Shown: piece after piece, positions 1 to 64,000 of the stretch | Layout of the letters: the number at the start of each line of letters is the position of its first letter | Position numbering within the stretch: the stretch's first letter is position 1 | IMG/VR virus record: IMGVR_UViG_3300046710_000146 | Span: 1-64,000 of that record | Length of the DNA stretch: 64,000 nucleotides | Strand: one strand, 5' to 3' | Source: a virus | Taxonomy: Duplodnaviria; Caudoviricetes | Translations under genes and position numbers: made by a program | Notes under the pieces: model-generated | What the model saw: the letters and a program-made list of their open reading frames with translations, nothing else | Database searches by the model: none | Told to the model about the DNA's origin: nothing

Positions 1-10
1 TCGAGAAGCG

Positions 11-229
11 TTGTCAAATCACCTCGAGTTCAATGATGAGCTTGACTATGAGATGGCCTCGCGGCTCCTGGTGGTGCTCGATGAGCTTGGCAAAGAGGCT
101 CTCACCCCCAAAGCTGCACGTTCACCAGCGTCGCCAGTCGTCGCCGAGGCTGTGCCCTGGGTGTACAGACGAGCTGGCCGTTGCCCACATGGCGTCGCAC
201 TTTTCAACCGTTGTGAACGCTGCGACTGA
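11..229 (+). CDS. hypothetical protein with C-terminal Cys/His cluster (CPHG...CERC)
   Basis: 72-aa ORF, TTG start; 5' end may lie upstream of the window. Confidence 0.5.
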   Translation: MSNHLEFNDELDYEMASRLLVVLDELGKEALTPKAARSPASPVVAEAVPWVYRRAGRCPHGVALFNRCERCD

Positions 230-281
230 AACACTATCTGTCGGCTAATGCCTGTTAACCTCACCACTCTCAAGGACTCTT

Positions 282-1715
282 ATGTCTGAAAAATCAATCT
301 GGTCTCGTGAACGGAACACATCAATGAAGGTGTTCTCGCAGCTCTATGTCGGGATGCATACCGTCTTGACTGGCATTCCGCTTGGTTTTGCCACCCCTTA
401 TGAAGAGAACGCAGCCGGCCGTAAGCGGCAGGAGACGGTGAACAAGTGGCTGGGTGAATACTCGTATGACTATCTGAACAGCGTTCGAGTAAAGAACAAG
501 GTGAACACAAAGATCATCGAGAACACCCCAGCACCAGGGTTCAAGATCACAGATGATGTGAAGCGTGTGTACTGGGGCGGCGGGAACGTGGTCTGGCGAG
601 TTGAGGATCCACGTGGATTCGAGCTCGAGATTCAGTCAAACAACCTGATGGCAATGATCCAGTCATGTGGCATTGAAGAAGGTGGTCTGATTCCAGGGAA
701 CTGTGTCTGGGGCCGATCCGGTGGTGACAACATCCTGCTGCATGAAACAAGCGATGAGTACAAGGACGCTGTGAAGGCAGCCGAAACCCTGAAGGCGCCG
801 AAGCAGGTTGGGAAGGCAAGCCGCCAGATTGGAGCCTTGTACCGTCGCGTCGATGGGTCACTGGGGATCTATCTCGGCAAGGTGCATATGACAGACACGT
901 ATTACAAGGAAGTGCATCAACGTACCAGCCGTGTGACACTTCCTGGTGGGCAGCAACTTCTTGCGAACACCACCACACATGAGATCAACCCATCTGTCGA
1001 GTTCGAGGCGGTGCTCTCGGTAACACCAGGCCCGAATGACACGGTGCTCCCAACACAGGCCTTGAAGCTGTACAAGAAGGCGCCGCTGGTGGATGAGATG
1101 CCCGTTATGGTACAGCTCCCTGAAATCGACAACGCATTCCTGCTGACGTTGGACTGGGAGTTCGCGAGCTCGTCGATCAGTGTTCAACGAATCGTCGCTC
1201 TGACCATGAACCCGATCCCGAACCCTGAAGCCTGCTTGGTGAAACTCCCCGAGCATCTCTTCAAGAAGAAGATCGACGATATGACGATGTACGTGAAGAA
1301 CAACGGAACGTATCGCCCGCCTGCTCACCGCCTCCTTTCTTGGAAGGAAGATGAGGCGGTCGTGATCAACGATATGCTGTGCGATTCCATCGTGATGATT
1401 GGCGATGAATACAACCGGCAGAATGACAAGCAGACGGAGCCGTCGTACCACATCGCACTCCCAGCGGTCTTGAACGGAAGCATGATCACGACCAGCACGA
1501 TACAGAATCAGCACAACAACCCGCTGATACCTAATACCTCGCCCTGGGCCGCTTATCAGAAGGTTCGAGTCGATGCGGCCTTGAACGCAGCGTGTGCAAT
1601 TGACTTTGTGAAGCTGCCGACCTTCAAGGACGGAGCTGAGCTCTTGAAGTACACACAGGATCTTTATGATAACTGTGCGATGTTCTATGTCACGGCCCGG
1701 GAGAGCACGAAATGA
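282..1715 (+). CDS. hypothetical phage protein (477 aa)
   Basis: long ORF, AAGGA SD upstream, phage-like codon usage. Confidence 0.8.
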   Translation: MSEKSIWSRERNTSMKVFSQLYVGMHTVLTGIPLGFATPYEENAAGRKRQETVNKWLGEYSYDYLNSVRVKNKVNTKIIENTPAPGFKITDDVKRVYWGGGNVVWRVEDPRGFELEIQSNNLMAMIQSCGIEEGGLIPGNCVWGRSGGDNILLHETSDEYKDAVKAAETLKAPKQVGKASRQIGALYRRVDGSLGIYLGKVHMTDTYYKEVHQRTSRVTLPGGQQLLANTTTHEINPSVEFEAVLSVTPGPNDTVLPTQALKLYKKAPLVDEMPVMVQLPEIDNAFLLTLDWEFASSSISVQRIVALTMNPIPNPEACLVKLPEHLFKKKIDDMTMYVKNNGTYRPPAHRLLSWKEDEAVVINDMLCDSIVMIGDEYNRQNDKQTEPSYHIALPAVLNGSMITTSTIQNQHNNPLIPNTSPWAAYQKVRVDAALNAACAIDFVKLPTFKDGAELLKYTQDLYDNCAMFYVTARESTK

Positions 1716-2021
1716 ATGAACCTTTAAAAGGCCACGCGGTCTGCCCACGTCTGTCTTGGCACCAAGCGTCGAGCGGTTCGTCCTGAGGAAGAGCAGTACA
1801 AGAAGATCTTCTCAGGGTATGATAAGGAAACGGATACCCTTGCCTGCGGGAACTGTGGCGGTCAAACTATGTCTGGTCGAGCACAGGGGTTCACGAAGAT
1901 CGACCCAAAAACTGGTCTTGGTTGTTCACATGAGTACAAAGGTCGAAACGCTGGGAACTGCTACACAATCTACACCTGCATGAAATGTGGGTCTTCGTAT
2001 GACATTGATTCTGGAGATTAA
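1712..2021 (+). pseudogene. frameshifted zinc-finger protein (about 102 aa if one base near 1748 is removed)
   Basis: ATG 1712 overlaps the upstream stop. MNEPLKGHAVCP continues in the +1 frame as VCLGTK...CGNCGG...CSH...CMKC...YDIDSGD* (TAA 2019-2021). Not in the ORF track. Confidence 0.65.
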
Positions 2022-2022
2022 C

Positions 2023-2211
2023 ATGAAATATTTTTTGATCGCAATCGTCTTTGCGCTTTTCACTGGAATTGGTTCGGCCGTTGGGTCCTTCTTCGGGGCC
2101 GCTATGACAGGGGCGCTGATTGGATTCTTGATCCCATGCCTGTGGTTGGCGATCATGGCGCTGTTCCTCATGGTTGGAGTTTCCGCCATTGAGCGGCTCA
2201 TGAACAAATGA
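2023..2211 (+). CDS. small membrane protein
   Basis: GGAG SD, almost entirely hydrophobic. Confidence 0.7.
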   Translation: MKYFLIAIVFALFTGIGSAVGSFFGAAMTGALIGFLIPCLWLAIMALFLMVGVSAIERLMNK

Positions 2212-2483
2212 GTACCGTCCTCGTCTGGATTCTGATCCTCTCGTCCTTTCAAGGCGGCATGCTGAAGGTTGAGAACATCGCAACCTTTGAAGACTGTGAA
2301 CGCCTGCGTTTACGTGCTGAACACGCCAGTTTTGTTGGAACATCAAAATCTGAACGGTGGAAGACGGTGTCTGGCTCCTGCACACAGGTTCCAATCATGC
2401 AGCCCGCTGCACCCGTGATAAATGTTCCACCGACCACCGCGCCGATCATCAAAAACACCGTGATCATCAGAAAGAACCCATGA
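2208..2483 (+). CDS. hypothetical protein with N-terminal hydrophobic segment
   Basis: ATGA overlap with upstream gene. Confidence 0.65.
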   Translation: MSTVLVWILILSSFQGGMLKVENIATFEDCERLRLRAEHASFVGTSKSERWKTVSGSCTQVPIMQPAAPVINVPPTTAPIIKNTVIIRKNP

Positions 2484-2514
2484 ACCGTGCTCATTTTGAT
2501 TTGGGAGATTAAGA

Positions 2515-2970
2515 ATGTCAGTTTCTTTTGCAACTCGCAGAATGTGGTTCAAACGTGCCCGCCGCATGGGTCTAGCGCTCACGTGGATCTTCTCTTTGGT
2601 TTCATATGTACTGCCGCCAATGTGGATCTTCTGGTTCTATCGTGCGTGGTTCAAGACGTGGAAGAATCGCTCGGGCGATGGATTCGTTTTTGGCTGTGTA
2701 CTGCAACTTGCCGTATTTGCGGCCATTGGTTTTACCACCTGGCAGATGCATCTCAGTCGAGACGCCACACCAGATGAACTGCGGAATGCGCGCGCGGCCG
2801 ATGCTTGCTTTGACAACACAATCGTTCGCCGCGCTGCTGCTTGGGACCGCCCAATCACCGTGCGCGATGTTTGGGTCACACAAGAGGACTGTGCTAAATT
2901 TCTGGATGACATTGCCCGCAAGAAGGCACAAGCCACCGTATTGAAACAACAACTTGGAAATAACAAATGA
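2515..2970 (+). CDS. hypothetical membrane protein
   Basis: GGAG SD, two hydrophobic segments. Confidence 0.7.
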   Translation: MSVSFATRRMWFKRARRMGLALTWIFSLVSYVLPPMWIFWFYRAWFKTWKNRSGDGFVFGCVLQLAVFAAIGFTTWQMHLSRDATPDELRNARAADACFDNTIVRRAAAWDRPITVRDVWVTQEDCAKFLDDIARKKAQATVLKQQLGNNK

Positions 2971-3419
2971 GACTTTATTCCTTCGTAAATTACTACCTGT
3001 CGCAACTTCAGGCCGGATTACAAACTGCGCATTGTGTCAGCAAGATGAGCGTCTCGTACAACGCCGAAACAGTTGAGCGCGATACATATCGCGACTGGGC
3101 TGTGAATTACGAAACAATCATCATCTGCAATGGTGGGAACTCCGCGATGCTTGAGGATGTGTTCAGCACGCTCGCCGAGCATGCTGAGCAATATGAACTG
3201 CCACTCGTGAAGTTCTACGAAGATGAGCAATCGCTGAACAACGCCTTGACCTCGGTGGCGATCGTCGTGCCTGCACGGTTCTATGATGCGAAGTTCGTCA
3301 AGGGTCAAGAAGGGCTCGGCGACTGGTATGTGAACGTAGAGAACCCCTCTGACTTCTTCCAGGAAGGTTCACCTGAGTTCGCGTTCATCTCATTCCTGAA
3401 ATCCTTTCGATTGGCTTGA
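2967..3419 (+). CDS. peptidyl-tRNA hydrolase 2 (PTH2)-like protein
   Basis: LQAGLQTAH, TIIICNGG and FYEDEQSLNNALTSVAIVVP pattern resembles the PTH2 fold. Confidence 0.5.
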   Translation: MRLYSFVNYYLSQLQAGLQTAHCVSKMSVSYNAETVERDTYRDWAVNYETIIICNGGNSAMLEDVFSTLAEHAEQYELPLVKFYEDEQSLNNALTSVAIVVPARFYDAKFVKGQEGLGDWYVNVENPSDFFQEGSPEFAFISFLKSFRLA

Positions 3420-3658
3420 ACATGCTGCCTGTACTTAAAGAACTGCTGACTGAGGCTGGGATCCACGATAACTGGAATGCAGCCGACTGGTACTCTATCA
3501 GCCCGGCTCAACTTGAAAAATTTGCCGAGTTGATCGTCAAAAAAAGTGCTGATGCCGCTGATATGGCATACGACGCACGTTGTATCTACCCCGGGGATTA
3601 TGTTGTCGAGCAACTGGGATATGAACAGGCGGTGCGACACGATTGGGCAAGCACATGA
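3416..3658 (+). CDS. hypothetical protein
   Basis: overlap-coupled ORF. Confidence 0.55.
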   Translation: MNMLPVLKELLTEAGIHDNWNAADWYSISPAQLEKFAELIVKKSADAADMAYDARCIYPGDYVVEQLGYEQAVRHDWAST

Positions 3659-3840
3659 TCGGCACGTTGAACTCACTGCCAGACTGTAAGTCGTTGCACA
3701 AGTTCTTGACGGTCGGCAAGAAGTATGAGATACGTGGTGAACTTGGAAATGGATTCATTGTCTATGTCTGGAAACCAGGCAAGGATCCAGAAGATGGGTT
3801 GATGCAGTTGTTGATACTGGCGAGCCGATTCGACATTTGA
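3655..3840 (+). CDS. hypothetical protein
   Basis: ATGA overlap at 3655. Confidence 0.55.
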   Translation: MIGTLNSLPDCKSLHKFLTVGKKYEIRGELGNGFIVYVWKPGKDPEDGLMQLLILASRFDI

Positions 3841-3906
3841 ACCAAAACTTGGGATGAGCAGTCCCTCGTTTTCGGTTACAATTGATGTACGAACAAAGGA
3901 GCCCAT

Positions 3907-4545
3907 ATGGACAACACCCTCGCCACCCAATGCATTGACCGCCAATCAGCCGCGATAGCTCGACTGCACGCTGTTATCGAAACCGCTGAATACCAAATTA
4001 TCACGGAGCTGGTAACCGAAATTGCGGGGATGGACTACAACGCTCGTGTGGTTATTGCGGGGGTCGGTAAGAACGCGAACATCGCTCACAAGATCAGCGA
4101 GACGATGGCAAGCCTCGGGATCCCATCATTCTTCTTGAACGTGTCACACTGCGGGCACGGTGATTACGGATTCGTGGGTCACAACGATGTGGTCATTCAC
4201 ATCAGTCGTTCTGGGCAGACGCGTGAGATGCTTGAGGTGATCAAACACCTGAAGGTCATTCGCCCGAATGTGAATCAAGTCTTGATCCATTGCAAGAAGG
4301 ACAAGCCAAAGAACGAAGACGTGAACATTGAGCTCTTCATTGGCTCAGTCGCTGAGGGTGATGAATTCGGTCTGGCCCCGACCACGAGCACGACGGCGCT
4401 GCTCTGCATTCTTGACTGCATCTCCGTGCAGGTGTCGCACAATCTTGGCTTCAAGCGATTAGACTTCTTGAAGTTCCATCCGGATGGGAAATTGGGAGAA
4501 CTTCTTAAACAGGAGGTTGGCGCCATGAACAAGACCATCCCTTAG
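3907..4545 (+). CDS. SIS-domain sugar-phosphate isomerase, KdsD/GutQ (arabinose-5-phosphate isomerase)-like, without CBS domains
   Basis: GVGKNANIAHKISETMASLG, HGDYG, ISRSGQTRE, APTTSTT and FHPDGKLG motifs; AAGGAG SD; TACAAT at 3877. Confidence 0.85.
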   Translation: MDNTLATQCIDRQSAAIARLHAVIETAEYQIITELVTEIAGMDYNARVVIAGVGKNANIAHKISETMASLGIPSFFLNVSHCGHGDYGFVGHNDVVIHISRSGQTREMLEVIKHLKVIRPNVNQVLIHCKKDKPKNEDVNIELFIGSVAEGDEFGLAPTTSTTALLCILDCISVQVSHNLGFKRLDFLKFHPDGKLGELLKQEVGAMNKTIP

Positions 4546-5167
4546 AGGGTCCTCTAGCTACTGGTCTATTCTGATTCTTTACCCACCGCAAAGAGGATTC
4601 CGATATGGACTTTTCTTTGCAGAAAGTTCTGAGGCATGAAACCCCGTAGCTGGCTCCTGTTGGGTCTACAAGAACCCATTGCTTAGAACTTGGGTTGTTT
4701 TCTCCACTTGATCTTGTAGAGATCTTTGCTTTTGCTTCAGCAGTGTGTTTGAAGCCGCTCACAGATAATGAAATTTTGTGTTTGGTCTTTTCAGTTTGTG
4801 CGACTCCCTTATTCCAAGCTTTTCTGATTTCGCCATTTGATTTGATCGTTGTAGGATTAGCAAACCCTCGGCCGCCGCGAGTGATGTTGAGCAGAGGACC
4901 ACCATCCTGTTTTCTTTTGTATTGCGCGATCAGCTCTATTTCAAGGTCAAATGCCTCATCTTGTGTTAGGTTTTCAGCAGTTCTGACAATTGTTGGGGCG
5001 ATATTCATCCTCTTCATTTTGGCTAGCCGATTGTAGAATGGAAGATTCTTTCGAGTATCGGGGTTTTTAAGGTGAGACTTATCCCGCCTATTCTTACCCT
5101 CCCCAATGTAAAAGGGTTCATTCTGCCGGCTAGGGTCAGAGTACATGTAAACGTAGTAGATATTCAT
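4505..5167 (-). mobile_element. free-standing GIY-YIG-type homing endonuclease with NUMOD3-like C-terminal repeats
   Basis: YYVYMY...FYIGEG..R..H, E..LI, LLN; HTAEAKAKIS and GENNP motifs; ATG 5167 lies 5 nt from TAAATA. Confidence 0.8.
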
Positions 5168-5215
5168 AAACCTATTTAGCACCCAGACGGTGCAAGTAAG
5201 AAAGTAAACAAACAA

Positions 5216-6877
5216 ATGGTCAATCTCGTAATTGTTGCTGGTGGTCTTGGGTCGCGACTCGCCCCGCTCACGAACTACATTCCAAAGTTCCTCGTGAACA
5301 TTGGCAAGGAAACCGGATTTGTTGAACAGATTCGGTACTGGAAACAGTACCATCCCGATTCAATCACGGTTATCGTGCACTCCGCGTACAAGGACATGGT
5401 GCAGGCGTACTACAACATGTACTTCAAGGGTGACGAGGACCTGAAGGTGATTGATCCAGATTGGTATATGACCTCGACCCCTTTCATTGTGAAGACGGTT
5501 GATGAGGCAAATGGGTCAGCACACGCGATCTTCAGCACGTGTTGGCACTTGAATGATCAACCAGTGTTGTTCACCTGGTGTGACGTGCTCCCAGCCGAAA
5601 CCTTCGACATCGAGCAGTTGAATCACGGTGGCCCAATCGCGTTCACGAACTACGATCATCCGAATCGCTATGATCTCATGCAGACTGGCACTGGGTGGTC
5701 GCAGCGTGAGCTCAAGATCCGTGAAGATGGGCGTGGTGGAATCTTTGGCATGTACTACGTGTCGACGTACCGTGCACAATCACATGTCGATGGGCAGGAC
5801 TTCGCGGATGTCCTTGGGCTGTACTCAACCGATGGGTACGTCAATGAGGTCAAGATCGGCTCAATCATTGACTTTGGTGATAAACCGAAGCTTGAACGAA
5901 CTCGTGAAACGGCAGATGGTGCACGCTCGTTCAACTCAGTTCAGATGCACGGTGATCTGGTTCTCAAAAGCGCCTTGAATGACCAGGGTAAGGTTCTGAT
6001 TGAGCGTGAAATCAAGTGGTACTCGTATCTTGAGGGTGCACGATCGCTTGTATGCCGCCCGAGCATTTGGCCATCCACCGATCGAACCTCGTTCGTGATG
6101 ACGAAGGTCAAGGGTGTTCCAATTTGGACGCTATGGCCGCAGTTGGATGACGATGGTCGAGCCATGGTCTTAACACGGGTGTTTGAGCAGCTTGACCTGC
6201 TCCACAACATTAATCTATCCGTTGGAAATGCGGTTGTGAAGCGTGATGTGCAAGCTGAGGCGTTCGACAAGCTCTTGAATCGACATGAAGAGATTGACGC
6301 GATGATCCAGTCATTTGGCCCTGTTACGTGGGTGAACGGGCAGAAGTTGAAGAACGCGTTCAATCCACGTGCAACGATCGGCGATCTGTTCGAGCGGCTT
6401 ATCAAGTTCTACGACGGGGTCGAGGTGCATCAGTTGATCCACGGTGACCTACAGATGTCGAACTCAATGATCGACCCTGACACGCTCGAGGTTACATTCA
6501 TTGACCCGCGTGGGTACTTTGGCAAGACCGATACGTTTGGTGTTGCGGATTACGACGTGGCTAAGCTGTTGTATTCGCTGAGCGGCTATGATCTCTTCAA
6601 CTACTCGAAGGACTTTCACCTGAAGCACAACGGCCTATGCCCAGAGACACACGGCCAGTGGGAGATAAAGTTCGATATTCCGCAGCCAAATCTGAGTGGT
6701 TGCAGCCAGATCATCGCTGATCGTTTCAGTGAAGTTCATGACCTTTGGTTGGCAGTCGTCTGGATTGGGCTCGCACAGTATATCCGCTCAGACCCCATTA
6801 AGATGGTCGCTGCCCATTTCCACGGGTTAGCAATGGCTGAGCGAGTTCTTGCTGGTGAACGGGCGTTCACACGTTGA
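5216..6877 (+). CDS. sugar-phosphate nucleotidyltransferase fused to an APH/choline-kinase-like phosphotransferase
   Basis: N-terminal AGGLGSRL.PLT..IPK; C-terminal IHGDLQMSN, FIDPRG and YDVAKL. Confidence 0.85.
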   Translation: MVNLVIVAGGLGSRLAPLTNYIPKFLVNIGKETGFVEQIRYWKQYHPDSITVIVHSAYKDMVQAYYNMYFKGDEDLKVIDPDWYMTSTPFIVKTVDEANGSAHAIFSTCWHLNDQPVLFTWCDVLPAETFDIEQLNHGGPIAFTNYDHPNRYDLMQTGTGWSQRELKIREDGRGGIFGMYYVSTYRAQSHVDGQDFADVLGLYSTDGYVNEVKIGSIIDFGDKPKLERTRETADGARSFNSVQMHGDLVLKSALNDQGKVLIEREIKWYSYLEGARSLVCRPSIWPSTDRTSFVMTKVKGVPIWTLWPQLDDDGRAMVLTRVFEQLDLLHNINLSVGNAVVKRDVQAEAFDKLLNRHEEIDAMIQSFGPVTWVNGQKLKNAFNPRATIGDLFERLIKFYDGVEVHQLIHGDLQMSNSMIDPDTLEVTFIDPRGYFGKTDTFGVADYDVAKLLYSLSGYDLFNYSKDFHLKHNGLCPETHGQWEIKFDIPQPNLSGCSQIIADRFSEVHDLWLAVVWIGLAQYIRSDPIKMVAAHFHGLAMAERVLAGERAFTR

Positions 6878-7397
6878 TTGTCTTGCCGTCCCAGAAGTAC
6901 TTCTGAGCGGCTGGCTTGATCTTGGTGCTTGACCGCTCGGCGGTCAAGCCGTTCTTCTCAATCCAAGCGAAGAACTCCGGTGATAGATGCCGTGCTCGTA
7001 TCCCAACAAGTTGAAGCTGCACTGGCATTGGTACGTCACCGTTTATCGCTTTGAATGCATCAGCTCTGGCACGACCCTCGTGACCGGTGACCTTCACCTC
7101 CGTCGGACTGCTTGGATCACCGATGATGTCAATGTCCAACCAAGGGGTGGCAATTGATTCACCATCCTTTATCTTCTTGATCATATCGCCAGCGGTGTCT
7201 GATCGATCAGCTGCGGTAGCAAGCTTTCGAAAGACACTTGGGCGCATCATTGCAACCGCACCTCGGTACAAAACATTCTGGCTCATAGGGGTGTGCCCCA
7301 TGCCGTGCTCGTTGTCGAACTTCACATCGCCAACGGTAAAAGAGGTATCCACATTTCCGGCGGATGGAGCGGCTTCGAAGAGGTGTTCAAGTTTCAT
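6867..7397 (-). CDS. late hypothetical protein, possible ParB/Srx-like motif, candidate head-packaged protein
   Basis: TAAATA-N5-ATG; N-terminal MKLEHLFE; GHEGRARA motif. Confidence 0.6.
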   Translation of the reverse strand: MKLEHLFEAAPSAGNVDTSFTVGDVKFDNEHGMGHTPMSQNVLYRGAVAMMRPSVFRKLATAADRSDTAGDMIKKIKDGESIATPWLDIDIIGDPSSPTEVKVTGHEGRARADAFKAINGDVPMPVQLQLVGIRARHLSPEFFAWIEKNGLTAERSSTKIKPAAQKYFWDGKTINV

Positions 7398-7411
7398 GCG
7401 GATATTTAGCC

Positions 7412-7458
7412 GTTACATCTGTCAAGGCTGTTACGAATTGGTGTGATACAATTCACCC
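7412..7458 (+). promoter_or_regulatory. GTTACA-repeat promoter with extended -10 (TGaTACAAT), leaderless
   Basis: GTTACA 7412, GTTACG 7430, TACAAT 7447, ATG 7459. Confidence 0.65.
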
Positions 7459-7758
7459 ATGAACAAACAAACCATCTGCACTGAAATCCGTTCTTCACGG
7501 TTTGATTTTGACACCCCAACAAAAACCTTCGTTACCGAAATGTCGGCGCTGGAACGTATGGATCCGTTGCGTCAGATCTGGAATGACTCATGCGACGCTG
7601 GTTTCGTGTTGATCTCATCTCAAACTGGTGCCAGGCTGGTCATGGTGCTCGTTGAAGAGCCGCGTCTCCCTGGTGTTGAAACAATCCGCTGGGTCTTCAC
7701 CGCCGTTTCTAACGATCCCGGTCTCCAAAAGCTACGTGCAACAATCTGGAACACATGA
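7459..7758 (+). CDS. hypothetical protein
   Basis: ORF directly after promoter. Confidence 0.7.
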   Translation: MNKQTICTEIRSSRFDFDTPTKTFVTEMSALERMDPLRQIWNDSCDAGFVLISSQTGARLVMVLVEEPRLPGVETIRWVFTAVSNDPGLQKLRATIWNT

Positions 7759-8051
7759 TGTCTAACTTCCTTGATCTTTCCGTCAAGAACTTCACTGGGA
7801 ACTACACCCATAAGGCGAAGGCGTTCGACGTGAAGACGCAGATCTTGATGAAGATTCCAAAATGGGATCTCACGACGATTCGGCTGATTGGCACGAACTT
7901 TAACATCACCGAGTTCCTGCGTGGCGTGAACTCTGGTAGCAATCCACAGCTCTCTGAAGCTGCGATCCGCGATCTTGTTCAAGCGATCAAGCCACTGATC
8001 GAAGATGCACCGCACTGGAAAAATCGTACTTTGATGGAGAACCGAAAGTGA
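7755..8051 (+). CDS. hypothetical protein
   Basis: ATGA overlap. Confidence 0.65.
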   Translation: MMSNFLDLSVKNFTGNYTHKAKAFDVKTQILMKIPKWDLTTIRLIGTNFNITEFLRGVNSGSNPQLSEAAIRDLVQAIKPLIEDAPHWKNRTLMENRK

Positions 8052-8440
8052 CTAGGATCAATGTCATTCCACCCAGTCACCTCTCAGATAAGCATCTTGG
8101 TGCCGAGTACCGGGAACTTCCAAGGGTCTTTGGGCTAGTCCGTCGCGCCGTTGAACGTGGAGAGAAACCCAGTGATCTCAGAAATCCCAAGGAGTATGTT
8201 CTGGGTGCTGGTCATGTTCGATTCTTCTATCCTCGCCTGGCGTACATTTCCGCCAGGTACCTAATCCTTTGCGCTGAATGTTCAGCTCGTGGTCGGAAGG
8301 TAAATTTTGGAAACCTGGAAGAATTAGTACAGGGAATTCCACGAGAATGGTTCAAGCACTGGACCCCCACACCAACTGCTGTTCTGCTTAACATCGACCG
8401 AATCAACGAACGTGGAGGACTTAAACATGCTAACTCTTAA
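8048..8440 (+). CDS. denV: pyrimidine-dimer DNA glycosylase / endonuclease V
   Basis: MTRIN, LSDKHLGAEYRELPRVF and LGAGHVRFFY motifs. Confidence 0.93.
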   Translation: MTRINVIPPSHLSDKHLGAEYRELPRVFGLVRRAVERGEKPSDLRNPKEYVLGAGHVRFFYPRLAYISARYLILCAECSARGRKVNFGNLEELVQGIPREWFKHWTPTPTAVLLNIDRINERGGLKHANS

Positions 8441-9236
8441 AACCAAGACCCCAGAAGGCCCTGAGGTCCGAAACATCAGTGATGAACTGAATCGATTCGT
8501 TGGGATGACCATTCGTGAAGCGTTCGTGATCAGCGGGCGATATGCCCGTGGTTCACTTGATCTATCGAAGATGAAGAACGCGCAGATCATGCGGGTGATT
8601 GTGAAAGGCAAGCTACTTGCCTTCGTGCTCTCGAACAATGAAGAGGTCTTTGCCGCGTTGAGCACCCTCGGTATGACGGGGGAATGGTGCGCGCAGATGG
8701 CACCGCCAACGGATGCTCGCATCGAGCTTACTCTTACCGGCGCTGGTGAGCAGACGCTGTACTTCAACGATCCACGGAACTTTGGAACCTTCAAGGTCGT
8801 CTCGTATGTTGAAATGCGCCGGAAGCTCGCTGAGCTTGGCCCCGACATCATGGTTGCTTCAAACTTGTGGGGAGCAATTGCGATCCCTGAGTTCAAGGCA
8901 CGGATCACTCGATTTGGAAAGGCGCTGACTCTCGCTGAGGGGCTGCTGGATCAACGAATTGTTTCTGGTGTTGGGAACTACATCCGGTCAGACGCGATGT
9001 TCCTGGCTCGCATGTCGCCCCACCGACCGATATCTGGGCTGTCTGACGATGAGCTGCGAACGATCTGGCATGCGATGTACACGATCGCGGTCTCTTCGTA
9101 CGCAAATGTGCACCCAGGAGATATGGTCAATCCTAATAGTCACTTTGAGCACCTTTGCTACGGGCATGAGGAGCTCGAGTCCTACCACGATAAGCATGGG
9201 CATGTCGTGTTCTACAACAAGGAGATTCAAGCATGA
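8427..9236 (+). CDS. Fpg/Nei-family DNA glycosylase (no C-terminal Cys4 zinc finger)
   Basis: PEGPEV, KGK, LGMTG, FNDPRNFG, LGPD and H2TH LLDQ.IVSGVGNY motifs; GGAGGA SD at 8414. Confidence 0.88.
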   Translation: MLTLKTKTPEGPEVRNISDELNRFVGMTIREAFVISGRYARGSLDLSKMKNAQIMRVIVKGKLLAFVLSNNEEVFAALSTLGMTGEWCAQMAPPTDARIELTLTGAGEQTLYFNDPRNFGTFKVVSYVEMRRKLAELGPDIMVASNLWGAIAIPEFKARITRFGKALTLAEGLLDQRIVSGVGNYIRSDAMFLARMSPHRPISGLSDDELRTIWHAMYTIAVSSYANVHPGDMVNPNSHFEHLCYGHEELESYHDKHGHVVFYNKEIQA

Positions 9237-9487
9237 AACGCTGCAAGAACATTACCTGCTGGACGGACTATCCGTTCACTGAACTTGGCGACGAACCATA
9301 CAAGCCAGCGCCCATTCGCCGCGTGAACGTTATTCGGTATGACGGGGACAAGTACGCCACGGTCTCATTCAAAGATCATGGTGATCACCTGAGCGTCAAG
9401 GCTGGATACCTGTACAGCCAACCCGGCAGATGTGGCCGGGTTCGTACCATGAATCGTCGAAAACTTGAAAGGATGTTCCCAAAATGA
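9233..9487 (+). CDS. hypothetical protein
   Basis: AGGAG SD, ATGA overlap. Confidence 0.7.
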   Translation: MKRCKNITCWTDYPFTELGDEPYKPAPIRRVNVIRYDGDKYATVSFKDHGDHLSVKAGYLYSQPGRCGRVRTMNRRKLERMFPK

Positions 9488-9762
9488 CGCTCTATACCCT
9501 CACCATTCGGCCGCTCGGGCTTACCAAAGGTAACGCGATTGTGAAGCAGGTTCGAACTAAACTTGGCGCGACCTGGGCAATGCTCCAGATCATGAAAGCA
9601 ATTGCGGTGACATACGATAAGCACGGGGTGACTGATCACCATGTAGAAGATGATACCATTATCATCATGTTCCGGGTGCGCGGTGCGGTGCAATCGGTCC
9701 CAATCATCGGCATCACGATTGACGACACGCCACAGATGCCAGACCAGGAATTTCAGACCTGA
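9484..9762 (+). CDS. hypothetical protein
   Basis: ATGA overlap. Confidence 0.65.
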   Translation: MTLYTLTIRPLGLTKGNAIVKQVRTKLGATWAMLQIMKAIAVTYDKHGVTDHHVEDDTIIIMFRVRGAVQSVPIIGITIDDTPQMPDQEFQT

Positions 9763-9818
9763 TTACAGCGGTCACCCCCAATGAATTTGGGGTATGATAG
9801 AAAGAACAGGAGAACTCT

Positions 9819-10109
9819 ATGCAGCAAGCAAATGTTGTTTTTATCGTCGAGATGACTGAATACGAACGTGGTTGGGGACAGCGCCCTGATGGGTTCCTAG
9901 CATTTGGGACCGAGGATGCCGCGAACCTGTATGTGCATGAAGAAACAAAAGCCCGTACCGGCCCTGCCCCCGAGATCTATGTTGCGTACAGCATGAAGGG
10001 GTACCGCGCGTGCTCACCGGCTGTTCTCGCTCGTGTGCTAGCCGCCTCAGAAGTTTCTGATGGGCAATGCGTGTACATCGATAAATTAGCTGAGCTTCAG
10101 AGCAGCTAA
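9819..10109 (+). CDS. hypothetical protein (EYERGWGQRPDG motif)
   Basis: TATGAT at 9793, AGGAG SD. Confidence 0.75.
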   Translation: MQQANVVFIVEMTEYERGWGQRPDGFLAFGTEDAANLYVHEETKARTGPAPEIYVAYSMKGYRACSPAVLARVLAASEVSDGQCVYIDKLAELQSS

Positions 10110-10151
10110 TCGGCCGAATGCGCTATAATAGAGGCCTCTGACTGGAACAAA

Positions 10152-10436
10152 ATGAACTTGATAACTCTTACTGAAGAAGAATTAACGCGACATGCAAACC
10201 TCGTATTTGTCGAAACAATTGCTGCGCTGGCGCAAGAAAAGCTCTTGACCGCCGAGCAAGCAGATGACACGATCTTGAACTATTCGGTGATCTTGGAAAG
10301 TCCCAGTTGGTTGCCCTCGTACCTGGCAAAATGGCTCAAGATTGACAACGATAAATTTAGGTGGCGAGTAGTCCGCGCCGTCGGTCGCAAAGAGGGCGGG
10401 CGAACTGCCACACACCAGACTGAAAAGAACACATGA
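10152..10436 (+). CDS. hypothetical protein
   Basis: TATAAT at 10124, coupled to the topoisomerase gene. Confidence 0.7.
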   Translation: MNLITLTEEELTRHANLVFVETIAALAQEKLLTAEQADDTILNYSVILESPSWLPSYLAKWLKIDNDKFRWRVVRAVGRKEGGRTATHQTEKNT

Positions 10437-12322
10437 CAAAACACATTGCCCAGACCTATAAGGTCCTCGACGAAATCTCACATGTCCGGCAGCGAACAGG
10501 CATGTACGCGGGGTCAACCGAATTCACCACCGCTGACGAGTACGTGTACGATCCTGCCATCAAGAAGATGGTCAAGCGTGCCGTGAAGTTTATTCCTGCG
10601 TTCGTGAAGATCTTCTCGGAGATTCTGGACAACGCAATTGATGAACACCGCCGCGCCCCCAAGGTCCTTGACACCATTCGTGTCGAGTTCGATCCTGATG
10701 GCACGATCTCCGTGATGGACAATGGCCGCGGTATTCCAGTCGAAAAGCATCCACAGACTGGAACGTATGTCGCCGAGACCGTGTTCTCAAATCTTCGTGC
10801 GGGCTCGAACTTCAACGACAATGAAGACCAACAGTTGATCGGCACAAACGGTGTTGGCTCAACGCTTACGAACATCTTAAGCTCAAGCTTCAAGATTGAA
10901 TCGTGCGATGGTAAAAAGCTCCTGAAACAGGAGTTCTTCAATGGCATGCGCGAGCACACCGATCCAAAGATCACGCCTTCCGCGAAGAACCACACGAAGA
11001 TTACCTTCCGCCCAGACTACGAGTTCTTCAAGCTCACGGGGCTTGACACCGATCATGTTCTGAAGATGACGAAGAAGATCGCCGACGCCGCGGCCTGTAA
11101 CCCAGGTGTGAAGTTCTTCGTGAACGGCGAGCGGATTGACGTTAAGAACTTCGGCGACTACATCGCGCTTTACGCCGATGAGTACGTGTTCGACGAGACG
11201 GACGACTTCAAGGTCGGCGTCTCAGCGTCAGATGGCTTTGAGCAGATCAGCTTCGTGAACTCAGTCGAGACCTACCAAGGCGGCACACACGTCTGGTACG
11301 TAATGGACCAGATCACGAACGCGCTCCGTGAGTTCATCTTGAAAAAGCACAAGGTTGAGGTGAAGCCCGCTGAGATTCGTACGCACATGCGGGTGTACAT
11401 CAGCGCGAACATCAATCGGCCAAAGTTCTCCTCGCAGACGAAAGAGAACATGATCAGCCAGCCTGGCACGTACAAGACCTCATGGGCGGTGCCTGACCTG
11501 ATGATCAAGAAGCTCGTGAAATCGCCGATCATTCAGTCGGTGTTGGATTGGGTAGAAGCAAAGGCGAAGGCCGCCGAGATGGCGGAGCTTCGGAAGCTGA
11601 ACAAGGAAGCTGCGAAGACGAACCCAAAGCGTGTCGACAAGTTCGATGACGCAGTTGAGAAGACGAAGCGCCACCTGTGTGAGTGCTACTTCACTGAGGG
11701 TGACTCAGCTCGGAACTCAATTCAATCGGCTCGTGGTAAGAACCAGCTGATCGGTTCGTTCTCGCTACGCGGCAAGCCAATGAACGTGTACGATGCCGAC
11801 ACGAAGGACGTGATTGGGAACAACGAGTTTGCGAACATTCTGACGGTGACCGGTCTTCAACTCGGTGAAGAGGTTCGCTCTGTAACGCAGCTTCGATTTG
11901 GAAAGCTCGTCGTTCTGTCTGATCAGGACTTGGACGGCTTTCACGTGACCTCGTTGGTGCTCAGCTTCTGGGCGAAGTACTGGCCTGAGCTCTTCAAGCT
12001 TGGTGTGGTGTACCGCATGAACACACCGTTGTATCTTGCCACGACCTCCAAAGGTGAGGTCTTCGAGTTCTTCACCGAAGAAGAGTATCAAGCATGGTTG
12101 CCGAAGGCGCCAAAGCACAAAGCCGATTACTTCAAGGGACTTGGCGGCTTTGACACCGAAACCTTCGAGCGGTTCCTCGTGAACCGTGAACGATACCTGG
12201 TACGAATCACCGCCCTCGAGGCCGCCGATCTGGCGAAGTTCGAGCTCGCTTTCTCAAACACCGAACAAGATGCCAGGAAAATCTGGTTGGAAGATGTTCG
12301 ATATTTTCATGGACAGGATTAA
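10433..12322 (+). CDS. DNA topoisomerase II ATPase/TOPRIM subunit (T4 gp39+60-like, uninterrupted)
   Basis: EILDNAIDE, DNGRGIP, GTNGVG, TEGDSA, LRGK, DQDLDG and YFKGLG motifs. Confidence 0.95.
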   Translation: MTKHIAQTYKVLDEISHVRQRTGMYAGSTEFTTADEYVYDPAIKKMVKRAVKFIPAFVKIFSEILDNAIDEHRRAPKVLDTIRVEFDPDGTISVMDNGRGIPVEKHPQTGTYVAETVFSNLRAGSNFNDNEDQQLIGTNGVGSTLTNILSSSFKIESCDGKKLLKQEFFNGMREHTDPKITPSAKNHTKITFRPDYEFFKLTGLDTDHVLKMTKKIADAAACNPGVKFFVNGERIDVKNFGDYIALYADEYVFDETDDFKVGVSASDGFEQISFVNSVETYQGGTHVWYVMDQITNALREFILKKHKVEVKPAEIRTHMRVYISANINRPKFSSQTKENMISQPGTYKTSWAVPDLMIKKLVKSPIIQSVLDWVEAKAKAAEMAELRKLNKEAAKTNPKRVDKFDDAVEKTKRHLCECYFTEGDSARNSIQSARGKNQLIGSFSLRGKPMNVYDADTKDVIGNNEFANILTVTGLQLGEEVRSVTQLRFGKLVVLSDQDLDGFHVTSLVLSFWAKYWPELFKLGVVYRMNTPLYLATTSKGEVFEFFTEEEYQAWLPKAPKHKADYFKGLGGFDTETFERFLVNRERYLVRITALEAADLAKFELAFSNTEQDARKIWLEDVRYFHGQD

Positions 12323-12324
12323 TC

Positions 12325-12714
12325 ATGACCACACCAGCAGCCGCCGCGCTTTACGAAGCACAACACGTTTATGCACATCAACACGCCAAGGTCGTGGTAT
12401 TCAACCCACATGAAAAGCCGGTGCAAGAGCTCCCAGTGATCTTTGGGTTCAACAACGGTGGTTCAATTGGCTGGCTGAACGCGGTCTTGGTGGCGGAAGA
12501 TGGCACCGACCTGGGTGGCCACATCTGCAGCTCTGAAGCGTACATGCCCGCCGATCTAGGCATCATTGAAGGCCGTGATGATCGGCACGAGGGGTTTCGT
12601 AGACATTACCCAGATGGCTACCGCATGGAATTCGTTCCTTACGCTAATTTGCCTGGGCACGCTGCACTCAATCTCGCGCTTGAACGCTACGATGCGGCGA
12701 ATCCAGCGGAGTGA
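12325..12714 (+). CDS. hypothetical protein inserted between the topoisomerase subunits
   Basis: AGGA SD; IFGFNNGG and HICSSE motifs. Confidence 0.75.
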   Translation: MTTPAAAALYEAQHVYAHQHAKVVVFNPHEKPVQELPVIFGFNNGGSIGWLNAVLVAEDGTDLGGHICSSEAYMPADLGIIEGRDDRHEGFRRHYPDGYRMEFVPYANLPGHAALNLALERYDAANPAE

Positions 12715-12762
12715 TACCCGCATGGCGTTCATGCATTAGCAAGACTTGAGATACAATACACC

Positions 12763-14103
12763 ATGGCAGAAAACACCTTATCAGCATCTCAGTTCATTGA
12801 CGACAAGCTGCGCCTGTACTCGGCGCACTCGAACGTTCGTGGTATTCCATTCATCGGCGACGGCTTCAAGCAGTCGCATCGTAAGGCCCTTGACGGCATG
12901 ATGCGACGTGGTGAGAACGCGGACAAAGACACGGTCGAGCGAATTGCAGCAGCCGCGGCGTCCGTCACTGACTATCACCATGGTGTCGGTTCGCTTGAGG
13001 GCACGATCGTCGGCATGGCACAGTCATTTGCTGGGTCGAATAATCTTCCACTCTTTGAAGCACATGGCCAGTTCGGAAATCGGCTGAACAAGAAGCCATC
13101 CGCGTCACGGTACATTCGGACGAAGCTCGCGCCGATCTTTCGTCAGCTGTTCCGCAAGGATGATGACCTGATCTTTGAGCGCATCGATTCGAATGGCTTG
13201 AAGGTTGAACCAAAGTACTTCACTCCAATTCTTCCACTCGTGCTGATCAACGGCGCCGAGGGTATGGGCACTGGGCACTCGTGCCGAATCCTGTCGTACA
13301 ACCCTGAGGACATTCGGAACGCGATCGTCAAGCTCATCGATGGCAAGAACCTGAAGCCAAATTCACTGACGCCTTGGTGGCGTGGCTTTGACGGTACCGT
13401 GTCGCGCGACTCGGGATCTGGTCAGGTTGTGATTGAAGGAAAGTACACCGTGAAGCAGGGTCGCGGCTCTGGAATCATCGTCACTGAGCTGCCAATTGGC
13501 GTGCAGAGCGATCAGTACAAAGCGCACCTTGACAAGCTTGAAGACCGCGGCATCATCTCTGACTACGACAATCTGTCCGATAAGAAGGGCTTTGAGTTCA
13601 TAGTACGGCTCCCCAGGGCCACCCTGGAGAAGACGGACGAGGAGATCAAGAAGCTATTCAAGCTCGTGTCTCGGGAGTCCGAGAACCTTACTGTGTGGAA
13701 CGGCGATGGTGTCCTGACACGTTATGAGACGGTCGAAGCGTTGCTCATGGACTTTGTGATCTGGCGGCTTGACCGTTATGAAGATCGACGTCAAGCCCTC
13801 ATTAAGAAGGTGCAAGCGGACATCGCCTGGGCTGGTCTCAAGATCCGCTTCATTCGGTTCTACCTCGCGAACTACAAGTTCTTCCGTGACACGCCGAACA
13901 AGGCGCTTCAAACACGACTGGTTGATGAAGGGTTTGAGCGGCACGATGAGCTGTTAGGCATGCCAATGCGGAACCTGACACATGACAAGATCGCTGAGCT
14001 TGAGAAGGACGTTGAAGACCTGAAGCTGCAGCTCGCTGGTTTGAAGGCCGACGACGCAGCAAGCATGTATCGTCGTGAACTGAAGGAGCTGAAGCTACCA
14101 TGA
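12763..14103 (+). CDS. DNA topoisomerase II DNA-cleavage subunit (T4 gp52/GyrA-like)
   Basis: DGFKQSHRK, YHHG, catalytic ASRYI and LINGAEGMGTG motifs; TACAAT-N5-ATG. Confidence 0.95.
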   Translation: MAENTLSASQFIDDKLRLYSAHSNVRGIPFIGDGFKQSHRKALDGMMRRGENADKDTVERIAAAAASVTDYHHGVGSLEGTIVGMAQSFAGSNNLPLFEAHGQFGNRLNKKPSASRYIRTKLAPIFRQLFRKDDDLIFERIDSNGLKVEPKYFTPILPLVLINGAEGMGTGHSCRILSYNPEDIRNAIVKLIDGKNLKPNSLTPWWRGFDGTVSRDSGSGQVVIEGKYTVKQGRGSGIIVTELPIGVQSDQYKAHLDKLEDRGIISDYDNLSDKKGFEFIVRLPRATLEKTDEEIKKLFKLVSRESENLTVWNGDGVLTRYETVEALLMDFVIWRLDRYEDRRQALIKKVQADIAWAGLKIRFIRFYLANYKFFRDTPNKALQTRLVDEGFERHDELLGMPMRNLTHDKIAELEKDVEDLKLQLAGLKADDAASMYRRELKELKLP

Positions 14104-14306
14104 CAACAAAAAACGTGATCTTCACGATCGACAACAGCGTTGACCCAGCTGAGGTGCGAGTTGCTGAGGCCGGCCGAGAAGGGACAGTCAAAATACTCCT
14201 TATGAAGCCCCTTCAGTCGGATAAGCGCATGTCATTGACAGTCATGGATCTTGTGCAGGTGTTGAATAAGCTCGGGCACGCAGTTACGTATGAGGAGCTC
14301 CCATGA
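14100..14306 (+). CDS. hypothetical protein
   Basis: ATGA overlap. Confidence 0.65.
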   Translation: MTTKNVIFTIDNSVDPAEVRVAEAGREGTVKILLMKPLQSDKRMSLTVMDLVQVLNKLGHAVTYEELP

Positions 14307-14746
14307 GGCAGTCGCACATGATCACCTTCATCCTGTATCGTCCTAGTGATGTGATTGTCACCCTTGGGATGCTGGATGAGTACTCTGAGAGCGCACTTAC
14401 TATTCAGGAATTCTTGGACTACGAGGCGCTAATCATGTGTAATTGGCTTCAAGAGAAATTCTATGACGATCTACTGCTCTTTGAACGGGAAGACTTTCAT
14501 CGCCCAATTCAAGTCATAACCCTAGTAGATGGGGTCCTTCTAGCGAAGGGCAAACAGAATATGCATTGTGACATTGAGGCAATCATTCGTGAAGCACGCG
14601 CGAACGCACAGGCTGCATTTGACACTGCGAAAGAACAGGAACCAACCCCAGAAATGGGTGTCATGAGACTGCGTGCAAGGGTCCGTGAGCTCGCCGCAAA
14701 ATGCCACATGACCTTGGAAGATGCAGGCATCTCCATCAAGGGCTGA
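14303..14746 (+). CDS. hypothetical protein
   Basis: GAGGAG SD, ATGA overlap. Confidence 0.7.
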   Translation: MRQSHMITFILYRPSDVIVTLGMLDEYSESALTIQEFLDYEALIMCNWLQEKFYDDLLLFEREDFHRPIQVITLVDGVLLAKGKQNMHCDIEAIIREARANAQAAFDTAKEQEPTPEMGVMRLRARVRELAAKCHMTLEDAGISIKG

Positions 14747-14748
14747 TC

Positions 14749-15051
14749 ATGCAAGATAAAGACACCTTCAGCGTTCAAGAGATCGCAAAGCTTCCCACGA
14801 ATGCGCCGTACTTCATGATCTTGGTGAACAACGCGTTCACATATGATGACGGGTACGGTACGCGCGGTGAGTCTTCAACAAGCACACACCGTTCACTGAA
14901 CATTGAGATCTGCCTGACTGAAGAAGCGCTGAACTCCTGGGTGATCGAGAATGATCGCACAAGGTACGGTCCACCAAAGGTGTACTCTGTTGTTCGTGTG
15001 AATCCAGTGCAGGTCGTTCGATCTGTCGCCTTCCAGTTCAAGGACCTATGA
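14749..15051 (+). CDS. hypothetical protein
   Basis: ATG 14749 follows the upstream stop. Confidence 0.65.
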   Translation: MQDKDTFSVQEIAKLPTNAPYFMILVNNAFTYDDGYGTRGESSTSTHRSLNIEICLTEEALNSWVIENDRTRYGPPKVYSVVRVNPVQVVRSVAFQFKDL

Positions 15052-15893
15052 CGCCGTTCGATGTTCTGGGCGTGCCAAGGAACTGCTCAATCGAGGACGC
15101 CAAAGCCGCATACCGAAGACTCGCTTCTGTGAATCACCCGGATAAGGGCGGCGTCACGAAGCGATTCCAAGACATTCAGGGTGCGTGGGACAAGATTGAG
15201 AACGGATATCGGTATGTTGAACCTGCAGCATCAACAGGATTCAGTGAACAACCGCCACCATTCAAATCAAGCTTCACCCCGGGCGCCACCCCGTACACGA
15301 CTGGAAAGACAGCTGGAAAACCAGCCCCAGGATACGAGGCGCGTCGTGGCCCACCGCTGATGCCGCAGACGACGCGGGCGGCACATGGGCAGCATAATCT
15401 AGTTATCGAGCTTACGCAGGATCAAGCGTTTGAGGGGTGCACCTTTCCGTTCATCCACAATCGAGCCGTATATGAGTACATCGTCAGGCCTGGCACTTTT
15501 GCTAGAAATGAGCAGGCGATCTTTCCGTTTGAGACGCAGATTGGTTTAAGCTGCGGGTCGTTCACAGTGAACATTGAGGTTAGAATACTAAATCAGCATT
15601 CCAATAAGAATGAACAGTCTCGAGATGCTGAGATGGAGCTTCCGCTCTGTGCGCTTGCGCTCTTCATTGGCGGCCGTGTTTCGGTTGCCGATCATCTTGG
15701 CGAGCTGGTGGTGATCACGATTGAGCCTGGGCAGGACCAAGATAAGATCTTCAAGTTCCCAAATCATGGATATGGAAATCATGGAAATCGTGGGACACTG
15801 TTGGTGAAGATCAAACCCGTGTTCAAGACCCCAGCCAGCCTAAATCAGCATGAGCTACAACAACTACAACGTTTGAATGAGATGACAAAATGA
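15048..15893 (+). CDS. J-domain (DnaJ/CbpA class B-like) co-chaperone
   Basis: [15 protein letters not shown] and C-terminal [10 protein letters not shown]. Confidence 0.85.
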
Positions 15894-16726
15894 CGCATTA
15901 TGAAACCCTTGGTGTTAAAAAAGATGCCTCAGCAGACGAGATCAAGAAGGCTTATCGGAAGCTTGCATCAGAGCACCACCCAGATAAAGGGGGTGTCACC
16001 GCAAAGTTCCAGGAGATCCAGACCGCCTATGACACGCTTAGCGATCCACAGAAACGTGAACGATACGATCTTGGTGGCGGGCCTGAAGTAAATTCCAGAC
16101 AGTGGAATGCCGGGTCACAAGATGACATGGCTGACATCTTACGCGCTATGCGGGCGGCGCATGCACACGCGCAACGGAATGCAACTCCATTCATTCGGCT
16201 GCAGGTTGACATTGTGAAGGCCTTCAACGGAGCTAAGATTCCATTGAACATTAATGGCCGCAGCGTTGGGTATGTTTTACGCCCTGGCCTGCCGCCAGGC
16301 GTCAGCTTCATGGATGAGGTTCCATATGATGATGGTGTCAAAAAGGTCATTCAAATCCAGCTTCTGATCGACACTGGGGCTTTCACATTCAAACAAATAG
16401 GATCTGAGGATGGCATAAAGTTCTCAGGTGATCTTGAGGGGTCGATTGACGTCGATGTTCTTGACCTTCTCCTGGGTGCCTGGATCAAGACCAAGGACTT
16501 TCTTGGTAAGGAGATACAGGTCCGCGTGCCGGCTGGGTTTGAGCCACATCAGCGATTAAAGGTCGCGGCACACGGGTACTCAAACTGGAACAACGATAAG
16601 GCCGCCGGGCGAGGTGACCTGTACCTGCGTGTGAATCCAATCTTCAAACCGGCTGAAAAACTCGATCCAACGAAGGTTGAGGAGCTGTACAACATCACAC
16701 GCCCCAAAACAGAAGTGCCAACATGA
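15890..16726 (+). CDS. J-domain (DnaJ/CbpA class B-like) co-chaperone
   Basis: [30 protein letters not shown] and GRGDLYL. Confidence 0.9.
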
Positions 16727-17277
16727 AGTACTCAGGTCTAAGCAAGATAATTTCGGGCGGGCAAACGGGCGCGGACCAAGGTGGGCTGGTCGCCGCCTTC
16801 AAGGCCGGGCTCCTGACTGGAGGTACCGCCCCCTCCGGGTTCTACACCAGCGTCGGCCCGAACTACCTGCTCAGCGCGTTCGGTCTCAAAGACGCTGGCA
16901 CACTACAGACCAGGACGAAGATGAACATCAAGGACTCAGATGCAACGGTGATCTGCACGGTCGACTCGCAGTCAGCGGGATCATACTTGACTAGACGACT
17001 TTGCCGGGAGCTTGCCAAGCCGGTGTTGGAGCTCGATCTGCAAGCCGCCTGTGCAGCATACGGCGACACCGGAGGTGTGCCAGGTGAACTTGTTTACGCG
17101 CTCAGTATGTCTCTATCAGCGTTCGTAATCGAGCACCAGGCGTGCACCCTGAACGTTGCTGGAAATCGAGAACGGTTTCCAGATGGGCGGGTTCACCATC
17201 TGACGCAGTCGGTCATCGGCCATGGTTTACAGATCCTGGACCTGGAAGGATTCCTCGTGCGCGACGCCGATTTGTAA
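16723..17277 (+). CDS. SLOG-superfamily protein (putative molybdenum-carrier / circularly permuted YpsA type)
   Basis: [27 protein letters not shown] and LNVAGNRE. Confidence 0.8.
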
Positions 17278-17286
17278 CAATAGGCC

Positions 17287-17814
17287 ATGACGACCGCCCT
17301 CGCATCAAAAAGTAAATTCCTAAGCTACATCCTTCGGCATAAGCCAGAGGCAGCCGGAATTGCCCTCTCCAAAGAAGGCTGGGTTTCAGTCGAAGATGTT
17401 TGCCGGAATACCGACATCACGTTAGCTGAGCTGCATGAGATTGTGCGCGCTGATAAGAAGGGTCGATATTCAATCGAGAATAGTCTGATCCGTGCGAATC
17501 AGGGGCACAGCACTGAAACCGTAAAGTTGAACTACAAGACTGCCGTGCCGCCGCCCACCCTATATCACGGCACCACCGCTTCAGCAGCGGTTCGCAAGGA
17601 AGGGCTGAAGCCAATGTCGCGACATCACGTGCACATGAGCGCTGATGTAGACACCGCTCAGTCGGTTGGTGGGCGTCGTCGTGGCACGGTAACAATCTTC
17701 ACGATAAACACCGCTGTAATGCTCAGGGACGGATTCAAATTCTATCTGTCAGAGAACAACGTCTGGCTAATTGAGCACGTTCCAGCGAAATACCTAAAGG
17801 AAAAGACCCTATGA
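17287..17814 (+). CDS. kptA: RNA 2'-phosphotransferase (Tpt1/KptA)
   Basis: SKFLSYILRH, KGRY, IRANQGHS, LYHGT, GLKPMSRHHVH and SENNVWL. Confidence 0.93.
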   Translation: MTTALASKSKFLSYILRHKPEAAGIALSKEGWVSVEDVCRNTDITLAELHEIVRADKKGRYSIENSLIRANQGHSTETVKLNYKTAVPPPTLYHGTTASAAVRKEGLKPMSRHHVHMSADVDTAQSVGGRRRGTVTIFTINTAVMLRDGFKFYLSENNVWLIEHVPAKYLKEKTL

Positions 17815-18761
17815 GCAACAAGCACCCCCATGTCTCGAGCTGGGAACACGATTATTTGGATCTGTTAAAGACCATCCTCAGATATGGCGAACACCGTGGA
17901 GATCGAACTGGGACTGGAACACGGGCAATCTTTGGGGATCAGCTTCGCATTGATCTGCGAGAGGGGTTCCCAGCCGTCACGACCAAGAAGTTGGCTTGGA
18001 AGTCAATGGCCACGGAGCTTCAATGGTTCATCGAGGGTTCCGGTGACGAGCGCAGATTAGCTGAGATCCTGCACGGCACGCGAGATCCAGCGAACCGCAC
18101 GATCTGGACGGACAATGCTGAGGCCTCATATTGGAAGCCAAAGGCAAAATACCCGGGTGATCTGGGCTCGGTGTACGGTGTACAGTGGCGGCACTGGAAG
18201 CACACAACCCTCATGGGGGCTGAAGACTATCTGAACCATGATGAAGGCGGCACGCATTACTACGGAGCAAAGATCTTAGTCGAAGAAGTTGATCAGCTGA
18301 AACGCGTAATTGACACGTTGAAGACGAACCCAACGGATCGTCGGATCATTCTGTCCGCCTGGAACCCAGGTGAACTGAACCAAATGGCACTTCCTCCATG
18401 CCACATGTTCGCACAGTTCTATCTGAGCAACGACAATGAGCTGTCCTGCCAAATGTATCAGCGATCAGTGGACTCGTTCCTTGGGCTGCCATTCAACATT
18501 GCGTCGTACGCGCTGTTGACTCATCAGATTGCGCATGTAATTGGTGCTGGTGTTGGTGAGCTGATCATGCTCCTTGGTGATACACACGTGTACAACGATC
18601 ACATTGCACAGGTCGAAGAGCAGGTCAGCAGATCGCCAACCGCCGCCCCAACGCTGAAATTTAACCGCAAGGTCGAGAACATCGAGGACTTCAGGCTTGA
18701 GGACTTTGAGCTCGTTGGATATGAATCGCAGGCCGCAATTACCGCAAAGATGTCAACATGA
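17811..18761 (+). CDS. thyA: thymidylate synthase
   Basis: DRTGTGT, YGVQWR, MALPPCH and YQRSVD..LGLPFN (dUMP-specifying Asn). Confidence 0.96.
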   Translation: MSNKHPHVSSWEHDYLDLLKTILRYGEHRGDRTGTGTRAIFGDQLRIDLREGFPAVTTKKLAWKSMATELQWFIEGSGDERRLAEILHGTRDPANRTIWTDNAEASYWKPKAKYPGDLGSVYGVQWRHWKHTTLMGAEDYLNHDEGGTHYYGAKILVEEVDQLKRVIDTLKTNPTDRRIILSAWNPGELNQMALPPCHMFAQFYLSNDNELSCQMYQRSVDSFLGLPFNIASYALLTHQIAHVIGAGVGELIMLLGDTHVYNDHIAQVEEQVSRSPTAAPTLKFNRKVENIEDFRLEDFELVGYESQAAITAKMST

Positions 18762-19225
18762 TTTTTTACCGATACGTTCGCCCAGTTCGGTTCGATTCAA
18801 AACGCGTCGAGGTGCAGACCTTTTCCCGTGGTGGCGTGTGTCTACGATTCGAGGCGCATCCGAATGAAACGCTGTGGTTCACCCATTCGCGTTGCCATCC
18901 TGATGAGCTGTTCTCCAAGGACATTGCGCGAAAGATCGCCGATCAGCGGGCTGAGTCAATGGCCCCATTGATCAAGAACGACATGCAGCTGATCTTGACG
19001 GAGCCTCCATTCTTGATCGAAGACGTGATTGAGTGGTGCTCCATCTGGGATCCTGTACCATACCCGCCGATTGTTTCGTATGCAAGGGATGAGCTTCGAC
19101 AGCTTGGTTCTGCGCTGTCGGCAATTGTGGACTTGAACCTCCAAGAGTACAAGAAGATGCAGGATTGGATGACCATTCAGGCAGCGGCTAAATTTCAGGA
19201 TGATTATGACCGTCTCAGTAGGTAA
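18758..19225 (+). CDS. hypothetical protein
   Basis: ATGA overlap. Confidence 0.7.
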   Translation: MIFYRYVRPVRFDSKRVEVQTFSRGGVCLRFEAHPNETLWFTHSRCHPDELFSKDIARKIADQRAESMAPLIKNDMQLILTEPPFLIEDVIEWCSIWDPVPYPPIVSYARDELRQLGSALSAIVDLNLQEYKKMQDWMTIQAAAKFQDDYDRLSR

Positions 19226-19697
19226 CATCCTCGATATCACTGAAGGCGTGATCATTCAGCAGGTGAATGCTCAGGGTGTCATGAAGTCTGGAATTGCTAA
19301 GGTGATCCGTGATAAATGGCCGGTAGTTTGGGATGAATACTCAGCGCGCGTGGGGCCACCATACACTCAGAAGAACTCGGGTGCCGATCTGCTGGGCACC
19401 GTGATTCTGACGCAGGTCGAACCTACAGTGATCGTGGCCAGCATTGTGGGCCAACAGTTCTATCGTAGGCAGACTGACCCAGAAGGGCGACTGTACACCT
19501 CGTATGATGCACTTGATAAGGCCCTCACCGAGCTGGCAAGCCTCCTTCAGGGCATCGAGGTGTGTTTGCATTACCCATTGCTTGGGTCGGATCGTGGTGG
19601 CGCGCATTGGCCAATCGTAAAAGCGATCGTTGATCATCGTCTAGAACGCTTCGACCATCGGCTCTGGCTCCTACCCGGCGTGGCTGAACCAACCTGA
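19206..19697 (+). CDS. macrodomain protein (Poa1/TARG1/DarG-like class)
   Basis: GNILD, QQVNAQGVMKSGIA and YPLLGSDRGGAHW. Confidence 0.85.
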   Translation: MTVSVGNILDITEGVIIQQVNAQGVMKSGIAKVIRDKWPVVWDEYSARVGPPYTQKNSGADLLGTVILTQVEPTVIVASIVGQQFYRRQTDPEGRLYTSYDALDKALTELASLLQGIEVCLHYPLLGSDRGGAHWPIVKAIVDHRLERFDHRLWLLPGVAEPT

Positions 19698-19740
19698 CAT
19701 GGTAAATAAAGCGTCTCAACCGTCCTAAAGGGCATTTTGT

Positions 19741-19917
19741 ATGGGCGAACATATCGACCTGCGAGCACAAGCTCGCAAAAAGAAACTCAAAGAGCATGAT
19801 ACGAATGCGCGGCAAGTCCGTGTTTCATTCAAGCGCTATCTGCGTGATCTCGAAGAAGAGCAGCTTCTGAACGATCTTGAAATGGACCCTGTCCCAGATA
19901 CTGACCGGGATGATTGA
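19741..19917 (+). CDS. small charged late protein (58 aa, MGEHIDLRAQARKKK...), below the ORF-track cut-off
   Basis: clean ORF filling the gap; TAAATA at 19703. Confidence 0.6.
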   Translation: MGEHIDLRAQARKKKLKEHDTNARQVRVSFKRYLRDLEEEQLLNDLEMDPVPDTDRDD

Positions 19918-19928
19918 TCGGCATCCGT

Positions 19929-19955
19929 AGTGACATGTCTAAATAACATGTCACT
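19929..19955. promoter_or_regulatory. late promoter CTAAATA in the loop of a perfect 10-bp inverted repeat
   Basis: AGTGACATGT-CTAAATA-ACATGTCACT. Confidence 0.65.
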
Positions 19956-19970
19956 CTTTACGGCGCGCCC

Positions 19971-20459
19971 ATGTTTATTGTCCCTCTTTCCGGAGATAAA
20001 ATCGAAACCCTTGGTGGTGTCACGTACACCGTCTTGTCGTACACGAACTATAAAGATAGCCCAGCCGTGTATGTGCAGGGGGCTGCTGTTGAAACGAAGA
20101 GCATTCCATTTAGTGACATTGCGAAGATCAATAAGATCCCAGTAAAGTTGCTTCCAAGTAAGATCTTCGATGCGCCTACACGGCCAAAAGACCAGCTAAT
20201 GCTACCGCAAAAGAATGACAAGGTGAAACTTGGCCGATTTGTGGTGAAGGTGGATATGTTGAAGCTGAATCAACGTGGTAACCTGGCAGCAGGGCTCTTG
20301 ATTGTTGGTGACAATGTTGAGACGAAAGAACGCGTGACGGCACGAATGTCTGACTTAAGCAGCATTGATCGTGCTGACGGAACAAAAATAACTGACGTGA
20401 CGGCCTTCAAGCGACAGTACCATGATTATCTTGGGTCAAAATCTGTAACCGCCACATGA
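19971..20459 (+). CDS. hypothetical late protein
   Basis: 162-aa ORF downstream of TAAATA. Confidence 0.7.
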   Translation: MFIVPLSGDKIETLGGVTYTVLSYTNYKDSPAVYVQGAAVETKSIPFSDIAKINKIPVKLLPSKIFDAPTRPKDQLMLPQKNDKVKLGRFVVKVDMLKLNQRGNLAAGLLIVGDNVETKERVTARMSDLSSIDRADGTKITDVTAFKRQYHDYLGSKSVTAT

Positions 20460-20659
20460 ATACACTTCTATCTGATCTGAACCAAAATGTGGGCAAGGTT
20501 GCCTGGCAAGCATATACCCTTCGCCATGGAATTGAAACGATTGAGGTCTTGGTGCCTCTTGTACATGCACCAAGGTTTGAACTGCAGATGCGGATGCCGC
20601 ACCCATCTAAACAGGCAGCGCTGGAAACCCTCCGTGGCTGTGGTGGTGAGCTTAAATAA
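20456..20659 (+). CDS. hypothetical protein
   Basis: ATGA overlap. Confidence 0.6.
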   Translation: MNTLLSDLNQNVGKVAWQAYTLRHGIETIEVLVPLVHAPRFELQMRMPHPSKQAALETLRGCGGELK

Positions 20660-20667
20660 GGATCACC

Positions 20668-21510
20668 ATGTCAGTCCCAAATCAACTCTTTTCCAATAAC
20701 GCGACCTCGTTATTGGCAGCGCCAATCTCACAGATCGCGACATCGCTGACCGTGATGGCTGGGTATGGCAGGTTGTTCCCGCAACCTGTTGATCCAGGTG
20801 ATTATTTCCTCGTCACACTTGAGAACCAAGCCGGGAACGCGCGTGAAATTCTAAAGGTCGGTGGTCGATCTGGTGATACGTTCACGAACATCCTTCGTGC
20901 GCAAGAAGGCACCGCTGCGCAGATGTGGACGGCGTCGATGGGAGATGATACTCTCGTTGACCATCGCGTGACAGCCGAGACGATGCGTCAGGCGCTGATG
21001 CAGCCAACCGGCACCACGGGCATCTCTGGGGTGAACATTGAGGACCATGGCCTCGCCGTCCAACCAGCAGCAGTTACACTGAACTTCATTGGGAATGTTG
21101 CGGTCATTGACAACGGCACCTCAAAGGACATTGATATAGGGGCTTTGGTGCAGCCGGCAATTCATGGTGAAACCGTGACCACCCCAGTGCCTGTTCCGGT
21201 TGGTGGAACAATTGGTGTCAATGAAGGCACCTATAGCCAGTACTCACGAGGTTTTAAATTCTACGTGACGCTATACCAACCAACAACTTTCAGATCTGCT
21301 TCATTTGAGGTGATGGCAAATGTTAGCGGTAATCTCTCAACAAATTTAGAAACGGCGTCATTTAGCCGCTACGGCCGCGTTGGGTACAACTTTGCTGGGA
21401 ACGTGGTGATCTCGCTGAACACCGCGCTCAAGCGAATCTCCCTGGCCTGGGAAAATCTAGAGACCACCCCCGTTGAAGCAATGAGCATTCGGATCCAACA
21501 TTTAGGTTGA
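20668..21510 (+). CDS. virion structural / tail-associated protein
   Basis: TAAATA 20653; NNATSLLAA...RAQEGT module typical of tail proteins. Confidence 0.65.
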   Translation: MSVPNQLFSNNATSLLAAPISQIATSLTVMAGYGRLFPQPVDPGDYFLVTLENQAGNAREILKVGGRSGDTFTNILRAQEGTAAQMWTASMGDDTLVDHRVTAETMRQALMQPTGTTGISGVNIEDHGLAVQPAAVTLNFIGNVAVIDNGTSKDIDIGALVQPAIHGETVTTPVPVPVGGTIGVNEGTYSQYSRGFKFYVTLYQPTTFRSASFEVMANVSGNLSTNLETASFSRYGRVGYNFAGNVVISLNTALKRISLAWENLETTPVEAMSIRIQHLG

Positions 21511-21563
21511 GCGAACTAAATACCTGACATATGCTCAGTTGAGCACCTACCAGGAGATTAAAC

Positions 21564-22802
21564 ATGGCTCTCGATTTTTTCCGCATTGAACGTGGCCTTG
21601 AACTTGATGAAAAGGTACAATACCTAACAGGTGCTGGGCTACCAGGTGCTGGCGGTGATTCAGCTGTGGCCCCTGTCGGATCGTTCTATACCGACAACGT
21701 CAATGGCGAGGTGTTCTCAAAGCACAGTGTAGGCACCGGTGTTGACAAATGGGAACGCATCGCCACTGAAGCATACGTGAACAATGCTGTTGGCGCAACA
21801 ATCTCTTGGCGCCAACCAGTCGTAGTGAATGACACGACATCATTGGCTCTCCCTGCAGGGGTGGCTGGTCAACCAGTTGTAGTTGACACGATCTCGATCG
21901 CGAACGGGGACCGTGTTCTTTTTGCAGCCTTGCCAAGCGGTGGTAAGAATGTATACATCTACAATCAGGCCACTGGAACCTTTGCAGAAGATGTAAATCA
22001 AGAAACCAACGGTGATGCGCTATATGTTCAGCAAGGCACTGATGCTGGCAAGCAGTTCGTCTTCAATGGTACTGACTGGGTTCAATCAGCTCAAGCATCA
22101 CTTGATGAGCTTGGTTTCATCCGCACCTTCATTGGCAAGGCAACCGCTGGTGCTGAAACACCAAGCTATGCGTCGAACAACATTGTTCTCGCTGGTACCT
22201 CGCTTGAGGCTGCAGTTGGAGCGCTCGACACGCAAATTGGCGCGACCGTTGCTGGGAACTACATCGCCCTGAATCAAACGGTCTTTGGTGCTGTTACCGC
22301 GCTTGATACCGCAATTGGTGCGAACGTCGTAACTGGGAACTACATTCTCGACACGAATAAAGTCCAAGCAAACATCTCAGCGTTGGACGCCGCAATTGGC
22401 CCAAATGTTTCGAACGGCACATACATTCTTGCCGCAAACAAGGTTCAAGCGAACATCGCGGCCCTCGACGCTGCAGTTGGTATCGCCACGCTGACAACCA
22501 CCGCTACGAACGTCACGACAACCACCACAATCGACACCGCGCCAGTTGGTGCGACGGTTGCTAAGTGGTTCATTCGCTGCGTTCAAGCAGCAGACCCAGC
22601 GAATGTGTATGCGACCGAGGTGTACGCACTTGCAAATGATGCCGTTACAGCATCTGATTTTACACGGTACGGAACCTTGAAGCTTGGTATCAGCATCCCA
22701 GGTCTTGTCATCACAGTAGGCACCAGTGGCGGTGCATTGATCCTGACTGTTGCTGCTGGTGCTGGCGTGAATGTCACAGCCCGTCGCGCATCGGTTATCT
22801 AA
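21564..22802 (+). CDS. virion fibre/structural protein with ALD(T/A)AIG helical repeats
   Basis: TAAATA 21517, AGGAG SD, four ALDxxIG/VG repeats, terminator downstream. Confidence 0.7.
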   Translation: MALDFFRIERGLELDEKVQYLTGAGLPGAGGDSAVAPVGSFYTDNVNGEVFSKHSVGTGVDKWERIATEAYVNNAVGATISWRQPVVVNDTTSLALPAGVAGQPVVVDTISIANGDRVLFAALPSGGKNVYIYNQATGTFAEDVNQETNGDALYVQQGTDAGKQFVFNGTDWVQSAQASLDELGFIRTFIGKATAGAETPSYASNNIVLAGTSLEAAVGALDTQIGATVAGNYIALNQTVFGAVTALDTAIGANVVTGNYILDTNKVQANISALDAAIGPNVSNGTYILAANKVQANIAALDAAVGIATLTTTATNVTTTTTIDTAPVGATVAKWFIRCVQAADPANVYATEVYALANDAVTASDFTRYGTLKLGISIPGLVITVGTSGGALILTVAAGAGVNVTARRASVI

Positions 22803-22822
22803 GTCTTCGGGCCTATAGAATG

Positions 22823-22846
22823 AAATGAGCCTTCGGGCTCATTTTT
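22823..22846 (+). terminator. intrinsic terminator with cUUCGg loop
   Basis: AAATGAGCC-TTCG-GGCTCATTT then TT. Confidence 0.85.
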
Positions 22847-22906
22847 AGTTTCTGGAAGCATCTGCAGCAAGTCATAAATAGTTGAACAACATTAGGCGAG
22901 TACTCT

Positions 22907-25900
22907 GTGGCAAATTTCACCGACGCATTTTATCCTGAGAATGGTATCAACCTTGATGATCTGGTTGGTATCTTCGCTGGCAGCGCAGACCCAACCGCAG
23001 GTCTTGGAGAAGCTGCACCTGTGGGATCCCTCTATCTTCGTTCCAATGGTGAGCTATGGTCCAAGACTGGGGCCTTGGACCTTAACTGGACGAAGTTCGA
23101 CTTAACTGGTGGCGGATCAGTTACATCAATCAGCACAGCACAGCCCACCGAGGGCCTCACAATTACGGGCTCTCCAATCACTACTGCCGGCACGCTCGTA
23201 TTCACGCTCGCAAATGACTTGGCCGCTGTTGAAGGTCTTGCTGGAACCGGTTTTACGGTTCGCTCAGGTGTTGATACCTGGGCAACGCGTGTGCTCACTC
23301 AACCAGCGGCTGGCTTTACGATTGCAAACAACACTGGCACTGGTGGTAATCCAACTTTTGCCCTCGCAAATGACTTGGCCGCCGTTGAAGACCTTGCTGG
23401 AACTGGTTTTGCGGTTCGCACCACAGCCGACACCTGGGTACAGCGCGCAGTTTCCGGCGCAACTAATCAAATTGCGGTCACCAATGGTGATGGGGTTGCT
23501 GGTAATCCAACGATTGGTCTTGCGCCCATTGGTGTGCTTGGCACGTATTCACGAGTAACCACCGATTTGTATGGTCGCGTAATTTCAGGTGATGCCATCC
23601 AAGCAACTGACACTGGCGGCACGGGCTTAGCCGGTATTGGCGCCGCTAATCAGGTGCTTGGGGTAAATCTTGCAGGTACGGCACTCGAATATAAGACGGT
23701 CATCGCTGGAGTTGGCATCGACGTGGTGCCAACCGCCGGCACCTGGACAATCTCAGCCGTAAATCTTGGCACCGTTACCTCCGTGGCTGCAGTTGGGTCG
23801 GCCGGGCTGACAGTTGGTGGGTCTCCAATCACTTCCACTGGAACCCTCACGTTCACGCTTAGCCCTGAGCTTGAAGGAATGTCATCAGTTGGTGCAGTTG
23901 GTATTATCACCCGCACCGCAGCTGGTAACTATACTGCCCGCACCCTTGCAGCACCAGCTGCAGGAATCACAATCACCAACCCTGCTGGTACTGCAGGGGA
24001 CCCAACCCTTGCGCTGGCAAATGACCTTGAGGCGTTAGAGGGTCTTGCCGGAACCGGCTTTGCTGTTCGCACCGCTGCAGATACGTGGGCGCAACGTACA
24101 ATTGCCGGCACCGCGGGAAATATCATGGTCACGAATGGTGACGGGGTTGCTGGTGATCCAACGCTAGATCTCATCACGGCTGGTACGGCTGGTACGTACG
24201 GCGCCGTTACGACCGACACCTTTGGGCGTGTTACCGCTGGTACTGTAGTTGCGCCGATCGTGAACGGTGGCACTGGGCTTGGCGCGCTTGGAACTGCAAA
24301 CCAACTTGTCAGTGTGAACTTGGCTGGCACCGCGCTTGAGTACCGCACAATCACTACAGGCACTGGTATCAGTGCCACCTCATCAGCCGGGGGTCTTGCA
24401 CTTGCAAATACTGGCGTGACCTCTGTAGTTGGCACGACTAATCAGGTCATCGTATCAGGTGGAACTGGTGCAGTTACGTTCTCACTGCCGCAGAGCATTA
24501 ATTCTACCAGCACCCCTACATTTGCTCAGATCAATGTTCTGTCGAATCCAACCTCTGCCCTACAGCTAGCTACCAAGCAGTATGTTGACGCATTTTCAAG
24601 TGGACTGATCTGGGTCGAACCAATCGTGGCAAATGGGCTGTTAAGCGACTCGTTAACTGCGCCACCTGGAACACCATCAGCACATGATGCATACATTGTT
24701 CCACCTGGGGCAACTGGCGCGTGGGCTGGTCTGACAGGGCGCATTGTAGAATACAGTGGTGCGATGTGGGTAGACTTAGGGGCAGCTACTAATTCTCGCT
24801 TGGGTATTGCTCTGGAAAGCGGCACACCAAGCGGGCCCTTCACCGGCAAGAGAAATCAGATCGTAACCGTAACTGGAACCTATCCTTACACGTACTCATA
24901 CTACCTGCCAGTTGGTAGTAATGCGGTGTTGGTGAACAACCAATTATCTTTGGATGCATACCACCAGTATGCATATAATGCAGGTTCTGCAGTATGGGTT
25001 GAGTTCGCAGGCCCAGCAACATATCAGGCTGGAACTGGTATCCTGCTGTCGGCGAATGCGATCAGCATAGCAAACACTGGAATTGCCGCTGGCACGTACA
25101 ACAGTCTGACAATCAATCAGCAAGGGCAGGCAACTGCTGGTTCAAATATTGCGTATCTAACTGCTAATCAATCAATCACCCTTACCGGTGATGTAACTGG
25201 TACAGGTACAACTTCTATTGATACGACGTTGTCAAACACTGGTGTGGTTGCTGGCACATACCGATCGGTCACCATTGATACGAAAGGTCGTGTCATTGCG
25301 GCAACAAATCCAGCAGTCGTTACATCAGTTGGTCTCGCGCTGCCATCAATCTTTACTGTTACCGGATCACCGGTAACGACCGCTGGAACTCTCACCGGCA
25401 CCCTGGCAACTCAGGCGAACAACACGCTCTTTGCAGGGCCGACCACTGCTGGGCCAGCAGTTCCAGCCTTCCGCACGATCTCAATGGCGCAGGGCGATCT
25501 CGCCGATGTGCTGTTGACTGCACCAACTTCTAATCAAGTTCTAACGTACAACTCTGGCTCAAGCAAGTGGGTGAATAGTTCTACCAGCGTGAACAGCGCA
25601 TCTGGGTTGATTGGTGTTGGCCAGGCAGGCGCAGCTCTGTGGGTGATTGCATCTGGTACCCGCTATCGTGCTGACTTTGCTCATAATCTTGGCACGACGA
25701 ACGTCGTTGTTTCATTATTTGATGTTTCAAATAACCAACTGATCGCGGCAGATAGCATCGTTCTTACGGATACGAACACGGTACGTGTTACAGTCATTGG
25801 GAACACCCGCACCCTGAAGGTCGTCGTTGTTGCGAACATTAGTTCTCTCGCCGCCTCTCCAGTAGGTGTGATCCTCGCGCAAGGTGGTACGAACGTTGCA

Positions 25901-26614
25901 ACCTCAATTAATCGATTGAACTTCATCGGCGCTAACGTTATTGACGCTGGTGGTGGCACTGGAAATATCACAGTTACCGCTGCTGCGTCATTAGCGACTG
26001 CTAAGGATGGTGCCACGGTTGGCACCGCGGTTAGCAAGTTGAACTGGCAGGGGAATGCGTTCTCCGTTACCGACGCAGGTGGTGGTCAAACAAACATCGT
26101 GTTCACTGGCCTAACGAATGCACGGTTTTCGTACTTTGCGAACTCATTGGATACTCCAACGAACACTGACTTCGTGATCACCGGGATTGCGCCAGCCACG
26201 ACTGATCCTACGTACAATGCTATGACCGTACGATCATTCAGCAACACCGTTGAACAGGGCGTTGCCTTCAGCGTTTCTATTCCAGCCGGCGCCACGACCG
26301 TTACGGTCAAAACTCGCGGGCGTGCACAGACAGCACCAGGCGCAGCATCAGTTGTTCAACCTCGTTTGTACTACCGTAGGTTCCCAAATAATGCTGCACC
26401 AACCGCCTGGTCTGGGGCGCAGGAACTCGTGAACATCGCGATTCCAACAAATGCATTCTTTCAGTATGCTTCACAAACGATTGCACTGAGCACGCTTGGT
26501 CTAACGGCCGATAATCTGTATCAATTTGAGTACACACGCCGAGTTGCAGGAGTAACTGGTACGAACCTTGCGTCAAACTTTCTACTCGCTGAAATCACAT
26601 TGGAGTTTGCTTAA
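22907..26614 (+). CDS. long tail fibre protein (1235 aa)
   Basis: Gly/Thr/Ala-rich; 3x LANDL.A.E.LAGTGF.VR...DTW; 4x GTY..VT.D..GRV; ATKQYVD; TAAATA 22875. Confidence 0.8.
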   Translation: MANFTDAFYPENGINLDDLVGIFAGSADPTAGLGEAAPVGSLYLRSNGELWSKTGALDLNWTKFDLTGGGSVTSISTAQPTEGLTITGSPITTAGTLVFTLANDLAAVEGLAGTGFTVRSGVDTWATRVLTQPAAGFTIANNTGTGGNPTFALANDLAAVEDLAGTGFAVRTTADTWVQRAVSGATNQIAVTNGDGVAGNPTIGLAPIGVLGTYSRVTTDLYGRVISGDAIQATDTGGTGLAGIGAANQVLGVNLAGTALEYKTVIAGVGIDVVPTAGTWTISAVNLGTVTSVAAVGSAGLTVGGSPITSTGTLTFTLSPELEGMSSVGAVGIITRTAAGNYTARTLAAPAAGITITNPAGTAGDPTLALANDLEALEGLAGTGFAVRTAADTWAQRTIAGTAGNIMVTNGDGVAGDPTLDLITAGTAGTYGAVTTDTFGRVTAGTVVAPIVNGGTGLGALGTANQLVSVNLAGTALEYRTITTGTGISATSSAGGLALANTGVTSVVGTTNQVIVSGGTGAVTFSLPQSINSTSTPTFAQINVLSNPTSALQLATKQYVDAFSSGLIWVEPIVANGLLSDSLTAPPGTPSAHDAYIVPPGATGAWAGLTGRIVEYSGAMWVDLGAATNSRLGIALESGTPSGPFTGKRNQIVTVTGTYPYTYSYYLPVGSNAVLVNNQLSLDAYHQYAYNAGSAVWVEFAGPATYQAGTGILLSANAISIANTGIAAGTYNSLTINQQGQATAGSNIAYLTANQSITLTGDVTGTGTTSIDTTLSNTGVVAGTYRSVTIDTKGRVIAATNPAVVTSVGLALPSIFTVTGSPVTTAGTLTGTLATQANNTLFAGPTTAGPAVPAFRTISMAQGDLADVLLTAPTSNQVLTYNSGSSKWVNSSTSVNSASGLIGVGQAGAALWVIASGTRYRADFAHNLGTTNVVVSLFDVSNNQLIAADSIVLTDTNTVRVTVIGNTRTLKVVVVANISSLAASPVGVILAQGGTNVATSINRLNFIGANVIDAGGGTGNITVTAAASLATAKDGATVGTAVSKLNWQGNAFSVTDAGGGQTNIVFTGLTNARFSYFANSLDTPTNTDFVITGIAPATTDPTYNAMTVRSFSNTVEQGVAFSVSIPAGATTVTVKTRGRAQTAPGAASVVQPRLYYRRFPNNAAPTAWSGAQELVNIAIPTNAFFQYASQTIALSTLGLTADNLYQFEYTRRVAGVTGTNLASNFLLAEITLEFA

Positions 26615-27333
26615 TGGCAATCCTTACAACGGCGACTGACATCCATCTACGCTCTAGTTCAGCGATGGGGCAGTTAGCCCGCGCACCGTTCAGTGTTACC
26701 GTCTGGCTTAATGGAATTTGGAATCCAGGATCTCGACGCTCATTCGTTGGTATCTACGGTCCAGCAACTGACGTACCACTCGCAACCCCAATTACAGCAA
26801 TGCAGATTGGGACATCTACTGGCGTAGGAGAGCTCACTTTTTGGACTTGGGGCGGTGGCACGCTAACTGGCACGGCCACCGGGGTGATGACGGCGTACAA
26901 CAACCTATGGGTGCATGTGACGTACACGTATGACGGCACGAACCACCGTGGTTATGTAAACGGGGTACAGGTTTGCACATCCACAACAACTCAACTTGCT
27001 GGGTACCTTAATCAGGTGTATGTGAACGGCTATCCTGGTGGTGGCATAAATGAAGTTGCGGTGTATCAATGCGACTCGTACGCGTTCTATGGGCGCACGC
27101 TATCACCAGATGAGGTTCTTACGATCTACACAACGCGTGGTGCTAGGCACGGAATTGGGGGTGCTTTGTTGACTAAATATGAATTCGATGAACTACCCCA
27201 AGGTGCTACCGTCATAGCTATTCCTGATTTTTCAGGAACTGGAAACATCTTAACCCCAGTTGGCGCAGGTGCTGCAATACAGTACACGTATACAGATACC
27301 TCCACCAACGCAAACATTCGACCGGTGCAATAA
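26614..27333 (+). CDS. LamG/concanavalin-A-like lectin domain protein (fibre-associated)
   Basis: FSVTVW, WVHVTYTYDG...YVNG and YGRTLSPDEV. Confidence 0.8.
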   Translation: MAILTTATDIHLRSSSAMGQLARAPFSVTVWLNGIWNPGSRRSFVGIYGPATDVPLATPITAMQIGTSTGVGELTFWTWGGGTLTGTATGVMTAYNNLWVHVTYTYDGTNHRGYVNGVQVCTSTTTQLAGYLNQVYVNGYPGGGINEVAVYQCDSYAFYGRTLSPDEVLTIYTTRGARHGIGGALLTKYEFDELPQGATVIAIPDFSGTGNILTPVGAGAAIQYTYTDTSTNANIRPVQ

Positions 27334-27334
27334 C

Positions 27335-28642
27335 ATGTCAGAAGTCCTCGGTAAAATCTCCTTTCTAGACATTCCTGATGTGAATGGCGTGAATGTGTTC
27401 CTAAACGCAGGGAACACCCCAAGCTTGCTTGCGGATATTCTCGCAAATCGACCATCGCCTGGTACCGTCGGACGTCTGTTCGTTGATACCACGAACAATG
27501 TGCTTCAACGCGATACTGGGTCACTCTGGGTAAACATCAGCTCAGCGCTCCCAGCAGACCCTACCACCGCTGTGCAGTTCAACAACGCTGGCGCATTTGG
27601 GGCTTCTTCGTTCTTTACGTGGAGCACTGCAACGAACTCGCTCCGAATCAACAACGGCACTCCTGGGCTCCAGCTCAATCTCGGCGGCAACACTGATCCT
27701 GGTACTGCTTCGCTGTACTGTGAGGTTGCCACAACAGGCGTTGATATTGAGGCGCAACGCACGTACTTCAACCGTGGGATAGTGGCGAATAGCGCTTGGA
27801 TTACCCATGGCTATGATGGAACCGCTCCATATACCCGTCTGCTTGATGGCGATCATAACCCATCGTATATTAGCTTTGCAACATTAGGGACCGGGTCATA
27901 TGTGACACCGGAGTTCACGAACACCTTTGGGACGAAGGGTACCACAGCTGTCGCTACAGATGGCTTCTCATGGAAGACGAATGGAACTGAGATTGCCACG
28001 CTTGACAGTGCCGCATTCTTGCAACCACGAGGTACGACCGCCCAGCGCCCAGTGCCGCCAGTTCCAGGCATGACGCGGTATAACAGCACCCTTGAGGCTG
28101 GAGAGACATATCAAGCAACTAGTTGGGTGCAGCATGTCGGCATCCTTGCTAAGAGCGTTGTTTCACAGAGCATCACCGTTGCTGGTGGTGGGGCACTAAT
28201 CAACACTGTAATTCCGGGTGGCACACTCGGCACCAACCGAATGCTGCGCATTCGCACCGCTGGGTACTTCATAAACGGCTCGGGCGCGAACCGAACAATC
28301 ACCATCGGGGTTGTTTATGGTGGCACCACAATGTGGCAGGACACCTCGACAAATGTCACCAACAATGGGGTTGTTGGGTGGAACATTGACTTGATCTTGG
28401 CGTCTAATAACTCGGTGTCCTCACAGACATTGAACGGGTTGATTCAGATTGGTGCCGCGGGTAATCAAACAACCGGTATCACTGGTGATCTAGTCACCGA
28501 TGAAATTACTAGTCAAGCAATTTTAACTGGCTCGTCTGCGGTGAACAGCAACAACGATCAAACCCTACTTGTGGATCTGGTCGCTCTTAGTGGAAATGGT
28601 ACCATATTCACGCAGAATTTCTACTACATTGAGGTCCTCTGA
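27335..28642 (+). CDS. tail fibre / receptor-binding protein
   Basis: VQFNNAGAFG and PRGTTAQRP...GMTRYN motifs. Confidence 0.7.
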   Translation: MSEVLGKISFLDIPDVNGVNVFLNAGNTPSLLADILANRPSPGTVGRLFVDTTNNVLQRDTGSLWVNISSALPADPTTAVQFNNAGAFGASSFFTWSTATNSLRINNGTPGLQLNLGGNTDPGTASLYCEVATTGVDIEAQRTYFNRGIVANSAWITHGYDGTAPYTRLLDGDHNPSYISFATLGTGSYVTPEFTNTFGTKGTTAVATDGFSWKTNGTEIATLDSAAFLQPRGTTAQRPVPPVPGMTRYNSTLEAGETYQATSWVQHVGILAKSVVSQSITVAGGGALINTVIPGGTLGTNRMLRIRTAGYFINGSGANRTITIGVVYGGTTMWQDTSTNVTNNGVVGWNIDLILASNNSVSSQTLNGLIQIGAAGNQTTGITGDLVTDEITSQAILTGSSAVNSNNDQTLLVDLVALSGNGTIFTQNFYYIEVL

Positions 28643-29208
28643 TGACTGTTCCTGCATATAATAAAGTTACGCGTGCTTGGGTTAGCACTGAAGACGGTTC
28701 CGAGCTTACCCCTCCTGAAAACTGGATCATCAATCCATTGTTCGTTGATGAGGCCTTCGCTCGTGAAATTGGTCCAAACTATTGGACATTCAGCGGGAAT
28801 ACAATCAACACGCCAACGCGGGCCGAATATGCCGCGCTGAAGAAGCAAGAACATCAACTTGAAGTTTGGAAACAAATTCAGGCTGAGCGTGATCGTCGAC
28901 AAGCTGCTGGTGTCCTAGTTGGAACCAAGTGGTTCCATACCGATCAAACCTCACGAATCCAGTATCTTGGATTGATGATATATGGCGCAAACATGCCATC
29001 AACCATCATGTGGAAGACAATGTCCGGTGAATTTGTTCAGATGACACCGACCCTTGCTCAACAAATTTTTGCGACAATTGCTGCTAAAGATACTGCAATT
29101 TTCACGGTAGCCGAACAACGAAGAGTGTTGATGGAAGCGGCCGCGTCGCCATTAGATTACGACTATTTGACTGGCGACCCTGCGTGGCCAGCCGTGTACG
29201 GAGAATAA
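28642..29208 (+). CDS. tail fibre assembly-type protein (DUF4376-like)
   Basis: IQAERDRR..GV.VG.KWFHTD..SR and WKTMSG.FV. Confidence 0.75.
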   Translation: MTVPAYNKVTRAWVSTEDGSELTPPENWIINPLFVDEAFAREIGPNYWTFSGNTINTPTRAEYAALKKQEHQLEVWKQIQAERDRRQAAGVLVGTKWFHTDQTSRIQYLGLMIYGANMPSTIMWKTMSGEFVQMTPTLAQQIFATIAAKDTAIFTVAEQRRVLMEAAASPLDYDYLTGDPAWPAVYGE

Positions 29209-29209
29209 G

Positions 29210-29848
29210 ATGTTCAAAAAACTCATCACTACGGTTGTTCTCTTCATTGGTAAGATTCATTGGCGAACAACCAGCAAAATTTCGGCTGAAGATCAAGAAA
29301 AGATACGAGCGTTGTTAGTTGACAACTACTTTATTATTCTGACGCACCGAAACAATCATCTCAGCACGTACTTTACGGCCCTAGCAGATCTGTTCTTAAT
29401 GGGCAAGTTCAGCTATTGGTCGCACGCGCTTATGAATCTTGAAGATGAGGTAACTACCACCGCGGACTTTAGACTCGTAAAGATGTCAGGTGATCGTGAG
29501 CTCATTGAGGCCACTGGCAGCGGTGTTCATATGACGCCATTTGAGCAGGTATTTGATGTGCATGGGGTAGTGCTGTTAAAACCAAAATGCATGACCCTGG
29601 ATGAATGGACGGGGGTGCTTGATGTCGCGAAGACTCAACTTGGCAAGCCATATGACTCGCTGTTCGACATTGCTGATAGTTCAGCATTATCCTGCGTTGA
29701 GTTGGTCAGAGTGATCCTTCAGAGCCGGCCTAAATACACTGAGGAATTCATGAACTTTGAAACAATGATCATGAAGTACAAAAATCTGAGCCCGCAGATG
29801 TACTACGACTGTGGTGATTTTGAAGTGGTATTTGAAACGCGAATCTAA
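29210..29848 (+). CDS. permuted papain-like NlpC/P60 (YiiX/YebB-like) enzyme
   Basis: WSHA precedes LIEA and LGKPYD...SCVELV (His before Cys). Confidence 0.8.
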   Translation: MFKKLITTVVLFIGKIHWRTTSKISAEDQEKIRALLVDNYFIILTHRNNHLSTYFTALADLFLMGKFSYWSHALMNLEDEVTTTADFRLVKMSGDRELIEATGSGVHMTPFEQVFDVHGVVLLKPKCMTLDEWTGVLDVAKTQLGKPYDSLFDIADSSALSCVELVRVILQSRPKYTEEFMNFETMIMKYKNLSPQMYYDCGDFEVVFETRI

Positions 29849-30288
29849 TGGCAATCAACGGCTGCACAATTGACGGGTTCACCCTGCATGGGTTCAAGTG
29901 CAGGGATAAGTTTTCGGCGCTCATTCCAATTCTACATCCAGCGGTGCAACCATCTAAGGGAGCGGGACAGGGTGGTTGGTTCCAAGGTCAAGGGCATGCG
30001 GCGTCTCGCCAACGGTGGGAGCAACCGGAGGTACCAAAGAACCTGCCGACCGAGCTCGAACGGATCACGATCACAGCTTCATTCCAGGGTGTTCTTGGAA
30101 CGGCCACACAGGAAATCACGCCGCGGCTGGACCTGGTTACCGTCACCGATATCCACGTGAACCCAATAATGGTCAGCGTAAATATCGAGAACTTCAGTGT
30201 TCACCAAGACCCTAATTGGCAAATGATCAGCGTAAATATCGAGAACTTCAAAGTGAATCAAGATGCTAAGTCTATCAACAAGCAATAA
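29848..30288 (+). CDS. hypothetical protein with duplicated M.SVNIENF
   Basis: TAATG overlap. Confidence 0.65.
   Translation: MAINGCTIDGFTLHGFKCRDKFSALIPILHPAVQPSKGAGQGGWFQGQGHAASRQRWEQPEVPKNLPTELERITITASFQGVLGTATQEITPRLDLVTVTDIHVNPIMVSVNIENFSVHQDPNWQMISVNIENFKVNQDAKSINKQ
30173..30250 (+). repeat. 24-bp direct repeat x2 (54-bp period), each copy containing TAAATA
   Basis: TCAGCGTAAATATCGAGAACTTCA at 30173 and 30227. Confidence 0.85.
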
Positions 30289-31027
30289 GGTCACGTTCAA
30301 TGTGAACGTTTCCGGTACTGCAGCTACCCCGAGCGTGCGGTGCCTGATTGGCGAGCATCCATCATTATCATTTCCCGCAACCAAGCTTTCGAATGATGAG
30401 TGGGAGGTCATCATCGATCTGCCTGCTGGCACCAAGCCAGGAGCGCATCCATTCAAGGTGGAGGTGCTGTTGAATGGTCGGTTGTTTACGCCAATCAACT
30501 ACTCAATCGATGTTTCTGCTGATGACGCAGTGAACGCGGTGGAACCAGTTCAGGTGGTGGCACCAGTTCAGGTGGCACAGGTAGAGCCAGTTCAGAGTGT
30601 TCCAGTTCCAGTTCAGGATACTCCTAAGTCGAACCTTATGTCGATGGTTTCAAAGATCACAGAACCAGAGCCAACACCAAATATCGCCGTTTCTGAACGT
30701 ACGGATGTCGCTGTTCACGACAGTGAACCAGCTGTAAAAGCTGAAGCTAAACCTATCAAGCGCCCTAAGCCTGCCGCGGCCAAACCAACACCAATTGAAA
30801 TCCCGCCATCAAAAATGAATGGCCTTGAAAAGCTTGCCAAGACCCCAGTGTTCTCTAAGCCTAAGCCAGTCATTGAAGCCAAGCATGTAAAAATAAGCAT
30901 GCTTGACATTGCAAATGAGGTTAATAAGAATGCAGCCCCCGTGGTTGCAAAGCCAAAGCCTATTCAAGAGGCCCGTGTTCAATCTATTCCTGTGTCCCTC
31001 ACTAAGGGCACCGTGATCTACCGATAA
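30263..31027 (+). CDS. hypothetical protein, beta-rich N-terminus plus Pro/Val/Lys-rich linker
   Basis: 254-aa ORF; CCAGTTCAG (PVQ) micro-repeats at about 30544-30616. Confidence 0.75.
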   Translation: MLSLSTSNKVTFNVNVSGTAATPSVRCLIGEHPSLSFPATKLSNDEWEVIIDLPAGTKPGAHPFKVEVLLNGRLFTPINYSIDVSADDAVNAVEPVQVVAPVQVAQVEPVQSVPVPVQDTPKSNLMSMVSKITEPEPTPNIAVSERTDVAVHDSEPAVKAEAKPIKRPKPAAAKPTPIEIPPSKMNGLEKLAKTPVFSKPKPVIEAKHVKISMLDIANEVNKNAAPVVAKPKPIQEARVQSIPVSLTKGTVIYR

Positions 31028-31039
31028 AGAGAGACCCAT

Positions 31040-31231
31040 ATGAAAAGCTACAGCAATGATGCAATCACAAGAGATGAACTGAACCTAGTTGACCAGTCAG
31101 TTTCAGCTGCTCATCAAGCAGTTTCATTTGTTGATCAAAAGCAGACCCGCCAAATTGTTATGCTGCGCTGGGCGATCGGGTTGTCATTTGTAGTGAACGC
31201 GCTTCTCGCAGTCGCAATGCGCTTCGTGTAA
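31040..31231 (+). CDS. small protein with C-terminal TM helix
   Basis: GAGAG SD, hydrophobic C-terminus. Confidence 0.65.
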   Translation: MKSYSNDAITRDELNLVDQSVSAAHQAVSFVDQKQTRQIVMLRWAIGLSFVVNALLAVAMRFV

Positions 31232-31253
31232 CAGGCATTAGCCGACAGATAGC

Positions 31254-31301
31254 GTTACACTTCTGTCAGGTTGTTACATGTTCGCGTGATACAATGCGAA
31301 C
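31254..31301 (+). promoter_or_regulatory. GTTACA-repeat promoter, leaderless
   Basis: GTTACA 31254 and 31273, TGaTACAAT (TACAAT 31290), ATG 31302. Confidence 0.7.
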
Positions 31302-32444
31302 ATGCAAAATACTCTATTCCCCGAAATCAAGCACATCAATGATCTTCTGCCGTTCGTGCAGGGGAACTCACAGATCCGCGTGAAGCTGTGTGAATCAACC
31401 GGGCACACCGTCGTCTGCTACATGGTGCAGGATGAAGATACCTTCGCTGGTGAACATGAGCACTACGAGCGTGAATGCCGTGGTATCACGTTCGGCCCAG
31501 ATGGCACGGTGTCATCTCGCACGATGCACAAGTTCTTCAACATTGGTCAGCGTGAAGATGTTGAAGCGCATAACATTCACTGGCAAGACGTTGATCGGAT
31601 CATGGAGAAGCGTGACGGATCGATGATCACCCCGGTTCTCGTGAACGGCTTGGTGAAGTGCAAGACCAAGAAGTCCTTCACCACGAAGGAGGCGACGCTG
31701 GCTGATGAGTTGTTGGCGATGAATGACAGATATAACTGGGTGAAGAAGCTCTTGCAGGACGGGTTCACTCCGACGTTCGAGATCACCACACCACGATACC
31801 CAATCGTGGTGTTGTACAAGACAGATGAGCTCACGCTACTGCACATCCGTGAAAATATCTCCGGTCGGTATCTGACTGAACGCGAGATCATGGGCATGAC
31901 TCCGCCGTTCCCGGTCGTTGAGAACCAGATGCAGAAGTTCACGGCACTTGGGGTGCCAGCGAACATCGTGTCATGGGACCTGTTGAAGAAGTACGCCGAG
32001 GAAACTGAAGGTGTTGAAGGGTTGGTGATCCAGTTCAAGAACGGCGACATGGTGAAGTGCAAGACCAAATGGTACTGTGATCTGCATCATGCGGTAACCT
32101 TCACCCGATGGCGTGACATCGCTCGTGCGGTTGTTGCCGACAAATCGGATGATCTGAAGGGTGCATTTGCCTTGACTGGCCGCTCGATCGAGCCGATCAT
32201 CCAAGTTGAACACAAGATCGCTCAGCGCATTCGCGTTGTTGAGAATGCGGTGGAGCAGCACGTTGGGAACGGCCGAGTGCTGAATCGCACGCCCAAGGAC
32301 ATGGCCCTGGCGCTGCGTGATCATGAGCTGTTCGGGCTGATCATGCGCGCCTTCCGTGATCAAGAGGTGAACTACATGGAGTTCTACGAGAAGAACTACC
32401 TTGATCTTGACTGGTCGTTAGAGGTTGTTGGAGAAGAACAATGA
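31302..32444 (+). CDS. RNA ligase, T4 Rnl1-like
   Basis: ECRGI.F, KFFN, EKRDGS, TFE, EGLVI and VKCKTKWY. Confidence 0.9.
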   Translation: MQNTLFPEIKHINDLLPFVQGNSQIRVKLCESTGHTVVCYMVQDEDTFAGEHEHYERECRGITFGPDGTVSSRTMHKFFNIGQREDVEAHNIHWQDVDRIMEKRDGSMITPVLVNGLVKCKTKKSFTTKEATLADELLAMNDRYNWVKKLLQDGFTPTFEITTPRYPIVVLYKTDELTLLHIRENISGRYLTEREIMGMTPPFPVVENQMQKFTALGVPANIVSWDLLKKYAEETEGVEGLVIQFKNGDMVKCKTKWYCDLHHAVTFTRWRDIARAVVADKSDDLKGAFALTGRSIEPIIQVEHKIAQRIRVVENAVEQHVGNGRVLNRTPKDMALALRDHELFGLIMRAFRDQEVNYMEFYEKNYLDLDWSLEVVGEEQ

Positions 32445-32629
32445 AGTTCAAAATGACCCCAGCCCGTTGGCTGTTCATCGTGAGTACGATTTACTTCGTT
32501 ATTGGCATGGGCAACATCTTCATCTACCACTTCACTAAGACTGAGATCATTCAGGTCGTGTGGGTGATCATCTTGAGCATGCCGCTTTATGTTCCCCCAT
32601 TGGGGCGTTGGGTAGGGTTGAAGTTCTAA
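32441..32629 (+). CDS. small membrane protein
   Basis: two TM segments, GGAG SD. Confidence 0.65.
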   Translation: MKFKMTPARWLFIVSTIYFVIGMGNIFIYHFTKTEIIQVVWVIILSMPLYVPPLGRWVGLKF

Positions 32630-33006
32630 TGCTCAACACGACACTTTATACTGGTTCTGGCTTTACAGCAGGGGCGGCGCTCTGCATCAGACGCCGCCTG
32701 TTCATTGCTGGTTGGGATCTTCTACCAACCTTGCAGCGCCTGAAGATGAACCCTCGTGAAAGCCGCCTTGCGGTTGGGTTCATAGATCAGACTCCAGTAG
32801 CGCTCGCGTTGTTCGAAAAAGCAGACAGGATGGTGATGGCGTTCTGCCGCAAGGATGCACGCCGGAATGGGTACGGCTCCGCGTGCGTGCAGGCACTGAA
32901 ACTCACGTTCGATGAGCATGGTTGGGCAGGTGAAGGCATTCAAGGTACGCATCTATTCTGGCAGAAGAACTGGGTACTTGTTAGCAGGCGCACGCGCTTC
33001 ATGTGA
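32629..33006 (+). CDS. GNAT-like acetyltransferase
   Basis: FCRKDARRNGYGS (R/QxxGxG) and FW near the C-terminus. Confidence 0.6.
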   Translation: MLNTTLYTGSGFTAGAALCIRRRLFIAGWDLLPTLQRLKMNPRESRLAVGFIDQTPVALALFEKADRMVMAFCRKDARRNGYGSACVQALKLTFDEHGWAGEGIQGTHLFWQKNWVLVSRRTRFM

Positions 33007-33010
33007 CATT

Positions 33011-33325
33011 ATGAGCCACTATGATGCATATGTGCGTGGCGACTGGGACCATGAGCGGCAAGATTATGTCTCTGGTCGAAAATATGGGAAACCCATGGGC
33101 CCAAATGCGCCACATATTCCAAATGGCGCGGAGCGGAAAGAGCTTGCACGGATCATGCAGCGATCTGGTCTGACTGAGGAAGAGGTGCGCCTGAATAAGG
33201 TTCACCGCATTGCACTGGCTAAGGCTAGAAAAGAACCAACCCGGTCAGGCACAACCGATCGCGTGAAGCTTGCACTAAAGCGCAAGGCTAGAAAAGCAAG
33301 GAACGCTGAAGTTCCACCGCTCTAA
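33011..33325 (+). CDS. basic hypothetical protein
   Basis: ATG 33011 follows the upstream stop. Confidence 0.65.
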   Translation: MSHYDAYVRGDWDHERQDYVSGRKYGKPMGPNAPHIPNGAERKELARIMQRSGLTEEEVRLNKVHRIALAKARKEPTRSGTTDRVKLALKRKARKARNAEVPPL

Positions 33326-33352
33326 AGGTGCCCAGCTGCACCAGAAACAAAA

Positions 33353-33372
33353 CCGGGACCCTAGGGTCCCGG
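33353..33372. terminator. perfect 20-bp palindrome between convergent genes
   Basis: CCGGGACCCTAGGGTCCCGG with an A-tract on the left. Confidence 0.75.
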
Positions 33373-33391
33373 ACCTGTAAGGTACTACAGC

Positions 33392-34144
33392 TTATGCTCG
33401 ACGTTTCACCAGGCCACCCTTCGTGGCAAGTTCATCTGGTCCGTCCAGATAGGTCAGGAGCTCTTTGACGAGCTCGGAACGTTGAATATCGCGATGTGAA
33501 AATTCAATCACGTTGATCATGCTCGAGCGGCCACGGAGTCGACGTACCAACCACTCCAAACCATTCTCTGGAATGCCACGTAGATCAGACTGTGTGACAT
33601 CACCATTTACCACGAATGTCGAGTAGTTACCTGCTCGCGTGACAAAAAGCTTGATTTGTTCAATGGTGGTGTTTTGCGCTTCGTCGAGAATGACATACGC
33701 GTTGTTGAACGTTCGGCCTCGCATGTACGCGAGTGGCGCAAACTCAATCTTCTCATTATCCATGAGCTTCTTTGCCATGGTCGGACCAACCAGCTCCTCG
33801 AGTGCATCGAGCAGTGGCAGAAGATACGGGCTGATCTTCTCTTCAAAGGTCCCTGGAAGGAACCCTAAACTTTCTCCAGCCTCGCACACGGGACGTGTCA
33901 AGACGATCTTGGAGACCTCATTGCTCAGTAGCTTCTCAATGCCAACGGCCATGGCGAGAAAAGATTTACCGGCTCCGGCTGGCCCTGTTCCAATCGTGAG
34001 TCTTGAGTCACGAAGAGAGTCAAGGTAGTACTCTTGCGCGGGGGTCTTTGCCTGTGGGGTGAATTTCAGCTTGATTACTTTTGGCCCTTCTACGTTGATT
34101 GGTTGGGGGTATTTGTTGTCACGGTGCAGTATCTTACGACCCAT
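33392..34144 (-). CDS. phoH: PhoH-like ATPase
   Basis: GPAGAGKS, LGFLPG, YMRGRTF, ILDEAQN and GDVTQSD; AGGAGG SD before ATG 34144. Confidence 0.93.
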   Translation of the reverse strand: MGRKILHRDNKYPQPINVEGPKVIKLKFTPQAKTPAQEYYLDSLRDSRLTIGTGPAGAGKSFLAMAVGIEKLLSNEVSKIVLTRPVCEAGESLGFLPGTFEEKISPYLLPLLDALEELVGPTMAKKLMDNEKIEFAPLAYMRGRTFNNAYVILDEAQNTTIEQIKLFVTRAGNYSTFVVNGDVTQSDLRGIPENGLEWLVRRLRGRSSMINVIEFSHRDIQRSELVKELLTYLDGPDELATKGGLVKRRA

Positions 34145-34174
34145 GGATCCTCCTACAGGATGGGTTGTTACGAA

Positions 34175-34204
34175 CGTCAAGTGGGGATGAACCCCCACTT
34201 GACG
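34175..34204. other. 12-bp stem-loop in the phoH 5' region
   Basis: CGTCAAGTGGGG-ATGAAC-CCCCACTTGACG. Confidence 0.75.
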
Positions 34205-34349
34205 GGCCTGATTAGTCAGCGGGGCGGCAGATGTTTGCTGTGCAACGTTTATGTATGCACCTTTAGGTAGGAATATGCCCTTGACATCCTCGAGAACAGC
34301 GGCGACGTGATGCGCCGTTGGAGAGCTTGGAGCGCAGATGCGCATGTTC

Positions 34350-34715
34350 TTAGTACTGTTTGCCGAGGACGAAGTGCATCCAGTCCACTGGAGACTGGTC
34401 ACGGTTCCAAAGCAGGCTCTCACCAGCAGCGGTGCAATCAAGCAGATATGTCGCGAGCTTCACATGCTCAGCGTCGCTCAATGCTAACAGCGCTTCTTTC
34501 ATGGCAGATGAGGTACCCTGATCATTGAACGAGACAGGATTTTCAAGATAAAGATCGACACTCTTACAGCCGTTCTTGAAGAATGAGCTCAGGTGTCCAA
34601 GCACAAACAACTGGTACGGGTTCGTGACCTTGCCAGCTGAAATGATCTCTTTGAGAGTCAGATCAACTAGCCGCGTTGCGTGTTGTTCGTACAGAACCGA
34701 TTGTAAGAGCTTCAT
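34350..34715 (-). CDS. late hypothetical protein, candidate head-packaged protein
   Basis: GCTAAATA at 34750-34743; N-terminal MKLLQSVLYE. Confidence 0.7.
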   Translation of the reverse strand: MKLLQSVLYEQHATRLVDLTLKEIISAGKVTNPYQLFVLGHLSSFFKNGCKSVDLYLENPVSFNDQGTSSAMKEALLALSDAEHVKLATYLLDCTAAGESLLWNRDQSPVDWMHFVLGKQY

Positions 34716-34806
34716 GGGTCAACCCAATATGTTGTTGTGACTTATTTAGCCACTGTAGCCGGTCGTTCTAAGTACTGTATGACCTTATGACTACGGGAGA
34801 ACTTAA

Positions 34807-35019
34807 ATGTGGGTTGATCAACAAGAAACGCCGATGGTGCCAGCAACTGAATGGGGTGGGCTGTCGTACAACCAAATGTTGGATACGAAGAACCAGCTGT
34901 TGAACAAGCTCAGCATGGCCCGAGGAAACCCAGCATATACGAAGCCAATTGGGGAAGCACTCAAGCGGATCGAGGTTTTGCTCGCTGTGAAGCTGCATGA
35001 CCCTCGCGGCCTTTCTTAA
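34807..35019 (+). CDS. hypothetical protein
   Basis: GGGAG SD. Confidence 0.65.
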   Translation: MWVDQQETPMVPATEWGGLSYNQMLDTKNQLLNKLSMARGNPAYTKPIGEALKRIEVLLAVKLHDPRGLS

Positions 35020-35023
35020 GCGG

Positions 35024-35950
35024 CTAGGCTAGCCGCATAAATGATGGGTCCTTCTTAATGTCATAAGCGGTTCGACCTGTTTTCTTACAGGCTTCTGTCA
35101 GGCCATAGTATTGCACGCCTCGAACTCGCACTGGCTTCGACTTCTGGCGCTTCTCTGCTTCTGTCGCCGCCTTACCTTTACGAGGGCTAATTCGCCCGAT
35201 GGATGCCACTGAAAGTTTAGCCCTCGTCTCACTAGAGAGGTGGCGACCTGTAGCGAGCACTCGTAATTTTTGACGCTGTTCTTCCGACATAGGAGTTCGC
35301 GTCTTTGGTTTCCAACGCGTAGAATCGTCCAATGATCCATCTTCATTAACAAGGCAAAATGTAGGAAGCTTCCTTAAGGCGTGTTTTGACGGAAGGTTCA
35401 ATTTTTTGATAGCATCCCGCATGGTGTCGTAAACAGTTCCATCAACAATGCACTGTTTAGCTGAAGGGTTGAGTGCACCAGTCTTTGAAATAGAATAGTT
35501 CGCCTTCTGATCGTTGGATCGTGCACCAGTAGAAACGCCCATTCTCGCCGCCGAGATTTTGGCACGGTGAGCGTCACTTATAATCATGCCAGTCATCTGT
35601 TCTTTAGTTGCTTCTGCCTTTAGCTTTCTTGATTCAGCAAACTGTCTAGATGTTGGAACGTGTCTTAGCCCACCGGAGCCGCGAACACAAAATTGCCATA
35701 GTGCGTGGCACATCTTCCGGTTGTCGGGCCCTGTCGTCATTCGCACCAATAGAAGATGGGCGAGGAAATGCTCTCGCCCAGTTAGCAAAACGAGATTTGA
35801 CCCGAGACCGCCGCCCATTGATTTTGGCACCGCGTGATGCACCTCGTAATAGGTGCCCTGACCCTTCTTACGTGGTTCACTGCGTGCTTTTTCAATAAGC
35901 CTAGCATAGTAGCGTGAGTACTTGTTATCTCTAAATAAGAACATCTTCAT
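35024..35950 (-). mobile_element. free-standing HNH homing endonuclease with NUMOD3-like repeats
   Basis: YYEVHHAVPKSMGG...NLVLLTGREHFLAH; SDAHRAKIS and SSETRAKLS repeats. Confidence 0.85.
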
Positions 35951-36014
35951 CAATCATAGCTGGCGATGAAGATATTTATGTGTTTCAGCCAGCGGAACCT
36001 AAGGAGTTCATCCC

Positions 36015-38093
36015 GTGTATAATTTATTTTGGCGTTCGCCAGCTCTTCCGTTTGTCCAAAAGCAGACCCCCATCCTAGTACCAGCCGGTGCAATTGTTTC
36101 AACTGCCTCGTCACTTCGGTTCACGGGTAAGGGTGCAACGAACTATGGCAAGGTCCAGCAGGAGAACCTGCTCCGATTACTCGAGAACTTCGCGGGTGAT
36201 GCATCTCCTGATTACCCAACGGTTGGGCAGGTCTGGTTTGATACTCTTGAGGGGGTGCTCAAGGTCTGCGTGAACACCTCACCGGGGCCAACGCTCTGGC
36301 AGCAGCTGAACAGCACGCAGGTCACCCCGCCTGGTGCACCGCCCCCAACAACGGCAACGCTTGGTGACTCTTGGTTCTCTCAGACTGGATCGGCATCGGG
36401 TGTCCTATATGTTTACACTGGCATCGGCCGCTATCCACAGGTTGATTGGGACGCGACCGCTGCTGGATACTGGCCAGCCCCTGCAACATTCGATCTTCAG
36501 GTCATTCTGAATGCACAGGTGTTCGGTCCTGCGAACACGAACTTCAATGAAATGTACATTCACGGCACAACGGCTGGGCTCCCTGCTGATGTGGCTGGTA
36601 GCGTGTTGCTCGATGGGGTGCAGACCGTCGTGCCGGCCGGGTTTGCCGGCGTGAACTACGCCGTTACTGATGGGCTTATTGTTGTTGACCCAACGGCGAC
36701 GATGACGAGCACCGCAGCCGGGCAGGCGTACTTTGTGGTCCGCCGATTTGACGACGGGCGCTGGTTCTACGATAATCACACCACTCAAGTCGAGTTCGTA
36801 CCAACTGCCGCAATGTACGCAATTGGGGTCTGCACGATCACTGAACAAGACGACCAGAACGCTCCTGGCGTGGTTGCCGCAACGATGTGGTCAGCGGCAA
36901 AGCGGCTGACGAACATCACCCAAGCTGCAGGCGCCATGGTCGCAGGCGCAATCGGGGGCTGGGAACAAGTATGGCCAACCGTTGAAGTTGCTGGTGGCCG
37001 TCTTGAGTACGAATATTTGTACAGCCAGCTGGCATCCTTGATTGGCGACCCAATCGTCTTTGGGGGTTCAGCCGCTGAAGGGAAGAGCATTCCGTATTTG
37101 ACGAACTTCCAAGTGCTGGACGCCAGCATGCAGGCAGCATACGCCACTCGGTTTCCAACTGACCAAAATGTTTTTGCGAACGGTACTCTAAATTCGCTGA
37201 AGGTCGCGCCAAACTCACAAGACTGGGATGCGTTGCTCTCCGCTTGCCGGTACGCGGTGAATAGACTTGAACTCCCAGTTGGTGCCGCTGATGACGTGGC
37301 AACCTATCCGTTCGTGCAAGATGATCTGCCAGGTAAGGCGATCGCGTTCACTGACATTCGTGCGCTGCCCGCAGCCCGCAAGGTGCGCACTCGTGTAGGA
37401 ACAATCACCCTCGTCTCGCAGTATCAGGAAACATCAAATGTGCTGCGCGCCGCGATCAACAATCGGTATGTTGGTAAAGGAATACTTGGTGCATCAGGAG
37501 TTGGAACACCCCTGCCAACGGTGGTCGCTACGAACCAAGCGTCGTACACCGCAAATGCAGCATCGTTCTCTGGGACCGTATCTCACGGGCTGGCATATCA
37601 ATTTGCGCACACGCACCCAGATCTTGAGGCGTTCTTCTATTCAGCTGGAGTTATTCAGCTCATGATGGCACACACCCCAAGCGGTTCACCCGCCGGTGCA
37701 GACGCAGCGCTGCAGTTGTTGACATCAACCTATGGACGAATTCGCATTGCTGCTGACAAAACATACGTGATGTCAACAGGCCCGATGCCAGCGCTTGTGT
37801 TGGTTCCAAATTCACTTGGGTTCAATAACTTTACTGCCGGTGGCGTGGTGTTGGCGTCGATAACAAGTGGAGCCTCAACAGTCGTGATTCGCGGAGTGCG
37901 TGAAAGCGCATGGGTCGTGTCAATCTATGTTGACATCACCGCTGGCGGAGCAACAACTGGCACGTTCAACGTTCTGTGGAGCTACATCGGTGACGCTGAG
38001 CAGTACAACAACCCAGGCCCAACCTTGGTTTATCCAGTTCCAGATGTGAACTCGACAGGTGTTCACAAGCGAGGATCGTTTTTGTTTGTGTAA
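36015..38093 (+). CDS. virion structural (baseplate/tail-associated) protein
   Basis: GKGATNYG..QQENLLRLLENFA...P..P..GQVWFD module; AAGGAG SD; TAAATA 35932. Confidence 0.7.
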   Translation: MYNLFWRSPALPFVQKQTPILVPAGAIVSTASSLRFTGKGATNYGKVQQENLLRLLENFAGDASPDYPTVGQVWFDTLEGVLKVCVNTSPGPTLWQQLNSTQVTPPGAPPPTTATLGDSWFSQTGSASGVLYVYTGIGRYPQVDWDATAAGYWPAPATFDLQVILNAQVFGPANTNFNEMYIHGTTAGLPADVAGSVLLDGVQTVVPAGFAGVNYAVTDGLIVVDPTATMTSTAAGQAYFVVRRFDDGRWFYDNHTTQVEFVPTAAMYAIGVCTITEQDDQNAPGVVAATMWSAAKRLTNITQAAGAMVAGAIGGWEQVWPTVEVAGGRLEYEYLYSQLASLIGDPIVFGGSAAEGKSIPYLTNFQVLDASMQAAYATRFPTDQNVFANGTLNSLKVAPNSQDWDALLSACRYAVNRLELPVGAADDVATYPFVQDDLPGKAIAFTDIRALPAARKVRTRVGTITLVSQYQETSNVLRAAINNRYVGKGILGASGVGTPLPTVVATNQASYTANAASFSGTVSHGLAYQFAHTHPDLEAFFYSAGVIQLMMAHTPSGSPAGADAALQLLTSTYGRIRIAADKTYVMSTGPMPALVLVPNSLGFNNFTAGGVVLASITSGASTVVIRGVRESAWVVSIYVDITAGGATTGTFNVLWSYIGDAEQYNNPGPTLVYPVPDVNSTGVHKRGSFLFV

Positions 38094-38107
38094 CCTATTA
38101 CTCAGGT

Positions 38108-38136
38108 TTTACACGGGGTTCATGGAAGGCTACAAT
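38108..38136 (+). promoter_or_regulatory. sigma70-like promoter
   Basis: TTTACA-N17-TACAAT. Confidence 0.7.
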
Positions 38137-38162
38137 ACACCTTAACCATAGGAGATTATTGA

Positions 38163-38447
38163 ATGAAGCGAACCCCCATCATAGCACCTGCACAGGTTTA
38201 TCTGCACAATGAACACAACGAGTATGTTGTGGTCACGAAGGTAAACCGAGGAGACATTCAGTTTAGGGGGAATGGGTTCTACGGGATGAATGAGTCAGAG
38301 CTTTTCCTTGAAAGATTCTCACCCGTTGATCCTGCTGACTTGACCACCGACGAAACGAATGAACTCACAATGTTCTTGGCCTCCCCTCAACCGCTTCTGG
38401 TTGGGTGGGTTACGCCAGACGACGATGAAGACGATTTTGAAGACTAG
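38163..38447 (+). CDS. hypothetical protein with acidic tail
   Basis: AGGAG SD. Confidence 0.75.
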   Translation: MKRTPIIAPAQVYLHNEHNEYVVVTKVNRGDIQFRGNGFYGMNESELFLERFSPVDPADLTTDETNELTMFLASPQPLLVGWVTPDDDEDDFED

Positions 38448-38455
38448 GAGGAGAC

Positions 38456-38956
38456 ATGGCAGGAAAGATTTTTAGTTCACGAGATGAAATTTCATTCGAT
38501 GCAACATTGAGTGACTTCGTTTTTCTTGTGCACGATGTCCTTGAAAAAGATGAAGAGCCGGCGGCTGGTATTGAAGACCTGTTGGCACAGCTTGATACTG
38601 GTCTTGTTGAAATTGCTGAGGCGTACCAGCATCTGCATGAGCTGTGTGCAGCTCTGGCGATGGATGTACTAACGCTGTCAGTACATAACGGCAAGATGCT
38701 GAATGAGCTTAAGGTGGCGTTGAGGGCATTGGAGGCGCTAGCAGCACCGCCAAATGGTCAACCATTCGAGAAGGCGCTTCTGATCTTGAAGCGCGAAGGC
38801 GAGCCAGACATCTCAGCGGCCTCAGTGAATCCAGCGGATCCAAATGAGATTGAGATGAATATACAGCTCACATTCACCGAGGAAAAACTTGCCGAAGCGC
38901 TGCGCATCGCGATTTCTGAGTACATTAACGAGACAGTCTTTGAAGCTCTAGACTGA
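38456..38956 (+). CDS. acidic hypothetical protein
   Basis: AGGAGG SD. Confidence 0.75.
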   Translation: MAGKIFSSRDEISFDATLSDFVFLVHDVLEKDEEPAAGIEDLLAQLDTGLVEIAEAYQHLHELCAALAMDVLTLSVHNGKMLNELKVALRALEALAAPPNGQPFEKALLILKREGEPDISAASVNPADPNEIEMNIQLTFTEEKLAEALRIAISEYINETVFEALD

Positions 38957-39430
38957 CATCTTCGTTCTCTCTTGCCGGGGCCTGGTATCTTTACCACGGC
39001 CCCGGCTTTGGTTTGAGATCATGAACCCAGGGTACATCTGCTTGTACGCATTGGCCGTTTCAGCCTCCCGTACTTGAGCTAACTTCCTTGTCTCAAATCC
39101 ACCTTCCAACGCGATCAGCTTGAACTTAAAGCCAAGTGCCCCATGCATGTACCGTGGATCATACAGATCACTCTTGCCATGCTTGGTCTTTACTGAGCAT
39201 CGTACGAATTCAGAGATGTGCTCGCTTAATCGTACACGCGGGTCACGCGCGGTTTCGCCAATGTAGTGAAACAGGATCTCGCGATCAGCATGAACAATTA
39301 GGACCTGAAACAGGTACACCGTGTGCTGCCCCGGAACGTGCTTACCGGTGTCTGCAGCTTGACTATGAGGTAACGCTAGAATGAATCGCTGCCATTCTGA
39401 CGCAAGTTCGTTTAAAGAGTGTGGGGTCAT
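38948..39430 (-). CDS. small stand-alone GIY-YIG-like nuclease
   Basis: TVYLF...HYIGET...RLSEH...E...N; AAGGA SD; minus-strand TACAAT at 39463-39458. Confidence 0.7.
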   Translation of the reverse strand: MTPHSLNELASEWQRFILALPHSQAADTGKHVPGQHTVYLFQVLIVHADREILFHYIGETARDPRVRLSEHISEFVRCSVKTKHGKSDLYDPRYMHGALGFKFKLIALEGGFETRKLAQVREAETANAYKQMYPGFMISNQSRGRGKDTRPRQERTKMSV

Positions 39431-39464
39431 TTCCGTCCTTGCTTCGACGGATATAGCATTGTAC

Positions 39465-39531
39465 GTTACAAGTTCCTTGATCGTTACAGAATCGTGGGAC
39501 CATCATCCTGAATTGGGTTTATAATTCACCC
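39465..39531 (+). promoter_or_regulatory. GTTACA-repeat promoter, leaderless
   Basis: GTTACA 39465 and 39483; TATAAT 39520; ATG 39532. Confidence 0.65.
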
Positions 39532-39885
39532 ATGAACACAAATGATCTTACCTTCCACGCAATGACCGATATCGTCGTCATTGGTACGAACCCCGAATGC
39601 GCTGATTACGGCAATCCAAGCGGTGATATTTTTGGTCACGCTGCGTATGTGGTCGCTGAAGATCACCGCGGTGAACGAGTTCGCTTGTTTATCAAATCTG
39701 CTCGCTATGAGGAAGATGCTCTTCCTCAAGCTCAACGTCAAGCCGAAGCGCTTACCGCTCGTTTCGCACGTGGTATGCTGCCAATTGCCTTTGACTGCTG
39801 GACCTCTACTTATCCCGCTTATGGTTCCCCTGCGTTCTCAAACGATGAGATGCACGAATGGGAAGTCTCTTTGGAGCAAGCATGA
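39532..39885 (+). CDS. hypothetical protein
   Basis: TATAAT-N6-ATG. Confidence 0.75.
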   Translation: MNTNDLTFHAMTDIVVIGTNPECADYGNPSGDIFGHAAYVVAEDHRGERVRLFIKSARYEEDALPQAQRQAEALTARFARGMLPIAFDCWTSTYPAYGSPAFSNDEMHEWEVSLEQA

Positions 39886-40055
39886 AAACCCCTCTCACTA
39901 CTCTTGAAGTCGGCATGCGCATCATCTGCATTGAGCACCCCGAATGGGGTACCTGGGTCGTGTCCAAGGACCGCAATGGTTGGGTGATCACCGCCTTTCC
40001 ACAGGGGTCGCGAATGCTTGACATCGCTGAAGCAAAATTTTGGAGACTTGCATGA
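39882..40055 (+). CDS. hypothetical protein
   Basis: GGAG SD, ATGA overlap. Confidence 0.65.
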   Translation: MKTPLTTLEVGMRIICIEHPEWGTWVVSKDRNGWVITAFPQGSRMLDIAEAKFWRLA

Positions 40056-40279
40056 TTGAAAGATTCTTCACTGAAAGATTCTTCACTGCGGTCATGCAGT
40101 ACATGATTGCTCGTATGCTCATGGGCGGCATGTACGTTAAGATGAAAGGTCGTTGGTATCCGTGCCACACACTGCGAGTGTTGGCTGATGGAACGCGAAG
40201 CTTCAAGCGTGATGACGCAGATGGTGGAGCATTCTACGACACATCCCCCGGAGTTGAGAACATCAAGGAGTACCTATGA
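40052..40279 (+). CDS. hypothetical protein (15-bp tandem duplication ERFFT x2)
   Basis: GGAG SD, ATGA overlap. Confidence 0.65.
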   Translation: MIERFFTERFFTAVMQYMIARMLMGGMYVKMKGRWYPCHTLRVLADGTRSFKRDDADGGAFYDTSPGVENIKEYL

Positions 40280-40545
40280 GCGATAAACTTGCAGCCGTCA
40301 TCACTGAACTGACAAAATCCAGGAACATGCAGAAGGGCGCATGGCAGCGCGTGATTGAGGCCAGCCGAGCATATGCACAGATGAAGGCGCATGGCTCGTA
40401 CATCGAGCGTGGATCCTTGATCTCCGTTTGCTTCAGCGATCGAGAACGCATGATCAAGCATTTTTCCGACAATCTGCTTGTTGAAGCAGAACGCGCGTTC
40501 ACTGAAGACGCGCTCATGGGCGCCGCGCTGGCCAATCAGACATGA
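40276..40545 (+). CDS. hypothetical protein
   Basis: AAGGAG SD. Confidence 0.7.
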   Translation: MSDKLAAVITELTKSRNMQKGAWQRVIEASRAYAQMKAHGSYIERGSLISVCFSDRERMIKHFSDNLLVEAERAFTEDALMGAALANQT

Positions 40546-40730
40546 ACTGGATTCAGTGCACCAAAGCCTCACTTGAGGCGCTAGAAGACGGCACGGTGTG
40601 TTGGGTGTTCAGTCGCGATACTAAAAGCGCGAGTGCCGCGGTGTTTCGCCAGGGTAAATGGCACTGTCATCATGCGGAGCACTTCACGGTGCCAGCCGTT
40701 TCACGTTATATTGTTCTTCCTTCGAAGTGA
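40542..40730 (+). CDS. hypothetical protein
   Basis: ATGA overlap. Confidence 0.6.
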   Translation: MNWIQCTKASLEALEDGTVCWVFSRDTKSASAAVFRQGKWHCHHAEHFTVPAVSRYIVLPSK

Positions 40731-40757
40731 TATAATGCGTCATCAACTGGAGATTCA

Positions 40758-42038
40758 ATGTCGCTTTTTAACATCCCCCGCCTAGAAAACTATCGCCGTC
40801 TTGGGTACAACGTGCTGATGTCGGGGCACGCTGGTGTCGGCAAAACCGCGGTGATCTCTGAGGTCTTCAAAGATCTGAAGTGGAAGTACTTCAGCGCATC
40901 GACGATGGATCCGTGGGTCGATCTCGTTGGGGTACCACGCGCGGTTTCTGATGAGAAACGTGGTGGTCAAGTTCTTGAACTTGTGCGACCGGAGTTCGTG
41001 AAAGCGGATGAGATCGAGGCGATCTTCATTGATGAACTGAACCGTGCGCCTGACAAGGTGTTGAACGCGCTCATGGAGCTCATTCAGTTCAAGTCAATCA
41101 ACGGGCAGAAGCTACACAACTTGAAGGTCATTTGGGCGGCAATCAACCCTGACGATGACGAAGGCGAGTACGCGGTGAACAAGCTTGACCGCGCGCTCAA
41201 GGATCGTTTCCAGGTGCACATTGCGATTCCGTACAAGCTTGATGAAGCGTACTTTGAAATGAAGTATCCCACGATCGGCCCGGCGTTCTGCACCTGGTGG
41301 AACGATCTGCCAGATGATTTGAAGAAGGAGGTCTCGCCGCGGCGGCTTGATTACGCCGCTGAAGCGTACATGAACGACTGCCATCTCGGTGATTTCCTAC
41401 CATCGCGCGCGAACATCTCTCAGCTCAAGCGATCAATCAAGGCGCTGCCATTCGCCGATCAGATGTCCGAGATCGAGACCGTTGCCGATGCAAAGCGCTT
41501 CCTCACCGACATCAATCATGCGACGAAGCTCCTGCAGCTCGTGACACACAAGAACCCAGAGGCAATCGCGTTCTTCGAGAAGTTCAAGAGCGTGATGCCG
41601 CAAGAGCTGGTCGACGCGATGACCCCAGCCGTCGAGGCCGCGGTTCGAGGGATTCGTGCCACCACGCTGAGTGATCTGCTCCCCTCCATTGACCGTGCTG
41701 GCAAGATTGGTGAAGTTGAGATCACGCATCTGTTCAACGAACCAGCGTTCGTGTATGCAACTGGATCGCTCCAGGAGGACGTCAATCGGCAAGTACGCGT
41801 GAACTCAAGCTCCTTCCGAAAGCTCGTCGCGCACATCATAGCGGTCATGACGAAATCATCTGAAGCAACGCTGAAAAAAGCGATGTTTAAACCTGATGGA
41901 GGTCGTGCGAATCTCGTCACGCTCGCGATGCATATCGCAATTGCTGACGCCACAATGCAGCACTTCACCAAGGAGGAGCGCAAGAAGATCAATGCGCATA
42001 CCTATCTCCTGAAGTGCGCCGCTTCGAAATGGATGTGA
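40758..42038 (+). CDS. MoxR-like AAA+ ATPase
   Basis: GHAGVGKT, DLVGVP, IFIDELNRA, WAAINP and LDRALKDRF; TATAAT 40731. Confidence 0.88.
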   Translation: MSLFNIPRLENYRRLGYNVLMSGHAGVGKTAVISEVFKDLKWKYFSASTMDPWVDLVGVPRAVSDEKRGGQVLELVRPEFVKADEIEAIFIDELNRAPDKVLNALMELIQFKSINGQKLHNLKVIWAAINPDDDEGEYAVNKLDRALKDRFQVHIAIPYKLDEAYFEMKYPTIGPAFCTWWNDLPDDLKKEVSPRRLDYAAEAYMNDCHLGDFLPSRANISQLKRSIKALPFADQMSEIETVADAKRFLTDINHATKLLQLVTHKNPEAIAFFEKFKSVMPQELVDAMTPAVEAAVRGIRATTLSDLLPSIDRAGKIGEVEITHLFNEPAFVYATGSLQEDVNRQVRVNSSSFRKLVAHIIAVMTKSSEATLKKAMFKPDGGRANLVTLAMHIAIADATMQHFTKEERKKINAHTYLLKCAASKWM

Positions 42039-42050
42039 TAGAATCTCATC

Positions 42051-43313
42051 ATGCGCACTGACCTAAACGATCCAAACGAGATCTCACTGATCCCTAAGGA
42101 GCTGAAGCTCCAGATCAGCTCAGATCTCGAGCAGTTCCATCGCGTATTCGACGTGTTCTGGGAGCTCTCTGAGATCTACTTCAGCCCACCATCGCGATCA
42201 CTGAAGACCGCCTGTGTGACCTTTCCACCAGGTGGAAAATCGCACATGATCATCTCCAAGCTCTTCTGGGATTCGCTGAACGCCGATGAGAAGCTCTTCG
42301 TGATCATCCACGAGTGCCTGCACGTGATGCTCGATCATGGGATGCGAAATGCTCGGAACATTCCTGGCGCAACACACAAGTTGATCAACATCGCGCAGGA
42401 CATCACGATCAACGAGATGATCGTCGACATGTTCGGCTTTGCACGTGGGTTGATGCGCGACTGGCGGAAATACTGTTGGATTGAAACGTGCTTCAAAGAC
42501 CCAGCGTCCATCGAACGCAATCAGGTCTTCGAGTACTACCTCAAGAAGCTGATTGAGAATCCACCACCAGAAGGCATGGACACCCTTGACGAGCACGATG
42601 ACATGGGTGGATACAGCGACGGTGATCCTGATCCACTGGCACAGGCGCTTGGCGAGCATCTGACGTGGGATGAGCTCCAAGCAATGATCAAGTCGATGGG
42701 CAAGGAAGATGGGCGTGGTATTGGGCTCTCGCCGTTCAACGTGATCCTCGAGAACCGCACGCCCGCGAATATCGACTTCAACAAGCTCGTCGCGAAGCTC
42801 AAGCGGAACGCGAAGTCTAAAGAGCACAGGGAGATCGACTCCTTCGCTCGTGAACCTCGTCGATTTGGTGGATCACGTATGATCCTGCCCGGTCGAATGG
42901 AGACTGAACCGCACAAGCAGAAGCTTATCACCGCGTTGTTCTTCGACGTGTCAGGTTCCTGCATGTCGTACTTCAACGTGTTCAACTCGGTTCGCCAAGC
43001 GTTCGAGAAGGAAGAGAAGCTGTTCGACATTCGAACCTTTGCGTTCGATACTCGCGTCTTCGAGGTCGAACCTGGCAAGAAGCTCGCGGTCGGTGGTGGA
43101 ACCTCGTTCGACATCATTGAGCGAAAGTGTCAAGACATTGTGACTGAGGATGGTCGGTATCCAGACTGTGTAGTGGTCATCACCGACGGCGCTGGTAATC
43201 GCGTCGCACCTCAGCACCCTGGTCGCTGGGTCTGGTTGTTGACGAACGGCGCGACCCGCACGTACGTGGACTCACGCTCACAGGCGTGGCCGATCAAGAA
43301 CGTTACTTTCTAG
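42051..43313 (+). CDS. HExxH metallopeptidase-vWA fusion (DUF2201-like), MoxR partner
   Basis: HECLH, NIAQD..IN, MIDAS DVSGS, GGGTSF and VITDG. Confidence 0.88.
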   Translation: MRTDLNDPNEISLIPKELKLQISSDLEQFHRVFDVFWELSEIYFSPPSRSLKTACVTFPPGGKSHMIISKLFWDSLNADEKLFVIIHECLHVMLDHGMRNARNIPGATHKLINIAQDITINEMIVDMFGFARGLMRDWRKYCWIETCFKDPASIERNQVFEYYLKKLIENPPPEGMDTLDEHDDMGGYSDGDPDPLAQALGEHLTWDELQAMIKSMGKEDGRGIGLSPFNVILENRTPANIDFNKLVAKLKRNAKSKEHREIDSFAREPRRFGGSRMILPGRMETEPHKQKLITALFFDVSGSCMSYFNVFNSVRQAFEKEEKLFDIRTFAFDTRVFEVEPGKKLAVGGGTSFDIIERKCQDIVTEDGRYPDCVVVITDGAGNRVAPQHPGRWVWLLTNGATRTYVDSRSQAWPIKNVTF

Positions 43314-43322
43314 GAGATCAAG

Positions 43323-43538
43323 ATGTCAATTGAAGTCGAACAAGAGAATATTGAAGAACTGAAGTTGTGGGGGATGGGCTTGCATCTGGTGCAAGAACAG
43401 TGCTACTTTTGCGGGCAACCGACAAGAACGTGGCACCTCCTATCAAACACCCCCGTGTGTACTGACTGCGCAGGAACTCACAATCGAGATGACATCACGC
43501 GAGTTGACATCGTGCGTGCACCTGTTACACTTCTCTAG
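43323..43538 (+). CDS. small zinc-finger protein
   Basis: CYFC...CTDC; AGGAG SD. Confidence 0.7.
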   Translation: MSIEVEQENIEELKLWGMGLHLVQEQCYFCGQPTRTWHLLSNTPVCTDCAGTHNRDDITRVDIVRAPVTLL

Positions 43539-43586
43539 AATCTGTTACAGATTCCTGCGATTTTCTGGTCATAATCAGGTTAGAAT
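43524..43586 (+). promoter_or_regulatory. GTTACA-repeat promoter
   Basis: GTTACA 43524 and 43544; TAGAAT 43581. Confidence 0.6.
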
Positions 43587-43615
43587 ACTCCTATCGAACA
43601 TCATCTGGAGAAACA

Positions 43616-44620
43616 ATGTCTAAGACCTGCACCGTGAAATTCAACAGCGGCCTATCGCGTTGGGAAGCCGTTTACAACAGCCGTGTCTTGGCCTCCTCGA
43701 AGGACGTCGCTGGCGGCCCTGAATACCTGAAGAAGGTTATTGAAGGTGGCTTCAGCCAGAAGGCGAAGAACTTCGGCGTCACGAAGTGCGAGGTCATTGG
43801 GAATGCAGACAATGGCCTGGTCGTGGCGAACACCGACGGCGGCGAAATCGAGACAGTGCCAGCCATGACGGTTGAGAGCGAGTTCCCAATCAATGAGCGG
43901 TTCCTGATTATGCAGGACTACACCGACATGGTCGCCAAACGCGAGCTCGCATCGGCCTTGGTCACTGGTGAAGGTGGTCTCGGTAAGACCTTCACGGTCA
44001 TGAAGACCCTCCGCGACTGCGGCGTCCAAGATGTCTCGAAGATGGAGATTGGCGCTCGCTTCGATGGTCAGAAAGGATACATCGTTGTGAAGGGTTACTC
44101 GACCGCCAAGGGTCTGTTCCGCACGCTTTACGAAAATCGGAATCAAATCATCGTGTTCGATGACTGCGACAACGTCCTGAAGGATCCGAACGCGGTGAAC
44201 ATCTTGAAGGCGGCGCTCGACAGCTACGACGTGCGCCTCGTGTCTTGGAACGCCGAAGGTTGGGGGAATGACGAAGATCTTCCCAAGGTCTTTGAGTTCA
44301 CCGGTGGAGTGATCTTCATCTCGAATCTGTCGAAGCACAAGGTGCCACAGGCAATTCGCAGCCGGGCAATGTGTGCCGATGTCTCGATGACCCGCGAGGA
44401 GGTTGTTGAGCGGATGCGGATGATCGTGAGCTCCCCCGAGTTCATGCCCGAGTTTGAAGATGAGCACAAGCTCGAGGCGCTCGAGTTCGTTGCCGAGAAT
44501 GCGAACAACCCAATGATCCCCGCGCTGAACCTGCGGTCCTTGGTGAACGTCGTGAAAGCTCGCGCTGCGAAGCCCGATCACTGGCGTCGTCTGGGTCTGT
44601 ACTCTATGGCGAACTCGTAG
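43616..44620 (+). CDS. AAA-type P-loop ATPase
   Basis: GEGGLGKT, IVFDDCD, VIFISN and AIRSR; GGAG SD. Confidence 0.85.
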   Translation: MSKTCTVKFNSGLSRWEAVYNSRVLASSKDVAGGPEYLKKVIEGGFSQKAKNFGVTKCEVIGNADNGLVVANTDGGEIETVPAMTVESEFPINERFLIMQDYTDMVAKRELASALVTGEGGLGKTFTVMKTLRDCGVQDVSKMEIGARFDGQKGYIVVKGYSTAKGLFRTLYENRNQIIVFDDCDNVLKDPNAVNILKAALDSYDVRLVSWNAEGWGNDEDLPKVFEFTGGVIFISNLSKHKVPQAIRSRAMCADVSMTREEVVERMRMIVSSPEFMPEFEDEHKLEALEFVAENANNPMIPALNLRSLVNVVKARAAKPDHWRRLGLYSMANS

Positions 44621-44628
44621 CACACCTT

Positions 44629-44652
44629 CCGGCGACACGACGTTGTCGCCGG
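44629..44652. other. GC-rich intergenic stem-loop without a U-tract
   Basis: CCGGCGACA-N6-TGTCGCCGG. Confidence 0.6.
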
Positions 44653-44683
44653 TTGCACCGAACTTCTTGACTTAAGGAACCAT

Positions 44684-45085
44684 ATGATGGACTACACGAA
44701 ATACACGAACGCCCTTCCGTACCTAGTGAAGGCGAATTTCCAGACCAAGTTCTGGTATCAGGCTGGCGTCACGGTCGCGAAGCGTGGACCTGATGGCGAT
44801 CTTATTATTCTCGTTCCCGGGTTTAGCCCCACTGACATTGAGAAGGTCAAGACCACCGAGACCACCATCGACGAAGCCGAATACAAGCGCGTACAGATCG
44901 CATACCGCCTTCATGAGCAGACGCTGCGAGAGCTCTTCAAAGCCGATCTGTTCAGAGAGCTTGGTATCGAGGAGAACCCCAAGCGTGAAAAGCTGTTCGC
45001 AAAGGCCTGGGAAGATGGCCACTCGTCCGGCCTTGCCGAAGTCGAGAACTGCGCCTGGAACCTCGTTGACCTGATTAAGGACTGA
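44684..45085 (+). CDS. hypothetical protein
   Basis: AAGGA SD. Confidence 0.75.
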   Translation: MMDYTKYTNALPYLVKANFQTKFWYQAGVTVAKRGPDGDLIILVPGFSPTDIEKVKTTETTIDEAEYKRVQIAYRLHEQTLRELFKADLFRELGIEENPKREKLFAKAWEDGHSSGLAEVENCAWNLVDLIKD

Positions 45086-45087
45086 TC

Positions 45088-45519
45088 ATGCTTAAACTTC
45101 CTCCTGGCAAATACTACATTGGCGATCCCTGCTACGTCTTCAACGACGACACCTGGCAACGTTTGCTAGATGGCGCTCCCTTCGAGGGTGCTATCGTTGA
45201 ATTCGACGGTCGACAGCTCTGGGGCCAATCAACTGCCCATGGCGACGGGGTGTACCTCGATCAAGATGGGAACGAGTTCGGCGTCGACAGTGGGGTGCTA
45301 GCAGCGATCCCAATCGAGCTTGTTGACAACCCAGCTGGCGAAGAGGAGGGCGTGATCATTGATGCGCCGAATGGACTTGTTGTTGAACATGATGCTGGCA
45401 CCTTTTGGCTTGGGGAGCACTGCATCACGACCGATGATGTCCAAGATAGCTTCCCCACTGATGCCCTTGATGATCTTGATGGCGGGTATGATGGTGATCT
45501 GAGCTCGGAGTTCCGCTGA
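45088..45519 (+). CDS. acidic hypothetical protein (IGDPCY, TAHGDG.Y, GVDSG motifs)
   Basis: AAGGA SD. Confidence 0.75.
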   Translation: MLKLPPGKYYIGDPCYVFNDDTWQRLLDGAPFEGAIVEFDGRQLWGQSTAHGDGVYLDQDGNEFGVDSGVLAAIPIELVDNPAGEEEGVIIDAPNGLVVEHDAGTFWLGEHCITTDDVQDSFPTDALDDLDGGYDGDLSSEFR

Positions 45520-45544
45520 CCACGCGAATGGGGTAAATAGCTCC

Positions 45545-45970
45545 ATGAAAACGGAGCTACCCTTGTCAGATCAAAACAAAAAGCTGCTCGCAAGAGCGCT
45601 CGATTCTGCTGTCCTCTTAGACCAACAGCTGAACCTCCTGTTGGACGCGTACGACTTCTATTCGGACCGATATGGTATCTCTCACCCAGTGCAAATGAAG
45701 GACCTACAGGTGTCGATCAAGGCCCTGGGCACTATCCCACGCCTGATCGCGCTGAATCTCGTAGCATGGCGAACAGGTGTCATGCCTGATTTAAGCCGCG
45801 AAGGTTTTGAGCTGAACGTGCTGAACGAACTCGTTCTGCATATGAACACCCTGTACCGGGCGTTCACCACCGAGAAGATTGATCTTGGGATCTTCAGCAC
45901 ACAGCTTGTATCTGACTGCATGCGCGATATCAAGATCGCAAATGATACGTTCAGCGCCGCGCCTGTGTAG
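45545..45970 (+). CDS. late hypothetical protein
   Basis: TAAATA-N5-ATG; the ATG sits in the loop of a TAGCTCC/GGAGCTA stem. Confidence 0.7.
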   Translation: MKTELPLSDQNKKLLARALDSAVLLDQQLNLLLDAYDFYSDRYGISHPVQMKDLQVSIKALGTIPRLIALNLVAWRTGVMPDLSREGFELNVLNELVLHMNTLYRAFTTEKIDLGIFSTQLVSDCMRDIKIANDTFSAAPV

Positions 45971-46062
45971 TCCCTTTGTTCAGGTTCAATGCCCTGTTCT
46001 CCGAGCTAAAATAGAAGGTCGCCGATGAGGTGACACCCTTCAACTACTCGGAGAACGAGACC

Positions 46063-46896
46063 ATGAGCACATCTGATAAGACCACGCTTGGCGACCGCAT
46101 GAAGTCGTACGAGCAACCCAGCACCTCCCGCAAGGCCTTCAAGGGGCAGCCCCTGATTGTTCGCCTTGATGGCAAGAACTTCCACACCTTTACCCGTGGG
46201 CTAAAGCGCCCGTATGATGAACGGTTATCAGCCTTGATGCTCGAGGTCACGATGGCCCTCGTTGATCGCTTCCAAGCGGTGATTGGGTACACACAGTCTG
46301 ATGAGATCACGCTCGTGTGGCACAGCGGCACATCTGCCACTGCTGAGTACCCATTTGACGGGCGTTTCCAGAAGCTAGACTCACTGCTCGCTGGATTTGC
46401 AAGTGCATACTTTAGTCATCGCCTTCCGGAGTTCCTGCCCGAGAAGACCCCATTCGGTCGGTTCGATGAGCGTGAATTCGTTTCACCCCCAACCTTTGAT
46501 GCCCGAAGCTTTGTGGTGCCAAGCTTGCTCGAGGCATATCACTGCTTTCTATGGCGGCAACAAGACTGCGTGAAGAACGCGATCAGCATGGCAGCACAGT
46601 CAATGTTCCCGCACAAGGAGCTGCAGGGGCTGCATGGCCCTGAGATGCAGGAGCTGATGTTCTCGAAGTTCGGTGTGAACTTCAACGACTATCCAGCGTT
46701 CTTCAAGCGTGGGCAGTTCGCGCGTCGCGTGAAGACACTTCGTACTCTCACTGAGCAAGAGCTCGATCGTATCCCGCCAGTGTATCACCCAACCGGGCCA
46801 GTTGAGCGGTCATTCGTGACAGCTGTCGACATCTGGCTCTCAAAACAAGAGGACCCAGTGGGGGTGCTCTTCCAAGAAAAGGAACCAATATGTTAA
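46063..46896 (+). CDS. tRNA(His) guanylyltransferase Thg1-like (3'-5' polymerase)
   Basis: RMKSYE, VRLDGKNFH, YTQSDEI, FDGR, FDAR, WRQQDC..N and FKRG. Confidence 0.92.
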   Translation: MSTSDKTTLGDRMKSYEQPSTSRKAFKGQPLIVRLDGKNFHTFTRGLKRPYDERLSALMLEVTMALVDRFQAVIGYTQSDEITLVWHSGTSATAEYPFDGRFQKLDSLLAGFASAYFSHRLPEFLPEKTPFGRFDEREFVSPPTFDARSFVVPSLLEAYHCFLWRQQDCVKNAISMAAQSMFPHKELQGLHGPEMQELMFSKFGVNFNDYPAFFKRGQFARRVKTLRTLTEQELDRIPPVYHPTGPVERSFVTAVDIWLSKQEDPVGVLFQEKEPIC

Positions 46897-47105
46897 GCTC
46901 ATGTGCAAAGTTATCGCAGTTTGAAGAGAACGTCTTGAACGCGTGGGGTGAAACGCCTGCAGTCAAGAAGCTTCTCAAGAACGAAGGGAAGTTCGCGCTT
47001 GTTTTCGGATGGGACTCTGGGGTTGGAATGTCAATTCTAGCCACTGTGAAAGACAAAGCCGGGAACATCCTGTCAAAGGATATTACAGATTACAACTCTT
47101 GGTGA
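46890..47105 (+). CDS. hypothetical protein
   Basis: AAGGA SD. Confidence 0.65.
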   Translation: MLSSCAKLSQFEENVLNAWGETPAVKKLLKNEGKFALVFGWDSGVGMSILATVKDKAGNILSKDITDYNSW

Positions 47106-47161
47106 TCGTTACAAAGTTTTGTGTTATGATCTGCTCATGAATCCTAGCCATGGAGACCATC

Positions 47162-47269
47162 ATGAACCGTGTTCTAGCTGCATTTCGAATTGCTGAACTC
47201 TCAATTGAGCTGGTGATCATTGACGTCCGGCTGGCCCTGAACGCCGTGCATTACTGGATTGTTACCTGA
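47162..47269 (+). CDS. 35-aa hydrophobic peptide with its own promoter
   Basis: ATTACA 47089, GTTACA 47108, TATGAT 47125, GGAG SD; MNRVLAAFRIAELSIELVIIDVRLALNAVHYWIVT. Confidence 0.55.
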   Translation: MNRVLAAFRIAELSIELVIIDVRLALNAVHYWIVT

Positions 47270-47282
47270 AGTGCATACTAAA

Positions 47283-47304
47283 AGAGGGACCCTAGGGTCC
47301 CTCT
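47283..47304. terminator. perfect 22-bp palindrome between convergent genes
   Basis: AGAGGGACCCTAGGGTCCCTCT. Confidence 0.75.
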
Positions 47305-47321
47305 CTTCTGGTGTACTGACG

Positions 47322-47708
47322 CTAGTCAGCCATACCTAGATTGCGGCGCACATGCGCGGCGTTTGCGTCACGAGCCTTGTCCATCCTTGCATTGATTCTA
47401 CGATCGTCGGGGCTAAGTGCAGATTCTAGATCATCATGCGAGACAACACCCTTTTGCTGGGGTTTTGTTCCAGCGGCAAAGGCTGCTAATGCAGCATCGA
47501 GTTCCTTCGCCTTTGTGGTCTTCAGCTTCTGGAGCTTCTGACGCTCAGCATTGATCTTCAACAGTGCGGCTTTCTTCTTGGCTGGATTGTCCCCAATGCT
47601 CTTGAGCCACCCGAAACCAGGCATGTCAGACAGGCCTTCTTGAATTTTGTTGAACTCTTCATCTGTCATCTGCACAGCGGCGTCGAATTCTTTGAACGTG
47701 ATAGACAT
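47322..47708 (-). CDS. late basic protein, candidate internal head protein
   Basis: GCTAAATA at 47740-47733, GAGG SD; N-terminal MSITFKEF...IQE. Confidence 0.7.
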   Translation of the reverse strand: MSITFKEFDAAVQMTDEEFNKIQEGLSDMPGFGWLKSIGDNPAKKKAALLKINAERQKLQKLKTTKAKELDAALAAFAAGTKPQQKGVVSHDDLESALSPDDRRINARMDKARDANAAHVRRNLGMAD

Positions 47709-47824
47709 AATCTCAATCCTCAAATGTGATTCTATTTAGCCAGTTCCAGCGTCGTCCCAATATCCGGTTGCCTTTGGGGGCCCGCTCGTTACAATTAGAG
47801 CATGACATATCGAGATCTAAGACT

Positions 47825-48148
47825 ATGAGAAATTTCGTCCTAGTGACAGCAACCCGCTCAACCGGGCCGGTTACGGTGGGAAGTGGGATACGAAAGCTAA
47901 AGCGTGGCATGCAGCTTCGCGATTTCGTCTCTACCTACATTCGTGAAGAGGCCAAGCTTGATTTGCGCCAAGTGTATGACCGCGATGATACGATCACCGT
48001 GGTGACGACGATCGACGGGGCCTCATGTTCTTGGAGCTTCACTGTGTTTCCCGAAGATGAGCTGCTGACGGCAGTTTCGCATCTGTCGAAGGAAGAGCTT
48101 CTCCGCGATCTGAAGGAGCTCCTGCCGCTGAGGACGGAGCTCCAATGA
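47825..48148 (+). CDS. hypothetical protein
   Basis: ATG 47825 overlaps the stop of an 8-codon uORF at 47802-47828. Confidence 0.65.
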   Translation: MRNFVLVTATRSTGPVTVGSGIRKLKRGMQLRDFVSTYIREEAKLDLRQVYDRDDTITVVTTIDGASCSWSFTVFPEDELLTAVSHLSKEELLRDLKELLPLRTELQ

Positions 48149-48783
48149 AGATCATCGGCCTATCAGGCGCTCAAGGCGCCGGTAAAAGTACACTGCTAAC
48201 CGAATTGGTTTCCAGAGGCTGGAAGGTGGACACGTTCCGCGTATCCCGCGCGGTGCAAGCGGAGCTTGGTTGGGGCACCCTTGAGCGCGTCATGGAATCA
48301 CCAGAAACTATGATTGAGTTCCAGACTGAGGTGTTCAATCAGAAGTACAAGCATGATCTATCATTGCGGAATCAATCAACTGATGACATGATTCTGACTG
48401 AACGCACCTTTGCTGACATCGTGGCTTACACCGCGCAGTGGGCATGGCGCTTTGTTGATCAAGGAAAGATGGAGCTTTCTGCAGCCACGGAATTTGTGAC
48501 TGGCTTCACAGTGCGGTGTGTGCACGCTCAGTATGAAATTTATACGGGAACAATTCTTCTTCCGTATATGGAGCACGTGATCTGGGAAGACGACGCCAAT
48601 CGAGCGAAGCGCTCAGATGTGGATTCGGTGTTCGCAAATATTGAACGGTTCCTAGATATTTGTCGGCCAATCACACACCGATTAGATATTTGTCGGCCAA
48701 TCACACACCGATGTATGAAGATCTGCGGTAAAACCGTTCACGAACGAGCCGATGAGGTTCAAACTTTTTTGGAGACACTATAA
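48145..48783 (+). CDS. P-loop nucleoside/nucleotide kinase-like protein
   Basis: GAQGAGKST and LTERTFAD; contains a 30-bp tandem duplication. Confidence 0.75.
   Translation: MKIIGLSGAQGAGKSTLLTELVSRGWKVDTFRVSRAVQAELGWGTLERVMESPETMIEFQTEVFNQKYKHDLSLRNQSTDDMILTERTFADIVAYTAQWAWRFVDQGKMELSAATEFVTGFTVRCVHAQYEIYTGTILLPYMEHVIWEDDANRAKRSDVDSVFANIERFLDICRPITHRLDICRPITHRCMKICGKTVHERADEVQTFLETL
48653..48712 (+). repeat. perfect 30-bp tandem duplication (LDICRPITHR x2)
   Basis: TAGATATTTGTCGGCCAATCACACACCGAT x2. Confidence 0.95.
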
Positions 48784-49461
48784 ATGGCATACGCTAAGGG
48801 ATATTCGAAGGCTCACCCAGGGCAACACGCATTGGTAATTGACTGGGAAACAACTGGATCTGATTTCGGCGGTGACTCAAGCGTCGCGTACCAGGGTATC
48901 GCATTCGGCGTGATCGTTGCTGACACCCAAACCTGGGAAGAAGTTGACACGCTGTACCGTGAACTGCACTTCGATGAGACGAAGTACAAGTGGACCGACG
49001 GCGCAGAGAAGATCCATGGTCTATCACGAGCGCACCTTGCCGAACACGGCGTTCCTCGTGAAGAAGCCCTTGCAGATCTGCTTGAGTTACTCCTGAAGTA
49101 CTGGGCGCCAGGTCAGAAGATCATGTTGATTGGGCACAACGCCTCGTTCGATCGTGACTTCACAGAGCAGCTGTTCCGCGACTTTGGTGTTGAGATCCTG
49201 ATTCACCACGTGATGCCTGACAGCTCACAACTCGGCTTCGTCTTGATGGGCGAGTATAAGTCGGACGTCGTGTTCGATCTTCTTGGTGGAATCGACAAGC
49301 GTAATCTGCACAACGCCCTGGAAGATGCTCGCGCGTGCCTGACCTGCTTACGAAATGCAAAGCAGATCTTCACCGCAGGACTTGAAGCTGGGGCCGAACA
49401 GACTGCGGGCTACCAACAAATGGTCTCGGTAATGGACCCATTTGATGAGTCCCCAACATGA
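48784..49461 (+). CDS. DEDDh 3'-5' exonuclease (DnaQ-like)
   Basis: IDWETTG, IHG, GHNASFD and HNALEDA. Confidence 0.9.
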   Translation: MAYAKGYSKAHPGQHALVIDWETTGSDFGGDSSVAYQGIAFGVIVADTQTWEEVDTLYRELHFDETKYKWTDGAEKIHGLSRAHLAEHGVPREEALADLLELLLKYWAPGQKIMLIGHNASFDRDFTEQLFRDFGVEILIHHVMPDSSQLGFVLMGEYKSDVVFDLLGGIDKRNLHNALEDARACLTCLRNAKQIFTAGLEAGAEQTAGYQQMVSVMDPFDESPT

Positions 49462-49748
49462 ACTGCTATGCAGGATTTGTGGCGCAGTCAGTAGAAGCTG
49501 TCATCCCAGAGTGCGTATTCACGATGCAGGAGTTCAGGCTCATTTCGCAATCAGCCCTTCGCGCGCTTTGCGGGCTTTCTCCCGCCGAGTTCAAATGGCT
49601 AGACCCAGTTGCTCCTAAGCCGAGTCTGCCATCCAGTCCGAAGGACGAACGCAAGATCATGACCTCCCGCCCTGACGAGGTTATGCGGAAGCCGCGATTG
49701 ATCCCACAACGGAACTTCGGCAAACGTATCATCTCTAGTCGCCCATGA
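49458..49748 (+). CDS. hypothetical protein
   Basis: ATGA overlap. Confidence 0.55.
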   Translation: MNCYAGFVAQSVEAVIPECVFTMQEFRLISQSALRALCGLSPAEFKWLDPVAPKPSLPSSPKDERKIMTSRPDEVMRKPRLIPQRNFGKRIISSRP

Positions 49749-49972
49749 TATTGATCTTCACTGCACCCTGGGATTGCGAGCAGCCAGACAAATATGACGC
49801 AGCCACAACACCGGTCCCGCGGGTCGGTGAAGTGGTTTTAGTGTGGGCTGATTTAGCGCAGAGAACGTACGTGCATTCCCCCGAACTGCCACGGCAGGTA
49901 CGTTGTGTCGTTAGCAGCGTTGAATACAATCTAACTGCACAGGTCATCAATGTGTTATTAGTGGACGAATAG
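49745..49972 (+). CDS. hypothetical protein
   Basis: ATGA overlap; PVPRVGE motif. Confidence 0.6.
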   Translation: MILIFTAPWDCEQPDKYDAATTPVPRVGEVVLVWADLAQRTYVHSPELPRQVRCVVSSVEYNLTAQVINVLLVDE

Positions 49973-49996
49973 ACAGGTTTGTGATACAATAGCCTC

Positions 49997-50299
49997 ATGA
50001 CATGGAAACTCTTTCTTGACGATGTACGTGCTCCGCCCGATGGTTCTTGGACCGTCGCGCGCAGTGTAGCCGCCGCTGAACACCACATTGAGGCGTACGG
50101 GCTGCCGTTGATCATGAGCCTAGATCACGATCTAGGAGATGGTCGAGACGCGCCGGTGTTGCTCCATCTGCTGATCAACCGATACCTCGATGGTCGCATG
50201 GATTCGCTGAAGTCGGTGCAGATCAGCGTGCATTCCGCAAATCCACGTGGCCGTGAAAACCTGCTGGGCCTCTGGGCCGGCTTTTTGAAAGATGGATAA
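49997..50299 (+). CDS. cyclic-phosphate-processing receiver-like domain protein
   Basis: LFLDDVR.PP, SLDHDLG and VHSANP.G; TACAAT-N6-ATG. Confidence 0.8.
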   Translation: MTWKLFLDDVRAPPDGSWTVARSVAAAEHHIEAYGLPLIMSLDHDLGDGRDAPVLLHLLINRYLDGRMDSLKSVQISVHSANPRGRENLLGLWAGFLKDG

Positions 50300-50499
50300 T
50301 GAGCAGCACATACGTTCTACATGACACCGAGGTCAAGCTAACTGGCCGAACCGCGCAGCGCAAGATGCCTGGTGGTAAAGCACTGGAGCTCGTCGAGGTC
50401 TCTCCCGCTGATGAGAACGATGGAACCTGGAAGAAATGGGTTCCACGTGCAACGTTATTCGAGATCCAATCAAGCCCACTGCTCCAGGAGACGAAATGA
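50299..50499 (+). CDS. hypothetical protein (EVKLTGR.A motif)
   Basis: TAATG overlap. Confidence 0.7.
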   Translation: MSSTYVLHDTEVKLTGRTAQRKMPGGKALELVEVSPADENDGTWKKWVPRATLFEIQSSPLLQETK

Positions 50500-50732
50500 A
50501 ATACACCACCCTCACAACTGTTCAGCTTCTGATCATGACCTTGCTGACGGGCCTGATCGCTGGTGCGCTTTCTGTTGGTGCTGGCATATACCATGAGTTC
50601 ATGCTGCTGCCAACCGTGTACCGAGCGGGTACGGAATGTGTGAAGGTCGTGAACTACCAGAATGGGCACGCATTCACCTGCCCAGATGTTGATGTGCTGC
50701 TCCGTCGGTATCGCATTGGGGTTTCGCAGTGA
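50496..50732 (+). CDS. small membrane-anchored protein
   Basis: AGGAG SD, N-terminal TM segment. Confidence 0.65.
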   Translation: MKYTTLTTVQLLIMTLLTGLIAGALSVGAGIYHEFMLLPTVYRAGTECVKVVNYQNGHAFTCPDVDVLLRRYRIGVSQ

Positions 50733-50773
50733 TCTGACCGTATGTAAATAGGTTGTCCACACAAGGCAACCTC

Positions 50774-51949
50774 ATGACAAAACGTTACGTAAAACTGGAA
50801 TGCTCGATCTGCGCTCGCACTCGTGATTCGCTGATCAACCCAAAGTACTACACCCCCGATAAGTGCACGATCACCCTTGGGTGTGAAGGGCGGCTTTCGC
50901 CAGTCGGTGAAACATCTGATGGGTCTTCACTGATCGGGGTTCCTCCGATTGGGCTTCAAAATTGGTACGCGCGTTCTTCAACGCCAGTTGGCCCTACACC
51001 GCTAATGGCGGACGTGCTGTACGACACAAGCACCGGCAGAACAAGACAGCTGATCGTAGCTATTCAGGATTCTGCAATTGGCTTTACGCCTAATGACACC
51101 TGCACCCTAACCCTGAACCTGATTGCTGAACAGCAACAAGCTCGCGACTATCGCCAGTACACGTACCGTAAGACGGGTTCATTCGCGGTTGTGAATGGTG
51201 TTGAAGATGCAGTGGCGAAAAAGGTGCTACGGTACACGATCACCGGCGCAAATCCTGACCAGGTCGAGGTATATGTTGACGGGGTGAAACGCGTACGTGG
51301 AACAGGCGCTGCTGAATACCAGCTGTATGATGGGGTCGTTGGTTCGCCGGTGCCACCGAACAGTGTGCTGTTCAACACGGTGGTCACGGGTGTAGCACCA
51401 CAAGTAGATGTGATCGTGACCAAGGCGGCCACCCTATCAACACTAAGCCTTCCGCTCGTTCGCATGATTGCCGATGATTCACGTGTTGGGACTGGTGCAT
51501 GGGAAGGCGTAGATGGCATCAAAAAGTTGAACGATCGTTGGAGCTTGTTCTACTGTGACTTTACTGAAGTTGGAACCACGCCAGTTGATGTGAAGCTTCG
51601 ACTTGACCCTGCAGTGGCGAATATGGTTGTACAAGGTAATACGACCGCCATTGTGCCACCAGCGTCATCTGCCATTCTGTTATCACGTACAAAGCTGCAT
51701 ACTGCAGTGGATCGTACGCGTGGTAGTTGGGCGCCACTTTCGATGCTGACCTCGACCGCGAACTACCTGGTGATTAAGTTCTATGACGGGGCGCGGCAGC
51801 TTCTCGTGACAACCGCTTCGGTGCTGGATGTGTTCCCACCGCTCGAGGTTCTTCGGTACAACACCCCTACTTTACTTCGTACGGGGCTATCAGGAAACAA
51901 CGACGCTGGTGAAATTGACAGCTCAATCACGATTGGACCTGACGCATGA
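50774..51949 (+). CDS. late (probably virion/baseplate) protein with N-terminal Cys4 motif
   Basis: TAAATA 50745; CSIC...CTITLGCEG. Confidence 0.7.
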   Translation: MTKRYVKLECSICARTRDSLINPKYYTPDKCTITLGCEGRLSPVGETSDGSSLIGVPPIGLQNWYARSSTPVGPTPLMADVLYDTSTGRTRQLIVAIQDSAIGFTPNDTCTLTLNLIAEQQQARDYRQYTYRKTGSFAVVNGVEDAVAKKVLRYTITGANPDQVEVYVDGVKRVRGTGAAEYQLYDGVVGSPVPPNSVLFNTVVTGVAPQVDVIVTKAATLSTLSLPLVRMIADDSRVGTGAWEGVDGIKKLNDRWSLFYCDFTEVGTTPVDVKLRLDPAVANMVVQGNTTAIVPPASSAILLSRTKLHTAVDRTRGSWAPLSMLTSTANYLVIKFYDGARQLLVTTASVLDVFPPLEVLRYNTPTLLRTGLSGNNDAGEIDSSITIGPDA

Positions 51950-52395
51950 TCGTCCCACCTGCAGGCACTCCTGCATTCTACACGGTGCTATTTGAAGAAC
52001 CAGCGGCAAAGAAGCTCGCAAAGCTCATGTCGCCAAGCTCAGTTGACGTTGAACAGATTATTGTGACATCACTTGATCTTGGCTCTGATATAGAGGCCAC
52101 GAATGAGCTCGACGCCGCGGTGCGTTCCTTGTTTGAAGGACAGAAGTATGATCACACGATGAAGTTCAACCCGATCTATCTGCCAATCGAGGGTGAAGAG
52201 CTTTCAACAAAGCTAGAGTTAGATCATGATGGTGATCTAACTGCCATTGATGGTTTTGCGAGCCCATACGTCAGCGCATCGATCAAGCTCAGCATTGAGG
52301 ACTATCCCGATGTAGTTGACGGGGCAATCAACTTTAAACAGTTCGAGCTCCCAACAATGCGCGAGCTCATTGACCATCAGGTTCTTATCTCATGA
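51946..52395 (+). CDS. hypothetical protein
   Basis: ATGA overlap. Confidence 0.7.
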   Translation: MIVPPAGTPAFYTVLFEEPAAKKLAKLMSPSSVDVEQIIVTSLDLGSDIEATNELDAAVRSLFEGQKYDHTMKFNPIYLPIEGEELSTKLELDHDGDLTAIDGFASPYVSASIKLSIEDYPDVVDGAINFKQFELPTMRELIDHQVLIS

Positions 52396-52805
52396 CCACC
52401 ATCTCTCCTACACTTTATAAGTACGCGATGAACATCAAGCTTAGCTCGGTGGAACCATCGCCTATGAACCTGGTATTTCCAAGCATTGAGGACATGGTGT
52501 TATCCTCGCGAAAATTTGATAAGCTTGAGGAGGCTGTTGACTCAGCTAATCGATTAGTCGGTGAGATTACAGGAACGCTTAATCTGGCCGTTTCAGGCGA
52601 GAAGTACAAGATGGTGGCTGAGATCAACCCAAGATTTACCGGGAAAGAAACGATCTCAAAGGATTGGGAGACGAATGAGGTTGCGAAGCTTTGGATCTAC
52701 GACAAGATCCTGCACGAGGCAAAGAAGGGTGGAACTGGGAACATCCTAGCCATTGCGCTCACACAGCTTCTGGAGATCCCTGGAGATTCCGTGTTGTTGA
52801 ACTGA
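52392..52805 (+). CDS. hypothetical protein
   Basis: ATGA overlap. Confidence 0.7.
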   Translation: MTTISPTLYKYAMNIKLSSVEPSPMNLVFPSIEDMVLSSRKFDKLEEAVDSANRLVGEITGTLNLAVSGEKYKMVAEINPRFTGKETISKDWETNEVAKLWIYDKILHEAKKGGTGNILAIALTQLLEIPGDSVLLN

Positions 52806-52886
52806 CCCTGACCCATAGGCGGGTTGCACGGGGCTTGGTGTTACGTTACAATTACATCTGTATCAACACACCTACAAAGGTTTCCT

Positions 52887-53240
52887 ATGCGCAATCCCCT
52901 TGCTGTCGCCGGTGCGGCTGACAAACCAAACGTGAAGTTCAAGAGCATCCAAGACATCATGCGTGATCCCACCATGAAGGCAAAGCTGAACAACCTGGTC
53001 GATGAGGCCGTGCGTTGCAAGCAACGAATCTACACCGAACAACAGGCGATGAAGGATCTTCGCGACGTGGCCCGGAACGATGTGGCGTTGAACCCAAAGC
53101 TGTTCAACTACTACGTGGCCATGGTGTTCAACAACGACTACGCCGCTCGCAAAGAGAACGTTGATCAACTTGAAACACTGATTGAAACCGTGATGAACCT
53201 CGGTGGCATGGTTGACGATGCCCCTGGCTTCGACGACTAA
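52887..53240 (+). CDS. T4 DsbA-like double-stranded DNA-binding protein
   Basis: helical pattern EA...K.RI.....MKDL...A......PKLFN; promoter TTGCAC-N17-TACAAT at 52824-52852. Confidence 0.6.
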   Translation: MRNPLAVAGAADKPNVKFKSIQDIMRDPTMKAKLNNLVDEAVRCKQRIYTEQQAMKDLRDVARNDVALNPKLFNYYVAMVFNNDYAARKENVDQLETLIETVMNLGGMVDDAPGFDD

Positions 53241-53243
53241 TCG

Positions 53244-53495
53244 ATGACCTGCATTAGATTTGGTGATGATCGTTCCATGGGCTTTGTCTGTGTGAACGAT
53301 CAGATCCGGCTTCATGTTGGAAACCGGTATGTGTGGATGAGCTGGCACGATTACACTGGGCCTTCTTTCTACACAATGGAAAACGGCGAGGAGGTCTATT
53401 ATGATCCAGTTGACGAGAACGACCCAGTGTGGGAACCGTTCGGTCGCTGGCTTATAAAGCACAACGCCGCTAAAGAGGCACGCACCAAAAAATGA
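53244..53495 (+). CDS. hypothetical protein
   Basis: ORF fills the gap. Confidence 0.65.
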   Translation: MTCIRFGDDRSMGFVCVNDQIRLHVGNRYVWMSWHDYTGPSFYTMENGEEVYYDPVDENDPVWEPFGRWLIKHNAAKEARTKK

Positions 53496-53500
53496 CAGTG

Positions 53501-54292
53501 TCATTGGCGGCAGTTGTCAAAATGCCATCGCCTCATGTTCCCTGCTGTTCCGGTTTTTCCACAATGTGGGCATGTAATCTTTGGCAAGCTTAGCCCCTGT
53601 TCACTGCGCTTCTGCCATGCTGCACGCTGACTCTCTTTATGTTTTTCAGACAGCGGTTTTCCAGTATGCAGTGCAACGAGCCGATCCCGTTGTTCTTGTG
53701 ACAACGGGATCCCCTTGCGGCTTTCAGACATCTTCCTGATTGTCTCGGCTGATCGTGGTTTGCCAGTAAACGCAGCCCTTAGTTTTGCCCGGGTTTCATC
53801 TTTAACCGGGCGACCCATCATGCCAGCGGAAATCTTGGCACACGTTTCAGCAGATGGCAGTGCTTTATTCTTTTGACCTTTACTGAGATTTGCACGCTCT
53901 TGCTCTGATCGTGGGCGACCTTTCTGAGCAGCCCCGATTTTGGCACGGTGCTCCGAGGATTTTGGCCTGCCAGCGACGCAAAAAGCGATACCGCCGGCTG
54001 GGTCAATAAAATGGCGATTGAGACATAGTGGATCTAACCGGTGCCCCTTAATCAGTTGCTGTTCTTCCCAATAGCAGTCTAGTGTTTCTCCAGTCATAAT
54101 GATTTGCCACTCAAATGCCTCGATCCCAAATGCGGAAATATTGCGCTTCATAATAGTGCTGGAGGACTGATAGTGATGTCTAAAATCTTGCTCAGGAGTT
54201 CGCTTCTTACGGATGTTAGCAGACCTGGACCCATAATAGAACTCGCCAGTTTGCTTGTTACGAATACAATATACATATGCCTGAAATGTCAT
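53501..54292 (-). mobile_element. free-standing GIY-YIG (Seg-like) homing endonuclease with multiple NUMOD3 repeats and a C-terminal CPHC..HFDNC motif
   Basis: YVYCIRN...FYYGSR; SSEHRAKIG, SAETCAKIS and SAETIRKMS repeats; AGGAG SD and GCTAAATA upstream. Confidence 0.85.
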
Positions 54293-55995
54293 CAAATACT
54301 CCTAAAGATCAGAACTATTTAGCAAGTTCGTACATTAGTTCAACACACGATTGGGACTCCGACAAGATTCTTGTTTGGGAGCGCCCAATTGGTGGGGGTG
54401 AACGACGCGTCGTAATGCACGATGCCCCACGGTACTTCTACGTGCCGGATGATGAGGGTGAGCATACCGCAATTGATGGGGTGAAGCTCAAGAAGTTCGT
54501 GTTCGATTCGAAAGATGAGTTCACGGCTGAAGCCCGGCGCCATCGCATCAAGTATGAAAGCGATATCCAGCCCGAGGCCCGACTGCTGATGGAGGCGTAC
54601 TACGGGCGCCCAACACCAGTCGTGAACTACGCGTTCCTCGACATCGAGGTTGATTACTCCTCGAAGATTGGTTGGAGCTCGCCAGAGAATCCGTACGCCC
54701 CGATAAACGCGATCACGATCTTCCAGTCATGGACAGGTAAGTACCTGACGTACGCGGTGCCACCAAAAACCTGGAAGGGTGATGAGGCTACGCTGCAGCT
54801 TGAAGTCCAGCGACTCTGGAAAGAGCACAAGCTGGACTTTGTACCCGATGTCACGATCTGTAAGACTGAGCGTGATCTGCTGTTGTATATGCTCGGTGAT
54901 ATCGAGGATGCCGACATAATCAGCGGCTGGAACTCTGAGTTCTTCGACAACCCGTACATCATCAAGCGACTTGAACGAGTCCTTGGTAAGAAGGGTCCAG
55001 GGCACATGTCATTCAAGGGGGCACGACCCCCTGCTGAACGAATCGTGAATCGATTTGGATCGCCCGCGATCACGTTCACTTTGTACGGTAGAACACACCT
55101 TGACTATCTTGATCTCTTCAAGAAGTTCACGTTTGAAGGGCGGGTCTCATACTCACTCGCGAACATCGCGGCTGAGGAGCTTGACGTTCCGAAGCTCGAC
55201 TATCCAGGTACGTTGGAGCAGCTGTACCATAACGACTTCGCACATTTCATCACGTATAACGCCCGCGACGTTGAGGTGCTTGTGCAGCTGGATATGAAGT
55301 TCAAGCTCATGCAGCTTGTGAACCAGATGGCACATGAGAACACCGTGCCGTTCATGGCAATTCTTGGCACCGTCCGATACGTTGAGACTGGGATGATTAA
55401 TCGTGCGCACAACGCGCACAACTTGATCGTGTGCGACAAGAACATGTCGGGCGAGTTGAATGAGAAGGTTGAAGGCGCCGTGGTGATGACACCTCGTGCA
55501 GGTCTATGGGAATGGATTGGTTCAATCGATCTTACCTCGCTGTACCCAAGCACCGCCCGCGCCCTGAACATGTCGATTGAAACCTTCGTTGGGCAGTTCG
55601 TTGATGAAGAGCGTGCATGGGAAGGTATCCGTGCCAGAGATGACAATCCATGGGAGGCCGTGATCTCCCATGAGAGCATCACGGCTACTGGGGCTCAGTG
55701 GTTCGAGTACCTACGAGCCGAGAACTATGCAATCTCTGGGTTCGGCACGATCTTCGATCAGAACAAACCTGGAATCGTTGCGGACACCCTGACATATTGG
55801 TTCAATGAGCGGCTTCGGCTACAGGCCAGTAAGAAAGCCGCGATTGCGGAGGTTAAGACGCTCAAGGCAACCTTGGGTATTCCCGCCCCCGCAGGGCTAC
55901 TTATCAAGGAAATGGCTGATCATGATCCATCATCAAAATTAGACGAAGGACTGTCAATTTATAACGACGACGATGGAATGCCAAATCAACTATGA
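54277..55995 (+). CDS. family B DNA polymerase, N-terminal subunit (exonuclease plus motif A)
   Basis: FLDIE, GWNSEFFD, YNARD and SIDLTSLYPS. Confidence 0.92.
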   Translation: MPEMSSNTPKDQNYLASSYISSTHDWDSDKILVWERPIGGGERRVVMHDAPRYFYVPDDEGEHTAIDGVKLKKFVFDSKDEFTAEARRHRIKYESDIQPEARLLMEAYYGRPTPVVNYAFLDIEVDYSSKIGWSSPENPYAPINAITIFQSWTGKYLTYAVPPKTWKGDEATLQLEVQRLWKEHKLDFVPDVTICKTERDLLLYMLGDIEDADIISGWNSEFFDNPYIIKRLERVLGKKGPGHMSFKGARPPAERIVNRFGSPAITFTLYGRTHLDYLDLFKKFTFEGRVSYSLANIAAEELDVPKLDYPGTLEQLYHNDFAHFITYNARDVEVLVQLDMKFKLMQLVNQMAHENTVPFMAILGTVRYVETGMINRAHNAHNLIVCDKNMSGELNEKVEGAVVMTPRAGLWEWIGSIDLTSLYPSTARALNMSIETFVGQFVDEERAWEGIRARDDNPWEAVISHESITATGAQWFEYLRAENYAISGFGTIFDQNKPGIVADTLTYWFNERLRLQASKKAAIAEVKTLKATLGIPAPAGLLIKEMADHDPSSKLDEGLSIYNDDDGMPNQL

Positions 55996-57356
55996 ACCTC
56001 GCACAAATTAAGAAGCAGTTGAAATCCGGAGATCTGATTCTGGACGGGGGGAAACTGTACACAAAAGAAGAGTGGGAGCAGATCAAAGCAAAGCAAGCTG
56101 AAGCAGATCACTACGATTTGCTTCAGCTCACGAAGAAGATTCAGCTGAACTCGGCATATGGTGCGCTCTTGAATGAAGCCTTCCGTTTCGGTCGTCGCGA
56201 AATCGGTGCGTCAATTACTGGCACTGGTCGCCAGATCACGAAGCACATGGGGCAGACGATTGGGACCCTTGCAACTGGGAACAAATGCACGTTCGAGAAG
56301 CGCTATGGTGACTTCAAGAACAAGAGCACACGCGCTGGGTCGTTTGAATCAGGCGAGCTGTACGGTGAGTGGCTCCAAGCTGAGAACTTCGAAGCGCTCC
56401 GTAATCTGCCGCAAGAGCAGCAATGGACACGGAAGTTCAGCAAGGAAAAGAACGCCGAGGTTGATGTCGGTTCCGGTGCAATATGGTTCACAGAGTGCCC
56501 AGCAATCATCTATGGTGATACTGACTCGTGCTACTTCTTAACGTACGGAACAGACTACGACGAGGCGGTTGCGCTAGCTGATGAGATTGCAACGCAAACG
56601 AACGCGACATTCCCAGCGTTTATGCAAGAGGCATTCAACTGTACAGGCGGTCGAGAGCTGTTGATCAAAGGCGCTCGTGAAGTCGTAGCTGAGCGTGGAC
56701 TGTTCATGCACATTAAGAAGAAGTACACGTTGCGTGTTGTCAATCTCGATGGGTATGATCTGCGGTCAAAGCCGAAGTTGAAGTCCATGGGATCTGAGAT
56801 CAAGAAAGCTGACACGCCAAAGGTGGTGCAGGACTTCTTGAAGGATCTGATGGACCTGGTACTCACCGGTAAACCGTACGCCGCAATGGAGGAGTTCATA
56901 AATGCACATCGTGGATCGTTGATCGGCGACGCGAAGGATGTGCTTGAGCTTGCAACCGCGAAGCAGGTGAACAACTTGGACGCGCTGTACGCTGAGTACA
57001 AGCGCACCGAGAAGATCAATAATGGAAAGATGAAGCACTGCCCAGGTCACGTTCGTTCCGCGATAAACTTCAACGAGATGCTTGAGCTCTTCGATGCAGG
57101 TGGAATGCAACCGCTGAAGGCGGGTGACAAAGCCGCGATTCTGTACTTGAAGGACAACGCATACAGGATCAACTCAATTGGGTTTCCACCTGACATGCAG
57201 CACCTCCCTGACTGGTTCGTCGAGAACTTCGCGGTCGATCTACGAAAGACCGAAGAGAAGATGATCGATAGCAAGGTTTCAGGGATCTTCAAGGCCCTTG
57301 GATATGAGACCCCAACCCTGCAGATGGCGCACCTGAAAAGCTCCTTCACATTCTGA
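55992..57356 (+). CDS. family B DNA polymerase, C-terminal subunit (motifs B and C, thumb)
   Basis: KIQLNSAYG, YGDTDS and KKKY. Confidence 0.92.
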   Translation: MNLAQIKKQLKSGDLILDGGKLYTKEEWEQIKAKQAEADHYDLLQLTKKIQLNSAYGALLNEAFRFGRREIGASITGTGRQITKHMGQTIGTLATGNKCTFEKRYGDFKNKSTRAGSFESGELYGEWLQAENFEALRNLPQEQQWTRKFSKEKNAEVDVGSGAIWFTECPAIIYGDTDSCYFLTYGTDYDEAVALADEIATQTNATFPAFMQEAFNCTGGRELLIKGAREVVAERGLFMHIKKKYTLRVVNLDGYDLRSKPKLKSMGSEIKKADTPKVVQDFLKDLMDLVLTGKPYAAMEEFINAHRGSLIGDAKDVLELATAKQVNNLDALYAEYKRTEKINNGKMKHCPGHVRSAINFNEMLELFDAGGMQPLKAGDKAAILYLKDNAYRINSIGFPPDMQHLPDWFVENFAVDLRKTEEKMIDSKVSGIFKALGYETPTLQMAHLKSSFTF

Positions 57357-57402
57357 CCCAAGAGCCAAATGCCCTTTACTCCTATTTGTTTACAATCATC
57401 AT

Positions 57403-58128
57403 ATGAAACTAACTGAAGCTGATCTGCCTAAATTTCGTGCTGCGCTCCTAGCATGCAAACTTGCCGGTCTCGACACCGTTGTGATCTCTGAAGGTATGCT
57501 TCGGGGTCTTGGCGATAAACGGAACGCCGCAATTGTGAGTGAGCTGAAGCTCTCAATTGATCCTGTGATCAGCATGGGGATCTCACGGGTGCCTGAGCTT
57601 GAGAAACGAATTGCAATGTTCGGTGAGCTCGTTGAGATTGATCTTGATGTGAACGATGCGAATAAGGTCAGAAAGCTTACCATTCGTGGTAAAGGCGGTA
57701 AGGTTGAATTCCGCTGTACTGACGAGAAGCTGATCACATACCCAAAGGCGAACAACGACGAACCAGGGGCAGTGGTGACGTTCACCAGACCCGAGGTAGC
57801 ACTCCTGGCAAAGGGCGCTAAGACCCTCTCTGTCGATCAGCTCACGTTCCAGATCAAGCGTGATGGCGCGGTGCATATTGAATGCGCTGATGCAGCCATG
57901 GACCGATTCGAGATTGATCTGGAAACCCCCGCGATGTTCGTTGAGGACTCATATCCAATTGTGAATCCATTCGATGTGTCTTCGGGTGGTGTGTTCCTCC
58001 AGCTGCTGGAACACATGGTCAAGGACTCAGACAGCATTGAACTTGTCGTCATGAAAACGGGGAACGTTGGCATGAAGATCTTTGGGCACGATGTGCTCGC
58101 AATCCCACGCGTACAAATTGGAGATTAA
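57403..58128 (+). CDS. probable DNA polymerase sliding clamp (gp45-like)
   Basis: 241 aa, two-domain alpha/beta pattern, directly after the polymerase; no strong motif. Confidence 0.45.
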   Translation: MKLTEADLPKFRAALLACKLAGLDTVVISEGMLRGLGDKRNAAIVSELKLSIDPVISMGISRVPELEKRIAMFGELVEIDLDVNDANKVRKLTIRGKGGKVEFRCTDEKLITYPKANNDEPGAVVTFTRPEVALLAKGAKTLSVDQLTFQIKRDGAVHIECADAAMDRFEIDLETPAMFVEDSYPIVNPFDVSSGGVFLQLLEHMVKDSDSIELVVMKTGNVGMKIFGHDVLAIPRVQIGD

Positions 58129-58130
58129 TC

Positions 58131-58487
58131 ATGGATGATATGGAAAAGAACCGCAGCGAGAACGTTGCAAGCTTGGAAACTCAGCTGCAACACGCGCTAT
58201 CTGAGGCCGCAAGGTACAAAGCTATCGCTGACAAATGGGAGCCAGTGTGCCATGCTGAAGTCGGCACCGAGGAGGTGCGTGTTACGCTTTCATTCGGCGG
58301 CAAGCGCTCAACTGCCTCGATCACGTTCGATTCTTTGGCAAGAACTGATGTCGTCACGGCGACCTCGGCAATCGTTGATGTGCTGATTGACAGCAACGTA
58401 GCAGCGCGTCTTCGTGAGGCGGTACAACCTGAGATTGCGCGCATTCAACCATCGTTGAAGGCCGTTGAGAGGGCAGGCAAATGGTGA
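58131..58487 (+). CDS. hypothetical protein
   Basis: GGAG SD. Confidence 0.7.
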   Translation: MDDMEKNRSENVASLETQLQHALSEAARYKAIADKWEPVCHAEVGTEEVRVTLSFGGKRSTASITFDSLARTDVVTATSAIVDVLIDSNVAARLREAVQPEIARIQPSLKAVERAGKW

Positions 58488-58855
58488 ACTGGTTTAAACG
58501 GCTCTTCTCCAGTGAGCGATCGGCTGAGCGCCAGGATGCTGAGCTTCTGTTAGCCGACCGCGATCGGTTCTTTGCAACGATGGAGGCAAGCGATCAGCCA
58601 TGGGCCATGTTCGAGATCAAGGACTTCCCTGCTGATGGACAGATCAAGGTCGAGTTCAACTGGAACAAAGCCTTCATTGCCCGCATTAACGGTCTTGGGT
58701 TCCAAGCCGAGAATGAACAAGACACCGTGCAGCTGTTCTTCTATGCCAGCCAGATGAAACCACAGGATCTTGCTGATGAAGGTGGTGATGGCGATGCGGC
58801 TCAGTCTGACAATCATCCAACCTTGACCGCTGCTACAAATCGAGTAGCACGATGA
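58481..58855 (+). CDS. hypothetical protein
   Basis: overlap-coupled. Confidence 0.7.
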   Translation: MVNWFKRLFSSERSAERQDAELLLADRDRFFATMEASDQPWAMFEIKDFPADGQIKVEFNWNKAFIARINGLGFQAENEQDTVQLFFYASQMKPQDLADEGGDGDAAQSDNHPTLTAATNRVAR

Positions 58856-59106
58856 GCATCTCATTTAAAGATCTAACTTCAGCTGATTTTGCGAAGGCCA
58901 TTAAGAACGGCATTCAGCTGGAGCTTGAAGCGGCGATCGTCAAGGAGCTCACCAATGTCGTGATGCCAAAGATTAAAGAGCTGGCAAAGAAGGCCGCTCG
59001 TGATGTGTGCGAACGGGGTAATGCGCAGATCGTGCATGACGCGATGTCCCAAGAGCTTCGTGCATATGTGTCATTTGATAGTGGCGTGACAATTGAAGAG
59101 GCTTGA
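58852..59106 (+). CDS. hypothetical protein
   Basis: ATGA overlap. Confidence 0.65.
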   Translation: MSISFKDLTSADFAKAIKNGIQLELEAAIVKELTNVVMPKIKELAKKAARDVCERGNAQIVHDAMSQELRAYVSFDSGVTIEEA

Positions 59107-59109
59107 ATT

Positions 59110-60126
59110 ATGAAACGAATGGTATGTGACGTCTCAAATTTATTTTGGAGATCAGTGAGCGCTCAACAGCGGTACGGCCCGGCTGATGCGACTGATTCAG
59201 CTGGTCTCGGGCTGCATATGAGCTTGATGTCGCTGCGCAAGCACTGGAACAACATCAAGCCAGACAAGCTCGCGATTGTGTTCGAAGGAAAGCAGAACTG
59301 GCGGAAAGAATACACCCGCTCTGATCAGTGCTATTCTCAGCGGCTGTACAAGGGAAACCGTGTTGCTGATCCAAGCATGGCTGTTCTGTTTGAGGTCATG
59401 AAGGCCTTTGAAGATCTTGCACGGCAGCATACGAACATCGTGACACTCGTGCACCCACGTCTTGAAGGCGATGATTTGATCGGTGGCTATGCGCATCATT
59501 TTGCTCAGCAGGGCGATGAGGTTGCAATCTTGTCTGGTGACAAGGACTTCGTGCAGTTCCTTGGTAACCCGCTGATCTCGCTGATCAACCCAGATGATGG
59601 CAAACCGCGGACCTTGTTGGATGTCTGTGGGGTTGATGATGCTGGGTACTTCATGTTTGAGAAGTGTTTCCGTGGCGACGCAGGCGACAACGTTCTCCCT
59701 GGGTTGCCGCGCGTTCGCAAGACCAAGCTGCAGAAGGCGTACGGCATAAATGGGGTGCCGGCCGATGACTTCGAGATGACGAACCTGATGAATAGCTCAT
59801 GGGAGTTCATCCACCCCGAGTCAGGCGATAAGCGCATGATGTCTGTCGAGAAGATGTACGTGGAGAATGATCTGTTGATGAACCTCCGTGGGCAGCCACC
59901 TGAGATTCAGGCACTGATCACCCAGGTCATCGAGCATGAAAGTGAGAACCATGGGAAGTTCGACTTCTTCCAGTTCCAGAAGTTCCTTGGCACATACAAG
60001 CTTCAACAGATCGCTGAGCGCTCGACGGACTTTGTGCCGATGTTCAGCGGGAAGTCACCATCAACGGTTCCAGCAAATTCAAAGGTCAAACAGCTCGCTG
60101 AGCGGCTTGGAGGGCTATCATTTTGA
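59110..60126 (+). CDS. rnh: T4 RNase H-like 5'-3' exonuclease (FEN family)
   Basis: DVSN, YKGNR, EGDD, SGDKDFVQ and GDAGDNV. Confidence 0.88.
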   Translation: MKRMVCDVSNLFWRSVSAQQRYGPADATDSAGLGLHMSLMSLRKHWNNIKPDKLAIVFEGKQNWRKEYTRSDQCYSQRLYKGNRVADPSMAVLFEVMKAFEDLARQHTNIVTLVHPRLEGDDLIGGYAHHFAQQGDEVAILSGDKDFVQFLGNPLISLINPDDGKPRTLLDVCGVDDAGYFMFEKCFRGDAGDNVLPGLPRVRKTKLQKAYGINGVPADDFEMTNLMNSSWEFIHPESGDKRMMSVEKMYVENDLLMNLRGQPPEIQALITQVIEHESENHGKFDFFQFQKFLGTYKLQQIAERSTDFVPMFSGKSPSTVPANSKVKQLAERLGGLSF

Positions 60127-60359
60127 TTAAGATCTATCACATCTTTGATGAGGGTGGTGACGATGAAGGTGAGATCGAGGGGATGTTCAACAAAGACGGT
60201 GAACTCCTCGGCGGTTGGTGCTTGAATGACGGGAACTGGCGTGGCGAGTACATGAATGGGTTCTTGGCTGCACTCGGCATTGAAGTCGTTGACGACAGCG
60301 GTCGGAACACGAAGAAGCGAAAAGACATGGTCAAGAAACTGCGTGAGCAACTGGTATGA
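60123..60359 (+). CDS. hypothetical protein
   Basis: GGAGG SD, TTG start. Confidence 0.6.
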   Translation: MIKIYHIFDEGGDDEGEIEGMFNKDGELLGGWCLNDGNWRGEYMNGFLAALGIEVVDDSGRNTKKRKDMVKKLREQLV

Positions 60360-60676
60360 ATATAACGGACCCTAACACTCCAGGTACCCCGTCTTCTCGG
60401 TTCACTCATCTCTTAGGTGAGCTTGATAAGCGGTTCCCAGACAAAAGACCGTTCTCGGCCGATCCCGCCGAGGGTCGATACCTAAACGAGATCGATCGTA
60501 TAATTGCTAAGACTGCCGATAAGCTCGTGCATCAGGTGAAGCTTGATGACTGGGCGCATGTTGTGCGGGTGATGAAGGAATACAAGAAGAAGGTCCATGC
60601 TCGGTACTACCTGCATGTGTCCGAGCTAAAAGAAGGATATCGTGTGAAGATCTTCAAGCGAGCTGCATATGATTGA
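60356..60676 (+). CDS. hypothetical protein
   Basis: ATGA overlap. Confidence 0.65.
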   Translation: MNITDPNTPGTPSSRFTHLLGELDKRFPDKRPFSADPAEGRYLNEIDRIIAKTADKLVHQVKLDDWAHVVRVMKEYKKKVHARYYLHVSELKEGYRVKIFKRAAYD

Positions 60677-61211
60677 TTACGCCCGGCTTGGGCGATCAGT
60701 CGAGCACTACGAGAAGGTTGGGTACACTCACGTTGAGGTGCCTTGGACCGTCACCCAAGCGGTGTCGAATATCACGAAGCCGCCAGGTGCTGGCGAGTAC
60801 TTGATAAACAGCAAGAATAAAGTGCTTGTTGCCTCGGGTGAGCAAGGATTTCTGTACCTCGCCCTAAAGGGGTTCTTGCCACCTGGGAAATTCCAAGCGA
60901 TTACGCCGTGTTTTCGTGATGAGCCATTCGATGTCTCGCACACGAAGTACTTCATGAAGAACGAGCTGATCATCACCGATGATCCGTCTATCGAGATGGT
61001 CAAGAAGATCATAGGCGATGCGTTGGAGTACTTCCATACTGAGCACCCAACGGGGGTGCTGCGCGTAGTTGAAACCGCGGTGGGGTGCGACATCGAGCTG
61101 AATGGCATTGAGCTCGGTTCATATGGGTTACGAAAGACGAGCTTCCTGACCTGGGTGTACGGCACTGGGCTGGCTGAACCCCGATTTACAATGGCGAAGA
61201 ACGCAGCATGA
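60669..61211 (+). CDS. stand-alone class II aminoacyl-tRNA-synthetase-like catalytic core (180 aa)
   Basis: motif 1 GYTHVEVP, motif 2 PCFRDE...YFMKNEL, ELGSYG, motif 3 GTGLAEPR. Confidence 0.75.
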   Translation: MIDYARLGRSVEHYEKVGYTHVEVPWTVTQAVSNITKPPGAGEYLINSKNKVLVASGEQGFLYLALKGFLPPGKFQAITPCFRDEPFDVSHTKYFMKNELIITDDPSIEMVKKIIGDALEYFHTEHPTGVLRVVETAVGCDIELNGIELGSYGLRKTSFLTWVYGTGLAEPRFTMAKNAA

Positions 61212-61390
61212 TTGAAAAAACTAAACTAGAACCCTGCCAAGGGACATGTGAAAAGCACGTCGGAGAAGTATCCGAAGTCGCTGTTTCAGGGTGGGGGACA
61301 TTCTTCTACTGCGAAGAGGCTATTGCAGAAGATAAACGTCGTGGGCTTACCGTTTACAAGGTGCAGAAAAGAGAAGCGCAACATGATTGA
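61208..61390 (+). CDS. small Cys/His-containing protein
   Basis: CQGTCEKH...YC; ATGA overlap. Confidence 0.6.
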   Translation: MIEKTKLEPCQGTCEKHVGEVSEVAVSGWGTFFYCEEAIAEDKRRGLTVYKVQKREAQHD

Positions 61391-61991
61391 GCTAACAGAC
61401 GCGGCTGAGCGGTTCTATAATATGAACCCCCGTGAATATCACAATTACGATCATCACGCCAATGATGTAGTCAGACAAATTTTTACACTCTGTGAAAAGC
61501 CGTCGAATGCACTTGTTCTTGCTGGCGTGTGGCACGACGCCATTTATTTTCCTGGCGCTGATCAAGTTCAGAAGGCGCTGAATGAACACGCCTCGGCAGC
61601 GGCGTTGTTCAGCACGCACAAGACCTTGCGGTCTAAGGTGAAGCAAGCGGATGTGGATCAAGCGATGGTGCTTATCATTGGGACCTGCATCGATGAGCAC
61701 CTATCAGCGCTGCCAAAATCAGGTGATCAAGCGATCTTGATGGACGCGGATCTTGGTGGGTTGGCGGCGCCGTGGCTGCAGTTCATTGATAGTCAGGAAA
61801 AGATCATCCGTGAGAACAATGCCGAGGTGAATGAGACCTCGCTGCGTGCATGCTCCACATTCTTAACTCGGTTGCTGAACTGCCGTCCACATCTGTATCA
61901 CACTGATCTGGCTCGAGAGCTTTATGAAGTCAGGGCCAAAGCGAACATCATTGCATTTGAGGTGCTACATAATGAGCTACCATCTAGCTGA
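61383..61991 (+). CDS. HD-superfamily phosphohydrolase
   Basis: REYHNYDH, WHDAIY, NE..SA and DADL. Confidence 0.8.
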   Translation: MIELTDAAERFYNMNPREYHNYDHHANDVVRQIFTLCEKPSNALVLAGVWHDAIYFPGADQVQKALNEHASAAALFSTHKTLRSKVKQADVDQAMVLIIGTCIDEHLSALPKSGDQAILMDADLGGLAAPWLQFIDSQEKIIRENNAEVNETSLRACSTFLTRLLNCRPHLYHTDLARELYEVRAKANIIAFEVLHNELPSS

Positions 61992-62214
61992 AATTGAACG
62001 GGGTGTATTCGGCGAGTTCTCCAAGATCGAGGAGGAGTTCCTCGAGGCGAAGGATGCCCTAGCACAGGAGAACCCGGTGATGGTTCTTCAAGAGCTGAGC
62101 GACATGCTTGGCGCCATTGAGGCGTACACTGCCAGATACAACATCACGCTGATTGATTTGATCATCATGAAGGACGCCACGAAGCGTGCATTTGAGAGCG
62201 GACATCGGTCATGA
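61972..62214 (+). CDS. MazG-like all-alpha NTP pyrophosphohydrolase
   Basis: KIEEEFLE...QELSD; GAGG SD. Confidence 0.7.
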   Translation: MSYHLAEIERGVFGEFSKIEEEFLEAKDALAQENPVMVLQELSDMLGAIEAYTARYNITLIDLIIMKDATKRAFESGHRS

Positions 62215-62471
62215 GTAACTTCGTTCAAGAGCTGCCAGTTGATCCGGAAGAAGGGTGCTTGGTCTGGCTGTCGCTCGGCAAAGAGGGATTTTGGTCTGAG
62301 CAGCTTTTCAAAGATGGCAGGTGGTGTGAAGTTGGAGGTATGGCCGTGCCATATATTCCATCAGAGTTTAAGAAGCTAATTCCATTGCTCCGTGTGGCAT
62401 CAGAGCGCTCAATGACTCTTGAGAAACTTGGGATGTTTCCAATGGGTAGCCCCGAGGTAAAAAGCTCCTAG
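62211..62471 (+). CDS. hypothetical protein
   Basis: ATGA overlap. Confidence 0.6.
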   Translation: MSNFVQELPVDPEEGCLVWLSLGKEGFWSEQLFKDGRWCEVGGMAVPYIPSEFKKLIPLLRVASERSMTLEKLGMFPMGSPEVKSS

Positions 62472-62587
62472 CAGGTGCTTTCGGCCGGGCCTTGTAAATA
62501 AAGTGCGGCTTCGTCCGCACAAAGGGTTCAGGTCAGCTGTTGCTGCCCTGGTAAATCGTTCACGATTACCCATACAAGGAGCATAGA

Positions 62588-63016
62588 ATGGCAACACGTA
62601 ATGTTATCGAAAAGCGCGCGACTGATCTCCGCCACGTTTTCCTCATTGACTGGAACGACGATGGTCTCCTGAAGGAGATTGCAGTCGTCATGGAAACGAC
62701 AGATGGCACGATCTTCGGCATTCAAGTTGATCGGCTTCACCCGATTGACAAAGGCCGTCTGAAAAAGGTGGTCACGAGTGTGCACGCAGACAAATATCCG
62801 CTGTGGGAACTTCTCTCACAAGGCAAGTTGAACAATGGCATGAACGCATTGGACTTCTTCCATACAAACTACGTGAAGATTAAACGTCCACGTGGTGCGG
62901 TTGTTGGCGGCGGCTTGGCTACTATTCAACTCGACCTGGATGATGGCAAGCAAATTGGCTCGCAGTTCTCGGACCCACGTGGCGCCGTGGTTGCGGGTGA
63001 ACGTCCACAGATGTAA
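62588..63016 (+). CDS. late hypothetical protein (monocistronic)
   Basis: TAAATA 62495, AAGGAG SD, terminator downstream. Confidence 0.8.
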   Translation: MATRNVIEKRATDLRHVFLIDWNDDGLLKEIAVVMETTDGTIFGIQVDRLHPIDKGRLKKVVTSVHADKYPLWELLSQGKLNNGMNALDFFHTNYVKIKRPRGAVVGGGLATIQLDLDDGKQIGSQFSDPRGAVVAGERPQM

Positions 63017-63035
63017 TTCATCTGGGCGCAAGCAG

Positions 63036-63059
63036 AAGGTCGCTTCGGCGACCTTTTTT
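63036..63059 (+). terminator. intrinsic terminator with cUUCGg loop
   Basis: AAGGTCGC-TTCG-GCGACCTT-TTTT. Confidence 0.9.
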
Positions 63060-63170
63060 GTTAACCTGAACAGGAGAAACACCGTTAATTAAACGCTCTG
63101 TATAATGAGCCTACCTCTGACCCATAGAATAGACGGGGGAACCCGCTGAACTATCACTAAGGAGATACCA

Positions 63171-63812
63171 ATGTACAAGATCCATGCAGCCCTTGCGGTT
63201 GTACTTTCTCTTGTTACCGCTGCCGTCTTGAAGCTTGATTTCTTGATGCCAGAACCAACCGCAAACGTCGTGTTGGCCGAAAAATCGAACGTCATTCTCG
63301 GCGGGCAGGCAGCCGTCGTAGTTCCTGGCGATCTCTCAACATCTCAACATCTGATTCTGAACAAGGCATATGAGCAGGCAAAGGCCGACGGGCACAAGAA
63401 CCCCGAGCTCGTGCAGGGTGTGCTGCTCCAAGAATCCAAGGCGGGTGGCATGGCATCGTACAAGGTCGCCGGAAATAAAGGCGACGAGTACTTTGGGCTT
63501 GGGCAGTTGAAGCTGTCCGCTGTCCGTGATGTGATGTTGAAGTGGCCTGCACTTTGGGCGAAGTACAAGTTCCAGACGCGCACCGATGATGAACTGAAAG
63601 CGAACTTGATCTTGAACCACGCGTTCAACATTGAGTGCACGTCAAAATACCTGCGGCTGCTGCAGCTCACGTACGGCTTTCAAGGTCGTGAGCTGGTGAA
63701 CGCGTATAATCGCGGGCCTGGTGGCGTGAAGGCAATAAACAACGCCGACTTCCACTACGCAATAGGTGTTGAACAGAAGCTAGCAAGTGCCCGGCGCAGT
63801 GGGAAGATGTGA
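63171..63812 (+). CDS. lytic transglycosylase (SLT-like) with N-terminal signal/anchor
   Basis: LQES, GLGQL, NIE...KYL and AYNRGPG; AAGGAG SD. Confidence 0.85.
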   Translation: MYKIHAALAVVLSLVTAAVLKLDFLMPEPTANVVLAEKSNVILGGQAAVVVPGDLSTSQHLILNKAYEQAKADGHKNPELVQGVLLQESKAGGMASYKVAGNKGDEYFGLGQLKLSAVRDVMLKWPALWAKYKFQTRTDDELKANLILNHAFNIECTSKYLRLLQLTYGFQGRELVNAYNRGPGGVKAINNADFHYAIGVEQKLASARRSGKM

Positions 63813-63842
63813 AGATGTGAAGATGTGAAGATGTGAAGATGT
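63803..63842 (+). repeat. 8-bp tandem repeat GAAGATGT x5
   Basis: read directly; spans the transglycosylase stop codon. Confidence 0.95.
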
Positions 63843-63870
63843 GTTTTGATCCAACTTTAGAAAGTGTAAA

Positions 63871-64000
63871 ATGAAAAAAACTCTTATTGCAATGAGTCTC
63901 GTGTTTACGGCTGCATTGGCAAATGCAAATATGGTCATGATTGGTGAGTCTGCAACGGGTGGGCTACGGCTCATGGTGGATGCGCAATCTCTCGTCAAGA
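63871..64000 (+). CDS. secreted protein, truncated by the window end
   Basis: MKKTLIAMSLVFTAALANA signal peptide. Confidence 0.65.
   Translation, partial: MKKTLIAMSLVFTAALANANMVMIGESATGGLRLMVDAQSLVK

Follow-up and report, generated by a model that had tools for sequence, protein, structure and literature searches.

The window, a stretch of 64,000 nucleotides, belongs to a single metagenomic assembly (a 113.9-kb contig), and the class statistics given below were computed over the whole contig. Within it we confirmed that a homing-endonuclease gene on the minus strand and a DNA polymerase gene on the plus strand overlap head-to-head, the two ORFs sharing 16 nt. The genes of this locus, an upstream promoter-like site and two genes elsewhere on the contig are as follows.

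53501–54292, minus strand: complete free-standing GIY-YIG/NUMOD3 homing-endonuclease ORF, 263 aa (Pfam, motifs, relatives)
54277–55995, plus strand: N-terminal piece of a family-B DNA polymerase, 572 aa, with the exonuclease domain and the start of the polymerase domain (PF03104, PF00136)
55992–57356, plus strand: C-terminal piece of the polymerase, 454 aa, with KxxxNSxYG and YGDTDS motifs (motifs, Pfam)
52847–52852, plus strand: TACAAT promoter-like site upstream of a dsbA-like gene (52884–53240) and orf83 (53244–53495)
35024–35950, minus strand: second antisense endonuclease gene, HNH-like with NUMOD3, with its own ATAAATA at 35979–35973
Contig 112868–113404, minus strand: gp55-like late sigma factor ORF (match to T4 gp55, E = 2e-7; to PHROG 234, E = 1e-28)

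On the basis of its motifs, Pfam matches and relatives, the minus-strand gene is assigned to the Seg-type free-standing GIY-YIG homing endonucleases. The protein contains YVYCI and YYGS motifs, NUMOD3 repeats and a C-terminal CxxC...HxxxC module, and it matched the Pfam families SegE_GIY-YIG (29.2 bits, cut-off 25) and NUMOD3 (35.8 bits, cut-off 20.4). It is 26–32% identical to Seg-like endonucleases of T4-like phages; residues Y8, G16, Y19, G21, E77 and N92 are invariant in an alignment with its relatives, which also keep the C-terminal CPHCG...WHFDNC. A GIY...YIG catalytic module, a modular DNA-binding region and patchy presence between conserved genes, by which this class is recognized, were all found, and a PDB sequence search gave no match. 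The nearest relatives (P0122 and P0123, 50–52% identical) both keep YVYCI and YYGS, and these motifs are therefore older than the insertion. The same endonuclease was not found elsewhere in IMG/VR, 5.8 billion proteins and JGI metagenomes, which held only relatives of at most 52% identity, none of them in a matching arrangement. About 19 distant endonuclease loci had upstream flanks good enough to assess; at most of them the preceding gene was co-directional, and a clear head-to-head overlap was seen at none. A megablast search of the region against phage records returned no match, and no Rfam matches were found in the window.

The plus-strand gene encodes, as judged from its domains and conserved motifs, a gp43-like family-B polymerase with exonuclease and polymerase domains. 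PF03104 and PF00136 match across the two pieces, in which the DIEVD, KxxxNSxYG and YGDTDS motifs can be read; the pieces are joined via an ATGA stop/start overlap, and the protein is 49% identical to the polymerase of Ralstonia phage RsoM2USA.

Overlapping starts and the polymerase tail

The features below lie within or next to the overlap.

54277–54318, plus strand: 14-codon N-terminal extension of the polymerase, MPEMSSNTPKDQNY (alignment; absent in relatives)
54299–54303, minus strand: AGGAG Shine-Dalgarno sequence of the endonuclease, 6 nt before ATG 54292 (read directly)
54316–54322, minus strand: CTAAATA, putative late-promoter motif of the endonuclease (enriched class; Aeh1 consensus)
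54265–54270, plus strand: TACAAT, −10-like hexamer of the polymerase, 6 nt before ATG 54277 (enriched class)
54228–54237, plus strand: GGACCCATAA, a tentative element lying about 37 nt ahead of TACAAT and present also at the 52847 and 57391 promoters

On the plus strand, the polymerase can start at ATG 54277, which is the antisense of the endonuclease Ala6-Tyr7 codons, or at a second ATG at 54286, whereas on the minus strand the endonuclease has ATG 54292 and an in-frame TTG at 54295. No other usable start codon was found for either gene. The overlap is unavoidable, since the GIY motif begins at residue 7 and the endonuclease must therefore start upstream of 54277. An earlier note on this DNA had named 54277 and 54286 as the only polymerase starts, both overlapping the endonuclease start at 54292, and this held: the next in-frame ATG, GTG or TTG lies at 54415 (M47), and a start there was rejected, as the invariant W34, R36 and R43 and the conserved residues 19–46 would be lost. 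A start at ATT 54334 was likewise rejected, as it would need a non-canonical start codon.

Comparison with about 70 related polymerases showed that these start 2–5 residues ahead of a conserved YIS motif, and that the 14-residue tail occurs in the window's polymerase only. In the latter, codons 15–18 (54319–54330) stand in for the M-x-x-x of the relatives, and native homology runs from Tyr19 (54331) onward. The closest relative (P0001, 93% identity) begins MTTNYIS without the tail, and the tail is likewise missing from the polymerases of RsoM2USA, Xoo-sp13 and PA5oct. The earlier note had asked whether endonuclease-free relatives start the polymerase near SYISS without the extension, and they do: relatives begin at [ST]-x-YIS and lack MPEMSSNTPKDQNY. 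At the related loci L005, L001, L002 and L003, where the endonuclease is absent from the polymerase spacer, the tail is absent as well, the L005 polymerase beginning MNTSYIS. The polymerase start codon therefore lies in cassette DNA, and the endonuclease cassette is very probably its source. In an AlphaFold2 model, residues 1–14 have a pLDDT below 50 and residue 17 opens the first strand, so that the tail is predicted to be disordered.

At a fifth related locus, L004, this spacer holds another, distinct GIY-YIG-like gene on the same strand, and the polymerase there starts inside the last codons of that gene. Because a second kind of endonuclease has entered the spacer, insertions seem to land repeatedly at the 5′ edge of the polymerase gene.

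Predicted transcription and translation signals at the junction

The AGGAG and CTAAATA of the endonuclease lie antisense to the tail codons; on the plus strand, AGGAG corresponds to polymerase codons 8–9 (Thr-Pro) and CTAAATA to codons 14–16 (Tyr-Leu-Ala). The earlier note had placed the Shine-Dalgarno sequence and late promoter of the endonuclease in the first polymerase codons, and direct reading agreed with this apart from the coordinates of the late motif, which spans 54322–54316 and had been given by its last six bases only (54321–54316). In phage Aeh1 the late consensus is CTAAATA at −12 to −6 (PMC1524935), and the endonuclease transcript would start at about 54310. Across the contig, 16 of 25 [CA]TAAATA sites lay at most 45 nt upstream of an ORF-opening start, compared with 14.7% for permuted 7-mers (Fisher p = 6e-8), and the chance of finding the motif within 40 nt is about 0.004. 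Further antisense endonuclease-like genes, at 5167 and 35950, also have [CA]TAAATA. The exact late motif of T4, TATAAATA, has zero copies in the contig and was rejected as the late motif in favor of [CA]TAAATA. We assign [CA]TAAATA to the Aeh1 type of late motif, with the motif class and the gp55-like gene (PHROG 234 is annotated 'late sigma transcription factor') both pointing to a T4-type late promoter. The proposed late promoter of the endonuclease thus stands as to motif class, which is enriched and accompanied by a sigma gene, but not in its T4 form.

The polymerase start reads TACAAT-atacat-ATG, and nothing resembling GGAG occurs in the 20 nt before it. As the earlier note had stated, the hexamer at 54265–54270 precedes the ATG by 6 nt and is the antisense of codons of the YVYCI motif, namely Tyr9-Cys10-Ile11 (TAT TGT ATT). 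Ten of the 58 TA[CT]AAT hexamers in the contig have an ATG at exactly +6 (binomial p = 1e-7), whereas other spacings occur 0–2 times. This class takes in the clamp gene 3 kb downstream of the polymerase, where the module is conserved at L005, and in all at least seven ORFs of at least 99 codons besides the polymerase share the geometry. Such recurrence suggests that TA[CT]AAT-N6-ATG places +1 on the A of the ATG and yields a leaderless mRNA; in the predicted leaderless polymerase mRNA, nt 1–25 are unpaired. No significant RNA structure was found at the endonuclease/polymerase junction. There is no recognizable −35 or TG extension at the polymerase TACAAT, where a sigma-70 scan gave only 9/12 matches, and TTGCTT at 54251 was rejected as a MotA box or −35 on account of its wrong spacing (8 nt). 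The GGACCCATAA element lies antisense to the codons for YYGS in the YIG motif; [TG]GACCC at +37/38 accompanied 3 of the 58 hexamers against about 0.07 expected, a weak signal that was spotted post hoc. We take [TG]GACCCA, about 37 nt upstream of three neighboring TACAAT sites, as a weak lead only.

Transcription may also reach the polymerase from upstream. A homologous TACAAT precedes the dsbA-like gene in L004 and L005, and no terminator was found in 52600–54600, that is, between the 52847 promoter and the polymerase gene; transcripts from 52847 could run antisense through the endonuclease gene into the polymerase gene. About half of the phage's genes lack a Shine-Dalgarno sequence, so internal initiation on such a read-through mRNA is possible. 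The L005 polymerase is coupled to its upstream ORF via an ATGA overlap.

The HNH-like gene at 35.9 kb had been noted as an apparent second instance of the same strategy, and the resemblance extends to the promoters but not to the starts. A plus-strand CTAAATA (35931–35937) lies within its first codons, upstream of a structural gene (36015–38093), and faces the motif of the endonuclease; 65 nt separate the two start codons, and there is no overlap between them. A hairpin of the type that sequesters ribosome-binding sites is visible at this gene.

Proposed mechanism and competing explanations

As an explanation of the whole locus, we consider it probable that an antisense cassette insertion led to an interlock in which the endonuclease supplies the polymerase promoter. 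A free-standing GIY-YIG cassette consisting of late promoter, Shine-Dalgarno sequence and ORF would have inserted in antisense orientation within the variable spacer directly ahead of the polymerase gene in a T4-like jumbo phage. The insertion would have displaced the native start region, with ATG 54277, within endonuclease codons 6–7, as the new start; the antisense of the endonuclease 5′ UTR and promoter would be translated into a disordered tail of roughly 14 residues, after which the polymerase would regain native sequence at Tyr19. The TACAAT in endonuclease codons 9–11 would serve as the promoter −10, the transcript beginning at the A of the ATG, while the endonuclease would be made late, via the gp55-like sigma factor, from CTAAATA and AGGAG in the polymerase tail codons. 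The transcription starts at about 54277 (plus) and 54310 (minus) would then face each other 34 bp apart, so that transcribing the polymerase gene (early or middle) and transcribing the endonuclease gene (late) should be mutually exclusive. Deleting the 5′ end of the endonuclease would cost the polymerase its start, and probably its promoter too, which would favor retention of the selfish gene. The earlier note had credited the mobile gene with both promoter and start. Relatives without the tail uphold this for the start; for the promoter it is upheld in part, by the match of TACAAT-N6-ATG to a recurrent class, and the cassette is plausibly the source of the promoter too, with TACAAT as the candidate.

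A further step, which we think unlikely, is that the interlock works as a temporal toggle. TACAAT would first give an early or middle leaderless polymerase mRNA; once replication is under way, gp55-type RNA polymerase at the facing CTAAATA would occlude the polymerase promoter, express the endonuclease, and make an RNA that could pair through its initial 34 nt with the AUG-containing 5′ end of the mRNA. If so, the selfish gene would be the late shut-off device of an essential replication gene, but that its late antisense RNA switches off polymerase synthesis is pure conjecture. By analogy with I-TevI, the endonuclease might also bind the homing half-site that remains beside its own promoter.

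The same architecture could arise if the polymerase mRNA came essentially from read-through of the 52847 promoter, with Shine-Dalgarno-independent initiation at ATG 54277 or 54286. TACAAT would then be a silent by-product of the Tyr-Cys-Ile codons, and the endonuclease would contribute only the start codon and tail. The missing terminator, the many genes without a Shine-Dalgarno sequence, the co-transcription or coupling of relatives' polymerases with upstream genes, the lack of a −35 or TG extension and the preservation of YVYCI in endonuclease relatives are all in keeping with this account. Nevertheless, the exact N6 spacing falls in a class enriched at p = 1e-7, hexamer density puts the chance of TA[CT]AAT at that exact offset from a given ATG at about 2.5e-4, and the nearby clamp gene has the same module, conserved in L005; we therefore regard read-through as a possible but less likely source of the mRNA. 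It is improbable that the endonuclease is a silent or decaying passenger, with CTAAATA and AGGAG arising by chance or as relics and no regulatory interplay. Its intact 263-aa ORF with conserved catalytic positions, the near-ideal spacing of AGGAG, the low chance (about 0.004 within 40 nt) of a late motif of the enriched class, and the [CA]TAAATA shared with the genes at 5167 and 35950 all speak against such decay, although the gene is a singleton with relatives of only 50–52% identity, the junction has no RNA structure of note, and segD, the one antisense endonuclease gene of T4, is thought to be barely expressed (PMC2988022). An assembly artefact or mis-called start, in which the junction is chimeric or the polymerase begins at M47 or a non-canonical codon and the overlap disappears, is extremely unlikely: the locus is known from one metagenomic contig, with no independent copy found, but the frame is open and continuous from cassette DNA into the native polymerase, and residues 19–46 are conserved or invariant in relatives and form the opening strands of the N-terminal domain in the AlphaFold2 model.

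Comparison with known systems

The locus is an unusually tight form of an endonuclease retention trick known from phage T4, and the lock-in idea itself is not new, having been published for T4 segG/gene 32 (PMC2988022). In T4, promoters of essential genes are embedded in the ORFs of segG, segA, segE, mobB and mobC, favoring retention of the endonucleases (Edgell, Gibb and Belfort 2010, PMC2988022). What is new relative to the T4 case is the antisense orientation, the reciprocal nesting, the rebuilt polymerase N-terminus and the leaderless geometry. As at segG/gene 32, the spacer ahead of an essential replication gene is occupied by a free-standing endonuclease. There, the host-gene promoter is inside the endonuclease ORF and deletion of the endonuclease would be harmful; here, the candidate promoter is the TACAAT in endonuclease codons 9–11. 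The T4 genes are co-directional and the host gene keeps its own start and N-terminus, whereas here the genes are on opposite strands, their starts overlap by 16 nt, cassette DNA encodes the rebuilt N-terminus, and the endonuclease's own promoter motif and Shine-Dalgarno sequence lie inside polymerase codons.

The locus shows how far a selfish endonuclease can become entangled with an essential gene with no intron or intein: 16 nt of coding sequence are shared on opposite strands, each gene holds the other's predicted expression signals, and the polymerase tail is a translated copy of the endonuclease's putative promoter region. It extends the embedded-promoter idea of retention from T4 to antisense insertions, and offers a compact natural test case for face-to-face promoter interference, for leaderless translation in a T4-like phage, and for how essential genes regain start signals once a mobile element has invaded.

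Other phage systems share single aspects of this arrangement. T4 has a single antisense homing-endonuclease gene, segD, which lies between genes 23 and 24; no promoter can be identified for it, and terminators set it apart from its neighbors (PMC2988022). The gene described here is likewise a GIY-YIG Seg-type gene oriented against its neighbors, but its late motif is typical of the class, its Shine-Dalgarno sequence is good, and it physically overlaps the neighbor's start. As with mobE in nrdA of Aeh1 and the split gp43 of Aeromonas T4-like phages, endonuclease insertion remodels an essential coding sequence without splicing, and the polymerase here is also in two pieces; those insertions are internal and co-directional, whereas here the 5′ end is remodeled and no endonuclease lies between the polymerase pieces. 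Similar to I-TevI and mobE of T-even phages, a T4-type late promoter, here a motif, lies just upstream of the endonuclease ribosome-binding site. Those genes have a ribosome-binding-site hairpin; none was detected at the GIY-YIG gene here, where antisense orientation instead gives isolation from early transcription. Finally, the polymerase start resembles leaderless lambda cI transcribed from PRM, in which a −10 hexamer lies about 6–7 nt before the AUG with no Shine-Dalgarno sequence. Unlike in lambda, the geometry recurs here, at no fewer than eight ORFs of at least 99 codons in 114 kb, and the sequence pattern leads us to propose leaderless status for core replication genes of a T4-like phage.

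Anatomy of the endonuclease-polymerase overlap

The window covers the first 64 kb of one 113,862-bp viral contig (~32% complete), and between 0 and 77 kb of this contig almost every gene lies on the plus strand. This strand holds a T4-like replication module around a family-B DNA polymerase, which is nearest to those of jumbo phages (Ralstonia phage RsoM2USA, 49% identity, then Xoo-sp13, XacN1, and PA5oct). Four endonuclease-like genes (GIY-YIG and/or NUMOD3, HNH) were all antisense within this early/middle block.

Endonuclease-like genes and the polymerase neighbourhood
4505-5167, minus strand, endonuclease-like gene
35024-35950, minus strand, HNH/NUMOD3 ORF, with ATAAATA at 35979-35973
38948-39430, minus strand, endonuclease-like gene
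52884-53240, plus strand, dsbA-like regulator
53244-53495, plus strand, 83-aa ORF
53501-54292, minus strand, endonuclease overlapping the polymerase start
54277-55995, plus strand, polymerase piece 1
55992-57356, plus strand, polymerase piece 2
57403-58128, plus strand, gp45-like clamp
59110-60126, plus strand, RNase H-type exonuclease

The endonuclease is a complete 263-aa ORF with a YVYCI...YYGS (GIY-YIG) motif, NUMOD3 repeats, and a Cys/His C-terminal module. Pfam SegE_GIY-YIG and NUMOD3 both exceeded their cut-offs, and identity to Seg-type endonucleases of T4-like phages was 26-32%. It was a singleton among the sequences searched; because relatives at 50-52% identity retain YVYCI and YYGS, these amino-acid motifs are older than the insertion.

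AGGAG (54303-54299) stands 6 nt before the endonuclease ATG (54292); an in-frame TTG at 54295 was rejected for its excessive proximity to AGGAG, and a later start was ruled out since the GIY motif already begins at residue 7. The polymerase frame offers ATG at 54277, a second ATG at 54286, and the next ATG/GTG/TTG only at codon 47. A later polymerase start was also ruled out, as it would lose residues 19-46, which contain positions invariant among relatives and the first beta strands of the AlphaFold2 model. Because neither gene can start further downstream, the 16-nt head-to-head overlap is robust. On the polymerase side, TACAAT (54265-54270) is antisense to endonuclease codons Tyr9-Cys10-Ile11 and the ATG to Ala6-Tyr7; on the endonuclease side, AGGAG lies inside polymerase codons 8-9 and CTAAATA (54322-54316) inside codons 14-16. 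Reading the sequence thus confirmed the interlock described in the earlier note, with overlapping starts and signals nested in each other's codons. The codon choice TAT-TGT-ATT gives TACAAT on the opposite strand, making the endonuclease 5′ end pre-adapted raw material. In a crude census of distant endonuclease relatives we found no clear case of head-to-head overlap, and the upstream neighbour was usually co-directional.

The polymerase is itself split by an ATGA stop/start overlap (55992-55995) just before KxxxNSxYG, with no intervening gene. Some relatives are split (e.g. P0001 at 536 aa, P0005, and P0007) and others unsplit (~950-980 aa), and in PA5oct a Hef-like endonuclease gene sits between the two pieces. 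Three gene ends (window 33356 and 47287; contig 105078) carry the perfect palindrome GGGACCCTAGGGTCCC, and these copies are probably bidirectional terminators.

The polymerase N-terminus in relatives

We inspected the N-termini of 70 close polymerase relatives, nearly all of which start with M plus 2-5 residues followed by [SN]Y[IV]. The closest, P0001 (93% identity), begins MTTNYISASHDWDSDK, and the window polymerase begins MPEMSSNTPKDQNYLASSYISSTHDWDSDK: it has 14 additional residues, then four in place of the native M-x-x-x, and is homologous from Tyr19 (54331) onward. The expectation that endonuclease-free relatives start near YIS without this extension was borne out. Besides the tail-less P0001, the endonuclease-free locus L005 has a MNTSYIS start, with an ATGA overlap coupling it to the ORF before it, RsoM2USA lacks the endonuclease and uses a TTG start behind AAGGAAG, and the readable DNA of Xoo-sp13 and PA5oct lacks the endonuclease and is consistent with a tail-less start. 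The tail DNA is exactly the stretch that holds the endonuclease Shine-Dalgarno sequence and promoter motif, which argues strongly that the cassette supplied the polymerase start codon. In the AlphaFold2 model, residues 1-14 had pLDDT <50 and the first strand began at residue 17, so the tail resembles a disordered extension that the protein tolerates.

Other, unrelated extensions of ~14-20 residues precede the YIS motif in P0012, P0017, and P0035; these may mark further insertions at this edge, or genes called too long. At L004, a related locus (78% identity; 310-kb IMGVR_UViG_3300033555_000001), an AT-rich GIY-YIG-like gene (L004 5295-6005) occupies the same dsbA-polymerase spacer. It lies on the same strand as the polymerase and is unrelated to the window's endonuclease, and the polymerase start (MANMQQKTNYISS) falls within its last codons. 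This site was invaded independently in L004, and the first polymerase codons were rebuilt there as well.

Promoter classes and a proposed expression model

Among 58 TA[CT]AAT hexamers in the contig, 10 had an ATG at exactly 6 nt (~1 expected; binomial p = 1e-7), and spacings of 3-5 and 7-10 nt gave 0-2 cases each. Eight of these 10 sites open ORFs of at least 99 codons, including the polymerase (54277) and clamp (57403), and the clamp module is kept in L005 as TACAAT-tacatc-ATG. The T4 late motif TATAAATA had zero copies in the contig. [CA]TAAATA had 25, 16 of them ≤45 nt ahead of a start that opens an ORF (permuted 7-mers, 14.7%; Fisher p = 6e-8); it is present at three of the four antisense endonuclease-like genes. 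For the T4-like phage Aeh1, CTAAATA at -12 to -6 has been published as the late consensus (PMC1524935), and a gp55-like late sigma factor gene lies at contig 112868-113404 (minus strand; PHROG 234, E = 1e-28). Both interlock signals therefore belong to supported motif classes, as promoters predicted from sequence.

Start codons associated with the two motifs
TA[CT]AAT-N6-ATG, no Shine-Dalgarno: window 7459, 12763, 31302, 39532, 49997, 54277, 57403; contig 65253, 110704
[CA]TAAATA-N4-5-ATG, at late genes: 5167, 7397, 68673, 78969, 107859

With +1 ~7 nt after the -10 hexamer, TA[CT]AAT-N6-ATG transcripts would be leaderless, and several late-motif sites stand just 4-5 nt from ATG; this geometry suggests leaderless mRNAs for both classes. 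The predicted polymerase mRNA is unpaired over its first 25 nt. At the polymerase TACAAT, neither a -35 nor a TG extension was found. By a simple test, about half of the phage genes have no Shine-Dalgarno sequence, so initiation on read-through mRNA is possible. Post hoc, we noticed a [TG]GACCCA element ~37 nt upstream of TACAAT, common to the dsbA-like, polymerase, and clamp promoters; at the polymerase it is the antisense of the endonuclease YYGS codons.

The predicted transcription starts (~54277, plus; ~54310, minus) would belong to facing promoters, and the two RNAs would have 34 complementary nt in common at their 5′ ends. Until replication starts, transcription would be of the sigma-70 type and antisense to the endonuclease gene, by read-through from 52847 and, we infer, from 54265; no terminator was found between the 52847 promoter and the polymerase. 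In the late phase, transcription of the gp55 type, starting at CTAAATA, would drive endonuclease expression and cross the polymerase promoter. That transcription in the two directions is mutually exclusive, and that the antisense RNA masks the 5′ AUG as an off-switch of the kind proposed earlier, is plausible purely by inference. The anatomy would favour retention of the endonuclease, since a deletion of its first 11 codons would take the start of the polymerase with it, and probably the promoter too; a viable loss would require replacement by an endonuclease-free allele. Of the claim that the mobile gene supplies both, the start is upheld by the tail-less relatives, and cassette origin of the promoter is plausible given its enriched TA[CT]AAT class.

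The same strategy had been suggested for the HNH gene at 35.9 kb. Its first codons hold a plus-strand CTAAATA (35931-35937), and a structural-protein gene (GTG 36015, AAGGAG) follows downstream. Promoters are again face to face, with an overlap predicted at ~25 nt; the two start codons, however, are separated by 65 nt, and the neighbour keeps a Shine-Dalgarno sequence and start of its own. We regard this as a related but weaker case. An inverted repeat, ATCTTCATC ... GATGAAGAT (35940-35975, minus strand), spans the HNH start codon, with the predicted late transcription start in its left arm, and is similar to the hairpins that sequester the start sites of I-TevI and mobE.

Comparison with T4 endonuclease genes

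In T4, the middle and late promoters of the essential gene 32 lie inside segG, with similar cases at segA, segE, mobB, and mobC (PMC2988022; Edgell, Gibb and Belfort), and such embedded promoters are stated to favour endonuclease retention (PMC2988022). The lock-in principle is thus already known. The only antisense endonuclease of T4, segD, has no promoter of its own (PMC2988022), whereas the window has four antisense endonuclease-like genes. What is new here is the antisense orientation combined with overlapping start codons, the reciprocal nesting of expression signals, an essential protein with a rebuilt N-terminus, and the leaderless-type geometry.

Follow-up and report, generated by a model that had tools for sequence, protein, structure and literature searches.

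Several class II aminoacyl-tRNA synthetase cores without an anticodon domain, such as HisZ, AsnA, EpmA/GenX and the carrier-protein ligase Bll0957, are used outside translation. Synthetases, SerRS included, also make Ap4A, and there are descriptions of synthetases that adenylylate ppGpp. Among the MazG-like proteins of phages, one that bears on those considered here is Atd1 of Pectobacterium phage PcCB7V, which was found by Ho et al. in a screen of ORFs shorter than 200 aa flanking phage nucleotidyltransferases (bioRxiv 10.1101/2022.06.09.495361). According to this preprint, Atd1, which was studied alone and reported to be active, hydrolyses ppGpp with a Km of about 50 uM, and of what appears to be the substrate panel (ppGpp, rNTPs and c-di-GMP) the rNTPs and c-di-GMP are not cut. 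It is also reported to lower cellular (p)ppGpp and to relieve the toxicity of TIR-STING and retron-TIR. A review also terms Atd1 NTase-adjacent. The word ‘synthetase’ is absent from the main text of the preprint, and a search of the literature found no study of a mini SerRS core. Finally, the Z-genome pathway (PurZ, the HD enzyme DatZ and MazZ) resembles the present locus in that both place a ligase next to an HD and a MazG-type hydrolase, within the replication region of a phage.

The locus was found in a 64,000-nt window, that is, the whole stretch of DNA analysed here, which corresponds to positions 1 to 64,000 of the IMG/VR virus record IMGVR_UViG_3300046710_000146 (113,862 bp). The completeness of this record estimated by CheckV is about 32%, and the window is therefore part of a large phage. 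A DNA polymerase fragment, a clamp-like protein and an FEN-type exonuclease are encoded upstream of the block of interest. For the ORF at 55992-57356 (+), the match to profiles of family B DNA polymerases is confined to their C-terminal part (positions 573-851 of the 856 in phrog_262), which is consistent with a split polymerase. Downstream of this replication block, four genes on the + strand overlap start to stop, as had been pointed out in a preliminary description of the window, whose protein identifications (a class II core with motifs 1, 2 and 3 and without a tRNA arm or anticodon domain, an HD protein and a MazG-like protein) also appear to be right. The four genes are as follows:

60669..61211, + strand: mini SerRS-like class II catalytic core, 180 aa (phrog_4806, AF2 model, structural match to SerRS)
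61208..61390, + strand: Cys/His ORF, 60 aa, a weakly supported lineage-specific insert (no family match, low codon signal)
61383..61991, + strand: probable HD-superfamily phosphohydrolase, 202 aa counted from the ATG, a lineage-specific insert (phrog_19425, Atlas look-alikes)
61972..62214, + strand: probable small pyrophosphohydrolase of the MazG/HisE type, 80 aa, a homologue of the protein that is probably Atd1 (phrog_6408, acidic residues)

The starts of the genes overlap the preceding stops, with start/stop overlaps of 4, 8, 20 and 4 nt. Three of the junctions, at the gene starts 60669, 61208 and 61383, have ATGATTGA in common, a string in which the start codon overlaps the TGA stop of the gene before it, and the corresponding proteins begin with MID, MIE and MIE, respectively. 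For the 80-aa gene, the ATG giving MGYH, the N-terminus of the family, was taken as the start. A megablast search of the region against phages gave no match, and ARAGORN found no tRNA or tmRNA gene in the window or in the whole record.

The 180-aa protein carries motif 1 as GYTHVEVP, motif 2 as CFRDE...YFMKNE and motif 3 as GTGLAEPR, and matches phrog_4806 with an E-value of 1e-39. Its AF2 model, based on an alignment of 126 sequences, has a pLDDT of 97.3 and a pTM of 0.92, and the matches of this model in Foldseek are class II catalytic domains only. In an exhaustive structural scan SerRS came top, with Z-scores of 18-20 (maximum 20.1), 178 of the 180 residues aligned, an rmsd of 2.3 Å and 19-23% identity. 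The further class II matches were HisRS and HisZ (Z 15-18), PylRS (17), Bll0957 (16), and AsnA and EpmA (about 14), and the cores known outside translation span Z 13-18 as a group. Since 178 of the 180 residues are aligned to class II catalytic domains, the core is without an extra domain; it begins at motif 1, and neither an N-terminal coiled-coil tRNA arm nor an anticodon domain is present.

The profile of the core family also places SerRS first when compared with PDB (E 1.3e-7). In the profile alignment, S56-x-E58 corresponds to the SerRS TxE motif, R83 to the motif 2 arginine, F95-K97-E99 to the QFxKvE strand, and T166 and R172 to the GT...R segment, and the motif 2 loop lacks about 6-7 residues relative to that of SerRS. 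Among the 126 sequences, S56, E58, R83, F95, K97 and E99 are invariant, and P25, E148, S151, R155, T166 and R172 are nearly so. Judged from the alignment, the serine-site positions of SerRS, namely TxE, the FxKxE glutamate and the Thr/Ser before motif 3, are apparently kept as S56/E58, E99 and T166. Because of the fold, the SerRS-first profile match and the conserved active-site residues, the core is read as SerRS-derived, with an ATP and amino-acid site that is apparently intact and, to judge from the model, with no part to recognise the body of a tRNA.

Compared with SerRS, therefore, the fold is the same and the TxE, motif 2 RxE, FxKxE and GT...R residues are kept. However, the core has only 180 aa, lacks the coiled-coil arm, has the shortened motif 2 loop, is near-obligately linked or fused to a MazG-type protein, and stays below the curated cut-offs of Pfam and NCBIfam (17 bits versus 25 for tRNA-synt_2, and 17 bits versus 237 for pheS). 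The likeness to HisZ, AsnA, EpmA/GenX and Bll0957 is also incomplete, because all of them are larger than the core in the window and none is known to have a MazG/HisE enzyme as its partner; the window locus shows no HisG, carrier protein or EF-P-type acceptor, and no neighbour gave a PP-binding match. The core family comprises at least 1,487 clusters at 50% identity, and nearly all members have 175-210 aa. A natural class II core of 180 residues whose active site appears intact would be about as small as a synthetase domain gets, which bears on the reuse of synthetase paralogues outside translation.

The 80-aa protein matches phrog_6408 with an E-value of 2e-26, and it scores 14.7 bits against PRA-PH, below the cut-off of 21.3. 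In an alignment of 22 sequences, 19 residues are invariant, including E21, E22, E25, D28, E41 and D44, so that the EExxE...D and ExxD metal-binding acidic motifs of the MazG/HisE type are invariant in the family, and the serine in the ELxD segment is not conserved. The Atlas look-alike clusters of this protein carry PRA-PH/MazG and are mostly viral. A search with the MazG-family profile against PDB gave no match, and the hhalign comparison of the MazG-like alignment, made with one bona fide MazG only, was uninformative. Three helices are predicted for the MazG part in the AF2 model of a core-MazG fusion. Both the core and the MazG-like protein are probably catalytically competent, since their active-site residues (in 126 core sequences and in the acidic motifs of MazG, respectively) are invariant or nearly so.

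We then compared 48 loci, comprising 22 from IMG/VR, 6 GenBank phages, 19 genome or MAG contigs and the window. The MazG gene is beside, near or fused to the core gene in 45 of them: directly downstream in 18, directly upstream in 11, 170-1,017 nt away in 12, and fused in 4; in the other 3, the examined flank of the core contains no MazG gene. The core occurs in 276 phage records and the MazG-like protein in 259, with almost identical genus tallies (hosts). Fusions were also found in five further cluster representatives and in ORF129 of Microcystis phage MaMV-DC, and the AF2 model of a fusion has a pLDDT of 95.4 with a well-ordered linker (>80); a search for long forms returned no fusion form of more than 315 aa, which is weak evidence. 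In a quick tree, the ‘downstream’ order makes up one clade that includes the window, fusions appear in at least three places, and the gene order differs between clades. Consequently, the linkage has outlived rearrangement. The pair is found across hundreds of phages, the phi92 and rV5-type phages of E. coli among them, and in some tiny-genome microbes (CPR).

The conserved linkage, which the preliminary description had set as its own test, thus holds for the core and MazG (45/48) and fails for the HD and Cys/His genes, which are absent from all 47 loci other than the window, 27 viral loci included. Therefore, the conserved unit is a two-gene module of core and MazG with lineage-specific inserts. 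The pair is a class II paralogue with a new partner, to which the window adds one member with an unusual HD insert. No third enzyme or arm-bearing partner is conserved beside the pair across lineages. YqeY was considered as a conserved partner and rejected, its adjacency being limited to one lineage (Justusliebigvirus). The closest relatives are P0002 (83%) and P0003 (79%); among the loci the nearest to the window is L006 (58% identity), where MazG comes immediately after the core.

The pair also occurs on three CPR and proteobacterial MAG contigs of 0.25-1 Mb (L046, L050 and L037), and core and MazG are fused in Woesebacteria, Woesearchaeota and one Saccharibacteria MAG. The flanks of the pair on the three contigs are cellular (NrdR, radical SAM, YibE/F, Mur ligase, Nudix, a uridine-kinase family protein and peptidases), and no phage genes were seen in them.

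As for the genes between core and MazG in the window, the 202-aa protein matches phrog_19425 ‘phosphohydrolase’ with an E-value of 1e-15, its Atlas look-alikes by feature and structure are HD-superfamily proteins, and the HD-type motifs YHNYDHH and WHD can be read in its sequence. It has no Pfam HD match, no meaningful sequence match in PDB and no tblastn match among 50,697 phage records. The YfbR-like HD protein of 5 related loci was rejected as its counterpart, the sequences being unrelated. The 60-aa Cys/His ORF, which overlaps both neighbouring genes, has no family match and no relative in IMG/VR; among the three frames, its own has the best codon signal, with a delta of 0.22 that lies below the 5th percentile of true-gene windows, and it is a weakly supported gene. 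Because L006 has MazG directly after the core and the inserts that other lineages carry at this site are unrelated, the HD gene and the Cys/His ORF are local insertions outside the conserved module, and the core-MazG junction appears to tolerate insertions. Examples of such unrelated genes are an 82-aa Cys-rich ORF (L010:6600-6848), which was rejected as a relative of the Cys/His ORF, and a 188-aa ORF (L018:6536-7102). Pfam has no family for the inserted or extension domains in other lineages, these two inserts included.

The window MazG is homologous to the MazG of the PcCB7V module, QQG33500, which likewise lies near a mini SerRS core (phmmer E 1.4e-12, 39% identity, all invariant residues kept). 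QQG33500 is two ORFs from the nucleotidyltransferase QQG33502, and the mini core QQG33497 is about 1 kb further. Table S1 of the preprint (bioRxiv 10.1101/2022.06.09.495361) lists QQG33502 as the one nucleotidyltransferase of PcCB7V, and the only other MazG of this phage is 30 kb away. From these positions we infer that Atd1 is QQG33500. What is new here is that the MazG partner of the module is, by sequence, homologous to the protein that Atd1 probably is; it should be noted that the ppGpp hydrolysis was reported for Atd1 alone, of which the window protein is a probable homologue.

In PcCB7V (MW367417), the pair, an RlaP-family nucleotidyltransferase, which is the NTase of the Atd1 screen, a PTH2-like hydrolase and a CCA-adding enzyme form one block at 100.5-107 kb, with a 207-aa ORF and a small opposite-strand ORF between MazG and core. 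A 340-aa neighbour in the IMG/VR loci was considered as a homologue of the PcCB7V nucleotidyltransferase and rejected as unrelated, and no RlaP nucleotidyltransferase is present in the 113,862-bp record. Consequently, PcCB7V is the only one among the loci examined with a nucleotidyltransferase linked to the pair.

Then, what might the pair do? The reading that we put first, although tentatively, is that core and MazG make up one two-enzyme unit acting on an alarmone-type nucleotide, and not a translation synthetase. The two proteins would act together, as a single physical unit, on a nucleotide bearing pyrophosphate, as suggested by the tight linkage, the repeated fusion and the confidently modelled fusion, and the most likely substrate pool would be (p)ppGpp or an adenylylated alarmone. 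Given its conserved catalytic residues, the core would make an aminoacyl-adenylate from the ATP and the amino acid that it binds, serine or a similarly small one, and its MazG partner would cleave the alarmone-type nucleotide. As a result, host starvation and abortive-infection signalling would be damped during phage replication, and in the window phage the HD protein inserted between the two may add a nucleotide-hydrolysing activity. The complex of the two proteins, the production of an adenylate by the core and the contribution of the core are all inferred. That the core is not a translation synthetase is suggested by the 178 of 180 residues falling within the catalytic core and by the shortened motif 2 loop. 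The preliminary description had named three possible functions, namely an amino-acylated or amidated nucleotide, signalling nucleotides made and erased to counter defence, and the modification of a protein or tRNA; of these, the erasing of signalling nucleotides gains support from the probable homology to Atd1.

Some points count against the alarmone-type reading. Atd1 is active alone, which leaves the role of the core unaccounted for, and its identity with QQG33500 is itself deduced from gene positions. One different phage MazG is reportedly unable to hydrolyse magic-spot nucleotides, according to the title of PMC6850273. In addition, CPR and other MAGs have the pair among cellular genes (NrdR, Nudix, a uridine-kinase family protein, Mur ligase), where general nucleotide metabolism fits at least as well as counter-defence.

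The possibility that comes next, which we consider improbable on balance but deserving of attention, is a role at the 3' end of tRNA, in which the core, needing no identity elements, binds the CCA end or serylates it and MazG removes pyrophosphate-type blocks, such as the 3'-pyrophosphate added by toxic RelA/SpoT homologues, so that tRNAs are protected or repaired. Class II cores act on A76, and the genes near the pair include an RNA ligase, a PTH2-like hydrolase (14 loci), a CCA-adding enzyme (PcCB7V) and, adjoining the pair in Justusliebigvirus, a YqeY/GatB gene, although this last adjacency is limited to one lineage. In CcrColossus and in cluster P0158, a helix-hairpin-helix domain resembling the RNAP alpha-CTD is fused, and nucleic-acid-binding additions thus recur. 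A 2022 paper reads one rV5-type neighbourhood, including a MazG-superfamily pyrophosphatase, as RNA repair, and the reported cleavage of ppGpp and not of GTP by Atd1 may be compatible with attack on a 3'-diphosphate. However, the core has no tRNA arm, and the motif 2 loop, which contacts the acceptor stem in SerRS, is shortened. Moreover, both proteins are acidic (median pI 5.5 for the core and 5.1 for MazG), the 113,862-bp record has no tRNA gene, and indiscriminate serylation would lead to mistranslation. Between the alarmone-type unit and the tRNA-end role, the hitherto unannotated pair offers a directly testable hypothesis on the way in which host alarmones or damaged tRNA are dealt with by large phages.

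It is rather doubtful that the product or substrate of the pair is an amino acid-nucleotide conjugate or a non-canonical (d)NTP, with MazG supplying or clearing the nucleotide and the core ligating the amino acid, which corresponds to the first possibility named in the preliminary description. Fusions usually join consecutive steps, and nucleotide enzymes recur around the pair, such as a class III RNR (JLBYU50), thioredoxins (an Acinetobacter phage), NrdR, Nudix and the uridine-kinase family protein in CPR, and the replication block and HD gene in the window. Nevertheless, shortened class II paralogues are not known to load a free nucleotide. A PurZ-type partner is absent from the record, and no further enzyme is conserved with the pair across lineages. 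The analogy with the Z-genome pathway drawn in the preliminary description finds no support: a search of the 113,862-bp record, itself only about 32% complete, gave no match to PurZ (PF00709), the HD gene is not conserved with the pair, and the ligase belongs to a different superfamily.

A bolder proposal, which we regard as unlikely, is that core and MazG are two halves of one undescribed enzyme that would use the aminoacyl-adenylate on 3'-pyrophosphorylated or alarmone nucleotides. Either (p)ppGpp would be adenylylated for cleavage, or the pyrophosphate added by toxins would be stripped from tRNA CCA ends, followed by re-capping. If true, large phages and some tiny-genome microbes would gain a general counter to immunity based on the stringent response or on RelA homologues.

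Slightly further down the scale, and distinctly unlikely, is a HisZ-like sensor or scaffold, in which the core binds amino acid and ATP and regulates MazG but transfers nothing. HisZ provides the precedent of a class II core without an anticodon domain serving another enzyme, HisZ and HisRS follow SerRS closely in the structural scan (Z 15-18), and the reported activity of Atd1 alone fits with such a role of the core. A purely regulatory protein, however, would not need both catalytic arginines and the Mg/ATP-site residues, which are conserved in the 126 sequences. Least of all do we expect that the four genes, in spite of their start-to-stop overlaps, are one functional cassette, as framed in the preliminary description, or that the core is a SerRS subunit in need of a partner, a highly improbable pair of readings given the absence of the HD and Cys/His genes from 47/47 other loci, the direct succession of core and MazG in L006, the unrelated inserts at the same site elsewhere and the lack of any conserved arm-bearing partner.

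Elsewhere in the window, the ORF at 2964-3416 (+) encodes a 151-aa protein that matches phrog_3668 ‘hydrolase’ with an E-value of 5e-34. The phrog_3668 member of PcCB7V is annotated as peptidyl-tRNA hydrolase and gives a weak PTH2 match. The family lies at most about 3 kb from the pair in 13 IMG/VR loci, about 4 kb from it in PcCB7V and 57 kb from it in the window.
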